Shown in pieces: positions 1 through 64,000 of a stretch of 64,000 bases of DNA (the stretch's first letter is position 1; each line of letters opens with the position of its first letter). The DNA lies in the NCBI GenBank assembly GCA_017646745.1, contig JAGCLY010000003.1:3495-67494 (forward strand), written 5' to 3'. Source of the DNA: Clostridia bacterium. GTDB lineage: Bacteria > Bacillota > Clostridia > Oscillospirales > CAG-272. The notes under the pieces were generated by a model. It ran no database searches and was not told the origin of the DNA. It worked only from the letters and a program-made list of their open reading frames with translations. The position numbers were made by a program, and so were the translations under genes.

Positions 1-1
1 C

Positions 2-268
2 GGTAAAACCAAGGAAGAGGCAAATATCAACTATTCCTACAATCCCGCCTATATGAATTACTACAGTGATGAATCTGTTGACATTCAGTCGGTGGTTAAC
101 TCCCGATGGGAGGAGCTGAAAACCGAGAACTCTACCGAAATGTGGGTGCACGTCACCAGCATCGCTATAGTTGTCGGAGTGCTTTCATATGCATCCTATG
201 ACATCTACATTAAGAAAAAGAGGTCAAGGGATTATAGAATGAGAGACAAAGCAAAAAAGAATTCATAA
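2..268 (+). CDS. 3' end of a hypothetical membrane protein (open to the window edge)
   Basis: The frame of the 53..268 ORF stays open back to nt 2. A hydrophobic stretch (VHVTSIAIVVGVLSYASYDIYI) is followed by a basic tail (KKKRSRDYRMRDKAKK), then a hairpin terminator. Confidence 0.4.
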   Translation, partial: GKTKEEANINYSYNPAYMNYYSDESVDIQSVVNSRWEELKTENSTEMWVHVTSIAIVVGVLSYASYDIYIKKKRSRDYRMRDKAKKNS

Positions 269-276
269 AACAAAAA

Positions 277-306
277 AAGACCTACGGAATTCCCGTCGGT
301 CTTTTA
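277..306. terminator. Bidirectional rho-independent terminator between convergent genes
   Basis: AAGACCTACGG-loop-CCGTCGGTCTT hairpin with an A-run upstream and a T-run downstream. Confidence 0.6.
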
Positions 307-1197
307 TATACCTGTACAGTCAAACGGCGGAATAAAGCTCTCCTCTGCCGTACCAAAATCCTGAATAAAACCGTTTTTCAAGCCAAGTCGCTCGGCATAT
401 TCGATCAGCTGAGCATACTCATTGTGACTAACCCGTCGGTTAAGCGGGGCCTTCATGCCGGGCATAGGAGTATACTGATTCATCAAGCTCACGTATATGC
501 CGTCACCATAGACCTCGTAGAGATGCTTCAGCGATAGCTTTGCCTCTGCCACATGCCCGGGAAGCAAAAGCAATCTAACAATTACTCCACGAAGCATAAT
601 ACCTTCACCGTTAAATACCGGCTCTCCGACCTGCCTGTACATCTCGGCAATCGCCTCTCTTGCCACGATAGGATAATCCTGCGCAGATGAAAGCTCGTGG
701 GCTAAGCGACCGGTATAATACTTTAAATCCGGCAGATAAACGTCGACTAGCCCCGACAAAAGTCTTAACGCCTCGGGTGTGTCATAGCTACCGGTATTAT
801 ATACAATCGGAATTGACAATCCACGCTCCTTGGCAATAATAATTGCAGCAGCTATGGATGGAACATAGTGCGTAGGTGTAACAAGGTTAATATTATGGGC
901 GCCCTGACTCTGCAAATCCAGCATAATATCAGCGAGGCGTTCGATGTCAACGCTTTTTCCGTTTCTGCCGCGCGATATCTCCTGATTCTGGCAATATACA
1001 CAGGATAATGAGCATCCGGAAAAGAATATTGTTCCCGAGCCTCGGCTGCCGGATATAGGCGGCTCCTCCCACATGTGAAGGGCCGCACGTGCTATATACA
1101 TATCATCCCTTGCTTTGCAATATCCGGCGATCTTGGTTCTATCAACGCCGCATTTTCTGCCGCACAAGAGGCATTTGTTATATTCAGAAAAGCTCAT
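304..1197 (-). CDS. Radical SAM protein, PflX-like (pyruvate formate-lyase activase-related family)
   Basis: CSLSCVYC is a CxxxCxxC radical-SAM cluster motif. The N-terminal Cys-rich segment CLLCGRKCGVDR..GYCKA is typical of the PflX-type family. Confidence 0.8.
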   Translation of the reverse strand: MSFSEYNKCLLCGRKCGVDRTKIAGYCKARDDMYIARAALHMWEEPPISGSRGSGTIFFSGCSLSCVYCQNQEISRGRNGKSVDIERLADIMLDLQSQGAHNINLVTPTHYVPSIAAAIIIAKERGLSIPIVYNTGSYDTPEALRLLSGLVDVYLPDLKYYTGRLAHELSSAQDYPIVAREAIAEMYRQVGEPVFNGEGIMLRGVIVRLLLLPGHVAEAKLSLKHLYEVYGDGIYVSLMNQYTPMPGMKAPLNRRVSHNEYAQLIEYAERLGLKNGFIQDFGTAEESFIPPFDCTGI

Positions 1198-1279
1198 TCT
1201 GCCCTCCTTACTTATTTTATTATTGACATTAAGAATCTTTTGTGTTAAAATAATTAAAATACATTTTGGGAGTATTAAA

Positions 1280-1771
1280 ATGGATAAGAGAAATGATTAT
1301 ATATCCTGGGACGAATATTTTATGGGAGTTGCAATCCTTGCATCTCAAAGATCCAAGGATCCCAGCACACAGGTCGGCGCATGCATAATTGATACCGACA
1401 AGAGAATTCTCTCCACCGGATATAACGGATTCCCTCAGGGCTGCTCGGACGACGAGTTCCCTTGGAACAGAGATGAAAGCCTTGGAGAAACCAAATATCA
1501 ATATGTCGTACACGCAGAGCTTAACGCTATTCTTAATGCCAGCGGAAAGAAGCTTGCCGGATCTACAGTATATGTTGGTCTCTTCCCCTGCCACGAGTGT
1601 GCAAAGGCAATCATACAGTCCGGAATAAAGGAGATAATCTACCTCTCCGACAAGTATCACGATACACCGTCCATGTCTGCATCAAGAAAAATGCTTGAGG
1701 CGGCAGGTGTAAGCTTCAGACAAATAAAGCCTACAAAGGCTAGCATCGTGCTTAACTTTAACTTTGATTAA
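1280..1771 (+). CDS. comEB: dCMP (deoxycytidylate) deaminase
   Basis: HAELNAI and PCHECAKAI zinc-binding motifs of the cytidine/deoxycytidylate deaminase family. I chose the internal ATG at 1280 (MDKRNDYISWDEYFMG) because the 5' part of the long ORF overlaps the divergent gene. Confidence 0.9.
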   Translation: MDKRNDYISWDEYFMGVAILASQRSKDPSTQVGACIIDTDKRILSTGYNGFPQGCSDDEFPWNRDESLGETKYQYVVHAELNAILNASGKKLAGSTVYVGLFPCHECAKAIIQSGIKEIIYLSDKYHDTPSMSASRKMLEAAGVSFRQIKPTKASIVLNFNFD

Positions 1772-1777
1772 TATCTC

Positions 1778-1807
1778 GGGTGTTGCTCTGGCAACACCCT
1801 TTTTTTA
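1778..1807 (+). terminator. Rho-independent terminator
   Basis: GGGTGTTGC-TCTG-GCAACACCC followed by TTTTTTT. Confidence 0.8.
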
Positions 1808-2953
1808 TTTAAAATACTCTTTTATTTCTGCTAAGGTAGATGCAAACGACCCCTGAATCATCTCGGGTCTGCCACCTCCCCTGCCATTGAGATCTACATT
1901 GATTTTCTTAGCAATAGCACGAAGGTCCTGGTTGTGTGAAGAGATAACATACTTGTAATCCCCCTCAACACCGCAGAGTGCTACGGTAAGTCCTGCTATT
2001 TTTTTATTAGCAGCATTAGAAAACGCAATTAGCTCAGGAATATTAAAGGTTGGAAAATAATAAACAGCATTAGTTACTGTCGGTTCAACAAGCTTTGCCT
2101 CGAGCTCGGCAATTTGCAGCCTTGCCACCTTCAGCTCTGCCTTAGACTTCTCGCTCTCGGCAATATAACTCTCCAGAGTATTTGAAACATCACTCTGCGG
2201 AGTGGAAAGCATACCGGATATGCGTTTAATATTTTCATATCTTTTACGATAATCCAACAGAGCTCGGTTTCCTGCTACCATCCATATACGAGTGCCACCG
2301 CGGTGCTTCATAAAATCAAGGATTTTTATCACACCAATCTCACCCGTTGATGAAACATGAGGCGCGCAACAGGCGCAAGTATCAACATCTCCAATTTGTA
2401 CCAAACGCACCCCCTCGGTTAAATCAAGCTTGGAACGGTATTTCATGTAAGGTAGCCTGTTTTGCGGAGGGAAAAAGGCTTCTACAGGAAGATTTGAAAA
2501 AACAATGTCATTTGCCATTTTCTCAACTTTATCAAGCTGGGATCGATCAAGCACACCGTTAACGTCAAAGGTAACCTCATCTTCGCCAAGATGGAAGCCT
2601 ACGTTATCCAATCCGAACAAACTATCTATTATACCGCAAAGAATATGCTCAGCGGTATGGCACTGCATTTTTTCAAACCTTGAATCAAAATCTATATTGC
2701 ACCAATGATCTCCAAGTGATGGCTCAGTATCGGTTATATGGTGAACAACTCCGTCCTTTTCGTAAACTCTGAGAACGCGCGACTCTGCAATATATCCTGT
2801 GTCCGCGCTCTGTCCTCCCTCCTCGGGGAAAAATGCAGTTTTGTCAAGAACAACGTCAAATCCATCATCAACTGCAGAGCTGCTTAAAACACAAGCGCAA
2901 AAATCGCTGATATAAGCATCCTCATAATAAAGCTTTTCGGTTTTATTAAACAT
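1805..2953 (-). CDS. alaX: AlaX-type alanyl-tRNA editing protein (AlaRS second-additional-domain plus DHHA1-like C-terminus)
   Basis: HTAEHIL and CCAPH zinc-site motifs of the AlaRS/ThrRS editing domain. The start is set at MFNKTEK because GAGGAGG lies 6 nt upstream. Confidence 0.8.
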   Translation of the reverse strand: MFNKTEKLYYEDAYISDFCACVLSSSAVDDGFDVVLDKTAFFPEEGGQSADTGYIAESRVLRVYEKDGVVHHITDTEPSLGDHWCNIDFDSRFEKMQCHTAEHILCGIIDSLFGLDNVGFHLGEDEVTFDVNGVLDRSQLDKVEKMANDIVFSNLPVEAFFPPQNRLPYMKYRSKLDLTEGVRLVQIGDVDTCACCAPHVSSTGEIGVIKILDFMKHRGGTRIWMVAGNRALLDYRKRYENIKRISGMLSTPQSDVSNTLESYIAESEKSKAELKVARLQIAELEAKLVEPTVTNAVYYFPTFNIPELIAFSNAANKKIAGLTVALCGVEGDYKYVISSHNQDLRAIAKKINVDLNGRGGGRPEMIQGSFASTLAEIKEYFK

Positions 2954-3620
2954 ATTTATCCTCCTCAAAGAGTGACCATGGATAGCAAGAAAAATCCGGT
3001 AATTTTATAACATTCACTTCTTTTCCATCAAAATCAAAGAAAAGCCTAGCTGCAAAGAGCGATGGCATTTTAGCCTTAAAATCACGACTGCCGTATTTTT
3101 TATCTCCAATAAGTGGCATTTTGCGAGATGCAAACTGGGCTCTTATCTGATGAAATCTTCCGGTTTTTAACCTGATCTTAACAAAAGATATTTCTCTTCC
3201 ATCAACAGAAGCAACACCAAGGGTTGAATATTCAAGCTCGGCCTCTTTAACTCCCGCGCGCTTTCTATCTGTAACAAAGGCCTTGCCTATAGCAGCATCC
3301 TTATAAAGATAATCACGCATAATTCCGCCCTCAGCTCTGCCCTCAACAACAGCATAATATTCCTTGATCAGATTGCGTTCAGCCACCGCAGCAGAAAGCT
3401 CGGCGGCACTTTTTTTATTTCTTGCAAATACTAACAATCCACCTACAACTCTGTCAAGGCGGTGGATAAGATAAAGCTGACCTGCCTCACCGCTCTCAGT
3501 AAGCATTGCCGAGCAGGCTGTCATAGCATCGGTATCCCCACTTAGATCCGACTGTGAGAGAATTCCCGCAGGCTTATATATTATTACGTAATCCTTGGTT
3601 TTCCTAACAATTTCTATCAT
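2946..3620 (-). CDS. RluA-family pseudouridine synthase
   Basis: HRLDRVVGGLLVFA catalytic-Asp motif. It overlaps the downstream alaX start by 8 nt, so the two genes form an operon. Confidence 0.85.
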   Translation of the reverse strand: MIEIVRKTKDYVIIYKPAGILSQSDLSGDTDAMTACSAMLTESGEAGQLYLIHRLDRVVGGLLVFARNKKSAAELSAAVAERNLIKEYYAVVEGRAEGGIMRDYLYKDAAIGKAFVTDRKRAGVKEAELEYSTLGVASVDGREISFVKIRLKTGRFHQIRAQFASRKMPLIGDKKYGSRDFKAKMPSLFAARLFFDFDGKEVNVIKLPDFSCYPWSLFEEDKYV

Positions 3621-3628
3621 AATGCCTC

Positions 3629-3659
3629 AAAAAAAATCGGAGGTCAAGCCGACCTCCGA
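3629..3659 (-). terminator. Rho-independent terminator of the surface-protein gene
   Basis: On the minus strand: TCGGAGGTC-loop-GACCTCCGA followed by TTTTTTTT. Confidence 0.8.
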
Positions 3660-3730
3660 AATAATATTTTATCGAAGTAAACAAGCTACCATTTAATTTT
3701 ACCATAGACGGCTTGTTTTTTCAAGTAGTT

Positions 3731-6700
3731 TTATCCTTTTTCATCCCTTCGCTTACGCTTAAAGGTAACTATTTTTACCGCATGACCGCCTGACAAGGCA
3801 ATCATTTTTACTGCTGAAAGGCTAAAATCGTTTGCTTGAATAGTAAGCGGCTTATCAATCTTACCGCCTCCAAGCACCTTTAAATATGCAATATCCGATG
3901 CAATAAGGCCTTTTTCCTTCAAGGTATTTATATTTACTGTATCCCCCTCGGCAAAGGATGGGCTTATATCTCCAAGATTAATTATACCTCTTCCCTCTCC
4001 CTCTGTATAAACGATCTCTCCCTCTCGCTCAATCAGGCTTTTGGCAATAGAATCGCTGATAAGAGAATCGGCCTTTTCCGCATCGATCTCAGTACTTGCG
4101 GATCTGAGGATAATATCGTTAATGCCAATATCAACAGATTTTCTTTCTGCAATATTCTCTGTGATCTCATCAAATCTTTTACCCATGCTCTGCCTTTCGT
4201 CAACTCGCAACTCTCCGCTTATCATCCCTCTCGGCAAGGGCGCCTTATATCCTCTGTTATGCATTTTACATTTCAGCATAGCCACAGAGGTTGCTATCCT
4301 ATATCTGTTACGGTATGCAAAAAGGCTAACAATCAATATCATAATCATTATTATCAAGCCTCCGAACAAAATCACAGCGCCGTTAAATGTTGGATACGGC
4401 AGCCGTATAACCCTTCCGGGAGTAACCTCCAGGGTATAGTTTGGATTATCCGATCGAATGTACACCTGCTTTTTTTCGATATATGCACTGACAGTCAGAC
4501 TGTCTCCTTCAAATACCCTTCCATCTGTTACTACAAAATCAACGTCTGAGGGTTCCTCAAACAGTTTAAGCTTAACATTGCTTACGCTTACAGCTAATTG
4601 GGCCGGTAAAATGCAAAAAACAGCATTTGCCGATTGACCTGAATTTTCCTTAAAAACATAGTTTTGTGGATCGCTTAGCATTATGAGCACTGAGTATGAT
4701 CCTGCATCTCTGAACTGCTCCCAGCTCTCAACCGTATAAAGCATGGAATCCGATATTGCAGCCTGTGGCATACCGTTATAGACTGCGGTAATTAGCGGTA
4801 TATTAATGCTACATTTTTCAATTACCAGCTGACATGGCGGAACTATAGGCTCGTTATAATTTTCCTTATCATAATCCAAAATAACAGATACACTGTAATT
4901 TCCTGCATTGGTATTACTTCCACTAATATACTCCTTCACACTTACCCCCTGAGGCAATCCTGTCAGACTTGGCATTTTACGACTACCATCATATATCTGC
5001 ACAGTATCACTCCAAGCAACTCCGGAAAGATCATAATCGGCATATCCCACCTCTATCGGAAGAGAAATGACAAGCTCTCCGTACCTCATTTCCACAGCCG
5101 TATCACTTTTACGTAAGGATTCGCCATTTTTGTATATTACGGTTACCTTCGACGGATCTACCGCATCACAGCTTCCGTCGTTATTAATAACAGAGCAAAC
5201 TATATCCTCATTGCCGAGTGTGTCAAAGGCTGACAGCTTATCCTTGACAATAACCGCAACAAAGGATATGGGAACAACCTCCACAATTTCAAACGATATG
5301 GGCAGAGACTTAAGACCTGAGTAGTTTGAGGTCTCATTTACTGTAATCACGGCATAATATTTGCCAATGACGGTAGGCGCTGATATTTCATTTTTGCATG
5401 CGCTATCCGAATAAAAGGTGTATTCCGCTTTCCCGTACCGTCCCTCTCCCGTAAGGGTAATATCCTTATTCTCATAGCAGATCGAATCAGTAGGTATGAT
5501 ACTCCAATAATTCTGCGCTTTTGCTATGGTGAACTCAGCCTGATCGTTAAGAACGTAATAGTCATTATTATCGCAGGATGCCACCGCCAGATACTTGCCT
5601 GCATCCACAGCGCCTCCGCTAACCTTTATATTACACTCGGTCGAATAAGCTGCGGGGCTTTGCTCCTCTCCGTTATAAGTAAGGCTAAGGGTGCCCCAGC
5701 TTACGTATATTCCGCAAGGATCTATGCTTACACCGGAATACATATCTGCGGGAACGTTATAATTGCCGCTTGCAGTATGAAATTTTACAATAACCGAAAC
5801 AACTCCGTCAGAAACGTGACATGCGCCTGCAGAAAAGCTATATTCAAGGGCAATTCCGTCTGCACCTACCGGCATAGCGCCCACCGGTGTCGGATAATGC
5901 ATTCTACCATCGTAGGTATAGCTTTCATTTTTAAAGCTGACGCCGCTCATATCATAATCGGCCTTTTTAATCTCCCAATGATGAGTAAGACTCGGCGGAT
6001 TGTTATAATTTTGCTCATCCCATTTCAGCAGAGCGGTAACGGTATACTTACCTGCATCGGTGGCAATGTCTCCGCTATATCCGATAATGCTCACCCCTAC
6101 CGGCAGGCCGGAGGCGCTTATGCTTTTTTTACTTCCATCGTAGGTAAAGCTATCCTTGCTCCATACCACCGTGGACATATCATAGTCGGCCTTTCTTATT
6201 TCGAAGGAAACCGAGGTATTGCCGAACCGATAATTAGCATCGTTAGTTGCGGCAACTGCGGTATATCCGCTTCCGGCATTGATTGCTCCCCCGCTGACCG
6301 TAGGATATACAGCTGCGCCGTATACGTCGATATAATAAGCTATTGGAGATTTGCTTTTTCCGTCATATACAAAGGAAAGCTTGTCCCACACCATATTCGC
6401 CTGGGCGGGCTCAACTGTCATGCTGATAACCCTGCTTTCAGGAATAAGGTAATCCTTGCTTTCGCCGTCAAAATCAATCGTCAGGTCATATACGCCAACG
6501 TTAATCCCGCCACCTGACAAACTGACACTAAGGGGAAGTCCGTCAAGGCCTACAATTTGAGGAATGGATCTGTCATAGCTCTGAAGCCTACCGTTATAAA
6601 CAACAGAAAAGCTTTTAAGGTCAAGCGCACTCAGGTCGTAGGATATACGATTTACTGTAACCGGTAATCTTACACTTTTGTTGCCATAAGAAATATTGAC

Positions 6701-6976
6701 CGAATCATCTCCTACACGCAGGCAGCTGTCACGGTTGTAAGAAACCCTTATTTCATCTCCTCTTACAATCCTTTCGCTACCATCGGTGTAAACGGCGCGC
6801 AACGTCAAGCCGTCGGTATTAATTTGCTCGAAAGCGCCGTAGACGGTCTTTGTCGGATAACTCGCTATACTAAGCGAGCTGACCGAAGCTGTCTCAGCCC
6901 CATCAGCATAGGCAACCGTCGACATAAGTATAAGCAAAAAAATAAACAATCCCGCAGATATTATAGTTTTTTTCAT
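3731..6976 (-). CDS. Large cell-surface protein. It has a signal peptide, Big_3-like and repeated YDG/MBG-type Ig-like domains, one TM helix and a 193-aa cytoplasmic tail ending in a uL15-like domain.
   Basis: The start at MKKTIISAGLFIFLLILMSTVAYA is preceded by GGAGGT. A motif recurs about every 80 aa (FVYDGKSKSP, FTYDGSKKS, YTYDGRMHYP, LTYNGEEQSP, QIYDGSRKMP, AVYNGMPQ). The TM helix is AVILFGGLIIMIMILIVSLFAY. The tail (INLGDISPSFAEGDTVNINTLKEKGLIASDIAYLKVLGGGKIDKPLTIQANDFSLSAVKMIALSGG) aligns with the C-terminal half of bacterial ribosomal protein L15. Confidence 0.75.
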   Translation of the reverse strand: MKKTIISAGLFIFLLILMSTVAYADGAETASVSSLSIASYPTKTVYGAFEQINTDGLTLRAVYTDGSERIVRGDEIRVSYNRDSCLRVGDDSVNISYGNKSVRLPVTVNRISYDLSALDLKSFSVVYNGRLQSYDRSIPQIVGLDGLPLSVSLSGGGINVGVYDLTIDFDGESKDYLIPESRVISMTVEPAQANMVWDKLSFVYDGKSKSPIAYYIDVYGAAVYPTVSGGAINAGSGYTAVAATNDANYRFGNTSVSFEIRKADYDMSTVVWSKDSFTYDGSKKSISASGLPVGVSIIGYSGDIATDAGKYTVTALLKWDEQNYNNPPSLTHHWEIKKADYDMSGVSFKNESYTYDGRMHYPTPVGAMPVGADGIALEYSFSAGACHVSDGVVSVIVKFHTASGNYNVPADMYSGVSIDPCGIYVSWGTLSLTYNGEEQSPAAYSTECNIKVSGGAVDAGKYLAVASCDNNDYYVLNDQAEFTIAKAQNYWSIIPTDSICYENKDITLTGEGRYGKAEYTFYSDSACKNEISAPTVIGKYYAVITVNETSNYSGLKSLPISFEIVEVVPISFVAVIVKDKLSAFDTLGNEDIVCSVINNDGSCDAVDPSKVTVIYKNGESLRKSDTAVEMRYGELVISLPIEVGYADYDLSGVAWSDTVQIYDGSRKMPSLTGLPQGVSVKEYISGSNTNAGNYSVSVILDYDKENYNEPIVPPCQLVIEKCSINIPLITAVYNGMPQAAISDSMLYTVESWEQFRDAGSYSVLIMLSDPQNYVFKENSGQSANAVFCILPAQLAVSVSNVKLKLFEEPSDVDFVVTDGRVFEGDSLTVSAYIEKKQVYIRSDNPNYTLEVTPGRVIRLPYPTFNGAVILFGGLIIMIMILIVSLFAYRNRYRIATSVAMLKCKMHNRGYKAPLPRGMISGELRVDERQSMGKRFDEITENIAERKSVDIGINDIILRSASTEIDAEKADSLISDSIAKSLIEREGEIVYTEGEGRGIINLGDISPSFAEGDTVNINTLKEKGLIASDIAYLKVLGGGKIDKPLTIQANDFSLSAVKMIALSGGHAVKIVTFKRKRRDEKG

Positions 6977-7018
6977 TCTTACCTCCAAATTACCATAATT
7001 TTCCATTGGTCTGTGGCT

Positions 7019-7047
7019 ATTATACCATCAAAGCACAATATCTTCAA
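7019..7047 (-). promoter_or_regulatory. Sigma-70-type promoter of the surface-protein gene
   Basis: On the minus strand: TTGAAG, a 17-nt spacer, then TGgTATAAT (extended -10). Confidence 0.55.
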
Positions 7048-7332
7048 GCAAATGGATTGTTAAGATTTCGTACTATGATGACAAAAAATCACCGCCCTCG
7101 TTAAAGGGCGGCAATCTGCGATATAGTACGACAAAAAGCAATGATATCTTTTTGCCCCTGACATGATAGGTAAAAACTGATATACTTGTTTTATAATTAG
7201 ACATATGTGTATGTCGATTAGCATAGTTCTTTACGCGCAAACTTTTTTTCATTTTGAAAGGAGATTAACATTGACGAAAACAAGATCCCCGTTGATCAGG
7301 TCAATGAGATTGATTAAACTCCTGAGGAAGAA

Positions 7333-7935
7333 ATGCAGGAGCTGCAGGAAGTAGAAAAATACGAAGAAACCAAGGAAAAATCAAAAAAGTACAAACAGAA
7401 AAAGGTGCGCTCAGTGCTTAAGAACATAAGACTTGTCTTTGGATTAACTGTTTTGTCAATGATAGTTTTCATGGTCGGATTTGCGGTGTTCACATTAGGC
7501 TTTGGACATATGAGTTACACAACGCTTGACGACGGAACCTACGCAATAAGCGGCACCAACCTTGATAAAATGGAGGGCAAAATTGAAATTTCCGACAATA
7601 AGGGTGGAGTTAAGGTAACTGCGATTGCCGACAATGGCTTCGACAGTGCCACAAATATCACAAGCGTTATTATCCCTGAGGGAGTAACATATATAGGTAA
7701 AGAGGCCTTCAGCGAATGTACAGCGCTTGAGATCATAACTCTGCCCACAACACTTACATACATTGGAGAAGGAGCCTTTTACGGCTGCACCGATCTCGAA
7801 AAAATTAGCTTTGTAAACTCCAAGGGATGGCAGAATCACTACGGCATAGGAATGTCCGACGTATTCTCCTCTCCCAAGGAGGCGGCAGAATACCTTACCT
7901 ACAGTAGAGATGAATATTACGAGCGTAAGAATTAA
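7333..7935 (+). CDS. Membrane-anchored leucine-rich-repeat (BspA/LRR_5-type) protein
   Basis: N-terminal TM helix (LVFGLTVLSMIVFMVGFAVFTLGF), then LRR_5-like repeats (ITSVIIPEGVTYIGKEAFSECTALEIITLPTTLTYIGEGAFYGCTDLEKISF). Confidence 0.7.
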   Translation: MQELQEVEKYEETKEKSKKYKQKKVRSVLKNIRLVFGLTVLSMIVFMVGFAVFTLGFGHMSYTTLDDGTYAISGTNLDKMEGKIEISDNKGGVKVTAIADNGFDSATNITSVIIPEGVTYIGKEAFSECTALEIITLPTTLTYIGEGAFYGCTDLEKISFVNSKGWQNHYGIGMSDVFSSPKEAAEYLTYSRDEYYERKN

Positions 7936-7969
7936 AGCATCTGATATTTCTCATACCAAATATAACAAC

Positions 7970-8008
7970 GACCTCTGCGCTAGAATTTGCGCAGAGGTCA
8001 TTGTTTTG
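7970..8008 (+). terminator. Rho-independent terminator
   Basis: GACCTCTGCGC-loop-GCGCAGAGGTC followed by ATTGTTTT. Confidence 0.65.
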
Positions 8009-8011
8009 ACA

Positions 8012-8209
8012 TTATTTTTCTTTATAGTATAGGTAGCAATGACAGTAGCCCTCAAAGTTTTCGTCGGCTATCTGCTCACGGAATTCCTTACACATACACT
8101 TATTTTCCTCGTTTCGCTCAAGTCGGCAGGGACAATATCCACCTGTACGCTCAAGCCCCGACTTTACAGCAGAAACGATTTCCTGATCCTCGTTAAACCT
8201 TATTTTCAT
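8012..8209 (-). CDS. Ferredoxin:thioredoxin reductase catalytic-subunit-like protein
   Basis: CPCR...CMC...CHC cysteine pattern of the FTR beta chain. Its start overlaps the stop of the thioredoxin gene upstream by 4 nt. Confidence 0.7.
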   Translation of the reverse strand: MKIRFNEDQEIVSAVKSGLERTGGYCPCRLERNEENKCMCKEFREQIADENFEGYCHCYLYYKEK

Positions 8210-8517
8210 TTGTTCTCCTCAATGAGCCTCTTAAGGCTTTCCTTGGGTACAAATCCCACAGATATATCGGCAAAAGTATTATTCTTTACAAAGGCAACGG
8301 TAGGAATGCTGGATACATTAAAGAGCCTTGTAAGCTCGGGCTGCTCGTCCACGTTAATTTTACAGAACTTAACGTCAGGATATTCGGCCTCCAGCTGAGA
8401 AAGGATGGGTGCAAGCATCTTGCAAGGGCCACACCAATCGGCATAAAGATCGATAACGGCAAGTCCGGAATAATCCTCCACCTCGGCTTTAAAGTTTTCT
8501 GTAGTAAGAACTATCAT
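8206..8517 (-). CDS. trxA: Thioredoxin
   Basis: WCGPC active site; 103 aa. Confidence 0.92.
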   Translation of the reverse strand: MIVLTTENFKAEVEDYSGLAVIDLYADWCGPCKMLAPILSQLEAEYPDVKFCKINVDEQPELTRLFNVSSIPTVAFVKNNTFADISVGFVPKESLKRLIEENK

Positions 8518-8671
8518 TATTAAACTCCCTTTTTGTTATATAGTTACCATAATTTTAGCAGAAAAAATCACTTTTGTCTACCTAAACCTAATAATTTACA
8601 AAATTTTAAAACAATAAATTTGACAAGCGGGTTAAATTAGTGTATTATATTCAGTACAGAAAGGAATAGCT

Positions 8672-9379
8672 ATGGAATACAGAATGAAAACAGAGGTGGA
8701 TGTGCACGACGTTGACTATAACGGAATTGCACGAGCCTCGTCGATATTAAAATATATGCAAAGCGCCGCACAAAGCCAGCTTACCGAGAGCGGAATGTCC
8801 TACGATAATTTGAAAAATAACAACAGGGCCTTTATCCTCTCCCGTCTCAAGCTTGAAATATTAAAGCCACTTAAGGCGCACACCCCGATAAGCGCCATAA
8901 CCTACCCCTGTGAGAGCCGCGGATTCAGCTTCCTACGCTGTTACGCTATCGAATGCGACGGCGAGGTGGTGGCAAGAGCTATATCGGTTTGGGCACTGGT
9001 TGATACTACAAACAGATCGTTGGTAAAAGTAAGGGACTTTGACCTCGGTTTGCCCACTCTGCCCCAAAACGGACTTACTGTCGGAGCAACAAAGATGCCG
9101 AGCACGCTTGTGGACATAGGCGGATACGGGGTTCACTACGGTGACGTAGACCAGAACAGACACATGAATAATACACGTTATCCAGATATGTACTCAAACT
9201 TCCTTCCCCTGCATGGAAAAATGATACGCTCGATCACCATTAATTATTCAAACGAGGCGCAGATTGGCGAAAAGCTCAGGGTTCAGCGTGCCGAGGAAAA
9301 CGGTTATTTTTATTTCCGCACAGTCAGGGGCGACGGACGTACCAATTCCGAGGCTCAGATCGAGCTTTGCGACATATAA
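8672..9379 (+). CDS. Acyl-ACP thioesterase
   Basis: Double hot-dog layout with VHYGDVDQNRHMNNTRYPDMY in the second half, typical of the FatA/B-like bacterial acyl-ACP thioesterase family. Confidence 0.72.
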   Translation: MEYRMKTEVDVHDVDYNGIARASSILKYMQSAAQSQLTESGMSYDNLKNNNRAFILSRLKLEILKPLKAHTPISAITYPCESRGFSFLRCYAIECDGEVVARAISVWALVDTTNRSLVKVRDFDLGLPTLPQNGLTVGATKMPSTLVDIGGYGVHYGDVDQNRHMNNTRYPDMYSNFLPLHGKMIRSITINYSNEAQIGEKLRVQRAEENGYFYFRTVRGDGRTNSEAQIELCDI

Positions 9380-9502
9380 AACCGGTATTGCATTGTTTTT
9401 CTTGCTTTTCACCTGTCAAAATAGCATAAAAGCATATTTTTTACGAGCTTTTTCTGCTTTTTTCACCGTTTGATGAAACAAAACATGTCATAATATGATA
9501 CT

Positions 9503-9541
9503 AAAAAAATAAAGGGCGATTAATTCGCCCTTTATTTTTTA
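9503..9541. terminator. Bidirectional rho-independent terminator
   Basis: AAAAAAATAAAGGGCGA-TTAAT-TCGCCCTTTATTTTTT. Confidence 0.75.
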
Positions 9542-9671
9542 TCAAAAGGTCAACATTTGCAATACATTTAGATAACGACAAAAAGAGAGAAAATTTTACC
9601 CCACATTTCTCAACGACATTAATAATAAAAATATGATACAATATCATTGAATAAAATACAGGGGGAATATT

Positions 9672-9965
9672 ATGAAGCAAGCAACAGCAGGAAATGTAAT
9701 AATCAAAGAAGAGCGCATATGTGACGGTTACTCTTATACATACGAGCTTATCCATCGTGAGGGTGTACGCACAGATGATTTCAGACTGCCACTTTACTCT
9801 ATGCGTGTATCAATGACCGATAGCCAAGGATGCACCAGCCAAAGGGAGGCAAGAGATATATTTACAGACAAGCATAAAGCGGAAAAACTCTTTTATAGGT
9901 TAGTTGAAAATCTGGCTACACCAATCGACCTTGGATACGTGATAGAGGATGAAGTAAGAAATTAA
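9672..9965 (+). CDS. Hypothetical 97-aa protein
   Basis: Good SD (CAGGGGGAATATT-ATG) and an extended -10 (TGATACAAT) upstream. I recognise no motif. Confidence 0.55.
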   Translation: MKQATAGNVIIKEERICDGYSYTYELIHREGVRTDDFRLPLYSMRVSMTDSQGCTSQREARDIFTDKHKAEKLFYRLVENLATPIDLGYVIEDEVRN

Positions 9966-10070
9966 TATGCTTATGATCTAATGAAGTCCGGCGGATGCTT
10001 TGCCTTTAATTTTTGTGAATAAATCAATTCATCATCGTCCATAATTACCTCACAAACAGGAGGTAAAAAA

Positions 10071-10670
10071 ATGAAAAGTTTGATTAAATGGACGGTAACA
10101 CTAATGATCGTTACCATGATTATCGGCATATTGCCAACAGAGGCAGAGGGAGAAATATATGAGGATACCCTGCGGCTACATATATTAGCCAACTCGGACT
10201 CTAACGAGGATCAGGCGCTGAAAATAAAGCTCAGGGACAAGATTCTGACAAAATACGGCAATCTCCTCAGCCGCAGAGAATCTATATCAGAGGCCATAGA
10301 GAAGATAACCGAGCTTTTGCCTGAAATCAAGGCCGATGCAGGTCGGTGGATTGCCGAGATGGGGTATGATTACAAGGTGGATGCCCTCATCGGCGAGGAG
10401 TGGTATGAAAGGCGAGAATACGAAGACTTTTCCCTGCCGGCAGGATACTATGTCTCTCTGCGTATAATAATCGGCGAGGGCGAGGGACAAAACTGGTGGT
10501 GCGTGATGTTTCCCCCGCTTTGCATGGAGATTGCAACCGAGGCCGCCCCACCGGATGACGGAGTTATTAACTATACAAAGGAGGAGCTGCTTTTGATTTC
10601 CTCCTCTGGATATCAGGTTAAATTCAAAATTTTAGAGGAACTTTCGCGTGTCTTTGCAAAAAACAGTTGA
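10071..10670 (+). CDS. spoIIR: Stage II sporulation protein R
   Basis: LRLHILANSDSNEDQALKIKLRD and NWWCVMFPPLC signature segments. Signal peptide present; AGGAGG SD. Confidence 0.9.
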   Translation: MKSLIKWTVTLMIVTMIIGILPTEAEGEIYEDTLRLHILANSDSNEDQALKIKLRDKILTKYGNLLSRRESISEAIEKITELLPEIKADAGRWIAEMGYDYKVDALIGEEWYERREYEDFSLPAGYYVSLRIIIGEGEGQNWWCVMFPPLCMEIATEAAPPDDGVINYTKEELLLISSSGYQVKFKILEELSRVFAKNS

Positions 10671-10725
10671 TTTCGCAGAAAAAATATGATAGGATATATA
10701 TGAAAATCAACTAAGCGAGTGAACT

Positions 10726-11184
10726 ATGAAGATTGAAGGAAAGATTATTGCCGAAAACAGAAAGGCAAGACACGATTATTTTGTAATAGAAACATACGAG
10801 GCAGGAATCGAGCTGTTTGGAACAGAGGTTAAATCTCTGCGTGCCGGAAACGTCAATCTTAAGGACTCCTACTGCGACGTGGACGACGGCGAGCTGTTTG
10901 CTATAGGCATGCATATCAGCCCCTACGAGCAAGGCAACATTTTTAACAAGGATCCCTTAAGGCCTAAAAGACTACTTATGCACAAGAGAGAGATTATGAA
11001 GCTCCACGGCCTTGTAAGCAGAGAGGGTTATACTCTCGTTCCCCTATCGCTCTATTTCAAAGGCTCACGTGTTAAAATGGCGCTCGGACTTTGCAAGGGT
11101 AAAAAGCTTTATGACAAGCGTGACACAGCTGCCAAGAGAGATGCCGACAGAACTATTGAAAAGGCTATGAAGAATAGATTTTAA
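10726..11184 (+). CDS. smpB: SsrA-binding protein
   Basis: [34 protein letters not shown] is a near-consensus SmpB N-terminus. Confidence 0.95.
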
Positions 11185-11194
11185 AAAAGGAAAA

Positions 11195-11225
11195 CGCAGT
11201 CGTAATTTTACGACTGCGTTTTTTA
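11195..11225. terminator. Bidirectional terminator (smpB / cadA)
   Basis: CGCAGTCG-loop-CGACTGCG flanked by an A-run and a T-run. Confidence 0.8.
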
Positions 11226-11230
11226 AATAC

Positions 11231-13087
11231 TCAGGTTATTTTATTTTTTGGCGCAATAAGAGCACGCATTGAATTAAGTATTGCCAGCACGGCGACACCT
11301 ACGTCAGCAAATACAGCCAGCCACATATTGGCAAAGCCGAGTAAGCCGAGAATAAGTATAAGCCCCTTTACTCCAAGCGCAAAAATTATATTCTGCCAAG
11401 AAATATTTATCGTTTTTCTAGCAATAAGTATCATCTCAGGAAGCTTGGAAAGGCTGTCTGTCATAATGACAACATCTGCCGCCTCAATGGCGCTGTCCTG
11501 GCCTACGCCGCCCATTGCGACTCCAACGTCGGCACGTGCCAAGGAGGGAGAGTCGTTTATGCCGTCACCGACGTACATAGTGCTCTTCGAGCTTAAAACG
11601 ATCTCCTCCAGCTTATTGTACTTTTCTTCAGGCGTAAGCTGAAAGCCGATCTCATCAATATTGACAGCGGCTGATACACGCTTTACATTATCTTCCCTGT
11701 CACCTGACAGAATACAGGTGCGCTTAACACCAAGCCTGCGAAGCGAATCAACAGATCCCGCCGCCTCGGATTTGACACTATCAGAAATAACTACTGCTCC
11801 TACGAGAACACCATCCTTTGCCACGTAAACAGATCCGTCGGGTATGTTCAATCCATTCATATTAACCGACAGCTCATGCATAAGAGAAAGGTTGCCAACG
11901 GCGCACTCACAATCATCAAATTTAGCAACAACACCTCGGCCGGCTATTTCGCTCGCAGAGGTAATCGGCAAAATATCATTGGAAGCCGAGCGCAGGCATT
12001 CTGCAACAGGATGATTTGAGGCCTGCTCTGCCGATGCTGCAAGAGAAAGCAGCTCCACCTCGCTTATTCCATAGCATATCACACGGCTGATCTCAAATTT
12101 ACCGTTGGTAATAGTACCTGTTTTGTCAAAGGCAACTGACTCAACAGTAGCAACCTTGGAAAACACGTTGCCCCCCTTAAACAGAATACCGCGTGATGCT
12201 GCGCCACCTATTCCACCAAAGAACGCCATTGGAACCGAAATAACCAGAGCGCATGGACATGAAATTACAAGGAATGTAAGAGCAGTATATACGGAATCCT
12301 CAAGGTTCTTCAAGCCAAAAACAGGAGGAAGTATTGCCACAAGCAGTGCAATGATAACAACTGCCGGTGTATAGTATTTCGAGAAGGAGGTTATAAAGCT
12401 TTCCTCCTTTGATTTACTCTCATTAGCATTTTCAACCAAGGAAAGAATTCTCGCAGCGGCAGATTCATCTGATAATCGTACCGTTCTCGCCTTAAGCATA
12501 CCGTTCATTACTATGTATCCGCTGAAAAGCTCGGAGCCGGGGCTAACCGACACAGGCAGAGATTCGCCGGTCATGCTTGAGGTATCCACGTCGGCATTTC
12601 CACTGATTACAACAGAATCGATTGGTACCCTCTCGCCGGGGCGAATGACAATTACACTATCTACCTCAACGTCCTCGGCATCAACAGTCTGCTCAACTCC
12701 GTCTACAACAACGCAGGCCTCATCGGGACAGATATCCATAAGAGAACGAATAGAAGCACGCGAACGGCGAACAGCATAATGCTCGAAGGTTTCGCCAACA
12801 AGGAAAAACAGCATTACCGCCACACCCTCACGCCACTCTCCAACTATCATTGCACCAACGGATGCAATGGACATAAGGAACTTTTCATCAAGCAGATCAC
12901 GGCGCAATATGCCTCTTACAGCATCAACAAACACCCTGCCGCCGGAGAGTAAAAGTGCAACGATATACATCGCAAGCGCACCTACTTTACTGACAGTCTG
13001 CTCAAGAATAAGTGCCGAAATGAAGAAAATCAGAGCCAGTATTATCCTTGCCAAATCAGATTTTAAAAAGTGTAAAAGCTTGGTCAT
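11231..13087 (-). CDS. cadA: Heavy-metal (Cd/Zn/Co-type) translocating P1B-ATPase
   Basis: CPC transmembrane metal site (SCPCALVISVP), DKTGTIT phosphorylation motif and GDGINDSP hinge. Confidence 0.9.
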   Translation of the reverse strand: MTKLLHFLKSDLARIILALIFFISALILEQTVSKVGALAMYIVALLLSGGRVFVDAVRGILRRDLLDEKFLMSIASVGAMIVGEWREGVAVMLFFLVGETFEHYAVRRSRASIRSLMDICPDEACVVVDGVEQTVDAEDVEVDSVIVIRPGERVPIDSVVISGNADVDTSSMTGESLPVSVSPGSELFSGYIVMNGMLKARTVRLSDESAAARILSLVENANESKSKEESFITSFSKYYTPAVVIIALLVAILPPVFGLKNLEDSVYTALTFLVISCPCALVISVPMAFFGGIGGAASRGILFKGGNVFSKVATVESVAFDKTGTITNGKFEISRVICYGISEVELLSLAASAEQASNHPVAECLRSASNDILPITSASEIAGRGVVAKFDDCECAVGNLSLMHELSVNMNGLNIPDGSVYVAKDGVLVGAVVISDSVKSEAAGSVDSLRRLGVKRTCILSGDREDNVKRVSAAVNIDEIGFQLTPEEKYNKLEEIVLSSKSTMYVGDGINDSPSLARADVGVAMGGVGQDSAIEAADVVIMTDSLSKLPEMILIARKTINISWQNIIFALGVKGLILILGLLGFANMWLAVFADVGVAVLAILNSMRALIAPKNKIT

Positions 13088-13299
13088 TTCTCTATTTTGA
13101 TACCCTTTTCAAATGCGGTAGCAGCCGCTGAAAGCAGCTTGTATGCCTGCTGCTCGTCAAGCTCGGTTTCAACCGTAAGCTTCTCGGTCAGGAAATTGAT
13201 CTTAGCCGATTCGATTCCGTTAATATTGCTCATCTGTCCTGCCAGCTTTGCGGCACAGTTGGGACAATCAAGTCCCGTAATAGTGTACTTAATCTTCAT
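13084..13299 (-). CDS. Heavy-metal-associated (HMA) domain protein, stand-alone
   Basis: GLDCPNCAAK is a CxxC metal-binding loop. There is a 4-nt overlap with the cadA start. Confidence 0.8.
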   Translation of the reverse strand: MKIKYTITGLDCPNCAAKLAGQMSNINGIESAKINFLTEKLTVETELDEQQAYKLLSAAATAFEKGIKIEK

Positions 13300-13314
13300 A
13301 TGTGTAATCCTTTC

Positions 13315-13680
13315 TTACTCCTTGATATGCTCAAGGGCCTTTTCAATAATATCACGAACATGGTCGTCAGCCAGGGTATAGAAAACATTTTTGCCCGATT
13401 TACGGTATGTAACAAGATCGCTACGGCGTAGAATCTTGAGCTGATGGGAAACAGCTGACTTGGTCATGCCGAGCAGCTCAGCAATATCACATACGCACAT
13501 AGGCTCGCCGTCTATGGCAAACAAAATGCTTACCCTTGTAGAATCACCAAGTATTTTAAAAAAATCCGACAGATCGTAAAGCGTACTTTCGTCGGGCATG
13601 GCTTCCCTCTTTTTATCAACGACCTCACTATGTATCTCCTCGCACTCACAGGCGGGGATGTTCTTTTCATATAGCTCCAT
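13315..13680 (-). CDS. cadC: ArsR/SmtB-family metalloregulator (CadC-like)
   Basis: CVCDIAELLGMTKSAVSHQLKILR (the HTH and the alpha-3 CxC site). The start is set at MELYEKN because AGAGGT lies 7 nt upstream. Confidence 0.85.
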   Translation of the reverse strand: MELYEKNIPACECEEIHSEVVDKKREAMPDESTLYDLSDFFKILGDSTRVSILFAIDGEPMCVCDIAELLGMTKSAVSHQLKILRRSDLVTYRKSGKNVFYTLADDHVRDIIEKALEHIKE

Positions 13681-13704
13681 TTTGCTTACCTCTTTTTTGT
13701 AACA

Positions 13705-13761
13705 GTTGAACAATTGTTCAACCGTTTATTGCATTATATCAGTTTTTCCCTTCCTTGTCAA
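13705..13761 (-). promoter_or_regulatory. cadC-operon promoter with palindromic operator
   Basis: On the minus strand: TTGACA (13761..13756), a 17-nt spacer, then TGaTATAAT (..13733). A perfect 18-bp palindrome, GTTGAACAATTGTTCAAC (13705..13722), lies just downstream of the -10. Confidence 0.65.
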
Positions 13762-13856
13762 TAGATTTTTTAATTTATTCTGAATTTGCATTATTTCCTT
13801 GAAATTTTGCGAACGATGTGATAAAATCTATGTAGAAGGAAAGCGAGGACGGTTTT

Positions 13857-14180
13857 ATGGAAAAACTAAAGAAATTTTTAAATATGTTCAACATCTTTGA
13901 GCTCAACCTGAGCGCAAGATCGTATAAGTCGGGCATAATCAGAATAATCGTATCTCTGTTAATAATATTCGCCGTATGCCTTTTCAGATTTAGTATAACC
14001 ATTACCAATGCGGCGGTGAATATTGTTGTATCGCTATTACTTCTTGCAATAATGATTATGTGCATACTTTGCTTCTTCATTGCATCGGTAGAGTGCCTAC
14101 AGGTGGGTGACAATCGCAAAAAGGATAAGGAAAGAGCGGCTCTTGACAGCAGATACATCAACAATAACAATAATAAATAA
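13857..14180 (+). CDS. Hypothetical small membrane protein (2 predicted TM helices)
   Basis: Two hydrophobic stretches (IIRIIVSLLIIFAVCLF and IVVSLLLLAIMIMCILCFFIA). The competing minus-strand ORF looks like low-complexity antisense. Confidence 0.4.
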   Translation: MEKLKKFLNMFNIFELNLSARSYKSGIIRIIVSLLIIFAVCLFRFSITITNAAVNIVVSLLLLAIMIMCILCFFIASVECLQVGDNRKKDKERAALDSRYINNNNNK

Positions 14181-14233
14181 AAAAAGCTCCCGACACCGCA
14201 CTCTCAGACGGATATCGGGAGCTTTTATCTAAT

Positions 14234-14461
14234 TTAAACCGTGAATTTGCTAAGCTTTTCAAAAATAGCATCCACGTTATCGCTGTGAGCAACGAGGGTG
14301 ATGGGAGAGAGTAAATCAAGGGAAAAGATGCCCATAATGGACTTAGCGTCAATTACGTATCTGCCCTGAACAAGGTCAACGTCGTAGTCTGCAAGTATAA
14401 TCACGTTAACAAACTCTCTTATGTCCTGTACATTGCTGAGCTTGATTTTAAGTTCCTTCAT
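14234..14461 (-). CDS. HPr/Crh-like domain protein lacking the His15 phosphorylation site
   Basis: VIDAKSIMGIFSL matches the HPr Ser46 region (KSIMG). There is no His in the N-terminal segment where His15 would lie. Confidence 0.6.
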   Translation of the reverse strand: MKELKIKLSNVQDIREFVNVIILADYDVDLVQGRYVIDAKSIMGIFSLDLLSPITLVAHSDNVDAIFEKLSKFTV

Positions 14462-14661
14462 TTTTATTTACCTTTCAGAATTTGTTATCTTACAGGATAA
14501 TTATATCAAACAAAAATCAAAATGTCAACCAAAATATGTCAAATCCGGGCACATCGGTAATATATTTTTTCCAAAAGATGTTTTTCTTGCTCTTGCCATT
14601 GACTTTTTTAATAATTAATGATAAAATATATGTTGGTATAATATGAGTTTAAAAGGGAGGG

Positions 14662-15705
14662 ATGCGTGTGAGAACCTATTTTACAAGGTTGATAGGTAAT
14701 GAAGATACCAAGCAACGCCTTGGAAGGGCAATCGAATCAAATACCCTGCCCCACGCATTTCTTATCAGCGGCCAAAGCGGCAGCGGTAAATCCACCCTTG
14801 CAACCGAGCTTGCAGCCGCATTGAACTGCATTGATGGTCATAGCGGTATGCTCCCCTGCGGAAAATGTAATAACTGTCGCAGAATTTATGACGGAAACTA
14901 TCCCGACGTAAAAATTCTTGCCAAAAAAAAGGACAAGGCTACGCTGGGCGTAGAGGCCGTCAAAGATTTTCGAGAGGATATGTTTCTCTCGTCCACAGAG
15001 TCGGAGAATAAAATTTATATTATAGATGATGCCGAGTGTATGACACCCGAAGCGCAAAACGCCCTGCTTAAGGTGCTGGAAGAGCCGCCGAAGGCCGTCA
15101 GAATAATTCTGCTCGCCACCGAATGCGACAGGATCCTTACCACCATCAAGAGCCGTGCACAATATATTGCGATGGGTCGATTTGACGACGAGGCTCTCGC
15201 TGAAAAGCTGCTGGCGACCAGCGCCGAGGCAAGAGCAATGAAGGCCGCAGATGAAGCGAAATTCATGTCGCTTATTATGAGTGCGGATGGAAGGCTAGGA
15301 TTAGCAAAGGCGCTTCTTAACAAACGCATGTCAGATGAAATCGAAGAGGAGCGAGGCGATATACTCAGCTTGATACGTGCCGTAGGACAAAAGTCAAGCT
15401 ACGCCGATATTCACAGTGCCATATCACGCTTCCCAAGTAAGAGAGCCGACCTGCTTATAGCACTTGAAAGACTTATGAGCGCAATAAGAGACCTGACGAT
15501 AATCAAGTACGACCCCCGTGCGAAGACGGTGTTCTTCCCCTCTGCATCCGAGGCCGAAAGGCTGTGCGGAAATATCAGCAGCAAAAGGCTGATTGCCCTT
15601 TATGACGCAGTAAACGAGGCGCACGTGTTATGCATGAGAAATGCAAATATAACCAACATCATAGCAAACCTTGCCTCAAAAATCAGACTTGCTACAAACA
15701 ATTAA
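14662..15705 (+). CDS. holB: DNA polymerase III delta' subunit
   Basis: The P-loop-like GQSGSGKST and zinc module CGKCNNCRR are typical of HolB/DnaX N-termini. A GTG at 14668 is an alternative start with better SD spacing. Confidence 0.85.
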   Translation: MRVRTYFTRLIGNEDTKQRLGRAIESNTLPHAFLISGQSGSGKSTLATELAAALNCIDGHSGMLPCGKCNNCRRIYDGNYPDVKILAKKKDKATLGVEAVKDFREDMFLSSTESENKIYIIDDAECMTPEAQNALLKVLEEPPKAVRIILLATECDRILTTIKSRAQYIAMGRFDDEALAEKLLATSAEARAMKAADEAKFMSLIMSADGRLGLAKALLNKRMSDEIEEERGDILSLIRAVGQKSSYADIHSAISRFPSKRADLLIALERLMSAIRDLTIIKYDPRAKTVFFPSASEAERLCGNISSKRLIALYDAVNEAHVLCMRNANITNIIANLASKIRLATNN

Positions 15706-15732
15706 CAGAAAACAAGGAAAAAGGAAAGAAAA

Positions 15733-16662
15733 ATGTCCGAAGAAATAATGAATCCAAAAGAAACCGAGATAAATGCCGAGGTTGAGTCCCTCCCCGAAAA
15801 GGTAGAGGTTGTAGGCGTTAACTTCCGTGAGGCTGGAAAGATATACTTCTTTGCCCCCGGTAACATAAGCCTGTCCGTGGGTCAGAGGGTCATCGTAGAA
15901 ACCTCCAGAGGCGTTGAGCTCGGTATAGTAAAGATCGCAAACAAGACTATAAAGAGTGAGGAAATCGTTTCTCCTCTTAAGCCTATCACAAGAGTGGCGA
16001 CCGAGGCGGATATTCAGCACTATGAAAGAAACCGTGCCGCTGAGCAAGAGGCTATGGCAATATGTCAGAAGAAGGTTGAGGCTCACTCGCTTGGTATGAA
16101 GCTTGTAGGTGCGGAATACACCTTTGACAACTCTAAGCTTATATTCTACTTCACCTGCGAATCAAGAGTAGACTTCAGAGAGCTTGTGCGTGACCTTGCA
16201 TCCACATTCCGTACCAGAATAGAATTAAGACAGATCGGTATCCGTGACGAGGCAAAAATGCTCGGCGGCATCGGTGTGTGCGGCAGAAAGCTTTGCTGTG
16301 CAAACTTCCTGTCGGATTTTGTACAGGTATCTATCAAAATGGCAAAGGAGCAGAATTTCTCGCTCAATTCCTCCAAGGTATCCGGCGCTTGCGGCAGGCT
16401 TATGTGCTGTTTACGCTACGAGCATGAGATATATGAAGAAGCAATCAAGCAGACACCCGGCAACGGATCTGTTGTCAAAACTCCCGACGGCGTTGGCGTA
16501 GTTATTGAAACAAAGCCGTTGGCAAGAGAGATAAAGGTTAGGCTGAACGACAACGACAAGGACGCTCCCAAGCTTTACAAGTGTGCTGACGTTAAGGTTA
16601 TTTCCCGCCCCGGAAAGCAGGCAAACAAGGAAAAAGATGACGAGGAAATAATAGAAGATTAA
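15733..16662 (+). CDS. ricT: PSP1-domain protein (stage 0 sporulation protein YaaT / RicT)
   Basis: It occupies the conserved position after holB. It carries the Cys-rich PSP1 core (GVCGRKLCCANFL ... CGRLMCCLRYE). Confidence 0.85.
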   Translation: MSEEIMNPKETEINAEVESLPEKVEVVGVNFREAGKIYFFAPGNISLSVGQRVIVETSRGVELGIVKIANKTIKSEEIVSPLKPITRVATEADIQHYERNRAAEQEAMAICQKKVEAHSLGMKLVGAEYTFDNSKLIFYFTCESRVDFRELVRDLASTFRTRIELRQIGIRDEAKMLGGIGVCGRKLCCANFLSDFVQVSIKMAKEQNFSLNSSKVSGACGRLMCCLRYEHEIYEEAIKQTPGNGSVVKTPDGVGVVIETKPLAREIKVRLNDNDKDAPKLYKCADVKVISRPGKQANKEKDDEEIIED

Positions 16663-16770
16663 TTTTTTCATACTAAATTTTATTTTTTCACAACTTTTTT
16701 ATAAAATAGACTTGATTTTTTTCACAGATATGATAAAATAGATGTGACAACAAATATGGAGGTTAGTCAA

Positions 16771-16941
16771 ATGGCATACAAAATTTCCGATGAGTGCATC
16801 AGCTGCGGCGCATGCACCGATGCTTGTCCTGTAGGTTGCATTTCCGAGGGCGACGGCAAGTACGTTATCAATTCTGACGAGTGCATCAGCTGTGGCGCAT
16901 GTGCAGACGCATGTCCTGTAGCAGCTCCTGCAGAGGAATAA
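16771..16941 (+). CDS. fdx: 2x[4Fe-4S] clostridial-type ferredoxin (56 aa)
   Basis: Two CxxCxxCxxxCP motifs (CISCGACTDACP, CISCGACADACP). GGAGG lies 8 nt upstream of the ATG at 16771. Confidence 0.92.
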   Translation: MAYKISDECISCGACTDACPVGCISEGDGKYVINSDECISCGACADACPVAAPAEE

Positions 16942-16975
16942 TTAGTACTTATTCCCCATGAGGGAAACGAAAAAA

Positions 16976-17000
16976 GCGGGGATAACTCTCCGCTTTTTTT
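16976..17000 (+). terminator. Rho-independent terminator
   Basis: GCGGGG-loop-CTCCGC followed by TTTTTTT. Confidence 0.7.
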
Positions 17001-17028
17001 CTGTAAAAACACCGAGGTATTTTTTAGT

Positions 17029-17763
17029 ATGGAAAGACAAGATTTTGTAAACGATAAGCTGAGCCTTATTCAGGAGACCGACGGATTGACCTTTGGTACC
17101 GATGCCCTGCTGCTTGCCGGCTATATAAACGGCAAATTCGGTCGTGGCTGCGAGTTTGGAAGTGGAAGTGGAATTATATCAATGCTGCTATTGACAAGAG
17201 AAAAGCTGGCGCATGCCACAGCCCTTGAGGTACAGGAGAAATATGCCGATCTCACCAAAAGAAATGCCGAGCTTAACGGCCTTACAGAAAGACTTAGCGC
17301 CGTACATACCGATCTTAGAGATTACAAGCCACCATTCGAGTTCGATATAATTTATTCTAACCCTCCTTATATGAAGACCGATTCCGGCAAAAAAAATGTT
17401 GATGATAAGAAAAATATAGCCCGTCACGAGGTGTGCGGAGATATATATGATTTTTGTCGTGCAGCAACTAGAATGTTAAAATTCGGTGGATGTTTTACGG
17501 CAGTTTACAGAACAGACCGTCTGGTTGATATGATCGATGCTATGAGAACCGCTAGACTGGAGCCAAAGCGCATCACCTTCGTACACGCAGACACCGAGAG
17601 TGAGCCCTCCATGGCGCTGATCGAGGGGAAATCAGGTAGAAGATGTGGAATTAAGGTTACAAGGCCACTGATAATTTATACCGATAAATCCCATCGGGAG
17701 TATACCGATGATATGAAATACATTATGGAGAACGGAAGCTTCCCTTCCGGATATAAAAGATAA
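17029..17763 (+). CDS. SAM-dependent N6-adenine methyltransferase, tRNA1(Val) m6A37 (YfiC/TrmN6)-like
   Basis: NPPY catalytic motif (YSNPPYMK) and a GSGSGII SAM-binding loop. Confidence 0.72.
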   Translation: MERQDFVNDKLSLIQETDGLTFGTDALLLAGYINGKFGRGCEFGSGSGIISMLLLTREKLAHATALEVQEKYADLTKRNAELNGLTERLSAVHTDLRDYKPPFEFDIIYSNPPYMKTDSGKKNVDDKKNIARHEVCGDIYDFCRAATRMLKFGGCFTAVYRTDRLVDMIDAMRTARLEPKRITFVHADTESEPSMALIEGKSGRRCGIKVTRPLIIYTDKSHREYTDDMKYIMENGSFPSGYKR

Positions 17764-18626
17764 TGAGTGACGAAAAAAACAAGGTTCTGAAATCCACCCT
17801 ATATCTTGTGGCGACGCCCATTGGAAATATGGCTGACATTTCAGAGAGAGCAATAAAGGTACTGAGCGAGGTCGATTTTATTGCAGCCGAGGATACCAGA
17901 AATTCCGCAAGACTGCTTAGCGTATTGGGAATAAAAAAAGAACTGGTAAGCTATCATGAGCATAACAAAAAGGTGAGCGGCGAAAGGCTTGTTGCCAGAA
18001 TGCTGTGCGGCGACTCCTGCGCACTTATAACCGATGCAGGAATGCCCGCAATTAGCGACCCCGGAGAGGATATAGTCAAGCTGTGCGCAGAGGCAGGCAT
18101 AACCGTTACTGTAATCCCCGGAGCATGTGCAGCTGTCAGCGCCCTTTCGGTATCCGGTCTTGCCACAGGAAGGTTTGCCTTTGAGGGCTTCCTCTCCGCT
18201 AACAAGGGTGAAAGAAAAAAACAGCTTGAAAAAGTAAAAAACGAGGATAGAACTCTCATTTTCTATGAGGCTCCGCACAAGCTTAGAAACACACTTGCAG
18301 ATATGGCGGAAATTTTTAGTACTGATAGAAAAATATCACTCTGCCGTGAATTAACCAAGATAAATGAAGAAATAAAACGTACAACGCTAGGTAACGCAAT
18401 CGCATTTTACGAGGCGAACGATCCCCGCGGAGAGTATGTTTTAATCGTTGAAGGATTCAGCGGCAAGGTCGAGGACGACGGAATCAAGGAGCTGCTTTTA
18501 CTCTCCCCCGAGGAGCACGTTGAAAGATACGTTGCGGAGGGAATGTCTCGCATGGATGCCACCAAGCGAGCAGCGAAGGACAGAGGGATGTCAAAATCCG
18601 AGCTGTACAAGATCATTAATACATAA
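17763..18626 (+). CDS. rsmI: 16S rRNA (cytidine1402-2'-O)-methyltransferase
   Basis: LYLVATPIGNMADISERAIKVL is the N-terminal signature of RsmI. Confidence 0.9.
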   Translation: MSDEKNKVLKSTLYLVATPIGNMADISERAIKVLSEVDFIAAEDTRNSARLLSVLGIKKELVSYHEHNKKVSGERLVARMLCGDSCALITDAGMPAISDPGEDIVKLCAEAGITVTVIPGACAAVSALSVSGLATGRFAFEGFLSANKGERKKQLEKVKNEDRTLIFYEAPHKLRNTLADMAEIFSTDRKISLCRELTKINEEIKRTTLGNAIAFYEANDPRGEYVLIVEGFSGKVEDDGIKELLLLSPEEHVERYVAEGMSRMDATKRAAKDRGMSKSELYKIINT

Positions 18627-18631
18627 GCCAA

Positions 18632-18678
18632 CAGACCCAGCCGAAGACAAGCTTTTTGGTTGGGTCTGCTTTATTTGT
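18632..18678 (+). terminator. Rho-independent terminator
   Basis: An 11-bp stem (CAGACCCAGCC / GGTTGGGTCTG) followed by a T-rich tail. Confidence 0.7.
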
Positions 18679-18763
18679 GTTAAAATATTTGTAAAAGATA
18701 TTGTAATTTTAAAACAAATATGGTAAAATATATTATTACTTTAGACGAAAGGCGGTGCTTCAG

Positions 18764-19852
18764 ATGGAAAACGAAAAGAAACTTTCCTCCGAGGAAACCG
18801 AAAAAAATACCGATCCGATCAACGATATGGACACACTCGATGCCCTTTTATTCGAGGGAGAGTCGGGAGATGATGCCGACTACTATGAGGCAGAGGTTCA
18901 GTTTGATGCCTTTATCGCAGAATACAGGGATCTTATAAGCAAGACTCTGTCAGATGCCGCAAGTGAAAGAGAGCAGCGTGAGGCTGCCGGCGCTGACGGT
19001 CAGGAGGAATATCTCACCTCCCTGCCCAAGAGCAAAGCTCAAAGGGCTGCCGAGACTGCCGAGAGCAAAAATGTAACAACGGAATCCGACTGGAATGATC
19101 AGATCACCCTCACCCCCGAGGAATACGTTGATCCTGCCGAGGAGGAGGCCGTTATGATTGATAAGACAGAGGTTGAGGGAGAGCCCGACAACGAGCTTGG
19201 CAGCATCACCGACGACGGAAATCAGTTCCAGATATCGATCAACTTTGACGGAGATCAAGCATCCACCCCCGAGGAGGATGAGAAAACCTCTCCCAAATAC
19301 GATCCTGAAAATCCCAGATTAATAGACTGGATATTCGATATTGCAGAGATATTTATTTTTGTTTTAGCTGCAGTAATGATACTCTCTATGTTCGTGTTCA
19401 GACCCTCGATGGTTGAGGGAGGATCCATGCTTAATACTCTGGAGGACAGAGATCAGCTTATCATATCCAATCTTTTTTATACCCCAAAAAGAAACGATAT
19501 CATCGTATTTGAGGATTATTCCACCAGCCTTAAAAAGGCAGTTGTAAAAAGAATCATCGGCTTGCCGGGCGAAACGGTTGAGGTCAGAGTAACCGACGAC
19601 GGCCGCAGACTTATTATTTTGATCGACGGTCAAGAGATTGAGGACGAATACGGATATTATGCATACAACGGCAGCCTTGACGGATGCGCCCCCATAACTC
19701 TTGGAGAAAACGAAATATTCGTTATGGGTGATAACCGCCGAAATTCAACCGACTCGCGCTATGCGGGAGTTGGTGCGGTAAGCACCGATGCAATTCTGGG
19801 CAAGGTAATTTTCAGATTCTTCCCATTTGACAAAATCGGAACAGTAGATTAA
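18764..19852 (+). CDS. lepB: Signal peptidase I with a ~190-aa acidic N-terminal extension
   Basis: GGSMLNTL (catalytic Ser), VKRIIGLPGE (Lys box) and GDNRRNSTDSR. The TM helix IFIFVLAAVMILSMFVF is preceded by a Glu/Asp-rich region of low complexity. Confidence 0.82.
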   Translation: MENEKKLSSEETEKNTDPINDMDTLDALLFEGESGDDADYYEAEVQFDAFIAEYRDLISKTLSDAASEREQREAAGADGQEEYLTSLPKSKAQRAAETAESKNVTTESDWNDQITLTPEEYVDPAEEEAVMIDKTEVEGEPDNELGSITDDGNQFQISINFDGDQASTPEEDEKTSPKYDPENPRLIDWIFDIAEIFIFVLAAVMILSMFVFRPSMVEGGSMLNTLEDRDQLIISNLFYTPKRNDIIVFEDYSTSLKKAVVKRIIGLPGETVEVRVTDDGRRLIILIDGQEIEDEYGYYAYNGSLDGCAPITLGENEIFVMGDNRRNSTDSRYAGVGAVSTDAILGKVIFRFFPFDKIGTVD

Positions 19853-19861
19853 GGAATTAAC

Positions 19862-20731
19862 ATGGCAACTAATCCAATACAGTGGTTCCCCGGGCACATG
19901 GCCAAAACCAAGCGCATGATGCGTGAGTGCCTGTCCGAGGTGGACATTATAATCGAGCTTTTGGACGCTAGAATTCCATACAGCTCAAAAAACCCCGAAA
20001 TTGATTCATTGATAAACGGTAAGCCCAAGCTTACTGTATTTACAAAATCCACCCTTGCCGATCCAGCTGTAACACAAAGGTGGGTGGAGGAATATGCAAG
20101 GAAAAAGCAAAAAGTGGTTGTTATTGATTCAACCACAGGCGCAGGAATAGACAATCTGGCTGATGCGGTGAGAGAGATAATGGCCGAAAAGCTTGAGCGC
20201 TATCACCTCAAGGGTATGGACGGCAGAAAGCTTAAGGCTATGATCGTCGGAATCCCCAACGTAGGAAAGTCCTCGCTCATCAACCGCATAGCCGGCAACA
20301 AAAAGGCCAAGGTTGAGGATCGCCCCGGCGTTACTGTAGACAAGCAGTGGGTTCCTACCAAGATAGGCTTTGACCTGCTGGACATGCCCGGCGTGCTCTG
20401 GCCCAAATTTGAGGATCAGACCGTGGGCGAGAACCTGGCGATGACCGGCGCTATCCGTGACCAGATTCTTGATACAGAGGAAATCGCTATGATACTCTGC
20501 TCCCGCCTTATGAAGGTTGCGCCGGATATGTTTATGGCAAGATACAAGCTAACCGAGGAGGAGACAGAGGGACTTGACTCCTATGATCTATTCGAGCTTG
20601 TAGGGCGCAAGAGAGGCTTCCTTATCAGTGGAGGCGAGATCAACCACAAGAGATGCGCAGACGTACTGCTCGACGAGTTCCGTGGTGGAAAAATCGGACG
20701 AATTACTCTGGAAAGACCTAACGACAGATAA
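19862..20731 (+). CDS. rbgA: Ribosome biogenesis GTPase A
   Basis: WFPGHMAK start and the circularly permuted GTPase motif GIPNVGKSSLIN. Confidence 0.9.
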   Translation: MATNPIQWFPGHMAKTKRMMRECLSEVDIIIELLDARIPYSSKNPEIDSLINGKPKLTVFTKSTLADPAVTQRWVEEYARKKQKVVVIDSTTGAGIDNLADAVREIMAEKLERYHLKGMDGRKLKAMIVGIPNVGKSSLINRIAGNKKAKVEDRPGVTVDKQWVPTKIGFDLLDMPGVLWPKFEDQTVGENLAMTGAIRDQILDTEEIAMILCSRLMKVAPDMFMARYKLTEEETEGLDSYDLFELVGRKRGFLISGGEINHKRCADVLLDEFRGGKIGRITLERPNDR

Positions 20732-20756
20732 TTTTCTAACAGATCGGAGATAACCA

Positions 20757-21356
20757 ATGCCAAGCTTTGAATATGAAGAAAAGCATTACGCCGAGGGTTA
20801 TTCCGCAATATGCGGAGTTGACGAGGCCGGACGAGGCCCACTTTGTGGCCCGGTAGTTGCAGCGGCGGTAATACTTCCCCTCGGACTTGAAATAGAGGGA
20901 CTTAACGACTCAAAGAAGCTGACTGAGAAGAAGCGAGAGGCCCTGTTTGAAATTATCAAGGAAAAGGCTGTCGCCTATGCAATAGCCGAGGCTAGCCCTG
21001 CCGAAATAGACGAGATAAACATACTCAATGCCTCCATGCTGGCAATGCGCCGCGCGGTCGAAGCGTTGGAGGTCCCCGCAGATTTTGCCCTTATCGACGG
21101 AAACTGCTCCAGAGGTTTTAGCATTCCTACCGAAACGGTTGTTAAGGGCGATGCTAAAAGCTATTCTATTGCGGCGGCATCCATACTTGCAAAGGTTACC
21201 CGTGACAGACAATGTCTTGAACTGGACAAGGAATATCCGCAATATGGGATTGCAAAGCACAAGGGCTATCCTACCAAGGACCATATGGATGCGGTAAGAC
21301 AGTACGGACCTGCTCCTATCTACCGAATGAGCTTCTTAAAATTTCTTGACAAGTGA
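20757..21356 (+). CDS. rnhB: Ribonuclease HII
   Basis: GVDEAGRGPLCGPVV active-site motif. Confidence 0.92.
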   Translation: MPSFEYEEKHYAEGYSAICGVDEAGRGPLCGPVVAAAVILPLGLEIEGLNDSKKLTEKKREALFEIIKEKAVAYAIAEASPAEIDEINILNASMLAMRRAVEALEVPADFALIDGNCSRGFSIPTETVVKGDAKSYSIAAASILAKVTRDRQCLELDKEYPQYGIAKHKGYPTKDHMDAVRQYGPAPIYRMSFLKFLDK

Positions 21357-21793
21357 ACATACTAAAAATACTGACGCCACAAAGGAAAATTGGTAATCTC
21401 GGCGAAAGAGTGGCTACAAGGCTACTGCGCCGTCGTGGATATAAGATCCTCGAAAACAATTACACTGCCCTCGACTCGGAAATAGATATTATTGCTAGAA
21501 AAAGGAATATAACCGCATTTATTGAGGTAAAGACAAGAAACGTAAAAAGCCTTGGTAAAGCAGAGTCCCGACCGGGATCATCGGTTACACCCGAAAAGCA
21601 ACGAAAAATTATTAAAGTGGCGAATTACTACAGCGCGCACCACCCCTCCGATACAAGACTTCGTCTTGACGTCATAGAGGTTTATCTCGAGGGCGAAGGT
21701 AAAAATGTAAAGGTAAGGGATATAAAACACATCGAAGGCGCTTTTAACAAAAACACCGCCTTTGACGGATACCATTTAAAGAAGGATCTATAA
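21353..21793 (+). CDS. yraN: YraN-family (UPF0102) endonuclease-like protein
   Basis: GERVATRLLRRRGYKILENNY...EIDIIARK...FIEVKTR pattern. It sits in the conserved position after rnhB. GTG start. Confidence 0.8.
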   Translation: MNILKILTPQRKIGNLGERVATRLLRRRGYKILENNYTALDSEIDIIARKRNITAFIEVKTRNVKSLGKAESRPGSSVTPEKQRKIIKVANYYSAHHPSDTRLRLDVIEVYLEGEGKNVKVRDIKHIEGAFNKNTAFDGYHLKKDL

Positions 21794-21794
21794 A

Positions 21795-23279
21795 ATGAAC
21801 TACATCAGCACCAGAGGAGCTCACAAAGAAGGAGCTTCATCTGCATATGCAATAAAAACCGGACTTGCCGCAGACGGCGGACTTTTCATGCCAGAAAATA
21901 TTCCCCAGATTGATCTTGAAGCAATAAAAGATATGTCTGCCCTATCGTATCCAGAAAGAGCAGCAAAAATACTTTCAATGTTTCTGACGGACTACAGCTA
22001 CGACGAGCTGCTTTGTGATGCCATGGCGGCATACTCAGCGGATAAGTTTATACCCTCACCTACGCCTATAACCGAGCTTAGCGGCAGAAAATACATGCTG
22101 GAGCTATGGCACGGTCCTACCTGCGCCTTTAAGGATATGGCTCTGCAGATAATGCCCAGACTATTCACAAGAGCGCTGAGAAAATGCGGAGAGGAAAGAG
22201 AGGCGCTTATTCTCGTTGCAACCTCGGGTGATACCGGCAAGGCGGCACTTGAGGGATATAAAAACGTTCCCGGCACCAAAATACAGGTGTTCTACCCTAT
22301 TGACGGCGTTAGCCAGGTGCAGAAGAAGCAGATGCAAACCCAGGAGGGTGATAATCTGTCGGTCATTGGAATATGTGGCAACTTTGACGATGCGCAAAAC
22401 GGTGTTAAGAGGATTTTCTCCGACCGTGAATTTGCAAGCAAGCTTGACGGCGAGGGTGTATTCCTCTCCAGCGCAAATTCTATAAACTGGGGCAGACTTG
22501 TGCCTCAGGTAGTTTACTATATTTCGGCATACTGTGATATGTATTCCTCCGGCGCAATTCAGCTCGGTGAGGAAATCGACGTATGCGTTCCCACGGGTAA
22601 CTTTGGCAATATTTTCGCCTGCTATATAGCAAAGCTTATGGGTCTGCCCGTAGGTAAGCTCGTTTGCGCTTCAAATAAAAATAATATTCTTACCGACTTT
22701 ATAGAGAGTGGTATTTACGACAGAAACCGTGAATTTTACACAACCATGTCCCCCTCTATGGACATACTTATTTCATCGAACCTTGAGAGGTTGCTCTATC
22801 TGCTATTTGGCAGCGAAAGATGCGCCGCACTTATGAGCGAGCTTAAGGAAAACGGCAAGTATGCCCTTACGGCCGACGAGCTGAGGATGGTGCGTGAGAG
22901 CTTCGTCGGATACTGCACCGATGAGAATGACTGCCAAGCGACTATAAAGAGAATCTTTGAAAACGAAAAACGCCTCATAGACACCCATACATCAGTTGCG
23001 GTTTCTGCCGCAGAGAGATATATGAGCGACCACGAGGCGAGGTCGGCTATGCTTGTGGTATCCACCGCATCGGCCTACAAGTTTGCGGGCGACGTTTTGC
23101 TCTCGCTTACAGGAGCAAAACCTGAAAATGATCTTGATGCTCCCGCAACGCTTAACGCATTAACCGGATGGCAGATACCTGCGCCGCTTAGCTCCGCCCT
23201 GTCAGGCAAGCCCATCCACCTTGACGTATATGACAAGGATGATATGGATAAAGCAGTGTGCAGCTTTTTATTTGGCTAA
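21795..23279 (+). CDS. thrC: Threonine synthase
   Basis: PLP-lysine motif (TCAFKDMALQ). The 494-aa length fits the long-form ThrC. Confidence 0.9.
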   Translation: MNYISTRGAHKEGASSAYAIKTGLAADGGLFMPENIPQIDLEAIKDMSALSYPERAAKILSMFLTDYSYDELLCDAMAAYSADKFIPSPTPITELSGRKYMLELWHGPTCAFKDMALQIMPRLFTRALRKCGEEREALILVATSGDTGKAALEGYKNVPGTKIQVFYPIDGVSQVQKKQMQTQEGDNLSVIGICGNFDDAQNGVKRIFSDREFASKLDGEGVFLSSANSINWGRLVPQVVYYISAYCDMYSSGAIQLGEEIDVCVPTGNFGNIFACYIAKLMGLPVGKLVCASNKNNILTDFIESGIYDRNREFYTTMSPSMDILISSNLERLLYLLFGSERCAALMSELKENGKYALTADELRMVRESFVGYCTDENDCQATIKRIFENEKRLIDTHTSVAVSAAERYMSDHEARSAMLVVSTASAYKFAGDVLLSLTGAKPENDLDAPATLNALTGWQIPAPLSSALSGKPIHLDVYDKDDMDKAVCSFLFG

Positions 23280-23477
23280 TCAGCACTCCTTGGGCTTAAA
23301 GGTTGCGCAGTTGGTATGAGCAGAGCAATCTGCCTCTCTGGGGCCAACCGAGATACAGCCTGCATAGCAACCGTTCTGATCTGCGTGATATACGCAATTT
23401 CTTACGTCACACTTTATGCCCTTAATATGCTTTGAGGCATCGCATTTACATTCATTATAAAGCTTCTTATCTTCCAT
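23280..23477 (-). CDS. DUF1540-like Cys-rich small protein (65 aa)
   Basis: Repeated C..V..C.YH...C.A..I.V pattern. The start is set at MEDKKLYN, preceded by GAGGAG. Confidence 0.65.
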   Translation of the reverse strand: MEDKKLYNECKCDASKHIKGIKCDVRNCVYHADQNGCYAGCISVGPREADCSAHTNCATFKPKEC

Positions 23478-23591
23478 TTTGTTTAATCTCCTCTTAGTTA
23501 TATCTTCCGCACCTGCGGCAGACTTATTATTGGCAAAAGCGAAGATAATATACAAAATTTCGGCTAAATAAAGTCGGGAAAGGAACGCCAT

Positions 23592-24323
23592 ATGTCAATT
23601 TATACAATAGCAGATCTGCATCTGTCCACCTTTGACAAGACTAACAAATCTATGGAAGTCTTTGGAAAATCCTGGGCAGATTATATGACAAGAATCGAAA
23701 ACAACTGGCGCCGCCTTATAACCGACGAGGATACGGTGATTATTCCTGGCGATGTTTCCTGGGCACTTTCACTGGAGGAGGCCGAGAGCGATATGAAGTT
23801 TTTAGACGCTCTTCCCGGTAAAAAAATTATCGGCAAGGGCAACCACGATTTTTGGTGGAGCACGATGAAAAAGCACGAGGCCTTTTTCGAAAAGAATGAA
23901 ATTACCAGCATTTCTTTTTTGTTTAACAACGCATATGAGGCAGAGGACATCATAGTTGCCGGAACACGAGGCTGGTATAACGACGAGGATGCAGTTAATG
24001 CGCCCGACAATGCCGATTTTGAAAAGCTTACTAACCGCGAAAACCTAAGGCTGAAGGCCAGCCTGGACGCCGCAAGGAGATTGCAAGAGCTTTCTCCCGA
24101 AAAGGAGATAATTGTCTTTATGCACTTCCCCCCGTACTGGAACGGCAAGGCATCTGACGGATTGATCTCTCTCTTGCACGAGTACGGAGTAAAACGTGTT
24201 TACTTTGGGCACATACACGGCAACTATACCGTGCCACCCCACTTTAAGTACGAAGATATTGATATGCATATTATATCCGCCGATTATCTGAAATTCATAC
24301 CCAAGCATATAACATCAAAGTAA
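23592..24323 (+). CDS. Metallophosphoesterase
   Basis: DLHLS, GDVSWA and GNHDFWW motifs of the calcineurin-like phosphoesterase fold. Confidence 0.8.
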   Translation: MSIYTIADLHLSTFDKTNKSMEVFGKSWADYMTRIENNWRRLITDEDTVIIPGDVSWALSLEEAESDMKFLDALPGKKIIGKGNHDFWWSTMKKHEAFFEKNEITSISFLFNNAYEAEDIIVAGTRGWYNDEDAVNAPDNADFEKLTNRENLRLKASLDAARRLQELSPEKEIIVFMHFPPYWNGKASDGLISLLHEYGVKRVYFGHIHGNYTVPPHFKYEDIDMHIISADYLKFIPKHITSK

Positions 24324-24403
24324 TATTAACCCGTAAAATAGGCAAAAAGACGAAAAACAACCTATTATTTTAGTAAAAAGTACTATAATATTCGCTATAG
24401 CTA

Positions 24404-24432
24404 TTGACAAAAGTCTTTTTTTGATGTACAAT
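24404..24432 (+). promoter_or_regulatory. Sigma-70-type promoter of tig
   Basis: TTGACA, a 17-nt spacer, then TACAAT, with TG two nt upstream of the -10. Confidence 0.6.
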
Positions 24433-24491
24433 GTTATGGCTAATTTGATTTTTAATAAAAATAAATATATATACATTTCGGAGGAAAAGAA

Positions 24492-25904
24492 ATGAGCCTT
24501 ATTAAAAAGGAACTTACCGAGAAGTCCGGTTTTGTTATGGAGTTCTCCGTAAGCCGCGAAGTTTACGCAAAAGCAGAAATTGAAGCCTACAAGAAGAATG
24601 TTAAGTCTATTAACATCCCCGGCTTTAGAAAGGGCAAGGCTCCCAAGGCTATTATCGAGAAGTACTATGGCAAGGGCATCTGGTTCGAAGATGCTATCAA
24701 TGCTTGTATTCCCGAGGCATTTGAGGAGGCAGTTAAGGAGGCAGGCCTTGATATCGTAGGTCAGCCCCAGTTCGATCTCGTATCCGATGAGGGTGATATC
24801 GTGCTTAAGGCAGTTGGCTTTGTTAAGCCCGAGGTTACTATCGACGGCTACAAGGGCATCGCTGTTGAGAAGAAGGTAGCAGAGGTTACCGACGCTGAGG
24901 TTGACGGCGAGGTTGAGAACGCAAGAAAGAGAAACGCAAGAACCATCGAGATTACCGACAGAGCAGCAGCTATGGGTGATATCGCAAACATCAACTACGA
25001 GGGCTTTGTTGACGGCGTAGCATTTGACGGTGGCAAGGGCGAAGGTCATGACCTTACTCTCGGCTCCGGTCAGTTCATCCCCGGCTTCGAGGAGCAGATC
25101 GCAGGCAAGACCATCGGCGAAGAGTTCGACGTTAATGTTACCTTCCCCGAGGAGTACCATGCAGCAGAGCTTGCAGGCAAGGCTGCAACCTTCAAGACCA
25201 AGCTTAACTCTCTCAAGGTAGAGGAGCTCCCTGCCCTTGACGACGAGTTCGCAAAGGATGTTTCCGAATTCGATACTCTTGATGAATACAAGGCTGACAT
25301 TAAGTCTAAAATGGTAAAGAGAAACGAAGATAAGGCTGAGGCAGACGTTGAGAACGCTCTTGCTGAGGCTCTTATGGAGAAGCTCGTTGCAGAGATCCCT
25401 GAGGTTATGTTCGAAATCGAGACCGAGAACTACGTTCGTGACTACGACAGCAGACTTCGTCAGAGCGGCCTTGATCTCAACACCTACATGAAGTATACCG
25501 GTCTTACCCTCGAGGCGCTTCGTGAGCAGATGCGTCCCCAGGCAGAGCGCCAGGTAAAGGTTAGACTTGCACTTGAGAAGATCGCTTCTCTCGAGGCTCT
25601 CACCGTTTCTGAGGATGAGACCAATGAGGAGTATCAGAGAATCTCCAATGCATACAGCGTTCCCGTAGATCAGGTTAAGGCTATGATCGCAGCAGAGGAT
25701 CTTAACGCAGACCTCCTTGTTGGCAAGGCACTTAAGCTTGTTCGTGAGAACGCAAAGGTAGGCGCTCCTAAGGCAAAGAAGGCTTCTACCAAGAAGGCTG
25801 CTTCCAAGGCAGAGGACGCTGAGGAGGCTCCCAAGGCTAAGAAGACCACTACCAAGAAGACTACTACCAAGAAGACTGCCAAGACCGAGGAAAAGGCAGA
25901 CTAA
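24492..25904 (+). CDS. tig: Trigger factor with a Lys/Thr-rich C-terminal tail
   Basis: PGFRKGKAP ribosome-binding signature and an FKBP-type PPIase middle domain. The tail reads KAKKASTKKAASK...KAKKTTTKKTTTKKTAK. Confidence 0.95.
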   Translation: MSLIKKELTEKSGFVMEFSVSREVYAKAEIEAYKKNVKSINIPGFRKGKAPKAIIEKYYGKGIWFEDAINACIPEAFEEAVKEAGLDIVGQPQFDLVSDEGDIVLKAVGFVKPEVTIDGYKGIAVEKKVAEVTDAEVDGEVENARKRNARTIEITDRAAAMGDIANINYEGFVDGVAFDGGKGEGHDLTLGSGQFIPGFEEQIAGKTIGEEFDVNVTFPEEYHAAELAGKAATFKTKLNSLKVEELPALDDEFAKDVSEFDTLDEYKADIKSKMVKRNEDKAEADVENALAEALMEKLVAEIPEVMFEIETENYVRDYDSRLRQSGLDLNTYMKYTGLTLEALREQMRPQAERQVKVRLALEKIASLEALTVSEDETNEEYQRISNAYSVPVDQVKAMIAAEDLNADLLVGKALKLVRENAKVGAPKAKKASTKKAASKAEDAEEAPKAKKTTTKKTTTKKTAKTEEKAD

Positions 25905-25984
25905 TTAAATAATCATCAGCCGGCGGTCGAACGACTTGACTGTCGGCTGTTGTTAAATATAACCAAGAAAGGCGGATATAAACC

Positions 25985-26572
25985 ATGGCACTTGTTCCAT
26001 ACGTCATTGAACAGACATCCAGAGGCGAACGTCAATTTGATATTTATTCCAGACTTTTAAATGACAGAATTATTTTCCTTGCCGACGAGGTTAACGATGT
26101 AACTGCATCTCTCGTTGTGGCACAGCTTCTCTTCCTCGAGGCGCAGGATCCCGACAAGGACATATATCTTTACATCAATAGCCCCGGAGGATCTATCTCC
26201 GCAGGCATGGCTATATACGATACTATGAATTACATCAAGTGCGATGTTTGTACAATTTGTATCGGTATGGCTGCATCTATGGGTGCATTCCTGCTCTCCA
26301 GCGGTACTAAGGGCAAGAGATATGCCTTGCCCAACTCTGAGGTTATGATTCACCAGCCTCTCGGTGGCATGCAGGGTCAGGCATCGGATATTAAGATCCA
26401 CGCAGATCACATTCTCAGAATCAGAGAAAAGCTTAACAAGCTTCTCTCCGAACAGACCGGTCAAAGTCTGGAAACTATCGAACGTGATACAGAGCGTGAC
26501 AATTACATGACTGCTGATCAGGCGGCAGAATATGGCCTGATTGACAAGGTAATCACTAAAAAGGAAATTTAA
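25985..26572 (+). CDS. clpP: ATP-dependent Clp protease proteolytic subunit
   Basis: Catalytic Ser in [10 protein letters not shown] and His in MIHQPLGG. Confidence 0.97.
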
Positions 26573-26575
26573 TCA

Positions 26576-27913
26576 ATGGAAGATACGAAAAAGCGCGAGC
26601 TACGAACCTGCGCCTTTTGCGGACGCAACGAGCGTGAGGTCGCCTTCCTCATTCCCGCCATGGATGGCAAGACCTATATTTGTGACAACTGTATAGATCT
26701 TTGCTCGGACTTTATCGAGCAGCATATTGCCAGCCTGGAGAAGGACGAGTCGGATAATGATAAGCTGACCTTCGAATCATTGCCCCGCCCCAAGGAAATT
26801 AAGACGATGCTTGACGACCACGTTATCGGTCAGGAGGATGCGAAGTTTGCATTATCCGTAGCGGTATACAACCACTACAAGAGAATCCTTACCCTTGAGG
26901 AGGCCGAAAAAAAGGCAAAAAAGGGAAAAAAAAGCAAGGCAGTTAGCGATTCGGATGACGATGAGGTTGAAATTCAAAAGTCAAACGTGCTCCTGCTCGG
27001 TCCTACCGGTGTTGGTAAAACCTACATTGCGCAGACACTGGCAAAGAGCTTTCAGGTTCCCTTTGCTATCGCCGATGCGACCACCCTTACCGAGGCAGGA
27101 TACGTGGGCGAGGACGTTGAGAACATACTTCTCAGACTGATTCAGGCTGCGGATTATGACATTGAAAAAGCCGAGCACGGAATCATCTACATCGACGAGA
27201 TCGATAAGATCACCAGAAAAAGCGAGAACCGCTCTATCACCCGTGACGTATCGGGCGAGGGCGTTCAGCAGGCCCTGCTTAAGATCCTGGAGGGTACAAC
27301 AGCAAACGTTCCTCCTCAGGGCGGCAGAAAGCATCCTAATCAGGAATTTATACAGATAAACACCAAGAACATTCTGTTCATCTGCGGCGGCGCATTTGAG
27401 GGTATAGAATCTATCGTCGAGCAGCGACAGGGCAACAGCCTTATAGGCTTTAACACCGATAAAAAGACCAAAAAGGAAAAGGTAGAGCGTGGCGTATACA
27501 AGGACGTAATCGCCCATGATATTATCAAGTACGGTCTTATTCCCGAACTGGTGGGCCGTCTGCCGGTTATCGTTACACTGGAGAACCTTGATGAGGATGC
27601 GCTGGTAAGAATTATTAAGGAACCTAAGAACTCGCTGGCAAAGCAGTACAAAAAGCTCTTTGGCCTTGACGGTATTGATCTGGAATTCGAGGATGAAGCG
27701 TACAGAGCTATTGCGCATCTCGCTATTGAGCGTGAGATCGGCGCAAGAGGTCTGCGATCGATCATCGAGGGACTTATGATGAAGCCTATGTTTGAGCTTC
27801 CTTCCCTTCCCGATGCAAAGCGTGTGGTTGTGACCGCAGGCTTCGTTAAGGGCGAGGAGGAGCTGACGGTTATTTACAACACCGATAAGCTTCTTGAAGA
27901 GACAAAAATATAA
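26576..27913 (+). CDS. clpX: ATP-dependent Clp protease ATP-binding subunit ClpX
   Basis: N-terminal zinc-binding CAFCGR...CDNC and Walker A GPTGVGKT. Confidence 0.97.
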
Positions 27914-27919
27914 TATTAA

Positions 27920-27960
27920 AGAGCGATGAGAGCCTATCTTATCGCTCTCTTTTGTTATTT
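27920..27960 (+). terminator. Rho-independent terminator of clpX
   Basis: AGAGCGAT-loop-ATCGCTCT followed by a T-rich run. Confidence 0.75.
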
Positions 27961-28049
27961 TTTTATATTCAGCGAGTCAATATTTGTGCAACGTGTACAC
28001 TTTGGTGAAATTTTTATAAAAAATATTGGATATTTTTATCATTTACCTA

Positions 28050-28078
28050 TTGACAAGAAAGATTAAATATGATATATT
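28050..28078 (+). promoter_or_regulatory. Orphan consensus sigma-70-type promoter
   Basis: TTGACA (28050..28055), a 17-nt spacer, then TGaTATATT (-10 at 28073..28078). Confidence 0.6.
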
Positions 28079-28194
28079 TAAGCCAGAAGGTAACGAAGAG
28101 AAAAAGAGGTTGGGCAAAGGCCCAACCGTATATTCAAATTTTACACGAGTAGGTTTCTCTTCAGCCAAAAATCTAAGAAATGGAGGACACGCCA

Positions 28195-28299
28195 ATGCAC
28201 AATTCTGAAGAACCGAATCACTTTTCTGCCTGCCGCCTTGCAGGATGCGGAATAGCGAGTATTTCGTGCATAGCGGCAGGTTCCCCCAAAGTGTGCTGA
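28195..28299 (+). CDS. Candidate 34-aa Cys-rich micro-protein (MHNSEEPNHFSACRLAGCGIASISCIAAGSPKVC)
   Basis: GGAGG lies 8 nt upstream of the ATG. There are four TGC Cys codons. It is too short for the ORF track. The same stretch can also fold into nested helices, so coding is not proven. Confidence 0.3.
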   Translation: MHNSEEPNHFSACRLAGCGIASISCIAAGSPKVC

Positions 28300-28514
28300 G
28301 CTAACAGCCAAAAAAACTTAATATAAATGCGACTGATACGACTCTTTTTTAGAGTGTGAGAGGTGTTCCCTCTTTAAAGTTAGGATACTTTATATCCATT
28401 GTGTGCGAGAGTTTAGTATCAAATTATTTAAAAAGTTTAAAACTTAATAATAAAAAACTGTTGGTTTATATGAAAAAATTAAGAGGCATTGACGCCGAAA
28501 AATGACATAGAGAA

Positions 28515-28545
28515 ACGGTGAGGATTTTTCCTCACCGTTTTTTTC
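28515..28545 (+). terminator. Rho-independent terminator of the orphan transcription unit
   Basis: ACGGTGAGGA-TTTT-TCCTCACCGT followed by TTTTTTT. Confidence 0.8.
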
Positions 28546-28585
28546 TATAAAAAAATAGTTAAAATTTACCTTACCCCTTACCTAA

Positions 28586-28669
28586 TGCGGGAAATGTCGT
28601 GCGTTAAGAAAACGATTGATTATCGTTTTTAGCACGAAGACTGAAGCGATAGCTGAAGTCTGTCCCGTT
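28586..28669. repeat. 84-nt structured repeat, copy A (three-helix fold; starts with the tRNA-Leu acceptor sequence)
   Basis: 70/84 identical to copy B. The closing helix is GCGGGA/TCCCGT. The long hairpin is CGTGC..AAAACGAT-loop-ATCGTTTT..GCACG. A 9-bp hairpin spans 28639..28660 and carries a conserved 2x2 internal loop. Confidence 0.5.
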
Positions 28670-28685
28670 TTCGCTCAACAAAAAA

Positions 28686-28715
28686 GGCAGGCCATTTGGT
28701 CTGCCTTCTTGTTGG
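28686..28715. terminator. Hairpin with U-rich flanks on both strands, between repeat copies A and B
   Basis: GGCAGGCC-ATTT-GGTCTGCC. The plus-strand reading has a G-U pair where the minus reading has an A-C mismatch, but the better T-run (TTTTTTG) is on the minus strand. Confidence 0.5.
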
Positions 28716-28799
28716 TGCGGGAAATGTCGAGCGTTAAAAAAACGATTGATAATCGTTTTTAGCGAGAAGTTTGAAGGCTTGCCTGAAAACTGTCCCGTT
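28716..28799. repeat. 84-nt structured repeat, copy B
   Basis: It is preceded by TGG, so 28713..28724 (TGGTGCGGGAAA) is identical to the tRNA-Leu 3' end at 28868..28879. The hairpin at 28769..28790 differs from copy A at three base pairs, all compensatory. Confidence 0.5.
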
Positions 28800-28828
28800 C
28801 CCTATCCAGGTAAAGACCTTGCTATAGC

Positions 28829-28864
28829 AAAAAAATAAAGACCAAGATTTTCATCCTGGTCTTT
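28829..28864 (-). terminator. Rho-independent terminator of tRNA-Leu
   Basis: On the minus strand: AAAGACCAGG-loop-CTTGGTCTTT followed by ATTTTTTTG. Confidence 0.8.
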
Positions 28865-28867
28865 ACC

Positions 28868-28951
28868 TGGTGCGGGAAACGGGACTTGAACCCGTACATC
28901 AAAGATACACGCCCCTCAAACGTGCGCGTCTGCCGATTCCGCCACTCCCGC
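28868..28951 (-). tRNA. tRNA-Leu (anticodon GAG), class II, CCA encoded
   Basis: The reverse complement reads GCGGGAG-TG-GCGGAATCGGCAGACGC-G-CACGT-TTGAGGG-GCGTG-TATCTTTGATGT-ACGGG-TTCAAGT-CCCGT-TTCCCGC-ACCA. Features are a 7-bp acceptor stem, U33, anticodon GAG, G37, a long variable arm and a canonical T-loop. Confidence 0.9.
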
Positions 28952-28962
28952 GAACATTTGAT

Positions 28963-28991
28963 ATTATAGCACACTATTTTCTATTTGTCAA
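28963..28991 (-). promoter_or_regulatory. Consensus promoter of tRNA-Leu
   Basis: On the minus strand: TTGACA, a 17-nt spacer, then TATAAT. The tRNA 5' end lies 11 nt after the -10. Confidence 0.7.
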
Positions 28992-29001
28992 TAGGTTTTT
29001 C

Positions 29002-29036
29002 AAAAAATCCCCGAGAATTTTTATCTTCTCGGGGAT
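29002..29036 (-). terminator. Rho-independent terminator of the uxa operon
   Basis: On the minus strand: TCCCCGAGAA-loop-TTCTCGGGGA followed by TTTTTTG. Confidence 0.8.
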
Positions 29037-29043
29037 AATTTTT

Positions 29044-30402
29044 TTAGAACTTAAAGTAATTCTTTGCGTTATGATAAGCGATGCCTGTTACGATCTGCTC
29101 GAGAGCCTTATAATCCTCAGGATACTCGCCCTCGTCAACCCATTTACCAATGAGGTTACACATAATACGTCTGAAATACTCATGGCGAGGATAGGATACG
29201 AAGGAACGGCTATCGGTAAGCATACCAACGAATGCGGAAAGAGTACCGAGATTTGCAAGAGCCTGCATCTGTGCCTCCATACCGTCACGCTGATCGTTGA
29301 ACCACCAGCCGGAGCCGAACTGAATCTTGCCCGCAACACCTGCGCCCTGGAAGCAACCGAGCATAGTACCGAGAACATAGTTGTCCTTGGGATTAAGAGT
29401 ATAAAGAATGGTCTTGGGAAGGCAATCAGCACACTCGAGGTGGCTCATAAATGCGCCGAGATCCTCAGCAATGCAAAGATCGTTTATAGAATCAAAGCCG
29501 GTGTCGGGACCAAGCTTTTCATACATCTTCTTGTTGTTGTTACGAAGAGCGCCGATGTGAAGCTGCATTGCCCAGTCGTACTTAACGTACTCCTCTGCGC
29601 AAGCCTTAAGCATTGCGGTCTTGAAGGAATCGATCTCCTCCTTAGTAAGCTCGCCGCCCGCCATACGCTTATCAAAGGCAGCCTTAGCATCGCCTACTGC
29701 GAAGGGAACGTACTCAAGAGCGTGGTCGGAAAGACGGCAGCCGTAGTCATTGAAATATGCGATACGTGCCTTGATCCAACAAACAAGCTCATCATAAGAC
29801 TTAACACCGGTAGACTCGATATAAGGAATGAAGGTATCCTTACCGATCTCAACAGCCTTATCGGGACGGAAGGTAGGAAGCACCTTGGTAGAAAAGTCCT
29901 TAAGTGCTGCGTGATACTCAAGAGTATCAACAGGATCGTCGGTTGTACAGATGATCTCAACGTTGGAACGGCGAATAAGCTCCTGGGCACGGTATTCAGG
30001 CTTAGCAAGACACTCGTTTACCTTGTTCCAGATTCTCTCGCAGGACTCCTCGTTAAGAGTCTCATCGATATCAAAATATCTCTTAAGCTCAAGGTGGGTC
30101 CAGTGATAAAGAGGGTTGCCGATAAGACGAGGAAGAGTCTTAGCAAACATCTTGAACTTCTCATACTCATCTGCGCCGCCGGTGATGAACTCCTCGGGAA
30201 CACCGTTGGTTCTGATCTGACGCCACTTGTAGTGATCACCGCCGAGGAAGAGATCAAAGGCATTCTTGAACTGATAGTTCTCTGCAATCTGCTTGGGAGA
30301 AAGATGGCAGTGATAGTCAATAATGGGAAGATCCTTTACCATTGCGTAAAGCTTCTTCGCAGGCTCGTTCTTGAGCATAAAATTATCGTTAATAAAACTC
30401 AT
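29044..30402 (-). CDS. uxaC: Glucuronate (uronate) isomerase
   Basis: MSFINDNFMLKNEPAKKLY...PIIDYHCHL N-terminus and a 452-aa length, both typical of UxaC. Confidence 0.95.
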   Translation of the reverse strand: MSFINDNFMLKNEPAKKLYAMVKDLPIIDYHCHLSPKQIAENYQFKNAFDLFLGGDHYKWRQIRTNGVPEEFITGGADEYEKFKMFAKTLPRLIGNPLYHWTHLELKRYFDIDETLNEESCERIWNKVNECLAKPEYRAQELIRRSNVEIICTTDDPVDTLEYHAALKDFSTKVLPTFRPDKAVEIGKDTFIPYIESTGVKSYDELVCWIKARIAYFNDYGCRLSDHALEYVPFAVGDAKAAFDKRMAGGELTKEEIDSFKTAMLKACAEEYVKYDWAMQLHIGALRNNNKKMYEKLGPDTGFDSINDLCIAEDLGAFMSHLECADCLPKTILYTLNPKDNYVLGTMLGCFQGAGVAGKIQFGSGWWFNDQRDGMEAQMQALANLGTLSAFVGMLTDSRSFVSYPRHEYFRRIMCNLIGKWVDEGEYPEDYKALEQIVTGIAYHNAKNYFKF

Positions 30403-31769
30403 AGTGTTACACCGTCCTTAAATATTGAAATTTCTCTGTAATCGTTTATCTCATTTCTGGTTTCCCTGCCCTCTGCAACGCTGATAACGTACTCAAAGAG
30501 CTCGTCGGTAAGAGGATTTCCTTCAAGCGTGGGAGATGCATCGAAATCAATCCAATTTGCCTTTCGCTCAGCAAGAGAGTGATTGGTAGCAATCTTTACT
30601 GTAGGAACAGGAGCACCGACAGGAGTTCCTCTACCCGTAGTAAAGAGAATAATATGCACGCCCGCAGCGGTAAGGTTGGTAATAGCAACAATATCGTTGC
30701 CGGGACCGTTGAGAAGCGACAAACCGTTCTTTGTTAACACGTCACCGTAATCGAGGACATCAACAACCTTGGAAAGGCCGCCCTTCTGTACACAGCCAAG
30801 GGACTTTTCCTCAAGGGTAGTAATTCCACCCTTCTTGTTTCCGGGTGAAGGGTTTTCGTAAATAACCTGATTATGTCTGGTATAGTAATCCTTAAAGTCG
30901 TTAATAAGCTTTACAGTCTTATCAAACACCGCCTCACTCTCACATCTCTGCATAAGCAAATGCTCTGCACCGAACATCTCCGGTACCTCGGTAAGTACAC
31001 AGCTGCCGCCGTGAGAAATCACCATGTCAGAGAGTCTGCCCACAAGTGGATTAGCAGTAATGCCGCTATAACCGTCGCTTCCACCACACTTAAGACCAAT
31101 GCGAAGCTTGGAAACAGGCACAGGCGTACGCTCGAATTTTGCAGCATACTCCTTAAGCTCGTTGATAAGTGCCACACCTGCGGCAACGTCATCATCGTGA
31201 TCCTGAGTGTTAAGGAACTTTACCCTATCGGGATTGTACTCGCCCAGCACCTTTTTGAAAACGTCAATATTATTATTTTCGCAGCCCAAGCCAAGCACAA
31301 GCACGCCTGCGGCATTGGGGTGATTTACAAGGCCTTTGAGAACGAGCTGTGTAACAGTCTGGTCATCGCCAAGCTGAGAACAACCGAAGGGATGCGGGAA
31401 GTTTCTCGCGCCGGTAAGTGCAGAAAGCTGCTGTGCAATCTTATTTACGCAACCAACGGTATTTACTATCCAAATCTCATTTCTGATACCTACATCGCCA
31501 CTCTCACGAACGTAGCCCATAAAGGTACGGTCGCTGTCTACGGTGGGGGTATCATGGAATTTAGGCTCGTAGCTATACTCAAGGTTGCCAGAAAGATTGG
31601 TCTTTACGTTATGAGTATGTACATGCTCGCCCTTCTTTATGTCGCAGATAGCGTGTCCTATGGGATTGCCGTATTTGATAATATCCTCACCGCATTTAAT
31701 ATCACGGAGGGCATACTTGTGGCCGTCCTCAAGGTTGATATCTACGTTGTCAAGTTTATTTATTAACAT
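30399..31769 (-). CDS. uxaA: Altronate dehydratase (UxaA family)
   Basis: N-terminal SAF domain (DNVDINLEDGHKYALRDIKCGEDIIKYGNPIGHA) plus the UxaA/GarD C-terminal domain. There is a 4-nt overlap with uxaC. Confidence 0.9.
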   Translation of the reverse strand: MLINKLDNVDINLEDGHKYALRDIKCGEDIIKYGNPIGHAICDIKKGEHVHTHNVKTNLSGNLEYSYEPKFHDTPTVDSDRTFMGYVRESGDVGIRNEIWIVNTVGCVNKIAQQLSALTGARNFPHPFGCSQLGDDQTVTQLVLKGLVNHPNAAGVLVLGLGCENNNIDVFKKVLGEYNPDRVKFLNTQDHDDDVAAGVALINELKEYAAKFERTPVPVSKLRIGLKCGGSDGYSGITANPLVGRLSDMVISHGGSCVLTEVPEMFGAEHLLMQRCESEAVFDKTVKLINDFKDYYTRHNQVIYENPSPGNKKGGITTLEEKSLGCVQKGGLSKVVDVLDYGDVLTKNGLSLLNGPGNDIVAITNLTAAGVHIILFTTGRGTPVGAPVPTVKIATNHSLAERKANWIDFDASPTLEGNPLTDELFEYVISVAEGRETRNEINDYREISIFKDGVTL

Positions 31770-33045
31770 ACTTCTCTACCTCGTCAGTAAGGAAGGACAG
31801 ATCCTGTCCCCAAAGCGACTCGTTTGCAAGAATATCCGCAGTGCCGTGTGTTCTCATAAACTCAACCACGGCCGCATCATCGTTAGTCATATCGGTCTTA
31901 TAGAACTCTATAAGCTTTGCAAAGGCAAAGATAAGAGTCTCGGGCATCCTGTTGTATCTCTTGATGTATTCAAGAATTGAAGGAAGTACTCTTACCTTGA
32001 ACTTGGATACCGAGTTAAGAGCGATAGCAGAAAGATAATGATTAATATATGGATTGCTGAATCTTTCTACAACACTGTTAGCGTAAGAAAGAAGCTCGTC
32101 ACGAGGAAGATCGAGGGTAGGAATGATCTCGTCAAACACGCACTTCTTAAGATGCTCACTCATAACAGCATCATCAAGGCAACTCTTAACGGTATCAAGT
32201 CCGCTAAGAAGCGCATAAGGAACAAGAGAGGTGTGAGCACCGTTAAGGATCCTTACCTTTCTGGTGCGATACATCTCAAGCTTATCAGGAGTGATAATAA
32301 CGTTGAGATCGGTCTTGCTGAAGGGGATCTCGCTGTCAAGATCATGATCGGTTTCAATAACCCAAAGATGGAAGAACTCCGCAGTATTAACCATATTATC
32401 CTCATAACCAAGGCCAAGGTCCTCGCCCCTGGGATAGCCGGTATTAATACGGTCAACAAGAGTATTAGTGAAAATATTCTCGTTTTCTATCCAAGCCTTG
32501 AATCCGTCACCGAGATTCCAAAGATCAGCATACTGAAGTATGCACTTTTTAAGATTATCGCCATTTCTGTCAATAAGCTCGCAAGGAAGGAAAACAAATC
32601 CGGAAAGAGCGAGATCAAAGCGCTTTTTGAGAAGCAAGGTAAGCTTTGCCGGGAAGCTCTTGGGAGGAGCATCAGTAATCTTATCATCGGCAGAAAATAC
32701 TATTCCACTCTCGGTTGTATTGGAAACAATAAAGCGCATTTCAGGCTGCTCTGCAAGTGCAATATAGCTTTCAAAGTCCTCATAGGGCTTAACACATCTG
32801 GATATAACATCAACTATAGTTGTATCAACACCCTCTACGCCTCTTATTACCTGAGTATAAACGCAATCTTGAGCAGAAAGCATATCGCACATACCCTGCT
32901 CTATGGGCTGAACAACTACAACGCTACCGTCAAAATCGGAGTTTTCATTCACCTTCTGAAGCATCCAGTCAACGAAACCACGGAGAAATCCGCCTTCACC
33001 AAACTGAATAACTCGCTCTGTTCTTTGCTTTTTGTTGAAATTCAT
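31756..33045 (-). CDS. uxaB: Tagaturonate reductase (altronate oxidoreductase)
   Basis: RVIQFGEGGFLRGFVDWML N-terminus of the mannitol-dehydrogenase-family UxaB. It overlaps uxaA. Confidence 0.85.
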   Translation of the reverse strand: MNFNKKQRTERVIQFGEGGFLRGFVDWMLQKVNENSDFDGSVVVVQPIEQGMCDMLSAQDCVYTQVIRGVEGVDTTIVDVISRCVKPYEDFESYIALAEQPEMRFIVSNTTESGIVFSADDKITDAPPKSFPAKLTLLLKKRFDLALSGFVFLPCELIDRNGDNLKKCILQYADLWNLGDGFKAWIENENIFTNTLVDRINTGYPRGEDLGLGYEDNMVNTAEFFHLWVIETDHDLDSEIPFSKTDLNVIITPDKLEMYRTRKVRILNGAHTSLVPYALLSGLDTVKSCLDDAVMSEHLKKCVFDEIIPTLDLPRDELLSYANSVVERFSNPYINHYLSAIALNSVSKFKVRVLPSILEYIKRYNRMPETLIFAFAKLIEFYKTDMTNDDAAVVEFMRTHGTADILANESLWGQDLSFLTDEVEKYVNK

Positions 33046-33165
33046 AATAAAAGTCCTTCCTTTTATTTTAATTATACACTTTAATTATAAAAGAATAACT
33101 TAATAAATGCCTTAATTTTTTTGATGTTCATTATTGCTTTTTTAATTAAAACTTGATTTTTTTGA

Positions 33166-33197
33166 TAATAAAAAGCGGGGATTATATACTTCCCCGC
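33166..33197 (-). terminator. Rho-independent terminator of rpe
   Basis: On the minus strand: GCGGGGA-loop-TCCCCGC followed by TTTTTATT. Confidence 0.75.
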
Positions 33198-33232
33198 CTA
33201 TATTGCAAGCAAAACATATTACAACGTGTGGA

Positions 33233-33883
33233 TTAAGCATTACAACGAAGAGCGTTAATAGCGGCTGCTCTGTCAGAAGCGACAAACACCGAGCTGCCTG
33301 CAACGAGAATGCTTGCTCCCGCAGAGATTAGCTCACCCGCATTTGTATCATTAATTCCGCCGTCGACCTGAATCTCAATGAAGTGACCCGTTTTTTTAAG
33401 TTCTGCCTTGAGTTTTCTTACTTTTTCTATTGTTTCGGGTATAAGCTTTTGTCCACCGTACCCAGGCTCTACAGTCATAACAAGCACCATATCACAATGA
33501 TCAAGGAGAGTATAAACCTCCTCGATAGGAGTAGCAGGCTTTACCGATATACCTGCCATTACCCCCTGAGAGCGTATCTCGTCAAGCAGCTCCACAGGAT
33601 TATCACACGCCTCAATATGGAAGGTCAGGATATCTGCCCCGGCATCGATAAAACGAGCTGCATATCTCTCGGGCTTGTCTATCATAAGATGAACGTCAAA
33701 AATCATATCGCTCTTTTTTCTAAGCGACTGAATAACAGGCAAACCAAAGCTGATATTAGTAACAAAATTGCCATCCATTACGTCAAGATGAACCATATCT
33801 GCTCCGCAACGCTTAATATCAGCAACCTCCGCAGCCAAATCTGACAGATCGGCAGCCAAAACAGATGGAGAAATTTTAATCAT
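33233..33883 (-). CDS. rpe: Ribulose-phosphate 3-epimerase
   Basis: ISPSVLAADL...HLDVMDGNFV...VDGGIN motifs. The start is set at MIKISPS, preceded by GGAAAGGA. Confidence 0.92.
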   Translation of the reverse strand: MIKISPSVLAADLSDLAAEVADIKRCGADMVHLDVMDGNFVTNISFGLPVIQSLRKKSDMIFDVHLMIDKPERYAARFIDAGADILTFHIEACDNPVELLDEIRSQGVMAGISVKPATPIEEVYTLLDHCDMVLVMTVEPGYGGQKLIPETIEKVRKLKAELKKTGHFIEIQVDGGINDTNAGELISAGASILVAGSSVFVASDRAAAINALRCNA

Positions 33884-34041
33884 AACAAATCCTTTCCACC
33901 ACAAATCAGTGACACAAGTTTTCTTTTTTTCATAATATAATACGGAGCCACATTAGTGTGGCCTATAACGGTCAGGATAGCCAGCGCCGACATTAAAGCG
34001 AAAGACGTTTACATCTCACGTTGGAAATCCGCCTATGGATT

Positions 34042-34069
34042 GGGGTGATTTTTCACCCCTTATTTTTTT
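34042..34069 (+). terminator. Plus-strand rho-independent terminator with no annotated plus-strand gene
   Basis: GGGGTGA-TTTT-TCACCCC followed by TTATTTTTTT. On the minus strand the hairpin has no U-tract after it. Confidence 0.55.
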
Positions 34070-35235
34070 ACTGTTGCAACAGCATGAGCAGCGGCGCCAT
34101 CCTCGCTTCCGGTGAAGCCGAGACGCTCCTCTGTTGTAGCCTTAATATTAATTCTGCCCTGCTCTATCTTCAGGATTTTCGCAATATTATGGACCATTTC
34201 ATCGATAAATCCTGCTACCTTCGGCGACTGCATAACCAGCGTCGCATCGATATTTACAATACTGAAGCCACGGGATTTTATCATTTCACCCACTCTGTCA
34301 AGCAGCACCATGCTGGAAATATCCTTGTAGGCTTCATCGCTATCCGAAAAGTGCCTTCCTATATCTCCGAGAGCGCATGCACCAAGTAACGAATCCATTA
34401 TTGCATGGGTAAGAACATCTGCATCCGAGTGTCCGAGAAGCCCCTTGCTATGGGCTATCTCTACCCCGCCGAGGATCAGCCTGCGGCCCTCTGCGAAGCG
34501 ATGAACATCATAGCCGTGACCCGTTCTTATTTCGCTCATTTCCCCTCTCCTCTCGATAATATACTCTGCAAAGGACAAATCATCCGATGTGGTTATTTTT
34601 ATATTCTGCCTTCCGGTTTCGACAGGGTATATTTTTTCACCTAGTCTCTCAATAATAATATTATCGTCTGTTATACTTTCGTCAAGGCCTATTTTCGAAA
34701 GAGCGTCAGCATAAAGCGCTCTGTCAAAGACCTGTGGCGTCTGCGCACAGACAAGTCCACCCCTGGGCATAGTTTTAGAAATAAAGCTATCCTGGCCGAC
34801 CAGCTTTAAAGTATCAGACACGGCAGTACAAGCAGTTGCGGCTCTATAAATAATGGCCTTTTCAACAACGGAGGTTATTTGCTCCTTGGTGATAAGGCAC
34901 CTTGCGCTATCATGGATTGCCACAAAATCCGCCTCGTCGGGAATTGAAAGGAAACCCGATTTTGCCGACTCGGCCCTGGTTATACCTCCGGAAACGACAG
35001 CAAAAAGCTTACCAAACTCAGCAAGCTCCACTTTCGCCCACTTTATTTCATCCTCCCTGCTAACAACCACAATCGAATCGATCATATCGCACTCTGAAAA
35101 GGCCTTTACAGAATGATAAAGTATGCTTTTACCACATATAAGAATTCTCTGCTTTGTTATACTGTCGCTCATGCGGCTGCCACATCCGCCGGCAAGAATT
35201 ATAGCCGTAATATGAGGTCTGTTTGACATATTCAT
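34060..35235 (-). CDS. ispDF: Bifunctional IspD/IspF (MEP cytidylyltransferase / MEcPP synthase)
   Basis: N-terminal AIILAGGCGSRM (IspD). The C-terminal half carries GHGYDVHRF and GHSDADV (IspF). Confidence 0.92.
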   Translation of the reverse strand: MNMSNRPHITAIILAGGCGSRMSDSITKQRILICGKSILYHSVKAFSECDMIDSIVVVSREDEIKWAKVELAEFGKLFAVVSGGITRAESAKSGFLSIPDEADFVAIHDSARCLITKEQITSVVEKAIIYRAATACTAVSDTLKLVGQDSFISKTMPRGGLVCAQTPQVFDRALYADALSKIGLDESITDDNIIIERLGEKIYPVETGRQNIKITTSDDLSFAEYIIERRGEMSEIRTGHGYDVHRFAEGRRLILGGVEIAHSKGLLGHSDADVLTHAIMDSLLGACALGDIGRHFSDSDEAYKDISSMVLLDRVGEMIKSRGFSIVNIDATLVMQSPKVAGFIDEMVHNIAKILKIEQGRINIKATTEERLGFTGSEDGAAAHAVATVKK

Positions 35236-35480
35236 CCCGTTATTTTCCTTTCCGCCGGTACAATTTTGATATCAAAGTGGGAAAAGTCGATAAAATCAAG
35301 TGTAATCTTGAAACCGTTTTTTCATAGATTCCGACCGACTTTTGCATCATTTTATATACATTTTAGCACAAAGAAATGTAAAATGAAAGACTTTTTTTAC
35401 TTTTTGCTAATATTTTTGAAAAAACAGTCAAAAAAAGTAAAAAATTTTGGAATTTTTGTGAATTTTTTTTGAAAAACCCC

Positions 35481-35550
35481 TTGATTTTTTTAAATGTATG
35501 TTATATAATATAGGCGTGGGAAAAAGTGGGGATTTGTGTGCGATTAGTGC
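35481..35550 (+). promoter_or_regulatory. mraZ/dcw promoter plus MraZ-box direct repeats
   Basis: TTGATT (35481), a 17-nt spacer, then TATAAT (35504..35509). GTGGG, GTGGG and GTGTG follow at 35516, 35526 and 35536 (exact 10-bp phasing), then GTGC at 35547. Confidence 0.65.
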
Positions 35551-35616
35551 AACTTTGTGTTGAACGCATCCCCGACAAACCCAAAAATCAAAGAAAAAAG
35601 AAGGAGGCATACCGCA

Positions 35617-36039
35617 ATGGCTTTTATTAGCTCATACGTTTATTCGTTGGATACTAAAAAAAGAATACTCGTTCCCAACAAGTATCGCGAAGAGCTTGGC
35701 GACACATTCTACGTTACCAGAAGCCTTGACAAATGCCTTACCATGTACACCGAAGCGGAGTGGGAAAAATTCCTTCTGGGACTCAACGAGCTCCCTAACA
35801 CAACAAGTGCAATGGCTAAAGAATACTTTATGTCCATCGCTCAGAAATGTACTCCCGACGGAAGCGGCAGAATCCTTCTTAACGACAAGCTTATCGGTCA
35901 TGCAAAACTTACTAAAGACGTAGTGTTCGTTGGTACAATCAACACCATCAACATCTGGTCCGAGGAGCTTTGGGAAGAGCGTGAGGCTAACCGTGATCTT
36001 GATGAGATCCGTGCTCTGCTCTTAAGCAAGGGACTCTAA
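35617..36039 (+). CDS. mraZ: Transcriptional regulator MraZ
   Basis: Two SpoVT/AbrB-like halves (DTKKRILVPNKYREEL and PDGSGRILLNDKL). GAAGGAGG lies 9 nt upstream of the ATG. Confidence 0.9.
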   Translation: MAFISSYVYSLDTKKRILVPNKYREELGDTFYVTRSLDKCLTMYTEAEWEKFLLGLNELPNTTSAMAKEYFMSIAQKCTPDGSGRILLNDKLIGHAKLTKDVVFVGTINTINIWSEELWEEREANRDLDEIRALLLSKGL

Positions 36040-36068
36040 AATAATAACGGGAAGGACGATTGATTTTG

Positions 36069-37007
36069 ATGAATACATTTTCTCACGTATCGGTTCTCCT
36101 TTTCGAGTGCATTGAAGCACTTAATATAAGAGATGGTTACACATACGTCGACTGCACTACTGGCGGCGGTGGCCACTCACTCGAGATTGCAAAGCGACTG
36201 GGTCCCACATCACGCCTCATCTGTTTTGACCGTGATAAGGATGCCATAGCGGCAGCAAAGGAAAGACTTAAGGACTATCTTGACAAAATCACCTTTGTAA
36301 ACGAAAACTTCTCAAGCCTCGAAAGCGTTATTAAGGAGTACAACATCACCAACCTCGGCGGTGTGCTTGCCGATCTCGGCTGCAGCAGCTATCAGTTTGA
36401 CACCCCCGAGCGTGGATTCAGTTATATGCATGATGCAAGGCTGGATATGAGAATGGATACAGACTCTCCCCTGTCAGCCTATGAGATAATAAACGAATAT
36501 CCCGAGCATCGAATTAAAGAAATAATCTATGATTACGGCGAGGAGAGATTCGCCCCCAGAATCGCCTCTGCTATTTGCAAATATCGACAGGAAAAACCAA
36601 TAACCACAACACACCAGCTTACCGAAATAATAAAGAGCGCAATTCCAAGCGCAGCCAGAGCGGATGGCCCCCACCCCGCTAAAAGAACCTTCCAGGCAAT
36701 CAGAATAGAGGTTAACGGCGAGCTTGATGCAATCAAGCCCTTAATTGATTCGGCGGCGACAAATCTTGTTCCGGGTGGCAGATTAGCTATTATTTCATTC
36801 CACTCTTTAGAGGACAGGATAGTTAAGCAGGCATACAAATCACTGCTCGGCGGATGTACCTGCCCCAAGGACTTCCCCATATGCGTTTGCGGCAGAAAGC
36901 CTGCTATTAAAGAAATTTCAAGAAAACCTATACTACCTTCAGAAGAAGAATTAGAAATCAACCCCCGTTCCCGAAGCGCAAAGCTCCGTGTAGCGGAAAA
37001 ATTGTAA
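36069..37007 (+). CDS. rsmH: 16S rRNA (cytosine1402-N4)-methyltransferase
   Basis: HVSVLLFECIEAL...DCTTGGGGHS...ISFHSLEDRIVK motifs. Confidence 0.92.
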   Translation: MNTFSHVSVLLFECIEALNIRDGYTYVDCTTGGGGHSLEIAKRLGPTSRLICFDRDKDAIAAAKERLKDYLDKITFVNENFSSLESVIKEYNITNLGGVLADLGCSSYQFDTPERGFSYMHDARLDMRMDTDSPLSAYEIINEYPEHRIKEIIYDYGEERFAPRIASAICKYRQEKPITTTHQLTEIIKSAIPSAARADGPHPAKRTFQAIRIEVNGELDAIKPLIDSAATNLVPGGRLAIISFHSLEDRIVKQAYKSLLGGCTCPKDFPICVCGRKPAIKEISRKPILPSEEELEINPRSRSAKLRVAEKL

Positions 37008-37022
37008 GAGGAGATTAGAAAA

Positions 37023-37463
37023 ATGACACAGACAACCAATAATTACGATAGACTTTATGAGAATATGAAGCAGAGATTTACCGTTTCCGAGGATAACGAA
37101 TCTTATACCCTCGGCGAATACATGCTTAAGAAGGCAGGCGGCAGAACTCCGTCCGCTTCTCTCCCCGTTGCAGTTCAGACCGCAGTTGTAAAGAATGAAA
37201 CCGCAGTTTCCAGCCTTGTTTCCTTCGTAAATGAGAAGCTCACCATTAAGCAGCCCCCTGTAAAGGATAAAACCATCAGAGCATTCCCCTTCCGTGCATC
37301 TGCCTCCGCTTTCCTTACCGCAAGCGTTGCATGTGCATTCGTGCTCTCCTTTGCTCTCGTAGGTGCAAGAGCTCTTTCTACCTCTACCACCGCATCCGAA
37401 GGATATCATCAGACATCCGAGGCCGGTGAGATGATGGCAAGCGCAGAGGTTGATTTCGAATAA
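37023..37463 (+). CDS. Hypothetical membrane protein occupying the ftsL slot of the dcw cluster
   Basis: Its position is between rsmH and the PBP gene. It has a single hydrophobic helix (ASAFLTASVACAFVLSFALVGA) near the C-terminus rather than the N-terminus, and no obvious coiled coil. Confidence 0.5.
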   Translation: MTQTTNNYDRLYENMKQRFTVSEDNESYTLGEYMLKKAGGRTPSASLPVAVQTAVVKNETAVSSLVSFVNEKLTIKQPPVKDKTIRAFPFRASASAFLTASVACAFVLSFALVGARALSTSTTASEGYHQTSEAGEMMASAEVDFE

Positions 37464-37560
37464 TTTGAAATATTCCTCATAATCAAATCAAATAACCAAT
37501 AAAATATAGCGATGGACATTGCGTCTGTCGCTATATTTTTTTATTTTCGAGGAAAGCAAA

Positions 37561-39804
37561 ATGAACGATAAAGTAAAAAGGACTACGCATCTGAGAATTA
37601 CCGCAATTCTGCTGATATTTTCCTTGCTTGCAGCCTACCTTCTATTCAATATATTCCAACTGAGCTACCTGAAATACGATTACTACCGTGAAAAAACCTA
37701 TGATCAGGTCACTACCTCATCTGCGCTGAAGGCCGAGCGCGGAATAATATACGACAGTAATATGAATACGCTGGCAAAAAGCAACACGGTATGGAGAATA
37801 TTCGTATCGACAAGAGATATTAAGGCTGCTGAAAAAAGCAGCGGCAAGGACTATTGTAAAATAATTGCCGACGGCCTTGCTCCAATACTTTCGCTAAACA
37901 GTACATCCCTGTACGAAAAGCTACGTTCATCATCCGTGCTTGACGTTACAATAAAAAAGGATGCCTCTGAGGATGAATACAAAAAAACTATAGATTTTAT
38001 TCGTGAAGGGTCGCTTGAAAGCCTTGTTTTCACCGAGGCAGAAAGCTCACGCTACTACCCCGGAGGCACTCTGGCCGCACACGTTCTGGGCTTTACAGGC
38101 GCTGATAACCAAGGATTATACGGTCTGGAGTATTACTATGACGATATCCTGTCCGGAACAGACGGCTATTACGTATATGCAAAGGATGCGGGCGGCCGTG
38201 CGCTGGATACCGAATACTCCGACTACTTCCCTGCCGAGGACGGATACAGCATAGTAACAACCATAGATTCCTATGTTCAATCCGAGCTGGAGGCTGTTAT
38301 TGAGATGGCAAGGGTAAATCACGGTGCGCAAAACCGAGTGTGCGGAATAGTAATGAACACAAAAACCGGCGCTATAATTGCCATGGCAACGACAACTCCC
38401 TTTGACCCAAACGATCCCTTTGCGCTGGATGAGGAATCACAGAAAAAGCTAAACAACTCGGGGCTTATTGTTGGGACAGATGAATATAAGGCTTACAAAA
38501 ACGAGCTTATGCAGATAATGTGGTCTAACAAGGCGGTAAGCGAAACCTATGAGCCCGGCTCAACATTTAAGATTGTCACAGTATCGGCAGCCCTGGACCT
38601 CGGAGTAGCAAGCATTAACAGCAAATTTTCCTGCAGCGGATATAAGCAGGTAGGCGGATGGAGAATAAAATGCCACAAAACAACCGGACACGGATCGGGA
38701 TTTAACCTGGCCTACGGACTGCAAATGTCCTGTAACCCCTGTATGATGACGCTGGCAGAGGGCATCGGAGCCGGTAGCTTTTACGACTATGTAGAAAGGT
38801 TCGGTTATTTTGAAAAAAGCGGTATTGATCTGCCAAGTGAAGCATCTACCATATTTCATAAGGAAGAAGGCATCGGAACAACAGAGCTGGCGACCGCATC
38901 CTTCGGCCAGAGGTTTAAGGTTTCAATTATAAACCATCTGACCGCAATATCCGCCGTAGCTAATGGAGGAAGGCTGATAGCCCCATATCTCGTAGAAAAA
39001 ATAATCGACTCTAAGGGCAGAGTTGTATCTGAGCATCAGACCGAGATTAAAAGACAGGTCGTTTCAGCGGAGGTCGCAGGCACGGTATCCAAGATATTGA
39101 TAGACGGCGTAAGCGGTGACGGAGGAGCAAAGAACGCAGGGGTCGCGGGATACGATATCGCGGCAAAAACAGGCACATCGCAAAAATTTGATATACTCGA
39201 TGAAAACGGAAATTCATACCTGAGAATCGGATCTACCGTGGCATATTCGATTAATGAGGATGAAGGAATATCTATGATAATAGTTGTAGATGAGCCTACG
39301 TCAAACGTAAAATACGGAAGCGTGGTCGCCGCCCCATACATTTCAATGCTGATGGAAAAGCTGCTTCCCTACTTTGAATACAGATCAAATTCCGATATAG
39401 TTAATACAACCGTCGAAAACTATGTGGGAATGAACATAAACACCGTAGTCGATAAGCTAAAAAAGCTGAAGCTGGAATATGAAATAGTCGGCGACGGAGA
39501 TACCGTTATAAGACAAACACCCAACGGAAATGACACTCTGACGATTGCGCTGTCAAAAATAATTTTGTATACCTCGGATATCGAGGATGATAACGTAAGC
39601 GTTCCAAGCCTTGTTGGATTGACAACGGTAGAGGCTATAAGAGTGGCCGTGGGCGCAGGCCTGAATGTAAGGCTTGCCGGCGCAAGCGCCAGCTCTCCCG
39701 ATGCCATGGATATAATTATCGAGCAATCCCTGCCCCAGGGGGAGCGTGTTAAGCGAGGCAGCATAATTACAATCCGAGCTATTAACAACAGCTTTGAGGA
39801 TTAA
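37561..39804 (+). CDS. Class B penicillin-binding protein (FtsI/SpoVD-type) with C-terminal PASTA domains
   Basis: SxxK (GSTFK), SxN (SCN) and KTG (KTGTSQ) motifs. Two PASTA-like repeats follow at the C-terminus. The start is set at MNDKVKR, preceded by GAGGAAAG. Confidence 0.9.
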   Translation: MNDKVKRTTHLRITAILLIFSLLAAYLLFNIFQLSYLKYDYYREKTYDQVTTSSALKAERGIIYDSNMNTLAKSNTVWRIFVSTRDIKAAEKSSGKDYCKIIADGLAPILSLNSTSLYEKLRSSSVLDVTIKKDASEDEYKKTIDFIREGSLESLVFTEAESSRYYPGGTLAAHVLGFTGADNQGLYGLEYYYDDILSGTDGYYVYAKDAGGRALDTEYSDYFPAEDGYSIVTTIDSYVQSELEAVIEMARVNHGAQNRVCGIVMNTKTGAIIAMATTTPFDPNDPFALDEESQKKLNNSGLIVGTDEYKAYKNELMQIMWSNKAVSETYEPGSTFKIVTVSAALDLGVASINSKFSCSGYKQVGGWRIKCHKTTGHGSGFNLAYGLQMSCNPCMMTLAEGIGAGSFYDYVERFGYFEKSGIDLPSEASTIFHKEEGIGTTELATASFGQRFKVSIINHLTAISAVANGGRLIAPYLVEKIIDSKGRVVSEHQTEIKRQVVSAEVAGTVSKILIDGVSGDGGAKNAGVAGYDIAAKTGTSQKFDILDENGNSYLRIGSTVAYSINEDEGISMIIVVDEPTSNVKYGSVVAAPYISMLMEKLLPYFEYRSNSDIVNTTVENYVGMNINTVVDKLKKLKLEYEIVGDGDTVIRQTPNGNDTLTIALSKIILYTSDIEDDNVSVPSLVGLTTVEAIRVAVGAGLNVRLAGASASSPDAMDIIIEQSLPQGERVKRGSIITIRAINNSFED

Positions 39805-39819
39805 CAAAAAGGAGAAGAG

Positions 39820-41268
39820 ATGAAAATATCCGACATTATATCAAGAGAAGAATACATTGTTTCGGAAATAAACGACAGCACCGAGTTTAATCGTCTAAGT
39901 GACAGGGTGCAATCTATTTGCGATGGTGACGTGCTTGTAATTCCCAACTCCAAGCGTGCCCCAAAGCAGGAAGAATACCCGGCAAGGCCTTTGGCTGTTA
40001 TCTGCGATACGGAGGCGTACGTTCCTTGTGGAATCCCCACCATAAGGGTGACCAACCCACGCTTAGCCTACGCAAGAGCCTTTTATAGATATGAAAAAGC
40101 AGAATTAAGCTCTGTTAAAATAATTGGAGTGACCGGAACCAACGGAAAAACAACCACCGCTACCTTGATAAAGCGAATACTGTCCTCCCTGGGATATAGG
40201 GTTGGCTTTATCGGCACGGGAATGATTGAAAGTGACGGAAGAAGGATTAACGGACATAATTATTCAATGACTACGCCCGATCCGCCCCTGCTCTATCAAT
40301 CCATGCGACAAATGGTGGAGGACGGATGTAACGTTATAGTTATGGAGGTATCAAGCCACTCGCTTACCCTAGACAAGGTTGAGCCCTTAATTTTTGACTA
40401 CGGAATATTCACCAATCTTTCTCCCGAGCATCTGGATTTTCACGAAAGCATGGAAGAATATTTCGGTGCTAAAATGCGGCTGATCAATAGATGTAAAGCC
40501 GCAATTATCAATATTGATGACGGATACGGCCAAAAGGCCCTTAATCTGTACGAAGGACGAAAAATATCATGCGGCGTTCTTTGGAAGGGAAACGTATGGG
40601 CAAGCAATATACGCAACCTGGGATTTGACGGTATAGAGTATACATATCACGGCGATGGCTTTTCGTTTAAAATGCGATTACCGATAGCGGGAGAATATAA
40701 CTGTTATAACTCTATGCTGGCGGCGGCTGTATGTATTGATATGGGTTGCCCGCCCTGCCGTGTCAAAAACATACTGGCCGAATCAGAGAGTGTTGCAGGC
40801 AGATACCAGATAATAAACGACAAAATTTCGGTAATAATAGATTATGCACATACCTCGGCCGCATTTGACACTATATTGCGCGAACTGTCGAGGCAAAAAA
40901 AGGGAGGACGGCTTACCGTTGTATTCGGCTGTGGCGGCGACAGAGATAAATCAAAGCGACCAAGAATGGCTAATATTGCCGAAAAATATGCAGATAGAAT
41001 TATACTAACGGCAGACAACTCACGTAATGAAAGCACGAAGGATATTATATCGGATATTATAGCTGGATTTGAAAAGGGATCGTATGAAATAAAGGAAAAC
41101 CGTGAAAATGCTATATTTTCCGCCATCCTCGGCGCAGAGGACGGAGATATAGTCGCCATAATTGGAAAAGGGCCGGAGGAATACAATATAGACAAGGACG
41201 GTTATCACCGCTTTGTTGAAAAAGAAATTGTCAATGCGGCGCTGACTAAACGAAACGGAGCTGGCTGA
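39820..41268 (+). CDS. murE: UDP-MurNAc-L-Ala-D-Glu:2,6-diaminopimelate ligase (probable DAP type)
   Basis: GVTGTNGKTT P-loop. The DNSR segment sits at the position of the DNPR motif of DAP-adding MurE. Confidence 0.88.
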   Translation: MKISDIISREEYIVSEINDSTEFNRLSDRVQSICDGDVLVIPNSKRAPKQEEYPARPLAVICDTEAYVPCGIPTIRVTNPRLAYARAFYRYEKAELSSVKIIGVTGTNGKTTTATLIKRILSSLGYRVGFIGTGMIESDGRRINGHNYSMTTPDPPLLYQSMRQMVEDGCNVIVMEVSSHSLTLDKVEPLIFDYGIFTNLSPEHLDFHESMEEYFGAKMRLINRCKAAIINIDDGYGQKALNLYEGRKISCGVLWKGNVWASNIRNLGFDGIEYTYHGDGFSFKMRLPIAGEYNCYNSMLAAAVCIDMGCPPCRVKNILAESESVAGRYQIINDKISVIIDYAHTSAAFDTILRELSRQKKGGRLTVVFGCGGDRDKSKRPRMANIAEKYADRIILTADNSRNESTKDIISDIIAGFEKGSYEIKENRENAIFSAILGAEDGDIVAIIGKGPEEYNIDKDGYHRFVEKEIVNAALTKRNGAG

Positions 41269-41269
41269 T

Positions 41270-42625
41270 ATGCGCATTCGTCTGGGCATACCAATGCAGC
41301 TCTCGGAAATAGCAAGGGCAACGCAATCGATATTAAATCAAAGCAATGATGCTTTAATAACAAACATTTCAACAGATACCAGAGATTTACAAAAGGGTGA
41401 TTTATTTATTGCAATAAAGGGTAAGAATTATAACGGAGAGGACTTTTTATCCACCGCAAGAATGCTTGGTGCGTACACTCTTTCATCAAGCAAAGACTCT
41501 GATATAATCTGTAACGACAGCCTTGATGCGCTTTTAAATCTGGCATCCTACTATGCAAAAAAACTTCCTAATATATTATATAAGATAGCAATAACCGGTA
41601 GTGTAGGAAAAACCACTACCAAGGAGTTTACAAAAATACTTTTATCCACGCGGTATAAGGTGCATTCATCGAGCGGAAATTACAACAATGAAATAGGCAT
41701 GCCTATGTCCATACTTTCTGCAGATGCGGATACCGAGATTCTGCTGATGGAGATGGGAATGAATCACCGTGGAGAGATTAGCAGGATGTCGAACTGCTTG
41801 TGCCCTAATATAGCTCTTATAACGAATATAGGTACGGCACATATAGGAAATCTGGGAAGCAGAGAGGAAATTGTCGCCGCTAAAATGGAGATTAGGTATG
41901 GCATGAGTGACGGTATACTGATACTTCCCTACGATGAGCCTCTGCTAAAAAAATACGAACCATCATATAGCTTTTCAGACATGGATGCGGGCGCAGACTT
42001 TTATTTAAAATCCGATGATAAAAACGATATACTTATCTATTATAAACAAAACCTGCTTTGCGTATCAAAATTCAAGCTTATGGAAAAGCATCATCTGTCA
42101 TGCCTGCTCGCCGCACTGTCGATTGCAATATCAGCAGGCGTTGATCCCGATAGTGTTTCGCGAGGGATTTCCTTAATTTCCAACGATAATACAAGGCAGA
42201 CAACGATTTATAAAAAAGGAATACATTTTTATCTGGATTGCTACAACGCATCATACGAATCTATGATCGCATGTATAAGATCTGCCGAGAGCGCATTGAT
42301 AACAGGTCATAAGCATCTATTGCTGGGTGATATATTAGAGCTTGGCGACATGGCTGAGGAAATACATTATAACGTTGGAAGAAATATCTCAAGGAACGTA
42401 TTTGATTATCTTTTTTTGTTTGGCAGCCACGCCGGTTATATTGCAAAGGGAGCAATATCAAACGGTTTTCCTATAGAGCGAATTATACACAATGCGGATC
42501 TGTCATCACCCGAAAAAACGGCAGAACAGATTAAGCTCCTCTGCTCTGTTGGTGACACGGTGTTTTTAAAAGCATCTCGCTCTATCAGGCTGGAGCGTGT
42601 GGTAGACCATTTTTTTAAAGAATAG
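41270..42625 (+). CDS. murF: UDP-MurNAc-tripeptide:D-Ala-D-Ala ligase
   Basis: ITGSVGKTTT P-loop, and its position after murE. Confidence 0.9.
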   Translation: MRIRLGIPMQLSEIARATQSILNQSNDALITNISTDTRDLQKGDLFIAIKGKNYNGEDFLSTARMLGAYTLSSSKDSDIICNDSLDALLNLASYYAKKLPNILYKIAITGSVGKTTTKEFTKILLSTRYKVHSSSGNYNNEIGMPMSILSADADTEILLMEMGMNHRGEISRMSNCLCPNIALITNIGTAHIGNLGSREEIVAAKMEIRYGMSDGILILPYDEPLLKKYEPSYSFSDMDAGADFYLKSDDKNDILIYYKQNLLCVSKFKLMEKHHLSCLLAALSIAISAGVDPDSVSRGISLISNDNTRQTTIYKKGIHFYLDCYNASYESMIACIRSAESALITGHKHLLLGDILELGDMAEEIHYNVGRNISRNVFDYLFLFGSHAGYIAKGAISNGFPIERIIHNADLSSPEKTAEQIKLLCSVGDTVFLKASRSIRLERVVDHFFKE

Positions 42626-42643
42626 AATGCAAGGATGTAGGCT

Positions 42644-43615
42644 ATGAGCTATTATGCTTTACTTATTATATTTACCCTTATACTAGCCATAACGGCAGTT
42701 ATAGAATCAAGGCTTGTTCCCCTTCTCTCCGCCCGTGCAAGGCAACCAATTTACGAGGATGGTCCCTCATGGCATATCAAAAAGAGCGGCACACCGACGA
42801 TGGGCGGATTGGCCTTCGTTATATCCATTTCGGCCGTGCTGACCTTCTATGCAATATTTCTAATACACAGCCGCCGCGAGACCGAGTCCGGATTGAATAT
42901 ACTTATAACCGTTATATTCGCTATAGCAAACTCCGCCGTCGGCGTTTTTGACGATATAATGAAGCTGTATAGAAAAAAGAACGCCGGACTGACTCCGATG
43001 CAAAAATTGGGTCTGCAAGCAATTATCTCGGTAATATTTCTGATGGCAAGACAGCACTTTTTATCCGACGGAACAATGATTGACTTTCTTTTTGGTGACG
43101 TAGATCTCGGCATATTTTATTATCCTGCCTGTATCTTTCTTTTGCTTGGAATAATAAACTGCGCAAACCTCACAGACGGTATAGACGGACTTGCAACAAG
43201 CGTTGCGATTGCAATAGGAGTGGCATTTATACTGCTTGCCGCACCTAACCTGTCTGCGGCCATTTTTATATCCGCATCGCTTATTGGCGGAGCAATTGCA
43301 TTTTTGTATTTCAATAGTCATCCCGCCAGAATTTTTATGGGGGATACCGGTTCTCTTTTTCTCGGTGCGCTGACGGTGGGAATCGCATTCACTATCAATA
43401 AGCCATTAAGCATCATTCCTATGGGTGCGGTGTACGTTATAGAGGGGATATCGGTTATTTTACAGGTAATCTCCTTCAAGCTAACCGGCAGGCGTATTTT
43501 TAAAATGGCTCCGCTGCATCATCATTTGGAAAAATGCGGTATTGACGAAAACCGAATATGCGTTCTTGCGGTTATTTTAACTGCTGTTGCCTCCTGCCTT
43601 GTAATTTTCTTTTAG
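42644..43615 (+). CDS. mraY: Phospho-N-acetylmuramoyl-pentapeptide transferase
   Basis: Polytopic membrane protein with the NLTDGIDGLA and GDTGSLFLG motifs. Confidence 0.95.
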   Translation: MSYYALLIIFTLILAITAVIESRLVPLLSARARQPIYEDGPSWHIKKSGTPTMGGLAFVISISAVLTFYAIFLIHSRRETESGLNILITVIFAIANSAVGVFDDIMKLYRKKNAGLTPMQKLGLQAIISVIFLMARQHFLSDGTMIDFLFGDVDLGIFYYPACIFLLLGIINCANLTDGIDGLATSVAIAIGVAFILLAAPNLSAAIFISASLIGGAIAFLYFNSHPARIFMGDTGSLFLGALTVGIAFTINKPLSIIPMGAVYVIEGISVILQVISFKLTGRRIFKMAPLHHHLEKCGIDENRICVLAVILTAVASCLVIFF

Positions 43616-43623
43616 GAGCTGAT

Positions 43624-44787
43624 ATGAAAAACAGCCTTTCCGGAATCAATATTAAAATAAAAAACAGACTTTCAGGTCAAGCTAGAATTGACGGACTTTT
43701 TCTTCTCGCCGTGCTTCTTGTTGCCGCATACGGCACTCTGATGGTTTTTAGTGCAGGCGTAGCCTATGCGGAAGCAAGATACGGCGACAGCCTTTATTTT
43801 GTAAAAAAGCAGACAGTATGGCTAATACTCGGCTTGGCGGTAATGTATATCGCATCTCACATAGATTACCGTCTTTATCAAAAATACACGCCGCATCTTT
43901 ATGCCTTGACAATTTTCCTGCTTGTCCTAGTTCTTGCGGTTGGATTTGTAGGCAACGGAGCGCAGCGGTGGATATCTATAGGCCCAATAACAATCCAACC
44001 CTCAGAAATTGCCAAGCTGTCAATAGTCATGATGCTGGCGCTTTACTTCTCAAAATATGAAAGCAATGCAACCGATAGAAAAAGTAAAAGAAATATCTTT
44101 ATTTACGGAACGATCATTCCGTGCGCTATAATTTTTGTTCCTATAGTTCTCGTCATGCTGCAAAAGCACCTATCCTGTATAATCATACTGGGAGCTATCG
44201 GCCTTATACTTATTCTCGCTGCGGGGCCCGACCCAAGGTACATATCGGCGTTTTGCGGAGTTGGTGTAGCCGGAGTCACCTGCCTTGCCTTGTTTACAGA
44301 TTACACCAAGGACAGAATAACGGTATGGCAGGATCCCGAAAAATACAAGCTAACAGGCGGCTGGCAAACACTGCAGGGGCTGATGGCAATAGGCTCGGGC
44401 GGTATATTTGGCGTTGGATACGGAAACAGTATTTTAAAGCATTGCTACGTTTCAGAGCCGGCAAACGATATGATATTTGCCATACTGTGCGAAGAGCTGG
44501 GACTGATTGGCGCAGCTGTTGCTTTGTTATTTTTTGCCTTTCTGGTATACAGGGGATGTCTGATAGCTATGCGTGCAGAAAACAGCTTTGCAAGACTTGT
44601 TTGTCTTGGAATATGCATAAAAATGGCTGTACAGGTTTTATTGAATATCGCCGTTGTGACAAACACAATCCCCAACACCGGAATATCACTCCCCTTCTTC
44701 AGCTACGGAGGATCGTCATTGGTCATGCTGTTTTTTGAAATGGGAATAATTCTGTCAATATCAAGACATGCAACAATACAAAAATAA
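43624..44787 (+). CDS. ftsW: SEDS-family peptidoglycan polymerase FtsW/SpoVE
   Basis: SEDS C-terminal signature (PNTGISLPFFSYGGSS). The start is set at MKNSLSG, preceded by AGGAG. Confidence 0.9.
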   Translation: MKNSLSGINIKIKNRLSGQARIDGLFLLAVLLVAAYGTLMVFSAGVAYAEARYGDSLYFVKKQTVWLILGLAVMYIASHIDYRLYQKYTPHLYALTIFLLVLVLAVGFVGNGAQRWISIGPITIQPSEIAKLSIVMMLALYFSKYESNATDRKSKRNIFIYGTIIPCAIIFVPIVLVMLQKHLSCIIILGAIGLILILAAGPDPRYISAFCGVGVAGVTCLALFTDYTKDRITVWQDPEKYKLTGGWQTLQGLMAIGSGGIFGVGYGNSILKHCYVSEPANDMIFAILCEELGLIGAAVALLFFAFLVYRGCLIAMRAENSFARLVCLGICIKMAVQVLLNIAVVTNTIPNTGISLPFFSYGGSSLVMLFFEMGIILSISRHATIQK

Positions 44788-44796
44788 GAGGTGCAA

Positions 44797-45915
44797 ATGA
44801 GGCTTTTATTATGCGGCGGCGGAACTGCTGGTCATATTAATCCGGCAATAGCAATAGCCGAAGAGGTAAAATGTACAGATCCGAATGCAGAGATTCTATT
44901 TGTCGGGCGTGAGGGCGGTCTTGAAAATGAAGCAATACTCAAGGCAGGCTTTAAGCTAAAGACAATAAAAATACAGGGACTTAGGAGATCACTTTCATTG
45001 ACCAACTTAAAAAGCGTATACCTCGCTCTAAAGGCACGGGGGTATGCAGCAAGAATTATCAATGATTTTTCACCGGACGTAATTTTAGGAACCGGTGGCT
45101 ACGTTTGCTGGCCGATAATATCTTCCGGACAAAAAATGAATATTCCAACCGCCCTGCACGAATCAAATATTACCCCGGGATTAACGACAAGAATGCTCGC
45201 AGGAAAATGCAATAAGGTGTTTCTAAATTCCGATGAAACTAAAAAATATATAACCAAAAAGGCAAAAGCCATAACTACAGGAAATCCTCTGAGATGTGAC
45301 TTTAACAAAATAAGCCGAGCTCAGGCAAGGCGGATTTACGGTCTAAAGGATAGCGAGCTGATGATTCTTTCCTTCGGCGGAAGCATCGGGGCAGAAAAGC
45401 TAAACAAGGTTATATTAGACACAATCAAAAGCTACTCTCTGGTGGAAAAAGAAATAAGACACATCCATGCAACCGGTAAAAGATATTACAATGAAGCAGA
45501 GGCAAGATATATAAATTCTAAAAACGGAGGATGCAAAATTTTACCCTACATTGAGGATATGCCGACCGCTCTGAGGGCGGCAGATATAGTGGTCTGCAGA
45601 TGCGGCGCTATGACGCTGTCAGAGATTCAGCAGGTAGGAGTTGCAGCCATATTAATCCCCTCGCCAAACGTGTCGGATAATCATCAATACAAGAATGCTT
45701 TGCACCTCAGTGAGCGTGGAGCAGCCACAATGATAGAAGAGGGCAAATTAACAACAGAATTACTGATCGAGGAGTTAAAAAGACTAAATTTCGATAAATT
45801 CGGCAGAAAAAACAGGGCAAAAACATTAAGAGCTCTTTCTAAGCCAAATTCAGCAAAAACCATAGCAAAAGAACTGTTTTTGCTAAAATATGGTAATAAA
45901 AAGGCGGCTTTTTAG
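44797..45915 (+). CDS. murG: UDP-GlcNAc:lipid I GlcNAc transferase
   Basis: GGGTAGHINPA N-terminal motif. ATG at 44797 is preceded by AAGAGGTG. Confidence 0.9.
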   Translation: MRLLLCGGGTAGHINPAIAIAEEVKCTDPNAEILFVGREGGLENEAILKAGFKLKTIKIQGLRRSLSLTNLKSVYLALKARGYAARIINDFSPDVILGTGGYVCWPIISSGQKMNIPTALHESNITPGLTTRMLAGKCNKVFLNSDETKKYITKKAKAITTGNPLRCDFNKISRAQARRIYGLKDSELMILSFGGSIGAEKLNKVILDTIKSYSLVEKEIRHIHATGKRYYNEAEARYINSKNGGCKILPYIEDMPTALRAADIVVCRCGAMTLSEIQQVGVAAILIPSPNVSDNHQYKNALHLSERGAATMIEEGKLTTELLIEELKRLNFDKFGRKNRAKTLRALSKPNSAKTIAKELFLLKYGNKKAAF

Positions 45916-45926
45916 CCGCTTTTTTC
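45903..45926 (+). terminator. Rho-independent terminator overlapping the murG stop codon
   Basis: GGCGGCT-TTTT-AGCCGC followed by TTTTTT. Confidence 0.7.
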
Positions 45927-46024
45927 TATTTTTTCGACAAAAAAATACATTTTTCCGAGATTGGAAAAATCTGCCCTATTTTATATGCCGTATTAAAGAA
46001 ATTCTGTTAATTATTACAAATCTA

Positions 46025-46053
46025 TTGAAAATATATATTCCTTATGATATACT
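46025..46053 (+). promoter_or_regulatory. Promoter of ftsZ
   Basis: TTGAAA, a 17-nt spacer, then TGaTATACT. Confidence 0.5.
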
Positions 46054-46114
46054 ATAAGAGGTAAAAATTAATAAACAATTACACTATATGTAGAAAATCA
46101 CGGAGGAAAAAATA

Positions 46115-47296
46115 ATGGAATTCGATTTTGAACAGGTATATGACAGTGGCGTTAACATTAAGGTTATCGGCGTCGGCGGCGGCGGTAACAATGCTGTTAA
46201 CCGTATGATTTCCACTAATATTCGCGGTGTTGAGTTCATCGCAGTAAACACCGACAGCATGGCGCTTGATACCTCTTGCGCAGCTAAGAAGATTGTTATC
46301 GGTGACAAGGTTACCCACGGTAAGGGCGCAGGCGCTAATCCCGAGGTTGGTAAGCGTAGCGCAGAGGAGTCTATTGAGATCGTTCGCGATGCTCTTCAGG
46401 GCGCAGACATGGTATTCATTACCGCAGGTATGGGCGGTGGTACCGGTACTGGTGCAGCTCCCGTAATCGCAAAGGCATCTAAGGAAATGGGTATTCTTAC
46501 TGTTGGTATCGTTACTAAGCCCTTCTCCTTTGAGGGCAAGAGAAGATATGCACAGGCTGAGGCTGGTATCGCAGAGCTCTCCAAGTACGTTGACTCTCTC
46601 ATCGTAATTCCTAACGAAAGACTTAAGCAGGTTGAGGATACTCACATCACTCTCGCAAACGCATTTGAGATCGCAGACGACGTTCTTCGCCGCGGTGTTC
46701 AGTCCGTTTCCGAGCTTATCAACGTTCCCGGCTTCATCAACCTTGACTTTGCTGACGTTACCTCCATCATGAAGAACGCAGGCTATGCTCACATGGGCGT
46801 TGGCGCTGCTAAGGGTACTGACAAGGCTCAGGTTGCTGCAATGCAGGCAATCTCCTCTCCCCTTCTTGAGACCAACATCACCGGTGCTACCGGCGTGCTC
46901 GTAAGCATCACTGCTTCCGAGGATATTCAGCTCGATGAGATCGATGCTGCTTCTAACATGATCTATGAAGAGGCTCATCCCGATGCAAACATCATTTGGG
47001 GTGCTGCATTCGATCCTACTCTTCAGGACGAGATGCGTGTAACCGTTATCGCTACCGGCTTCATCGCTGAGAACGCTGACGTTAAGAAGCCCGATGTAAG
47101 CAAGGCTACTCGTACTCCTGTAGCAGAGGTTCCAGTTGCTCCTCAGGCTCCCGTATCCCACACCCCCTCTGTTGACGACGTATTCGGAAAAGCAGAGGAG
47201 CCTGTAGCTGCTGAAGCTCCCAAGTCCGAGCCCTCCAGCTACGACGCTATTTACGGCGGCACATATCAGTGCATCGTTAAGAACAAGAAGAGATAA
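46115..47296 (+). CDS. ftsZ: Cell division protein FtsZ
   Basis: [10 protein letters not shown] tubulin signature, and [15 protein letters not shown]. Confidence 0.97.
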
Positions 47297-47310
47297 TTAA
47301 AAATCATTTG

Positions 47311-47339
47311 GCGGAGCGCACATGCGCTCCGCTTTTTTT
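47311..47339 (+). terminator. Rho-independent terminator of ftsZ
   Basis: GCGGAGCGCA-CA-TGCGCTCCGC followed by TTTTTTT. Confidence 0.85.
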
Positions 47340-47732
47340 ATTCTTATGTATTCAACATCTCTTTTGAAAAAATGTTTATAAGTTCAACCAGTATATTTTT
47401 CCGTCCGCTAAATTGGGGGAATATATTTATCTTATATTTTTCCGCAAAACCAAAAATGAATTTTCAACATAACATTTATGTCATTTTTCTGTTATTTTTC
47501 GATTTTTGTGCACGATTTTGTGTCATTTATCGGAATAGTATACTTTCTCACAAAAAGTTTTCAACACTAGAGGTGGGCTAAAAATGACGATTCTTTCGTT
47601 TTGACGTAACTTTTCCACATACGTCAACAGCTCTGATATACCCGAACGGAAAAGTATATTTTCATCAAAAAGGGCGAATCGGTCGGTCTGATTTTGCAAA
47701 AAATCCACTTCCCTCCCCCGGTGTGCTTACAA

Positions 47733-47777
47733 TAAAAAAAGTGCTCTCTGCACACAATGCAGAGAGCGCTTTTTTTT
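47733..47777. terminator. Bidirectional rho-independent terminator
   Basis: A 12-bp stem (GTGCTCTCTGCA / TGCAGAGAGCGC) flanked by A7 and T8 runs. Confidence 0.75.
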
Positions 47778-47779
47778 AA

Positions 47780-47881
47780 TTAAGCAAAGAAGTAAATGAG
47801 GGCAACTGCAACAACGCTTACAAGCATTAAGCCGGCAAGAACAGCCGCCATTACTTTAACGAAAAGAGAATCCTTTTTCAT
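47780..47881 (-). CDS. Candidate 33-aa single-TM micro-protein (MKKDSLFVKVMAAVLAGLMLVSVVAVALIYFFA)
   Basis: It lies 22 nt downstream of the MreB-like gene on the same strand. AAGGAA lies 8 nt upstream of the ATG, and the terminator follows directly. It is below the ORF-track length cutoff. Confidence 0.4.
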   Translation of the reverse strand: MKKDSLFVKVMAAVLAGLMLVSVVAVALIYFFA

Positions 47882-47903
47882 ATGTATCATTCCTTTATTT
47901 TAT

Positions 47904-48920
47904 TTATTCCTTATAATAACTAGCAAGAATATTAGTAACGTTTTTCTTCACTGCCTTGCCCCTGACGGGAATTCTCGCATTAATAAGAGAAAGTCCCTTG
48001 GCTACAGAGTCAATAGGATCGGAGGGCTGTCTTACTGAAACGCCCAAGATCTTGCTCATCATCAGATCCAAGCCATGAAGCATCGAGCCGCCACCTGTTA
48101 ATACTATACCATTGGCAAAAACGCTCTCAACCTGATCAAGGGGTATCTTTTTAATAGCATTGGCAACAGCCATGAGAAGTCGGTAAAGAGGCTTCTCAAA
48201 CACACCAACTATATCCTCGGAAGTGATAGTCATCTTTACGCTATTTCCGGTCAGAGCGAGAGTACCCTCGATATCAATACTTCCCTCCTCCTTGCCGTGC
48301 CAAACAGAGCCAAGCTGCTCCTTAATAGCTCGGGCAACAGAAAGAGAAAGGTTTACTCCACCCTGCTCGCCTATATAATGCTTAACGGCCTTATCAAAAT
48401 CCTCACCGCCAACCATTTCTCTAGAAGTATAGGTAACTTCACCGTTGTGGAAGATAGCAATCTCGGTTGCAGAAGCGCCAACGTTGACAGAAATAACGCT
48501 CTGGTTGGGATTACCGCCTGCACCAATAAGGGCAGCCGCCGCACGGTTAACAGCATAGCACTCTGTGATACCCGAATCTGCAAGGATATTAAAGATATCC
48601 TTCTCCTGCTTGGAAACCAGATCAGAGGGTATACCAATTACACAGCGGAGACGCTCACCCTGAGGAACAGAGCCGATGACCTTGGAAACGATGCTCTGGG
48701 TTATCTGTCTGTCAAATAACAAGCCGTTCTTAAACGGTCTGACGAGCAACGCTCGATCACTAAACTCCTCTGCATGCTCAATAGCATCAAGACCCACCGA
48801 AACGATACGACGGCTGTCTTTATCTATGAGAGCAACAGACTGCTCACGGTATATACCGGCCGCAGTATCGCTTACGGTAATATTGGCGTAACCTAAATCA
48901 AGACCGATTTTAGTAACCAT
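47904..48920 (-). CDS. MreB/Mbl-like actin-family ATPase
   Basis: It aligns with MreB throughout (IGLDLGYANI phosphate-1 region, VNVGASATEIAI, GIVLTGGGSMLHGLD). It is divergent from canonical MreB. Confidence 0.78.
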   Translation of the reverse strand: MVTKIGLDLGYANITVSDTAAGIYREQSVALIDKDSRRIVSVGLDAIEHAEEFSDRALLVRPFKNGLLFDRQITQSIVSKVIGSVPQGERLRCVIGIPSDLVSKQEKDIFNILADSGITECYAVNRAAAALIGAGGNPNQSVISVNVGASATEIAIFHNGEVTYTSREMVGGEDFDKAVKHYIGEQGGVNLSLSVARAIKEQLGSVWHGKEEGSIDIEGTLALTGNSVKMTITSEDIVGVFEKPLYRLLMAVANAIKKIPLDQVESVFANGIVLTGGGSMLHGLDLMMSKILGVSVRQPSDPIDSVAKGLSLINARIPVRGKAVKKNVTNILASYYKE

Positions 48921-49008
48921 GCCGTCATCCTTTCAAGTGAATTTTACCCCATAATTATACAGGTACAAGATATTATACTACATTTGTATAGAAATTTCAA
49001 GTATATTT

Positions 49009-51219
49009 TTAAATATAATCACAAATTTTGTCTTTTAGCGATGTAAATCTTAATACGTAACGATTATTTTCTGTCATTTTGCGAGGCAGGTCAGATCTGC
49101 CAACAAGGATGACCATACTCTTCGCTCTGGTGACGGCGGTATACAGAAGATTTCTTGCCATCAGCATCGGTGCGCAGGAGAACATAGGGATTATAACAAC
49201 AGGATATTCGCTTCCCTGACTTTTGTGAACGGTAATTGCATAAGCAAGCTCCAGCTCCTCCAGCATATCGTAGCTGTACTGCGCGACCTTATCATCAAAT
49301 CTGACCGACACGGTTTCATCGCTATAATCAATGCGCTCAACAACTCCGATATCTCCGTTGAAAAGTCCAACACCTGTGGCGCCGTTTTTCTCCCATTCAA
49401 TATCGTAATTATTGACAATCTGCATTACCCTGTCGCCCTCACGGAATACTGTACCGTGAGATGACCTTTCACGCTTGAACTTAGCAGGAGGATTAAGCCT
49501 TGCCTGCAAAACCTCGTTCATTACATCTACACCTGCAACACCCCTTCTGGACGGAGTAATAACCTGGATTTTATCCTTTATGTCCTTACCGTAGGTTCTA
49601 GGCAATCTCTCGTCTATAAGCGAGCAGATGGTTTCGGCAATATCGCCTTCCCTCTCTCTTTTTACAAAGAAAAAGTCACTGTCAGTTACATTAAGCAACG
49701 GAGATACGCCCTCGTTTATTCTGTGAGCATTGGTAATAATCAGGCTCTGCTCTGATTGGCGGAATATTTCAGTCAGTCTGACCGTTCTTATTCTTTCGGA
49801 CGAAATAAGATCAGATAAGACATTGCCTGCGCCAACGCTGGGTAGCTGATCAGAGTCACCGATAAGAATCAGCCTCGCTCCCCTTTTCATAGCGCTGATC
49901 ATAGCGGCGGTAAGCGAAAGATCAAGCATAGATGCCTCGTCTACTATGATTACTCCCTCATTAAGCGGATTACGCTCGTTACGACAGAATCTGATACTGC
50001 CGTCGGTCGTTCTCTCCATCTCCAGCATTCTATGCACGGTCTTGGCCTCCTCGCCGGTAGCCTCACTCATCCTCTTAGCGGCTCGGCCTGTGGGGGCCGC
50101 AAGAACGGTCTTAAGGCCGACGCTTTTGAATATAGAAAGCATAGCCTTAACTACGGTGGTTTTACCCGTACCGGGGCCTCCGGTAAGTATCATAATGCCG
50201 TTGTCCAAAGAAGCAAAGAGGGCCTCCCTTTGCAGAGGTGCAAAGCTGATGTTAAGACTGCCCTCCACCTTTTCGATAAGAGCGCTGATGTCACCTACGC
50301 CAAAATGAACGTAGGATTCGGATATACGGCGTATACCACGGGCAACAACATCCTCCTGCTCTGCGGTGGCTGATGTCATTATATAATTAACGTTGCCCAT
50401 TTTATAGGAAGCCAGATCTCCCCTGTCAAGCAAGCGGTTTATCGCATTAGCAACAGTCCCCTCGCTTATTTCAAGCAGCGAGGATGCGGAGGAAACAACA
50501 TCCCCCTCCGGACAGCATGTATGTCCGCTTGACGATGCAATATGAGAAAGTAAATAGTTGATGCCGCTGAGTATGCGGCTCTCGGATTCGGGGTCTGTAC
50601 CCAGGCTCTTTGCTATAGCATCAGCCTTGGCAAAAGGAATTCCAAGCTCGCCGTCGCATAAAATGTAAGGATTCTCTTTAATAAGCCCTACTGCACCAGC
50701 GCCAAACCGCTTATAAACCCTAGCAATCTCACCGACACCCATATAGTCCTTGCAAAACATCATTACGCCACGAGCTCCCGATTGCTGACGGAAGGACTCA
50801 GAGATAGCTGCGGCTTTTTTCCTGGTTATTCCCGAAATGTCCGCAAGCCACTCCGGCCGATGCTCTATAACGTCAAAGCTATCCACACCAAAACGGTTCA
50901 CTATCTTCAGCGCCGTCACCGGCCCTATGCCCTTGATAGTGCCCGATGAAAGATATTTGAAAATTCCGTCAATATCGTCTGGCAGGCTCTTGTCAAAGGA
51001 ATCGAAGGCAAACTGCTTACCAAATTCCTTATGATAGGTCCATCTGCCGCTAAGAGTAACCAACTCGCCCTCAAAGGCCATGGGCATAACGCCTACCGCG
51101 CAAATGAGATTATCATCACCGTCGGCTATCTCAAGCACGGTGTAATCGTTGTTCTCATTACGGTAGACGACCTCTTCAATTCTGCCTTTTATGACCTCAT
51201 TTTTTTCGATACGGCTCAT
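49009..51219 (-). CDS. recD2: RecD2-type SF1B ATP-dependent DNA helicase
   Basis: Walker A (GGPGTGKTT), DEASML, and C-terminal AITVHKSQGSEY. The N-terminal region is HhH-like. Confidence 0.9.
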   Translation of the reverse strand: MSRIEKNEVIKGRIEEVVYRNENNDYTVLEIADGDDNLICAVGVMPMAFEGELVTLSGRWTYHKEFGKQFAFDSFDKSLPDDIDGIFKYLSSGTIKGIGPVTALKIVNRFGVDSFDVIEHRPEWLADISGITRKKAAAISESFRQQSGARGVMMFCKDYMGVGEIARVYKRFGAGAVGLIKENPYILCDGELGIPFAKADAIAKSLGTDPESESRILSGINYLLSHIASSSGHTCCPEGDVVSSASSLLEISEGTVANAINRLLDRGDLASYKMGNVNYIMTSATAEQEDVVARGIRRISESYVHFGVGDISALIEKVEGSLNISFAPLQREALFASLDNGIMILTGGPGTGKTTVVKAMLSIFKSVGLKTVLAAPTGRAAKRMSEATGEEAKTVHRMLEMERTTDGSIRFCRNERNPLNEGVIIVDEASMLDLSLTAAMISAMKRGARLILIGDSDQLPSVGAGNVLSDLISSERIRTVRLTEIFRQSEQSLIITNAHRINEGVSPLLNVTDSDFFFVKREREGDIAETICSLIDERLPRTYGKDIKDKIQVITPSRRGVAGVDVMNEVLQARLNPPAKFKRERSSHGTVFREGDRVMQIVNNYDIEWEKNGATGVGLFNGDIGVVERIDYSDETVSVRFDDKVAQYSYDMLEELELAYAITVHKSQGSEYPVVIIPMFSCAPMLMARNLLYTAVTRAKSMVILVGRSDLPRKMTENNRYVLRFTSLKDKICDYI

Positions 51220-51371
51220 CTTTTTTCCTCTGTTTTTTTATCAACATTATTATATCAACTTTTTTCGACTATTTCAAGTATTTTGTGGGGGAAATAAATG
51301 TTTTTGCCGCATAAAATGTTTGCCCCGGGTTAAAATATCGTTATCAGTAAAATTGGAAAGGAATGGTCAAA

Positions 51372-52649
51372 ATGAAAAAAATAATATCTCTTGCGATTGC
51401 GTTGTCAATCACAGTATCGATGCTATGCCTTGGAGGTATTGGCGCCGCCGCATATTTCGGTCTTGGCGCACAGGTGGTGGCAAACGATGTCAACATGATA
51501 AAGACCGCACTGATCGGTCAGAAGATCTGTTTTACAGACGGAGATTTCAAATCGGCGCTTGTGCTATCCGACTTTGACAGCATAACCATTACCGAAATTC
51601 CCGCATCAACCGAGGGAACGCTGTTGCTTAGCGGTAGGCGTGTAGGTAAAGGGCGTGTTATAAAACGTAAAAACCTAGGTGGACTGGTCTTTATTCCCGC
51701 CTCCGACTCGGTTAAGGAGTGCAGCTTTAAATTTACGGTTGACGGATATGCGGGTGGTGCGGAAATTGAATGTGTTCTCAAATTCATCGACAAGGTTAAT
51801 TATGCGCCTGAAACCACCGGTGACACAGTCAGTACAGCAAGCATTTCAACACAGGAGTCAATTTCGGTATACGGAAACCTTGGCGCAACCGATCCAGAGG
51901 GAGATGAAATTGAATATATTATCGTTACCTACCCCGGGCATGGTATTTTAACTATAACCGAACAAGAAAACGGCAGATATTGCTATACTCCTACCGATGG
52001 ATATGTTGGCAAGGATAAGTTTACCTACGTTGTAAGAGATGAGTACGGAAATTACTCAAAGCCGGTCAGTGTATCAGTAAGAATAACTAAGCGAATGAGC
52101 GATGTCGTTTACCGTGACATGGTAGACCGTGAGGAATATAATGCCGCCGTAGCCATGACAGCAATGGGCATAATGAGCGGTGTACAGCTTGGTGACGATC
52201 AGTATTTCCACCCTGACGAGAGAGTTACAAGAGCAGAATTTGTAGCTATGGCAATGAAATGTGCAGGAATTCGCGTAGACTCTACGCTAAGTGGCACATA
52301 TTTTGATGACGACGAGGATATCTCGGTATCTTTGAAGGGCTATATTGCCACGGCGCAAAGAGCCGGAATCATAAACGGGGATTTCAAGGATGGGAAACTT
52401 GTATTTTCTCCTAATGAAGAAATAACACGTTACGAGGCGGCTAAGATATTAGCAACCATGCTGGGGGTAGATGCCGAGGGCGAAGAAAGCGTGTTTGCTA
52501 CAGATAATGACATCCCCGTATGGGCGAGAGCGGGTGTATATGCTATGTGCTCTATGGGTGTGTTTGACGACAGCGACAGCTCATCGCTAACCGAAACTAT
52601 TACACGTGGCGATGTAGCGGAATATCTCTACCGAATCTCAAAGATCTGA
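51372..52649 (+). CDS. Secreted protein with cadherin-like/Ig-like domain and three C-terminal SLH repeats
   Basis: Signal peptide (MKKIISLAIALSITVSMLCLGGIGAAA). DPEGDEIEYIIV...YCYTPTDGYVGKDKFTYVVRDEYGNYS is cadherin-like. The SLH-like repeats are VTRAEFVAMAMK, ITRYEAAKILATML and ITRGDVAEYLYR. Confidence 0.75.
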   Translation: MKKIISLAIALSITVSMLCLGGIGAAAYFGLGAQVVANDVNMIKTALIGQKICFTDGDFKSALVLSDFDSITITEIPASTEGTLLLSGRRVGKGRVIKRKNLGGLVFIPASDSVKECSFKFTVDGYAGGAEIECVLKFIDKVNYAPETTGDTVSTASISTQESISVYGNLGATDPEGDEIEYIIVTYPGHGILTITEQENGRYCYTPTDGYVGKDKFTYVVRDEYGNYSKPVSVSVRITKRMSDVVYRDMVDREEYNAAVAMTAMGIMSGVQLGDDQYFHPDERVTRAEFVAMAMKCAGIRVDSTLSGTYFDDDEDISVSLKGYIATAQRAGIINGDFKDGKLVFSPNEEITRYEAAKILATMLGVDAEGEESVFATDNDIPVWARAGVYAMCSMGVFDDSDSSSLTETITRGDVAEYLYRISKI

Positions 52650-52656
52650 TACAAAA

Positions 52657-52687
52657 ATCACGCCCCAATTGAGGGCGTGATTTTTTC
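52657..52687 (+). terminator. Rho-independent terminator
   Basis: AATCACGCCC-loop-GGGCGTGATT followed by TTTTT. Confidence 0.8.
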
Positions 52688-52748
52688 TATTTACAAAATG
52701 ATATTTTTGTGCTAAAATAAAAGTAACAAGATCGAAAGGAGATCTGAC

Positions 52749-53375
52749 ATGTCAAAAAAGCTTATCATTACTATTGCACGTCAATACGGTAGCGGAGGCC
52801 GAGAGATAGGAGAGCGCATTGCCCAAAAGCTCGGTATTCCTATCTATGACAAGTTGCTTATTACAGAGGCGGCCGCCAAGGGCGATCTTAATGAAGATGT
52901 GCTTAAAAAAGCCGATGAATCTGCGGCAAACAGTCTGCTGTATACCCTTGCTATGGGCTCTAACACCCTTGGTGCAACTATGCACTTCGGTTATAAGATG
53001 CCACTTAATGACAAGTTGTTTTTGCTTCAATCGGATGTTATAAGAGAATACGCCGAGCGCGGTAGCGGCGTTTTTATAGGCAGATGCGCCGACTACGTGC
53101 TTAAGGATGAGGATAATATTCTAAGGCTGTTTATTTACGGCGATCTTGAGCATAGAAAGCAAAGAGTGGCTGAAAGACACCCCGAGCTTAAGCCCCATCG
53201 TATAATAGATGAGATCAACAAAACCGACAAGCGCAGATCTACATACTATAATTTCTACACCGGCAATAAGTGGGGTAAATATGATAGCTACGATTTAGCA
53301 ATCAACTCCTCTACCCTCGGTATTGAAGGCACAGTCGATCTGATCTGTAGCTTCGCCGAAAAAATGATGAAATAA
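52749..53375 (+). CDS. Cytidylate-kinase-like family protein
   Basis: IARQYGSGGREIG N-terminal motif, typical of the CMK-like (AAA_33-type) family. Confidence 0.72.
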   Translation: MSKKLIITIARQYGSGGREIGERIAQKLGIPIYDKLLITEAAAKGDLNEDVLKKADESAANSLLYTLAMGSNTLGATMHFGYKMPLNDKLFLLQSDVIREYAERGSGVFIGRCADYVLKDEDNILRLFIYGDLEHRKQRVAERHPELKPHRIIDEINKTDKRRSTYYNFYTGNKWGKYDSYDLAINSSTLGIEGTVDLICSFAEKMMK

Positions 53376-53378
53376 ATA

Positions 53379-55235
53379 TTACTGCAGGCTGTTTAATACA
53401 GCCTGCTTTTTCGCCAGCTTCAGCTTGCCAAAGTTGTCTTTTCTGAACTCACCGTAACCGCCTACACTGTCAAACTCGCCCTTGTCACGCTCTCTCACCT
53501 CAAAGGTTATCTCTCGGATATGCCGTTTTATCTCCTTCAGCTCCTCGGCTACACCGGTAGAATCCTTCTCATTGTAGGTAAGCTCATCAGCAAGCGCCTC
53601 TATCCTCGCATACGCTCTGTCCATCGCTCCCTCGGAGGGATCGAAGAGTAACTCCGCAGCGCTCAAGAACTCATATCTCACACCGGTTCTTGTAAGATCT
53701 CCGTCATACCTTCCAAAGTACTTGTCCGCAATAGATATTATTCCCGCAGGATCTACACCGATATTGTTGATATTCCTCTTAACTGCCGCAACCTCGGTCG
53801 TAGTAGCACGATTGCCGTCTGCAAGAGCGCTTCTACCACCCGAATCAATGTTCTTGGTAGATGTATCAACAGCAGCATATTGTCCTTCGTCACCGTTAAT
53901 CCAGGCAATGTCAGTCAGAGGCACCGTTTTTGAGTAAACCTTTTTGCCTCTACCGCCTGCATATTCCTCTGCCTGAATGTAAGATGTTGATACAAACACA
54001 CCGTCTTTTATCGGATAAGAACTGTAAACAGTAATTTTACCGTCCTTCAATGCCTGTTTTGCATCAGCTCTTGAAAAATCACCCCAGAAGAACTGTCCTT
54101 CGCTCTCGTCATCAAGCTTAAGCACCTCGTCCCACGTGCGAATATCTTCAACCGATCTGATTCCTGTATGATATTCATCCCACATAGGATTTGTCTTTTG
54201 AATAATATCAAACTGACTTTGTTTGAAATCTTTTTCACTTTTTTTATCAAAAGCCTTGTCATTTTGAGATTTTTGTGGTATACTATCTACAAAGAGTTCT
54301 CCATTTGCGCCCTTGCGGGTGTTCACGCCGGCATGTAAAGTCCGTCGGGTGGAGGACTCTTTTGTTTTTTCGGCATTGTAACTATATACGTAAGTTCCGT
54401 CATTTTTTTCTTTTACATTTATTGTTACAGTATAAGGGGTGTAGCCACTTTCGCCATGCTCAGAAAAATATATGTCATTCACAAAATAATGCCACATATT
54501 GACATCCTTATGGGTTTCAGTTGATTTTCCTGTTTCCTCCTTAGAATAGTTATATGTAGATTCGCTCGCAATCTGATAATAATCATCAGCAAGATCAAGA
54601 GTGACTCTCTGCTCTGAACTCGTTCCATGCCTATTTCCAAGTGCGATTTTCGTTGCGTCTGTGAACACATTTTTTGTTGTATCAATGGTAGGATCAAACT
54701 CCGCTGATATAGTCCTTGATGTTTCGCCGTTTGAAATAACAAGTTTGATGGGTTTTTTCGACCATACATCAACGATATATTTTAATATTCTTTCACTCTT
54801 GGCCGCTTTTGGCGTTCCTTTGGGAAAATTAGATTCATAGATACCTTTTCCATCATCAGCATACCCCTTAAATGCCAACCTCTCCCCGCTAACGTGCATG
54901 TTTTCCTTTTTCATGTTCATTAGCGGTGTTTTTTGCGCATTTTCAACGAGTTTACCGATTTTCTTGATCGTTTTCGGTGTTTTACCCGATTCTGCATTTT
55001 GCATTTTGCCTTCTGCATTCTCATCAGGCACCAGCTTACCGAGTCTTTTGATAACCTTATTCGGCACCTGCGTAGCTGCAGGTGTTTTTTCATCGTCTAC
55101 CACTCGACCCAGCACCTTTACAACCTTGTCAGAGGCATTTACGTCCTCCGCAACGTTCATTCCGGAATTATACTGCGCCACCTGGTTAAACAGCTTCTTA
55201 TATTCCTGTATCCACATTTTCGCTGCAGCATCCAT
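53379..55235 (-). CDS. Hypothetical 618-aa protein, possibly a fragment of a mobile-element polyvalent protein
   Basis: Long intact ORF with no SD and no promoter between it and the upstream terminator. The N-terminus carries three K-[VI]-[VIK]-K-x-[LI]-G-[RK]-[LV]-V repeats. My impression of similarity to polyvalent-protein domains is unverified. Confidence 0.45.
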   Translation of the reverse strand: MDAAAKMWIQEYKKLFNQVAQYNSGMNVAEDVNASDKVVKVLGRVVDDEKTPAATQVPNKVIKRLGKLVPDENAEGKMQNAESGKTPKTIKKIGKLVENAQKTPLMNMKKENMHVSGERLAFKGYADDGKGIYESNFPKGTPKAAKSERILKYIVDVWSKKPIKLVISNGETSRTISAEFDPTIDTTKNVFTDATKIALGNRHGTSSEQRVTLDLADDYYQIASESTYNYSKEETGKSTETHKDVNMWHYFVNDIYFSEHGESGYTPYTVTINVKEKNDGTYVYSYNAEKTKESSTRRTLHAGVNTRKGANGELFVDSIPQKSQNDKAFDKKSEKDFKQSQFDIIQKTNPMWDEYHTGIRSVEDIRTWDEVLKLDDESEGQFFWGDFSRADAKQALKDGKITVYSSYPIKDGVFVSTSYIQAEEYAGGRGKKVYSKTVPLTDIAWINGDEGQYAAVDTSTKNIDSGGRSALADGNRATTTEVAAVKRNINNIGVDPAGIISIADKYFGRYDGDLTRTGVRYEFLSAAELLFDPSEGAMDRAYARIEALADELTYNEKDSTGVAEELKEIKRHIREITFEVRERDKGEFDSVGGYGEFRKDNFGKLKLAKKQAVLNSLQ

Positions 55236-55267
55236 TTCGGGCGCAAAGCTGTATCTCTTGGGCGATG

Positions 55268-55300
55268 AAAAAAGGACAGAGTTTTAGCTCTGTCCTTTTT
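55268..55300. terminator. Bidirectional terminator after the M18 aminopeptidase gene
   Basis: GGACAGAGC-loop-GCTCTGTCC flanked by A6 and T5 runs. Confidence 0.75.
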
Positions 55301-55305
55301 CTTTC

Positions 55306-56586
55306 TTAATTTATTTTGATATCCTCGCCGGACTTTTGGATGCCGGAGGAATACATTGTTTTGAGAACTGCGATCATATCATCAAGATCGCTTACTGCGG
55401 CGGTTTCGGTGGCGGAATGCATTGCCAACTGAGGCAGACCGATGTCGATAGTAGACATGGCTACACGGGTGTTGGATATAGATCCGAGGGTTGAGCCGCC
55501 AACCATATCGGCACGGTTGGAGAAGTGCTGAAGCTTAACTCCGGTTCGGTCAGCGAAAGTAGTAAATATCGCATCGGAAATAGCGTCGGTAGTATATCTC
55601 TGATTTGCATTATATTTTACCACAACACCTCCGCCGAGGATGGGCGCATTAGATCCGTCGTAGAGCTCGGGGTGGTTGGGATGAAGCGCATGAGCATTGT
55701 CCGCGCTTACCATAAAGCTATGATAAAGCATAGCAGAATATTTTTCGTCGCTTCCCGCTATGGCTTTAAGAGTAAAATCAAGGAATGTAGATGCAGCACC
55801 CTGCTTGGTCTCGGAGCCAACCTCCTCATTATCAAAAACAGCGAGGACAGAAACAGACTCGCCACTCTCATCAGCATCAATAAATGCACGAAGAGAAGCA
55901 TAAACGCAACCGAGGTCATCAATACGGGGAGCGAGAAGCATATCGTCGTTAATACCGATAACTCTGCCCTGTTCTGCGTTATAAAGATAGAGATCGTGAG
56001 AAATAATATCCTCAACCTTTACGTTAGCCTGATCAGCAATAGCAGACATAACAGCGCCCTTCGCCGCCGCAGTACCTGCAAGCGGGAGCAAATCTGTGGC
56101 AGGATTAAACTTATATCCGTCGTTAACTCCACGGTTAAGGTGAATTGCAACACTGGGAATAGTAAGAGCTGCTTTTTCAATATTTACAAGATGGGTTTTA
56201 ATTCCGTCATCGGTCTTTACAACGATTCTGCCGGCTACCGACAAGGGGCGATCAAGCCAGCTGTAAAGAATCATTCCACCGTATCTCTCGGTTGCAAGTC
56301 TGGTGTAGCTCGCACCCGAAAGCTCGTTTTTGATTTTAAAGCAGGGGGAATCGGAGTGAGATGCGGTTATCATAAAACCGCCCTTTTCTGCTCTGCCCTT
56401 AAATGCTATAATTGAAGAACCGCCACGAGTAACAAAGTGCTTTCCACCGTCGGAAAATGCAGCGGTATCGCTCTCGGCAAGCTCAGTATAACCTGCGTTT
56501 TCCAGCATTTCCTTTATAGTATTAACGGTATGAAAAGCCGTGGGAGAATGATTTATAAAGTCAAGAAGCTGATTTACATATGCCAT
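55306..56586 (-). CDS. M18-family aminopeptidase
   Basis: LLDFINHSPTAFH N-terminus and the overall M18 layout (426 aa). Confidence 0.82.
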   Translation of the reverse strand: MAYVNQLLDFINHSPTAFHTVNTIKEMLENAGYTELAESDTAAFSDGGKHFVTRGGSSIIAFKGRAEKGGFMITASHSDSPCFKIKNELSGASYTRLATERYGGMILYSWLDRPLSVAGRIVVKTDDGIKTHLVNIEKAALTIPSVAIHLNRGVNDGYKFNPATDLLPLAGTAAAKGAVMSAIADQANVKVEDIISHDLYLYNAEQGRVIGINDDMLLAPRIDDLGCVYASLRAFIDADESGESVSVLAVFDNEEVGSETKQGAASTFLDFTLKAIAGSDEKYSAMLYHSFMVSADNAHALHPNHPELYDGSNAPILGGGVVVKYNANQRYTTDAISDAIFTTFADRTGVKLQHFSNRADMVGGSTLGSISNTRVAMSTIDIGLPQLAMHSATETAAVSDLDDMIAVLKTMYSSGIQKSGEDIKIN

Positions 56587-56713
56587 AATATGTCCTCACA
56601 ATAGATTTATTAGATATATTTTACTACTTTTATGTAAAAAAGTCAACTTTCTGCTTGAAAATCTTTAAACTTTATTGTAAAATAGTTATATATCTTTTAT
56701 TCAAGGAGAAAAT

Positions 56714-58135
56714 ATGTTAGACTTCACAAGCTATTCCTCCTCAGAAAAGGCGCTTCGTTTTTTTGAGGAGTTTTCTAAGATTCCCCGTGGCTCGGGCAAC
56801 ACCAAGGCCATTGCAGGCTATCTTGTAAAGTTTGCAAATGACAGAGGACTGGAGGTTATCCGTGACTCGGCGGATAACGTTATTATTAAAAAGCCTGCCA
56901 CCGAAGGATATGAGGATCGCCCCGGAGTTATTATCCAGGGACACACCGACATCGTTGCATTAAAGGAGCCCGGCTGTCCTATTAATATGGACAAGGAGGG
57001 ACTTGATCTTTACATCGACGGAGAATACCTCCGTGCAAGAGGAACAACCCTGGGAGCTGACGACGGCGTTGCTATGGCATACGCTATGGCCATTCTTGAT
57101 TCTGATGATGTGGCTCACCCTGCGCTTGAGGCAGTATTCACCTCCGACGAGGAAACCGGTCTACTCGGTGCCACAGCGCTTGACACAAGTGCACTGAACG
57201 GCAATATGCTTATTAACATTGACTCCGATGAGGAGGGTATCTTCACAGCAGGCTGTGCCGGCGGCGGAAGAATTGATATCAGCCTTCCCGTTACTGCAAA
57301 AACACGTATAGGCAGAACCTTTACACTCAAGGTTGGCGGTCTGAAGGGTGGACACAGCGGTGTTGAAATTCACAAGGGGCGTGCCAACGCGATCAAGGTT
57401 ATTGCCGAAATTCTTTCCAAGCTTGACGGTGTAAGACTGGGCAAATTTATTGCAGGAAGCGCCGACAACGCAATCCCCTCGGATGCTATTGTTATCTTCC
57501 ACTCGAAATCATCTATTTATGAGATCAGTCAGATAATCAACGACGTTAAAGAAGCCCTGCCCGAGGAAGAGACAGATGCAAGATTTAACGTAGATATGTC
57601 GCTCTTCTCTGCCAAGCTGTTATCCACCGAGGACAGCGCGAATATCCTTTCGCTCCTCTGCGAGATGCCCAACGGTGTTACAAGAATGAGCGAGGACATC
57701 GAGGGACTTGTAGAGACCTCGCTGAATATGGGTATTATCGACCTTGACGACAAGAGCCTGTCACTTACAGTATCGGTACGTAGCGCAAAGGGTGAGGAGA
57801 AGGCAAATCTTATCAACAAAATTAAGGAAATCGCATCCTCTCATCATGCCTCGGTAGGTGTAAGAGGAGAATATCCCGCATGGGAGTATCGCAAGGACTC
57901 TCACCTTCGTGACGTGATGTGCAAGGTATACAGCGATATGTATGGCAAGGATGCGACGGTGGTTACCATTCACGCAGGTCTGGAGTGTGGCATCTTCTCT
58001 GACAAGATGGGCGACCTTGACTGCGTATCTATCGGCCCCGATAATCATGATATTCATACCCCCGATGAGCGTCTTTCTCTGCCCTCGTTCAACAGAATGT
58101 ATGAATATCTTATAAATGTGTTAAAGAATCTTTAA
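56714..58135 (+). CDS. pepD: Aminoacyl-histidine dipeptidase (M20C)
   Basis: FEEFSKIPRGSGN, GHTDIV and the LGADDGVAMA and SDEETGL metal-ligand motifs. Confidence 0.9.
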   Translation: MLDFTSYSSSEKALRFFEEFSKIPRGSGNTKAIAGYLVKFANDRGLEVIRDSADNVIIKKPATEGYEDRPGVIIQGHTDIVALKEPGCPINMDKEGLDLYIDGEYLRARGTTLGADDGVAMAYAMAILDSDDVAHPALEAVFTSDEETGLLGATALDTSALNGNMLINIDSDEEGIFTAGCAGGGRIDISLPVTAKTRIGRTFTLKVGGLKGGHSGVEIHKGRANAIKVIAEILSKLDGVRLGKFIAGSADNAIPSDAIVIFHSKSSIYEISQIINDVKEALPEEETDARFNVDMSLFSAKLLSTEDSANILSLLCEMPNGVTRMSEDIEGLVETSLNMGIIDLDDKSLSLTVSVRSAKGEEKANLINKIKEIASSHHASVGVRGEYPAWEYRKDSHLRDVMCKVYSDMYGKDATVVTIHAGLECGIFSDKMGDLDCVSIGPDNHDIHTPDERLSLPSFNRMYEYLINVLKNL

Positions 58136-58147
58136 GGAGTAAATAAT

Positions 58148-59374
58148 ATGAACAAGACAAGACTTAGAAAATATGCAAACCTGATCGCACGTTGCGGTGT
58201 TAACGTTCAGAAGGGTCAGGAGGTTATTATTAACGCAGAGCTCGACCAGCCTGAATTTGTGGCTATGGTTGTTGACGAATGCTACAAGGCAGGCGCATCC
58301 AAGGTTTCGGTTGATTGGTCCTATCAGCCTCTCACCAAGCTTAACGTTCGCCATTGCTCTAAGAAGGTGCTTGGCAGCATGGATGAGTGGCAGCTGGAAA
58401 AATGGGAGCACCAGGCAGAGGTTCTGCCCTGTAAGATCTATCTTATGAGTGAGGATCCCGACGGCCTTAAGGGTGTAAACCAGAAAAAGTATGCCGGCGC
58501 AATGGCATCTCGCTCCAAGCTGATCAAGCCTATCAGAAACAAAATGGAAAATAAGTACCAGTGGTGTATCGCCGCTGTTCCCGGCAAAGGCTGGGCAAAG
58601 AAGGTATTCCCCGGTGAGAGAGCAAGCGTTGCTATGGAAAAGCTGTGGGAGGCAATCCTCTCCACCTCGAGAGTAAACGACGATCCTATTGCGGCCTGGA
58701 ACGAGCACAACGCAAATCTCAGCGCAAGATGCAACTACCTCAATTCTCTTGGCATTAAGGAGCTTAAGTACAAGGCCTCCAACGGCACAGATTTCAGAGT
58801 AGGTCTGCTCCCCAACGCTATCTTTATGGCAGGTGGTGAGGAAACTCTCGGCCGCGGCGTATATTACAACCCCAACATTCCCACCGAAGAGGTGTTCACC
58901 TCTCCCAGAAAGGGTGATGCAGACGGTATCGTGTACTCATCCAAGCCCCTTTCTTACGGCGGACAGCTCATCGACAACTTCAGCATTAGATTTGAAAATG
59001 GCAAAATTGTAGAGGTTAAAGCTGAGCAGAACGAAGAATTGCTGCGTGAGCTTGTAAATATGGACGAGGGCGCATCCTTCCTTGGAGAGGTTGCACTTGT
59101 TCCTTATTCCTCTCCTATCAGACAGTCTGAGCTCCTCTTCTACAACACCCTCTTTGACGAGAATGCGGCATGCCACCTTGCATTCGGTCGCGGATTTACC
59201 AACACCATTAAGGGATATGAAAACCATACCGAAGCAGAGCTTCACGAGATGGGCATCAACGATTCCATAGTGCACGAGGACTTTATGATCGGAACTTCAG
59301 ATATGTCTATTACCGCTGTTTGCGCAGACGGCAGCGAGGTTGCAATCTTCCGTGACGGAGAATGGGCATTCTGA
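58148..59374 (+). CDS. M29-family aminopeptidase (AmpS/PepS type)
   Basis: LRKYANLIARCGVNVQKGQEV start and the C-terminal HLAFG...VHEDFMIG pattern of the M29 family. Confidence 0.88.
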   Translation: MNKTRLRKYANLIARCGVNVQKGQEVIINAELDQPEFVAMVVDECYKAGASKVSVDWSYQPLTKLNVRHCSKKVLGSMDEWQLEKWEHQAEVLPCKIYLMSEDPDGLKGVNQKKYAGAMASRSKLIKPIRNKMENKYQWCIAAVPGKGWAKKVFPGERASVAMEKLWEAILSTSRVNDDPIAAWNEHNANLSARCNYLNSLGIKELKYKASNGTDFRVGLLPNAIFMAGGEETLGRGVYYNPNIPTEEVFTSPRKGDADGIVYSSKPLSYGGQLIDNFSIRFENGKIVEVKAEQNEELLRELVNMDEGASFLGEVALVPYSSPIRQSELLFYNTLFDENAACHLAFGRGFTNTIKGYENHTEAELHEMGINDSIVHEDFMIGTSDMSITAVCADGSEVAIFRDGEWAF

Positions 59375-59386
59375 TTTAGTTTATAT

Positions 59387-59421
59387 AAAAAGCACGCTGA
59401 AAAATTCAGCGTGCTTTTTTG
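59387..59421. terminator. Bidirectional rho-independent terminator
   Basis: AGCACGCTGAA-loop-TTCAGCGTGCT flanked by A and T runs. Confidence 0.8.
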
Positions 59422-60267
59422 TTATCTGTTTATTGCAGCACTTTTGCGGTACGCAAGAGGGCTGGTCTGCATATATGCCTTGAATATCTTATGGAAGTAA
59501 TTGGGGTTTGAAAATCCAAGCACATCGGCAATATCGTTTATTGACGTGTCTGTCATAGTGAGCAAACGCAGAGAATGATTTACCCTGACGCCGTTTATGT
59601 AATCAATGGGAGTCTTGCCTATACTGTCCTTAAACATCTTAGTAAAATAGTCGGGAGAAAGAGCAACCATATCGGCGAGCGTCTCGATATATATTTTCTC
59701 GGAATAATTCTCGGTAATATACTCGATTACCGGGCGCAGTCTGATAACGTTATGATAGATCATTCTATCCATATCGTTACGTGCGCCGGAATAATATCTT
59801 AAAATTGCAGAGGCGAGAAGATATACATGTGCCTTTACAGGCAGGAGGTAGCAAACATCCTTGGAAATATACTCCTCATATGCCTCGTTCATACAGTAAG
59901 CGATATTCTCGTATATTGGGTGATCCTTAGTAAAGGTTACAATTCTCGAGCAGGACTGGACAAAGAACATATAAAATATCTCGTTCTCGAAGCTACCCAT
60001 ACTGTCCTCAACAAGCCTTCTGTCAAAAGCAAGAGTACGGAGCGAGGCATGCAAACCGACAGACTCAACTCTGAATACAAGCGTAGGCGGAACGTAGACA
60101 AAATCTCCTGCGGTCGCCTCAACAACCTCGGTTCCGACGGAAACAGCAACACTGCCGCTCGTTACCTGTATAATTCGGTGAGCATCAGAATGATAACCCG
60201 AATCAATTATTCCCTCTCCGCTTGCGGAATAAAGCTTTAAAAATAAATTATCGCCCGACATTGGCAA
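59422..60267 (-). CDS. AraC-family transcriptional regulator (cupin sensor plus HTH)
   Basis: C-terminal AraC HTH (VALSPDYFTKMFKDSIGKTPIDYINGVRVNHSLRLL...ADVLGFSNPNYFHKIFK). Confidence 0.85.
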   Translation of the reverse strand: MPMSGDNLFLKLYSASGEGIIDSGYHSDAHRIIQVTSGSVAVSVGTEVVEATAGDFVYVPPTLVFRVESVGLHASLRTLAFDRRLVEDSMGSFENEIFYMFFVQSCSRIVTFTKDHPIYENIAYCMNEAYEEYISKDVCYLLPVKAHVYLLASAILRYYSGARNDMDRMIYHNVIRLRPVIEYITENYSEKIYIETLADMVALSPDYFTKMFKDSIGKTPIDYINGVRVNHSLRLLTMTDTSINDIADVLGFSNPNYFHKIFKAYMQTSPLAYRKSAAINR

Positions 60268-60317
60268 TCCAGCCTTTCATAATGCGTTTCAAAATATAGA
60301 AAATGGAAGCTACTTGC

Positions 60318-61262
60318 TTAATAGAAGGTAGCAACCTCCTGTGTGGGCTTGTCCGCCCTGATGATCTTATTTACGGTAAGCACGGGACCCTTTCCGCCAT
60401 AAAGCTTAGAAAACTCCTCGTTCAGCTTCCCCTCGACGATAACCCAATCACGGGTTTTAAGCTTCAGCTGTCCCATTCCCTTGGCAACAACACCTCTGTA
60501 AGCAATATCGTCGGCGCAACAGGTCATAATATGTCTGCCTATGGCAAAGTTGCCTGCGGGAAGTGATTTGTCAAGAGCAACAATACCCTTTAAGCTTATG
60601 GTCTTACCAATGTATTTTGCCACATCCTCACTCATATCACGGTAGAAATAAGCAAAATCATCGTCCTTAATCTCAATTACATCTGCATTGATATCGTAAG
60701 GCAACGGATCCTCGATCTGATCAAACTCAATCTCGCCATTTGTATCCTCGTAGCAGATATTTGCCTTTCGGCTAATGCCTCTGACAATTTTGTGCAGAGC
60801 CATTTTGTCTGTACTTTCGCTAACACGATTGAACACCACCATCTCACAGCTGGTAAGCTTGTCTACCATAAGCTGACGCATATTAGCATTATAAACCTGG
60901 GCAGTGGTAGAATCGCAAGCGAATATTTCCTGATATACCATCCAATTCTGAGGAAGCGAATTGTAGAAGCGATCAAGCGTCCACATTCCGTTATACTCTA
61001 CCACAACTATGTCTGCCCCCGCGCGCTTTTGCATAGCATTAAGGCGGTCGGGAGTGATTGCCTGTTCCTCGTCAAAGGAAGCAAAGCTGACATTAGCGCC
61101 GAGCTCATCAGGATAATACTCTACCTCACCCTCCTCACAGGTGATAATGAGATACTTTCTTTTGCCGTCATTAAAATTAGGGTCCTTCATTGTTTCGACG
61201 ATAAAGCTTGTTTTACCGCCCTCAAGAAAGCCCGTAAAGAGATAAACCGGTATTTCCATCAT
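60318..61262 (-). CDS. CobW-like GTPase paralogue with degenerate P-loop, fused to a CC-motif (DUF1980-like) C-terminal domain
   Basis: GFLEGGKTS stands in place of GxxGxGKT. The C-terminal IGRHIMTCCADDIAYRG recalls the xTCCAADA motif that I associate with DUF1980/TIGR03943 proteins (from memory, unverified). Its start lies 3 nt after the upstream gene. Confidence 0.65.
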   Translation of the reverse strand: MMEIPVYLFTGFLEGGKTSFIVETMKDPNFNDGKRKYLIITCEEGEVEYYPDELGANVSFASFDEEQAITPDRLNAMQKRAGADIVVVEYNGMWTLDRFYNSLPQNWMVYQEIFACDSTTAQVYNANMRQLMVDKLTSCEMVVFNRVSESTDKMALHKIVRGISRKANICYEDTNGEIEFDQIEDPLPYDINADVIEIKDDDFAYFYRDMSEDVAKYIGKTISLKGIVALDKSLPAGNFAIGRHIMTCCADDIAYRGVVAKGMGQLKLKTRDWVIVEGKLNEEFSKLYGGKGPVLTVNKIIRADKPTQEVATFY

Positions 61263-61264
61263 AA

Positions 61265-62557
61265 TTATATTCCAAACAATTCCTTGATTTTTTCCTTATT
61301 AATTCCCGCACCGATAACGCAAAGACGACCAATAATTCCTGCAGATCCGCAACGCACATCTGCCTCTCCGGGAATATAGTCAAAGTGAATCCACTTGCCG
61401 CAGCTACACTCAACAATACCCTTAGCACGGAGAATCATACCGTAATCATCGCTCTCGGAGAACTGATCAAGGATAGCCTTGATTTCCTCAATAGAGAACT
61501 TCTTAGTAGTTTCCTCACCAAAGGAGGTAAACACCTCGTCTGCGTGATGATGGTGATGATCGTGATCGTGACAGCCACAGCTGCAATGCTCACCGTGATC
61601 GTGGTGATGCTCGTGATGATCGTGATCGTGGTGGTGATGCTCCTCATCGTGATGATGGCCGTGGCAACCACATTCGCAATGCTCACCGTGTTCATGGTGA
61701 TGCTCGTGATGATCGTGATCGTGGTGGTGATGCTCCTCATCGTGATGATGACCGTGGCAACCGCATTCACAATGCTCACCGTGATCGTGGTGATGCTCGT
61801 GATGATCGTGATCGTGGTGGTGATGCTCGTCATCGTGATGATGGCCATGGCAACCGCATTCGCAATGCTCACCGTGATCGTGATGATGGTCGTGATGATC
61901 GTGACCGTGGTGATGGTGATGCTTATGCTCCTCCTCAAGCGCCTTTACAGCATCCTCGAGAGTATCCTTATGCTCCATAGCAACGAGAATATCCTTGCCG
62001 TCAAGATCATCCCAAGAGGTAGTTACTATAACTGCATCGGAATTATGCTGACGAAGAAGGGATACGCATTCGGCTATCTTCTCTTCCCTTGCAGTCTGGG
62101 TGTGAGAAAGAACGATGGAAGATGCATGCTTGATCTGGTCATTATAGAATTCGCCGAAATTCTTCATATACATCTTGCACTTATTAACGTCGGCAACGGT
62201 GGTAAAGCAATTAAGAACAGCGCCGTGCTCCTCTGCAGTTTTAGCCGCACGAATAACGTCAGAAAGCTTACCAACACCCGAGGGCTCAATAATAATTCTA
62301 TCAGGAGCGTATTCCTCAAGCACCTTTACAAGCGCCTTAGAAAAGTCACCTACGAGCGAGCAACAGATGCAACCGGAATTCATCTCGGTAATCTCAATTC
62401 CAGCATCGGCAAGGAATCCACCGTCAATACCGATCTCACCAAACTCGTTCTCAATAAGAACAACCTTTTCACCGGCATACGCCTCCTTAATAAGCTTCTT
62501 GATCAGCGTGGTCTTGCCTGCACCGAGGAAGCCGGAAAATATATCTATTTTAGTCAT
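61265..62557 (-). CDS. CobW/G3E-family metallochaperone GTPase with an expanded His/Cys-rich insert
   Basis: GFLGAGKTTL P-loop and a CICC metal motif (GCICCS). A ~125-aa insert is made of GEHCECGCHGHHHD(D/E)EHHHHDHDHHEHHH(D/E)H units. A CobW C-terminal domain follows. Confidence 0.85.
   Translation of the reverse strand: MTKIDIFSGFLGAGKTTLIKKLIKEAYAGEKVVLIENEFGEIGIDGGFLADAGIEITEMNSGCICCSLVGDFSKALVKVLEEYAPDRIIIEPSGVGKLSDVIRAAKTAEEHGAVLNCFTTVADVNKCKMYMKNFGEFYNDQIKHASSIVLSHTQTAREEKIAECVSLLRQHNSDAVIVTTSWDDLDGKDILVAMEHKDTLEDAVKALEEEHKHHHHHGHDHHDHHHDHGEHCECGCHGHHHDDEHHHHDHDHHEHHHDHGEHCECGCHGHHHDEEHHHHDHDHHEHHHEHGEHCECGCHGHHHDEEHHHHDHDHHEHHHDHGEHCSCGCHDHDHHHHHADEVFTSFGEETTKKFSIEEIKAILDQFSESDDYGMILRAKGIVECSCGKWIHFDYIPGEADVRCGSAGIIGRLCVIGAGINKEKIKELFGI
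61583..61861 (-). repeat. Three tandem 93-bp (31-codon) repeats inside the CobW gene, with degenerate flanking partial copies
   Basis: GCAATGCTCACCGTG recurs at 61583, 61676 and 61862, with the variant ACAATGCTCACCGTG at 61769. The period is exactly 93 nt. The copies differ by a few mostly synonymous or D/E changes. Confidence 0.85.
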
Positions 62558-62592
62558 TTAAGTTCTCCTCAAACAATATTTTTATAAGATAT

Positions 62593-62621
62593 ATTATATT
62601 ACAAATATATAAAAAAGTCAA
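62593..62621 (-). promoter_or_regulatory. Consensus promoter of the CobW operon
   Basis: On the minus strand: TTGACT, a 17-nt spacer, then TATAAT. Confidence 0.6.
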
Positions 62622-62644
62622 GAATACTTTTTTAAAGAAATAAC

Positions 62645-62673
62645 TTGACAAAGATAAATATATATGGTAAAAT
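62645..62673 (+). promoter_or_regulatory. Promoter of the lysine-riboswitch/dapA transcript
   Basis: TTGACA, a 17-nt spacer, then TGgTAAAAT. Confidence 0.65.
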
Positions 62674-62685
62674 ACTCTTTACTAT

Positions 62686-62830
62686 GAGATAGAGGTGCAC
62701 TTGACGAAGATTATTCCACCCTGAATGCCGCCGAGGCTGTGGAAGAAAGGCGTGAGTGCCGAAGCGGATGCTGTGGCAGGCATCTTGGCTGGCAGTACGG
62801 ATAAGATCCGCCCTGCTGTCGCATTTTATG
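62686..62830 (+). promoter_or_regulatory. Lysine riboswitch (L-box) aptamer
   Basis: It contains the L-box landmarks AGAGGTGC, GGAAGAAAGG, GTGCCGAAGC, TTGG and CCTGCTGTC in the same order as the B. subtilis lysC leader. It lies upstream of dapA-dapB. Confidence 0.85.
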
Positions 62831-62874
62831 CGAAGGGCTATCATTATTGCGGCGTAACCTTTGCGCCTTGGTAG

Positions 62875-62901
62875 GATAGCTGTTCTGCGGCTATCTTTTT
62901 T
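62875..62901 (+). terminator. Riboswitch expression-platform terminator
   Basis: GATAGCTG-TTCTG-CGGCTATC followed by TTTTTT. The upstream GGCTATC (62835..62841) can pair with the 5' arm as an antiterminator. Confidence 0.75.
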
Positions 62902-62933
62902 ATTTTGATTAAATTTTCCGGAGGAATAGCAAA

Positions 62934-63818
62934 TTGAAAAATACAGTATTTACCGGTGCGGCAACTGCAATAGTTACCCCCCTTACCAAGGACGGAATTG
63001 ACTACGAGCAGTTCGGCAGACTTATAGAATGGCAGATTGCCCAAGGCATTCAGGCCATCGTTGCCGTTGGTACTACCGGTGAGGGCTCTACCCTTACCGA
63101 CAAGGAGCATAAGGATGCAATCAAGTTCTGTGTAGATAAGGTTGCGGGCAGAGTTCCGGTTATTGCAGGAACAGGATCTAACGACACCGCCTATGCGATC
63201 GAGCTCACTAAGTTCTCCTGTGAGGTTGGCGCAGATGCAATGCTTCTTGTAACACCCTACTACAACAAAGCCACTCAGAAGGGTCTTATCGAATCCTTCA
63301 AGGTTATCGCAGACGCATCTACCAAGCCCTGCATACTCTATAACGTGCCATCCAGAACCGGATGCAATCTGCTCCCCTCCTCTGTGGCAGCTCTCGCCGA
63401 TCACCCTAATATTGTTGGTATTAAGGAGGCCTGCGGAGATATTTCCCAGGTTGCAGAGCTCTGTGCTCTAGTTGGCGATAAGCTTGACATTTACTCGGGC
63501 AACGACGACCAGATCATTCCTATCCTCTCTCTTGGAGGAAGTGGCGTGATTTCGGTGCTCTCCAATATTATGCCCGCAGAAACACAAAAGATATGCAACG
63601 ATTACTTAAGCGGTAATATTGAGCAGGCAAGACGTGATCAGCTCCGACTGCTTCCCCTTATCAACGCACTGTTCTGCGAGGTTAATCCAATTCCCGTAAA
63701 GGCCGCTGTTGCTGCTATGGGATATTGCGAAAACTACCTCAGACTTCCCCTCACCACAATGGAGCCTGAGCACGAGGCGAAGCTGCTGACTCTTATGAGA
63801 GAACAAAATCTTATTTAA
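62934..63818 (+). CDS. dapA: 4-hydroxy-tetrahydrodipicolinate synthase
   Basis: GAATAIVTPLTKDG...VAVGTTGEGSTLT...PYYNK motifs. TTG start, with GGAGGAA 7 nt upstream. Confidence 0.95.
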   Translation: MKNTVFTGAATAIVTPLTKDGIDYEQFGRLIEWQIAQGIQAIVAVGTTGEGSTLTDKEHKDAIKFCVDKVAGRVPVIAGTGSNDTAYAIELTKFSCEVGADAMLLVTPYYNKATQKGLIESFKVIADASTKPCILYNVPSRTGCNLLPSSVAALADHPNIVGIKEACGDISQVAELCALVGDKLDIYSGNDDQIIPILSLGGSGVISVLSNIMPAETQKICNDYLSGNIEQARRDQLRLLPLINALFCEVNPIPVKAAVAAMGYCENYLRLPLTTMEPEHEAKLLTLMREQNLI

Positions 63819-63827
63819 GGACATATT

Positions 63828-64000
63828 ATGAACATTTTACTTAACGGTATTTCCGGATTTATGGGACGTGAGGTTGCTAAGCTGTGTGAGAATGGCTACC
63901 GTGGCGCATCACTTGTCTGCGGTGTAGACCCGAACGGTGAGCGCAACAGCAATATCGAGATATTTCCCTCATTAGACAGAGTAATTTCCGTTGACGGAGT
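63828..64000 (+). CDS. dapB: 4-hydroxy-tetrahydrodipicolinate reductase (5' part, runs off the window)
   Basis: MNILLNGISGFMGREV Rossmann-type N-terminus, positioned directly after dapA. Confidence 0.8.
   Translation, partial: MNILLNGISGFMGREVAKLCENGYRGASLVCGVDPNGERNSNIEIFPSLDRVISVDG

Follow-up and report, generated by a model that had tools for sequence, protein, structure and literature searches.

Why is the end of one tRNA gene in gut Clostridia followed by short structured repeats that carry that same end? The question arises at a locus of a Clostridia bacterium (contig JAGCLY010000003.1), where two such repeats lie downstream of tRNA-Leu(GAG) in the window, i.e. the whole stretch of 64,000 nucleotides that was analysed. 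The repeats belong to a previously undescribed family of small, hairpin-forming and gene-less DNA modules located at this one tRNA-Leu 3′-end. The best explanation, to which we assign a probability of about 45%, is that they are miniature integrative cassettes which accrete at the tRNA gene as their attachment site (attB) and are moved in trans. Outwards from the tRNA promoter, the locus is laid out as follows:

28963-28991, minus strand: promoter of the tRNA-Leu gene, with TTGACA, a 17-nt spacer, TATAAT and an extended TG; 12 of 12 consensus positions match.
28868-28951, minus strand: tRNA-Leu(GAG) gene (ARAGORN; Rfam tRNA, 46.8 bits), the last 12-22 nt of which form the repeated 'core'.
28826-28870, minus strand: terminator T-a of the tRNA (terminator scan), with arm X3 at 28853-28870, overlapping the CCA, arm X2 at 28836-28848, and a U-run.
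28792-28818, no strand assigned: inverted copy of the tRNA 3′-end (GTCCCGTTCCCTAT) and arm X1 (CCAGGTAAAGACC) (inverted repeats I2 and I9).
28725-28791, no strand assigned: body of module B (fold, covariation), with the P2 extension at 28727-28732/28762-28767, P2 at 28738-28760 and P3 at 28768-28791.
28713-28724, minus strand: core of module B, a direct 12-nt copy of the tRNA 3′-end that reads TTTCCCGCACCA on the tRNA strand (direct reading of the sequence).
28680-28712, no strand assigned: terminator T-b between modules B and A, hairpin at 28684-28707 (terminator scan).
28662-28679, no strand assigned: degenerate inverted tRNA-end copy of module A (GTCCCGTTTTCGCTCAAC; sequence reading).
28595-28661, no strand assigned: body of module A (fold z -5.9, covariation), with the P2 extension at 28597-28602/28632-28637, P2 at 28608-28630 and P3 at 28638-28661.
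28583-28594, minus strand: distal decayed core, TTTCCCGCATTA on the tRNA strand, CCA changed to TTA (repeat D3).
28551-28582, minus strand: probable remnant of an older terminator, AGGTAAGGGGTAAGG...TATTTTTTT on the tRNA strand; the assignment is tentative and follows its resemblance, compared by eye, to T-a′ of a related locus, L018 (AGGTAAGGGCTAAGG...).

The initial annotation had described two 84-nt tandem repeats that fold into three helices, P1, P2 and P3. The repeats, copies A (28586-28669) and B (28716-28799), are identical at 70 of 84 positions (83%), and the 14 differences, read from the aligned copies, are distributed as follows. Six of them lie in the P3 stem, where they make up the three compensatory pairs that had been claimed (A-U to U-A, C-G to U-A and C-G to G-C), and another three change the P3 loop from GAUA to CUUG; three more leave tandem G.A/A.G in place of two P2-extension pairs, one replaces G.U by A-U at the base of P2, and the last falls into the P2 loop. 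Both strands fold far better than shuffled sequences (z of -5.9 and -3.2 on the plus, -5.6 and -2.5 on the minus strand), with similar values under DNA energy parameters. The identity of 12 nt in copy B with the tRNA-Leu 3′-end also holds: TGGTGCGGGAAA (28713-28724) is its exact complement, and in the counterpart of copy A, TAATGCGGGAAA (28583-28594), the CCA is altered to TTA.

Two parts of the initial description had to be revised. P1 (GCGGGA/TCCCGT) is not an independent helix, since it shows decay only and no covariation; nucleotides 28792-28818 match the reverse complement of 28858-28885, the 3′ strand of P1 is part of this inverted copy of the tRNA 3′-end, and P1 is its by-product. Nor is the three-helix unit the complete element, since the real unit is larger and adds a terminator and the inverted tRNA-end copy. 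On the tRNA strand, the parts of a module are, in order, an intrinsic terminator, the inverted copy, a two-hairpin body of about 70 nt (P3, followed by P2 with its extension) and the 12-nt direct copy; the module measures 130-200 bp, encodes nothing, and is bounded by direct repeats of the target 3′-end, as the core is found both at the end of the tRNA and at the distal end of each module. The pairing of 28792-28818 with 28858-28885 yields an imperfect palindrome of 94 nt in which a 3x3 bubble faces G71-C72-A73; its fold z values are -7.5 and -7.7 on the two strands. The linker type represented by T-b recurs in six related loci (L005, L006, L007, L010, L027 and L031).

About 20 distinct copies are now known across related genomes and metagenome contigs. 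Every one of them is located downstream of tRNA-Leu(GAG) in one orientation, with one to three per locus, and two scans anchored on the body gave the same picture, all 12 true-unit hits adjoining this tRNA in that orientation. The window holds two copies only, and no copy away from tRNA-Leu(GAG) was encountered in the searches made. An alignment of 15 homologous units has 93.5% of its cells paired and 10 pairs that change on both sides, values reached by none of 500 shuffles; slid controls are 41-46% paired. The covariation backs P2, the P2 extension and P3, without support for P1, and involves many compensatory alleles: the P2 extension has at least six, P3 at least five and the P2 core three (CGAT, CTCT and ATGC). 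Between lineages, covariation also links X1 to X3, and the sequences of the internal loop and the junctions are invariant among copies. Together, the folds measured against shuffles and the covariation bear out the earlier proposal that the pairing is under selection.

One alternative dispenses with selection altogether: the units would be inert leftovers of decayed integrative elements or of local duplications, and their complementarity would have been produced by templated quasi-palindrome repair and by gene conversion between neighbouring units. Decay of distal copies, which besides the window affects the cores of L003, L005, L006 and L038, is in keeping with this idea, as are segments common to units within one array (L006a and L006b have P3 and the P2 extension in common), a four-gamete pattern that indicates recombination between units, the broken pairs in some units (L009, L011 and L027) and the duplicated segment of L018, which takes in the terminator. 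We nevertheless consider it improbable. Some 20 diverged copies from at least 14 genomes or assemblies have kept junctions and fold, the compensatory alleles are many and distinct, the internal loop and junctions do not vary, and remnants of random deletions would not keep arising with the same boundaries.

The occupied and unoccupied sites of related genomes reveal how the arrays differ. In L020 and L021 the tRNA is followed by terminator T-c and the flank, without modules; in L027 and L038 two modules lie between the tRNA and a T-c and flank identical to those of L020 and L021, and the boundary is exactly at the repeat. Direct core, inverted copy and a terminator of the unit's own make up a frame that is common to type I, the type of the window, and to at least two unrelated bodies, types II and III; the hairpins of these show compensatory changes too. 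The stretch identical to the tRNA end differs in length among the types: type I has 12 nt, reduced to 9 nt plus TTA in copy A, and types II and III have 15 and 22 nt, respectively. The order of types outwards from the tRNA varies, being I, III in L007 and L031, III, I in L013, II, II, I in L011 and I, II in L005. The array of L038 is interrupted by a 2.5-kb island with core remnants at its borders and has a decayed third module beyond that island, and an island with the same right-end motif is present in L018. The region to the left of copy A (27900-28590) is without homologues among the fetched loci.

According to the cassette interpretation, a newcomer would insert between the CCA of the tRNA and the former downstream sequence, doubling the 12-nt core. 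Insertion would restore an intact tRNA with a terminator, the module's own terminator then serving the tRNA or the previous module, and older modules would be shifted outwards, where their cores would decay. Gain and loss would proceed by site-specific recombination at the core, with a putative tyrosine integrase that would be supplied in trans by phages or islands using the same tRNA end. The hairpins may serve as a cis structure in single-stranded DNA or RNA, or as part of a small RNA made by read-through.

The initial annotation had offered three readings: small RNAs co-transcribed with the tRNA, a plus-strand RNA complementary to the tRNA end, and structured miniature insertions resembling att sites. 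The comparative data favour the last because modules are gained and lost at the 12-nt repeat, occur in variable order, accrete together with a larger island and share their tRNA end with phage attP sites; the exclusive link to the tRNA and the unrelated bodies in one frame speak for it as well. No two genomes have the same neighbouring genes on the side distal to the tRNA promoter, and uxaC is conserved on the promoter side in five loci; relatives of UxaC at 85-89% identity have neither the tRNA nor units adjoining uxaC, and an exact look-up of the ClpX protein gave no record. The tRNA of L014 bears U66C, and the core copy of its module has the identical change. Displacement by newcomers and gene-less elements are documented elsewhere (bioRxiv 10.1101/2020.12.28.424599; PMC3146451), a precedent by analogy. 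Against cassettes, at 130-150 bp a module offers very little length for excision as a double-stranded circle; the gains and losses at a 12-nt repeat could have other causes, namely slippage, homologous recombination or gene transfer that replaces one allele by another, and the direct repeat of about 55 nt in L018 (core plus terminator) looks more like a local duplication. A purely att-arm role of the body is unlikely, since freely covarying stems are not expected of protein sites in double-stranded DNA, and some single-stranded form is needed.

A candidate source of the recombinase is provided by phages. In two phage contigs, L015 and L016, a tyrosine integrase and arm-type repeats accompany a 30-nt copy of the tRNA-Leu(GAG) 3′-end with its own terminator, an arrangement that constitutes an attP, and the site is thus one that phages use for integration; relatives (L041-L046) have the same layout with the ends of other tRNAs. 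The attP resembles the modules in having the same tRNA end with a terminator directly after it, and integration would leave the same kind of core duplication. Unlike the modules, however, its core of 30 nt extends from the T arm through the CCA and has arm-type direct repeats (ATCTGTCA[TC]G) and the integrase gene beside it, and the attP lacks an inverted core copy and any similarity to the type I body, which counts against the cassette reading. So does the lack of a recombinase within 4 kb of any array, in agreement with the earlier remark that no integrase or transposase is nearby, and the absence of type I and type II bodies from the viral contigs, phage records and plasmid records searched. 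A resemblance between phage arm sites and the unit (TCTGTCCCG to TCTGTCACG, with TGACATTT in common) was judged too short to count.

The strand had rightly been called ambiguous, as the signals point both ways: promoter and terminators are in favour of the tRNA strand, and the evidence from loops, tandem G.A pairs and X1:X3 wobbles inclines towards the opposite one. Across 12 linkers, all seven wobble mismatches of X2:X3 are G.U on the tRNA strand; in X1:X3, all 14 are G.T (G.U) on the plus strand and none on the minus. Since nine of 13 X1 positions are A or C, random transitions would give plus-strand wobbles in about 69% of cases, and p comes to about 0.05-0.08 for roughly seven independent events. 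In the helices that covary, seven sporadic wobbles fit the plus strand and four the minus strand, a ratio that is not significant. No conserved promoter was detected next to the units on either strand (a TAAAAT at 28560-28565 is without a -35 element), and GC skew was uninformative about the replication strand.

An RNA from the plus strand, antisense to the tRNA, would fold as P2, P3 and a long X1:X3 hairpin, present a 5′ end (UGGUGCGGGAAA) complementary to the 3′-end of tRNA-Leu and target this tRNA, either mature or as a precursor. Several features suit this strand: the loops G(CUUG)C and GNNA, three contexts with tandem sheared G.A, helices that end in conserved G.U pairs, the X1:X3 and sporadic wobbles just described and a G.U in the T-b hairpin of the window. 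Yet there is no promoter upstream of the units, where either a terminator or unrelated sequence is found, T-a is not a terminator on the plus strand, the complementary 5′ segment is buried in P1, the statistics of the two wobble counts speak against it, and the strand signals would equally fit single-stranded DNA of the plus strand; we give such an RNA little credence.

Small RNAs from the tRNA strand, of the kind associated with the tRNA-linked repeats (TLRs) of Escherichia coli, are the main rival explanation, one that is possible though less likely than not. A part of the transcripts from the strong promoter would read through the first terminator, and the inverted and direct tRNA-end copies would form a helix like an acceptor stem with a 3′ GCACCA tail; the tRNA 3′-maturation machinery would then free a stable two-hairpin RNA ending at the next terminator; a species of about 100 nt with its end at ...TTTCCCGCA(CCA) is to be expected on the tRNA strand. 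The reading stays alive because it matches the E. coli repeats, in which orientation, dual terminators and a 3′-end equal to that of the upstream RNA correspond to the modules (PMC8144298). RrA, RrB and RrF of E. coli arise between the dual terminators of rRNA operons, and for RrB read-through and processing at the repeat have been demonstrated (PMC8144298). The perfect consensus of the tRNA promoter, a terminator after every unit with wobble pairs that fit the tRNA strand, selection on body pairing and a core in L014 that tracks the tRNA's U66C add to its appeal, and it is compatible with an origin by integration. It has to contend, however, with a strong terminator before every unit (a stem of 13-16 bp and 7-8 U), with tetraloops (gCUUGc, GNNA), a conserved tandem G.A loop and X1:X3 wobbles that are better on the opposite strand, and with several distal copies that have lost the CCA and retain intact bodies; the X1:X3 pairing is left without a role, and the differing module order and the island within the array are unexplained.

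Several familiar identities were rejected. Rfam searches of the window and related loci, at gathering thresholds and at E<=10, returned only tRNA apart from a lysine riboswitch elsewhere in the window, consistent with the initial view that the repeats are no known RNA family; weak hits to miRNA precursors are a mere reflection of the long palindromes. A hammerhead ribozyme in type III was suggested by the core-like CUGACGAG, but stem II is not followed by GAA, and Rfam gave no match. Degenerate tRNA genes or tRNA-like RNAs do not account for the units either, as ARAGORN and the Rfam tRNA model find the true tRNA only, and similarity to tRNA is confined to the last 12-22 nt and the inverted copy of that end. 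A MITE was likewise rejected: inverted ends are present (core and inverted copy), but there are no flanking target duplications and, in the searches made, no dispersed copies.

Recombination sites that fold from a single DNA strand are known from integrons (attC) and from the CTX phage (attP). Like these, the modules have an imperfect palindrome in which an unpaired bubble lies between two stems and the terminal portion varies, form arrays of short cassettes and give hints of one folding strand; unlike them, they have no linked IntI-like or Xer-type recombinase, their sequences are unrelated and the cassettes are gene-less, so that the likeness is a resemblance only. It invites a bolder proposal, which we hold to be a long shot: a gene-less integron-like system with the tRNA-Leu 3′-end as attI, in which a tyrosine recombinase acting on folded single strands would capture, stack and shuffle cassettes. 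The palindrome of tRNA-end copy, terminator and inverted copy, with its conserved bubble at G71-A73, would fold in single-stranded DNA opposite the tRNA strand and thereby rebuild a duplex recombination site. If true, this could also account for the origin of the E. coli repeats.

Comparable to the cassettes that we favour are the ssrA islands of Dehalococcoides (PMC3146451) and the tycheposons of Prochlorococcus (bioRxiv 10.1101/2020.12.28.424599), which accrete at tRNA or tmRNA genes. At such sites newcomers displace older elements outwards, partial tRNAs are scattered, and gene-less cis-mobilizable elements occur (bioRxiv 10.1101/2020.12.28.424599; PMC3146451). The parallels comprise units with direct repeats of the RNA gene's 3′-end at their borders, newcomers next to the gene with degenerate partial copies further out, and members without an integrase; those elements, however, span kilobases and bear genes, whereas the putatively mobile modules, of 130-200 bp, are non-coding and share a fold that is conserved and covaries. 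In practical terms, the arrays mark a hotspot of strain-level variation in gut Oscillospiraceae. They also break metagenome assemblies at tRNA-Leu(GAG); contig L017, for instance, stops exactly at a unit.

By analogy, the modules most resemble the TLRs. These comprise rtT in the tyrT operon and RrA, RrB and RrF after rrnA, rrnB and rrnD (Egan and Landy 1978, Rudd 1999, cited in PMC8144298), number one to five per locus and end in the last 18-19 nt of the upstream stable RNA (PMC8144298). Both kinds of repeat follow a tRNA or rRNA gene immediately and have its orientation, and RrA, RrB and RrF are likewise placed between two terminators. An end identical to that of the upstream stable RNA is present in both, but in the type I modules it is shorter, 12 nt against the 18-19 nt of E. 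coli (15 and 22 nt in types II and III). The modules differ in that they have no sequence similarity to TLRs and no Rfam RtT hit, belong to a different phylum, and each add an inverted tRNA-end copy and a terminator of their own. Knowledge of repeats that copy the 3′-end of an adjacent tRNA dates back to 1978 in E. coli, and most of these repeats are without an established origin or function (PMC8144298). A TLR-like design is now seen in a distant phylum, and it goes beyond the E. coli case in the clear covariation of its bodies, in several unrelated bodies within one frame, and in natural presence, absence and order variants beside a site targeted by phages. This makes it testable whether such repeats are miniature mobile cassettes, processed small RNAs or both, and why the modules carry an inverted copy of the tRNA end.

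The following features form the starting point:

28586-28669: copy A, 84 nt
28716-28799: copy B, 84 nt
28868-28951, minus strand: tRNA-Leu(GAG)

Both copies lie downstream of the tRNA and are 83% identical (70/84); a third copy was sought within the window and not found. The initial annotation described two such repeats with compensatory changes in the hairpin P3, and all 14 differences agree with it: the P3 stem has six, which make up three compensatory pairs, and its loop has three; in the P2 extension, three more turn two base pairs into tandem G.A/A.G; of the last two, one is at the foot of P2 and one in its loop. With the TGG that precedes copy B, TGGTGCGGGAAA (28713-28724) complements the final 12 nt of the tRNA without a mismatch; copy A carries TAATGCGGGAAA at this place instead. 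The copies fold far better than shuffled sequence on both strands, with RNA and with DNA parameters. With cut-offs at gathering scores and at E<=10, Rfam returned no family for the units, which agrees with the earlier impression that they belong to no recognised RNA family.

Four other features of the window were recorded:

28050-28078, plus strand: near-consensus promoter (TTGACA, 17-nt spacer, TATATT with TG) preceding a short ORF
28195-28299, plus strand: this ORF, with a GGAGGA ribosome-binding site, encoding a five-cysteine peptide of 34 aa (MHNSEEPNHFSACRLAGCGIASISCIAAGSPKVC)
28513-28548, plus strand: strong terminator downstream of the ORF
62682-62848, plus strand: lysine riboswitch (83 bits)

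There are no maturation genes near the 34-aa ORF, and no homologue of it among the fetched loci.

A gapped pattern searched in one genome per species recovered ten true loci (L001-L007, L009-L011) from uncultured Eubacteriales, Oscillospiraceae and Clostridia MAGs, together with two chance matches in Bacillales; a body-only pattern, in which the tRNA-like end was not required, added two metagenome contigs. The same tRNA-Leu(GAG) lies a few hundred bases or less from the unit in 12/12 true loci, and in all 12 the unit is on the strand opposite the tRNA, as in the window. Further copies came from contigs fetched via close relatives of UxaC, the neighbouring protein on the promoter side of the tRNA, bringing the distinct sequences with the window's two-hairpin body (type I) to about 20. 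Beside the uxaC genes of UxaC relatives at 85-89% identity, tRNA and units are both absent; the units therefore track the tRNA and not the neighbouring gene. A 4816-base metagenome contig of the window's strain (L017) has its last base, 4816, exactly at GCGGGAAATG of copy A; evidently, these repeats break short-read assemblies.

When 15 units are aligned, standard pairs take up 93.5% of cells and ten pairs have changed on both sides; 0/500 shuffles attain these values, and slid controls pair at 41-46% only. The P2 extension occurs as CGUG/CACG, CAAG/CUUG, CCUG/CAGG, CGCU/AGCG, CGCG/CGCG or UGCG/CGCA, and P3 as AGACU, AGUUU, AGACC, AGAGU, AGCUC or AGUCC, each with a matching partner, with an inner stem of AGC/GCU or AGG/CCU. 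The P2 core is nearly invariant, with three mutually compensatory alleles (CGAT/ATCG, CTCT/AGAG, ATGC/GCAT). Both P3 alleles of the window are old, and they recur elsewhere (A-type in L010 and L027, B-type in L002 and L007). All four gametes are present among the P2 and P3 combinations; the units therefore recombine with or convert one another.

The third proposed helix, P1 (GCGGGA/TCCCGT), does not stand as an independent helix: the same alignment holds zero covariation for it, pairing simply being lost in some copies, and its 3′ strand belongs to a segment that repeats the tRNA 3′ end in inverted orientation. The true unit is larger than the 84 nt first delimited, and includes this inverted copy and a terminator. 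The plus-strand sequence at 28792-28818 is GTCCCGTTCCCTATCCAGGTAAAGACC, and 28858-28885 (tRNA end and flank) has the reverse complement GTCCCGTTTCCCGCACCAGGTAAAGACC; together they form a 94-nt imperfect palindrome centred at the tRNA's terminator, with a 3x3 bubble facing G71-C72-A73 and a fold z close to -7.5 for each strand. Along the tRNA strand, the order in the window is tRNA, terminator T-a, inverted tRNA-end copy, body B and core (the direct copy of the tRNA 3′ end that closes each module), followed by terminator T-b, inverted copy, body A, a decayed core and the probable remnant of an older terminator.

This frame is common to at least two unrelated bodies at other loci. Type II measures about 150 nt and has a 15-nt core; in type III, the body is about 75 nt long and the core, which begins in the T loop, 22 nt.

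Type II and type III modules at related loci
L011 2186-2600: type II, two copies, with 15-nt tRNA-Leu copy and inverted copy
L005 3329-3531: type II, likewise
L004 4920-5122: type II, likewise
L067 about 4690-4860: type II, likewise
L013 1268-1416: type III, enclosed by the 22-nt core and its inverted copy
L007 1270-1418: type III, likewise
L031 4704-4852: type III, likewise; 3′ core truncated, adjoining rpsT

In type II a core sequence (TTTTGCAAAGCAAACACAGAAAACGTTAGCCCTTTTCTCGCC) is highly conserved and the hairpins covary, with stems GGCGGC/GCCGCC or GACGGT/ACCGTC, while the type III hairpin has a conserved TCC-ACC-GGA top above covarying stems (TGACAGTCC-ACC-GGACTGTCA, TAACAGTCC-ACC-GGACTGTTA, GAAAACTCGTCC-ACC-GGAAGAGTTTTC). 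Rfam gave no match to modules of either type. Past the type I unit of L014, another framed element (1-130, ...TTGAATGATGTCCGTTTGGGACATCATTCAAG...GCTGTCCCGCAAT) is possibly a fourth body type.

Module content varies among strains with identical or nearly identical UxaC. In L020 and L021, tRNA-CCA is followed by terminator T-c and ...TTTACAAGGGATTACTTCGG; in L027 and L038, two modules come between tRNA-CCA and the T-c and flank seen in L020/L021. Outward from the tRNA, type I comes before type III in L007 and L031 and after it in L013. In L038 the segment led by T-c is a 2.5-kb island with a core remnant at its end (...GTACATTATCCTCTCTGGTACACCA), beyond which there is a terminator, then a third type I module in a decayed state; L018 has an island past its module, with the same right-end motif and terminator T-a′ on both sides.

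Islands inside arrays, with common right-end motif GTACATTATCCTCnnTGGTnCACCA
L018 3050-4770
L038 11810-14250

The islands differ, one carrying an 89-aa ORF and an HNH_3 protein and the other two ORFs without a Pfam match; the shared motif points to another integrative-element family, whose use of the tRNA is confined to roughly its last six nucleotides. CCA is often lost from distal cores (window A, L003, L005, L006, L038). It is improbable that the units as a whole are inert scars. The genes past the arrays are ordinary housekeeping ones and change from genome to genome; on the promoter side, five loci keep uxaC. Within about 4 kb of the arrays there is no integrase, transposase or reverse transcriptase, as the initial annotation had noted of integrases and transposases nearby.

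In this lineage the same tRNA end also serves as a phage attachment site. In the viral contigs L015 and L016, tRNA-Leu(GAG) is represented by 30 nt of its 3′ end alone, with a tyrosine integrase gene directly upstream, a terminator directly downstream and ATCTGTCA[TC]G repeat pairs on both sides; this layout is that of a classical attP. Relatives of the integrase show it with the 3′ ends of other tRNAs, so that a core of roughly 30 nt is swapped within a conserved scaffold of ATCTGTCA[TC]G arm repeats and terminator AAACCCGCG...CGCGGGTTTTT.

Phage and small-element integrase family with attP
L015 576-900
L016 10622-10950
L041-L046

Among these, L041-L044 are apparently circularly permuted elements of ~5.2 kb with the integrase and a replication-initiator-like gene.

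We tentatively favour, at a probability of roughly 0.45, that the units are miniature gene-less integrative cassettes accreting at a tRNA-Leu(GAG) attB. Each inserted cassette would restore the tRNA 3′ end and bring a terminator, as the phage attP does, with the recombinase supplied in trans. In Prochlorococcus tycheposons newcomers insert beside the gene and older elements are pushed outwards (bioRxiv 10.1101/2020.12.28.424599), a pattern also seen in Dehalococcoides ssrA islands (PMC3146451); it includes scattered outer partial tRNA copies, and some of the units are gene-less and cis-mobilizable (bioRxiv 10.1101/2020.12.28.424599; PMC3146451). The site-specific recombination step is one that we infer, and it could be mimicked by homologous recombination or by slippage between repeats; the repeat in L018 takes in the terminator, a hint of local duplication.

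The strand ambiguity noted at the outset persists on closer inspection. For the tRNA strand speak the tRNA's own promoter, a perfect consensus and the sole one in the region (there is none beside the units on either strand), the tRNA 3′ sequence and then a terminator at the end of every unit, and the T-a hairpin (X2:X3), whose wobble mismatches are 7/7 G.U on that strand, most T-b hairpins being alike. Such an arrangement would suit small RNAs of the kind represented by the E. coli tRNA-linked repeats (TLRs), the main rival account, possible but less probable. In E. coli, 22 such repeats at ten loci match the upstream tRNA or rRNA over 18-19 nt at its 3′ end, and RrA, RrB and RrF lie between dual terminators and are read-through products, with processing at the repeat (PMC8144298). 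One cassette could be both mobile and expressed, which makes the two accounts compatible.

For the plus strand speak P3 loops of gCUUGc (seven alleles) or GNNA (GAUA, GGGA, GGUA), tandem G.A/A.G in the invariant 2x2 internal loop and at two further sites, closure of P1 and P2 by G.U, and sporadic wobbles in the covarying helices (7 to 4). Segment X1 (28806-28818) also pairs with X3 (28853-28870), the two covarying between lineages (GGTAAAGACC, GGATAAGGGC, GGTAAGGGCTA), with 14 G.T mismatches on the plus strand and 0 A.C. This count has to be discounted because 9/13 of X1 is A or C, and random transitions give that direction in 69% of cases; the asymmetry comes down to some seven independent events, with a p of only about 0.05-0.08. 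X1 and X2 are thus mutually exclusive partners of X3, each pairing apparently being tuned to a different strand. Overall, we lean towards the plus strand as the one that folds, as RNA or single-stranded DNA. A plus-strand antisense RNA is doubtful; like inert scars, it is less likely than either integrative cassettes or TLR-like small RNAs.

The nearest known systems are the E. coli TLRs and att-bounded accretion at tRNA genes. Compared with E. coli TLRs, the units resemble them in kind in position and 3′ identity, although the identity is shorter and there is no homology between the two. With integrative elements they share boundaries and occupied and empty sites, but a recombinase for the cassettes is only presumed. 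An integron-like capture of structured non-coding cassettes via folded single-stranded sites is quite unlikely. What appears to be new is the covarying two-hairpin body, the single frame around unrelated bodies, the occurrence in Clostridia, and the obligatory inverted tRNA-end copy, which creates a bubble-containing palindrome around each terminator.
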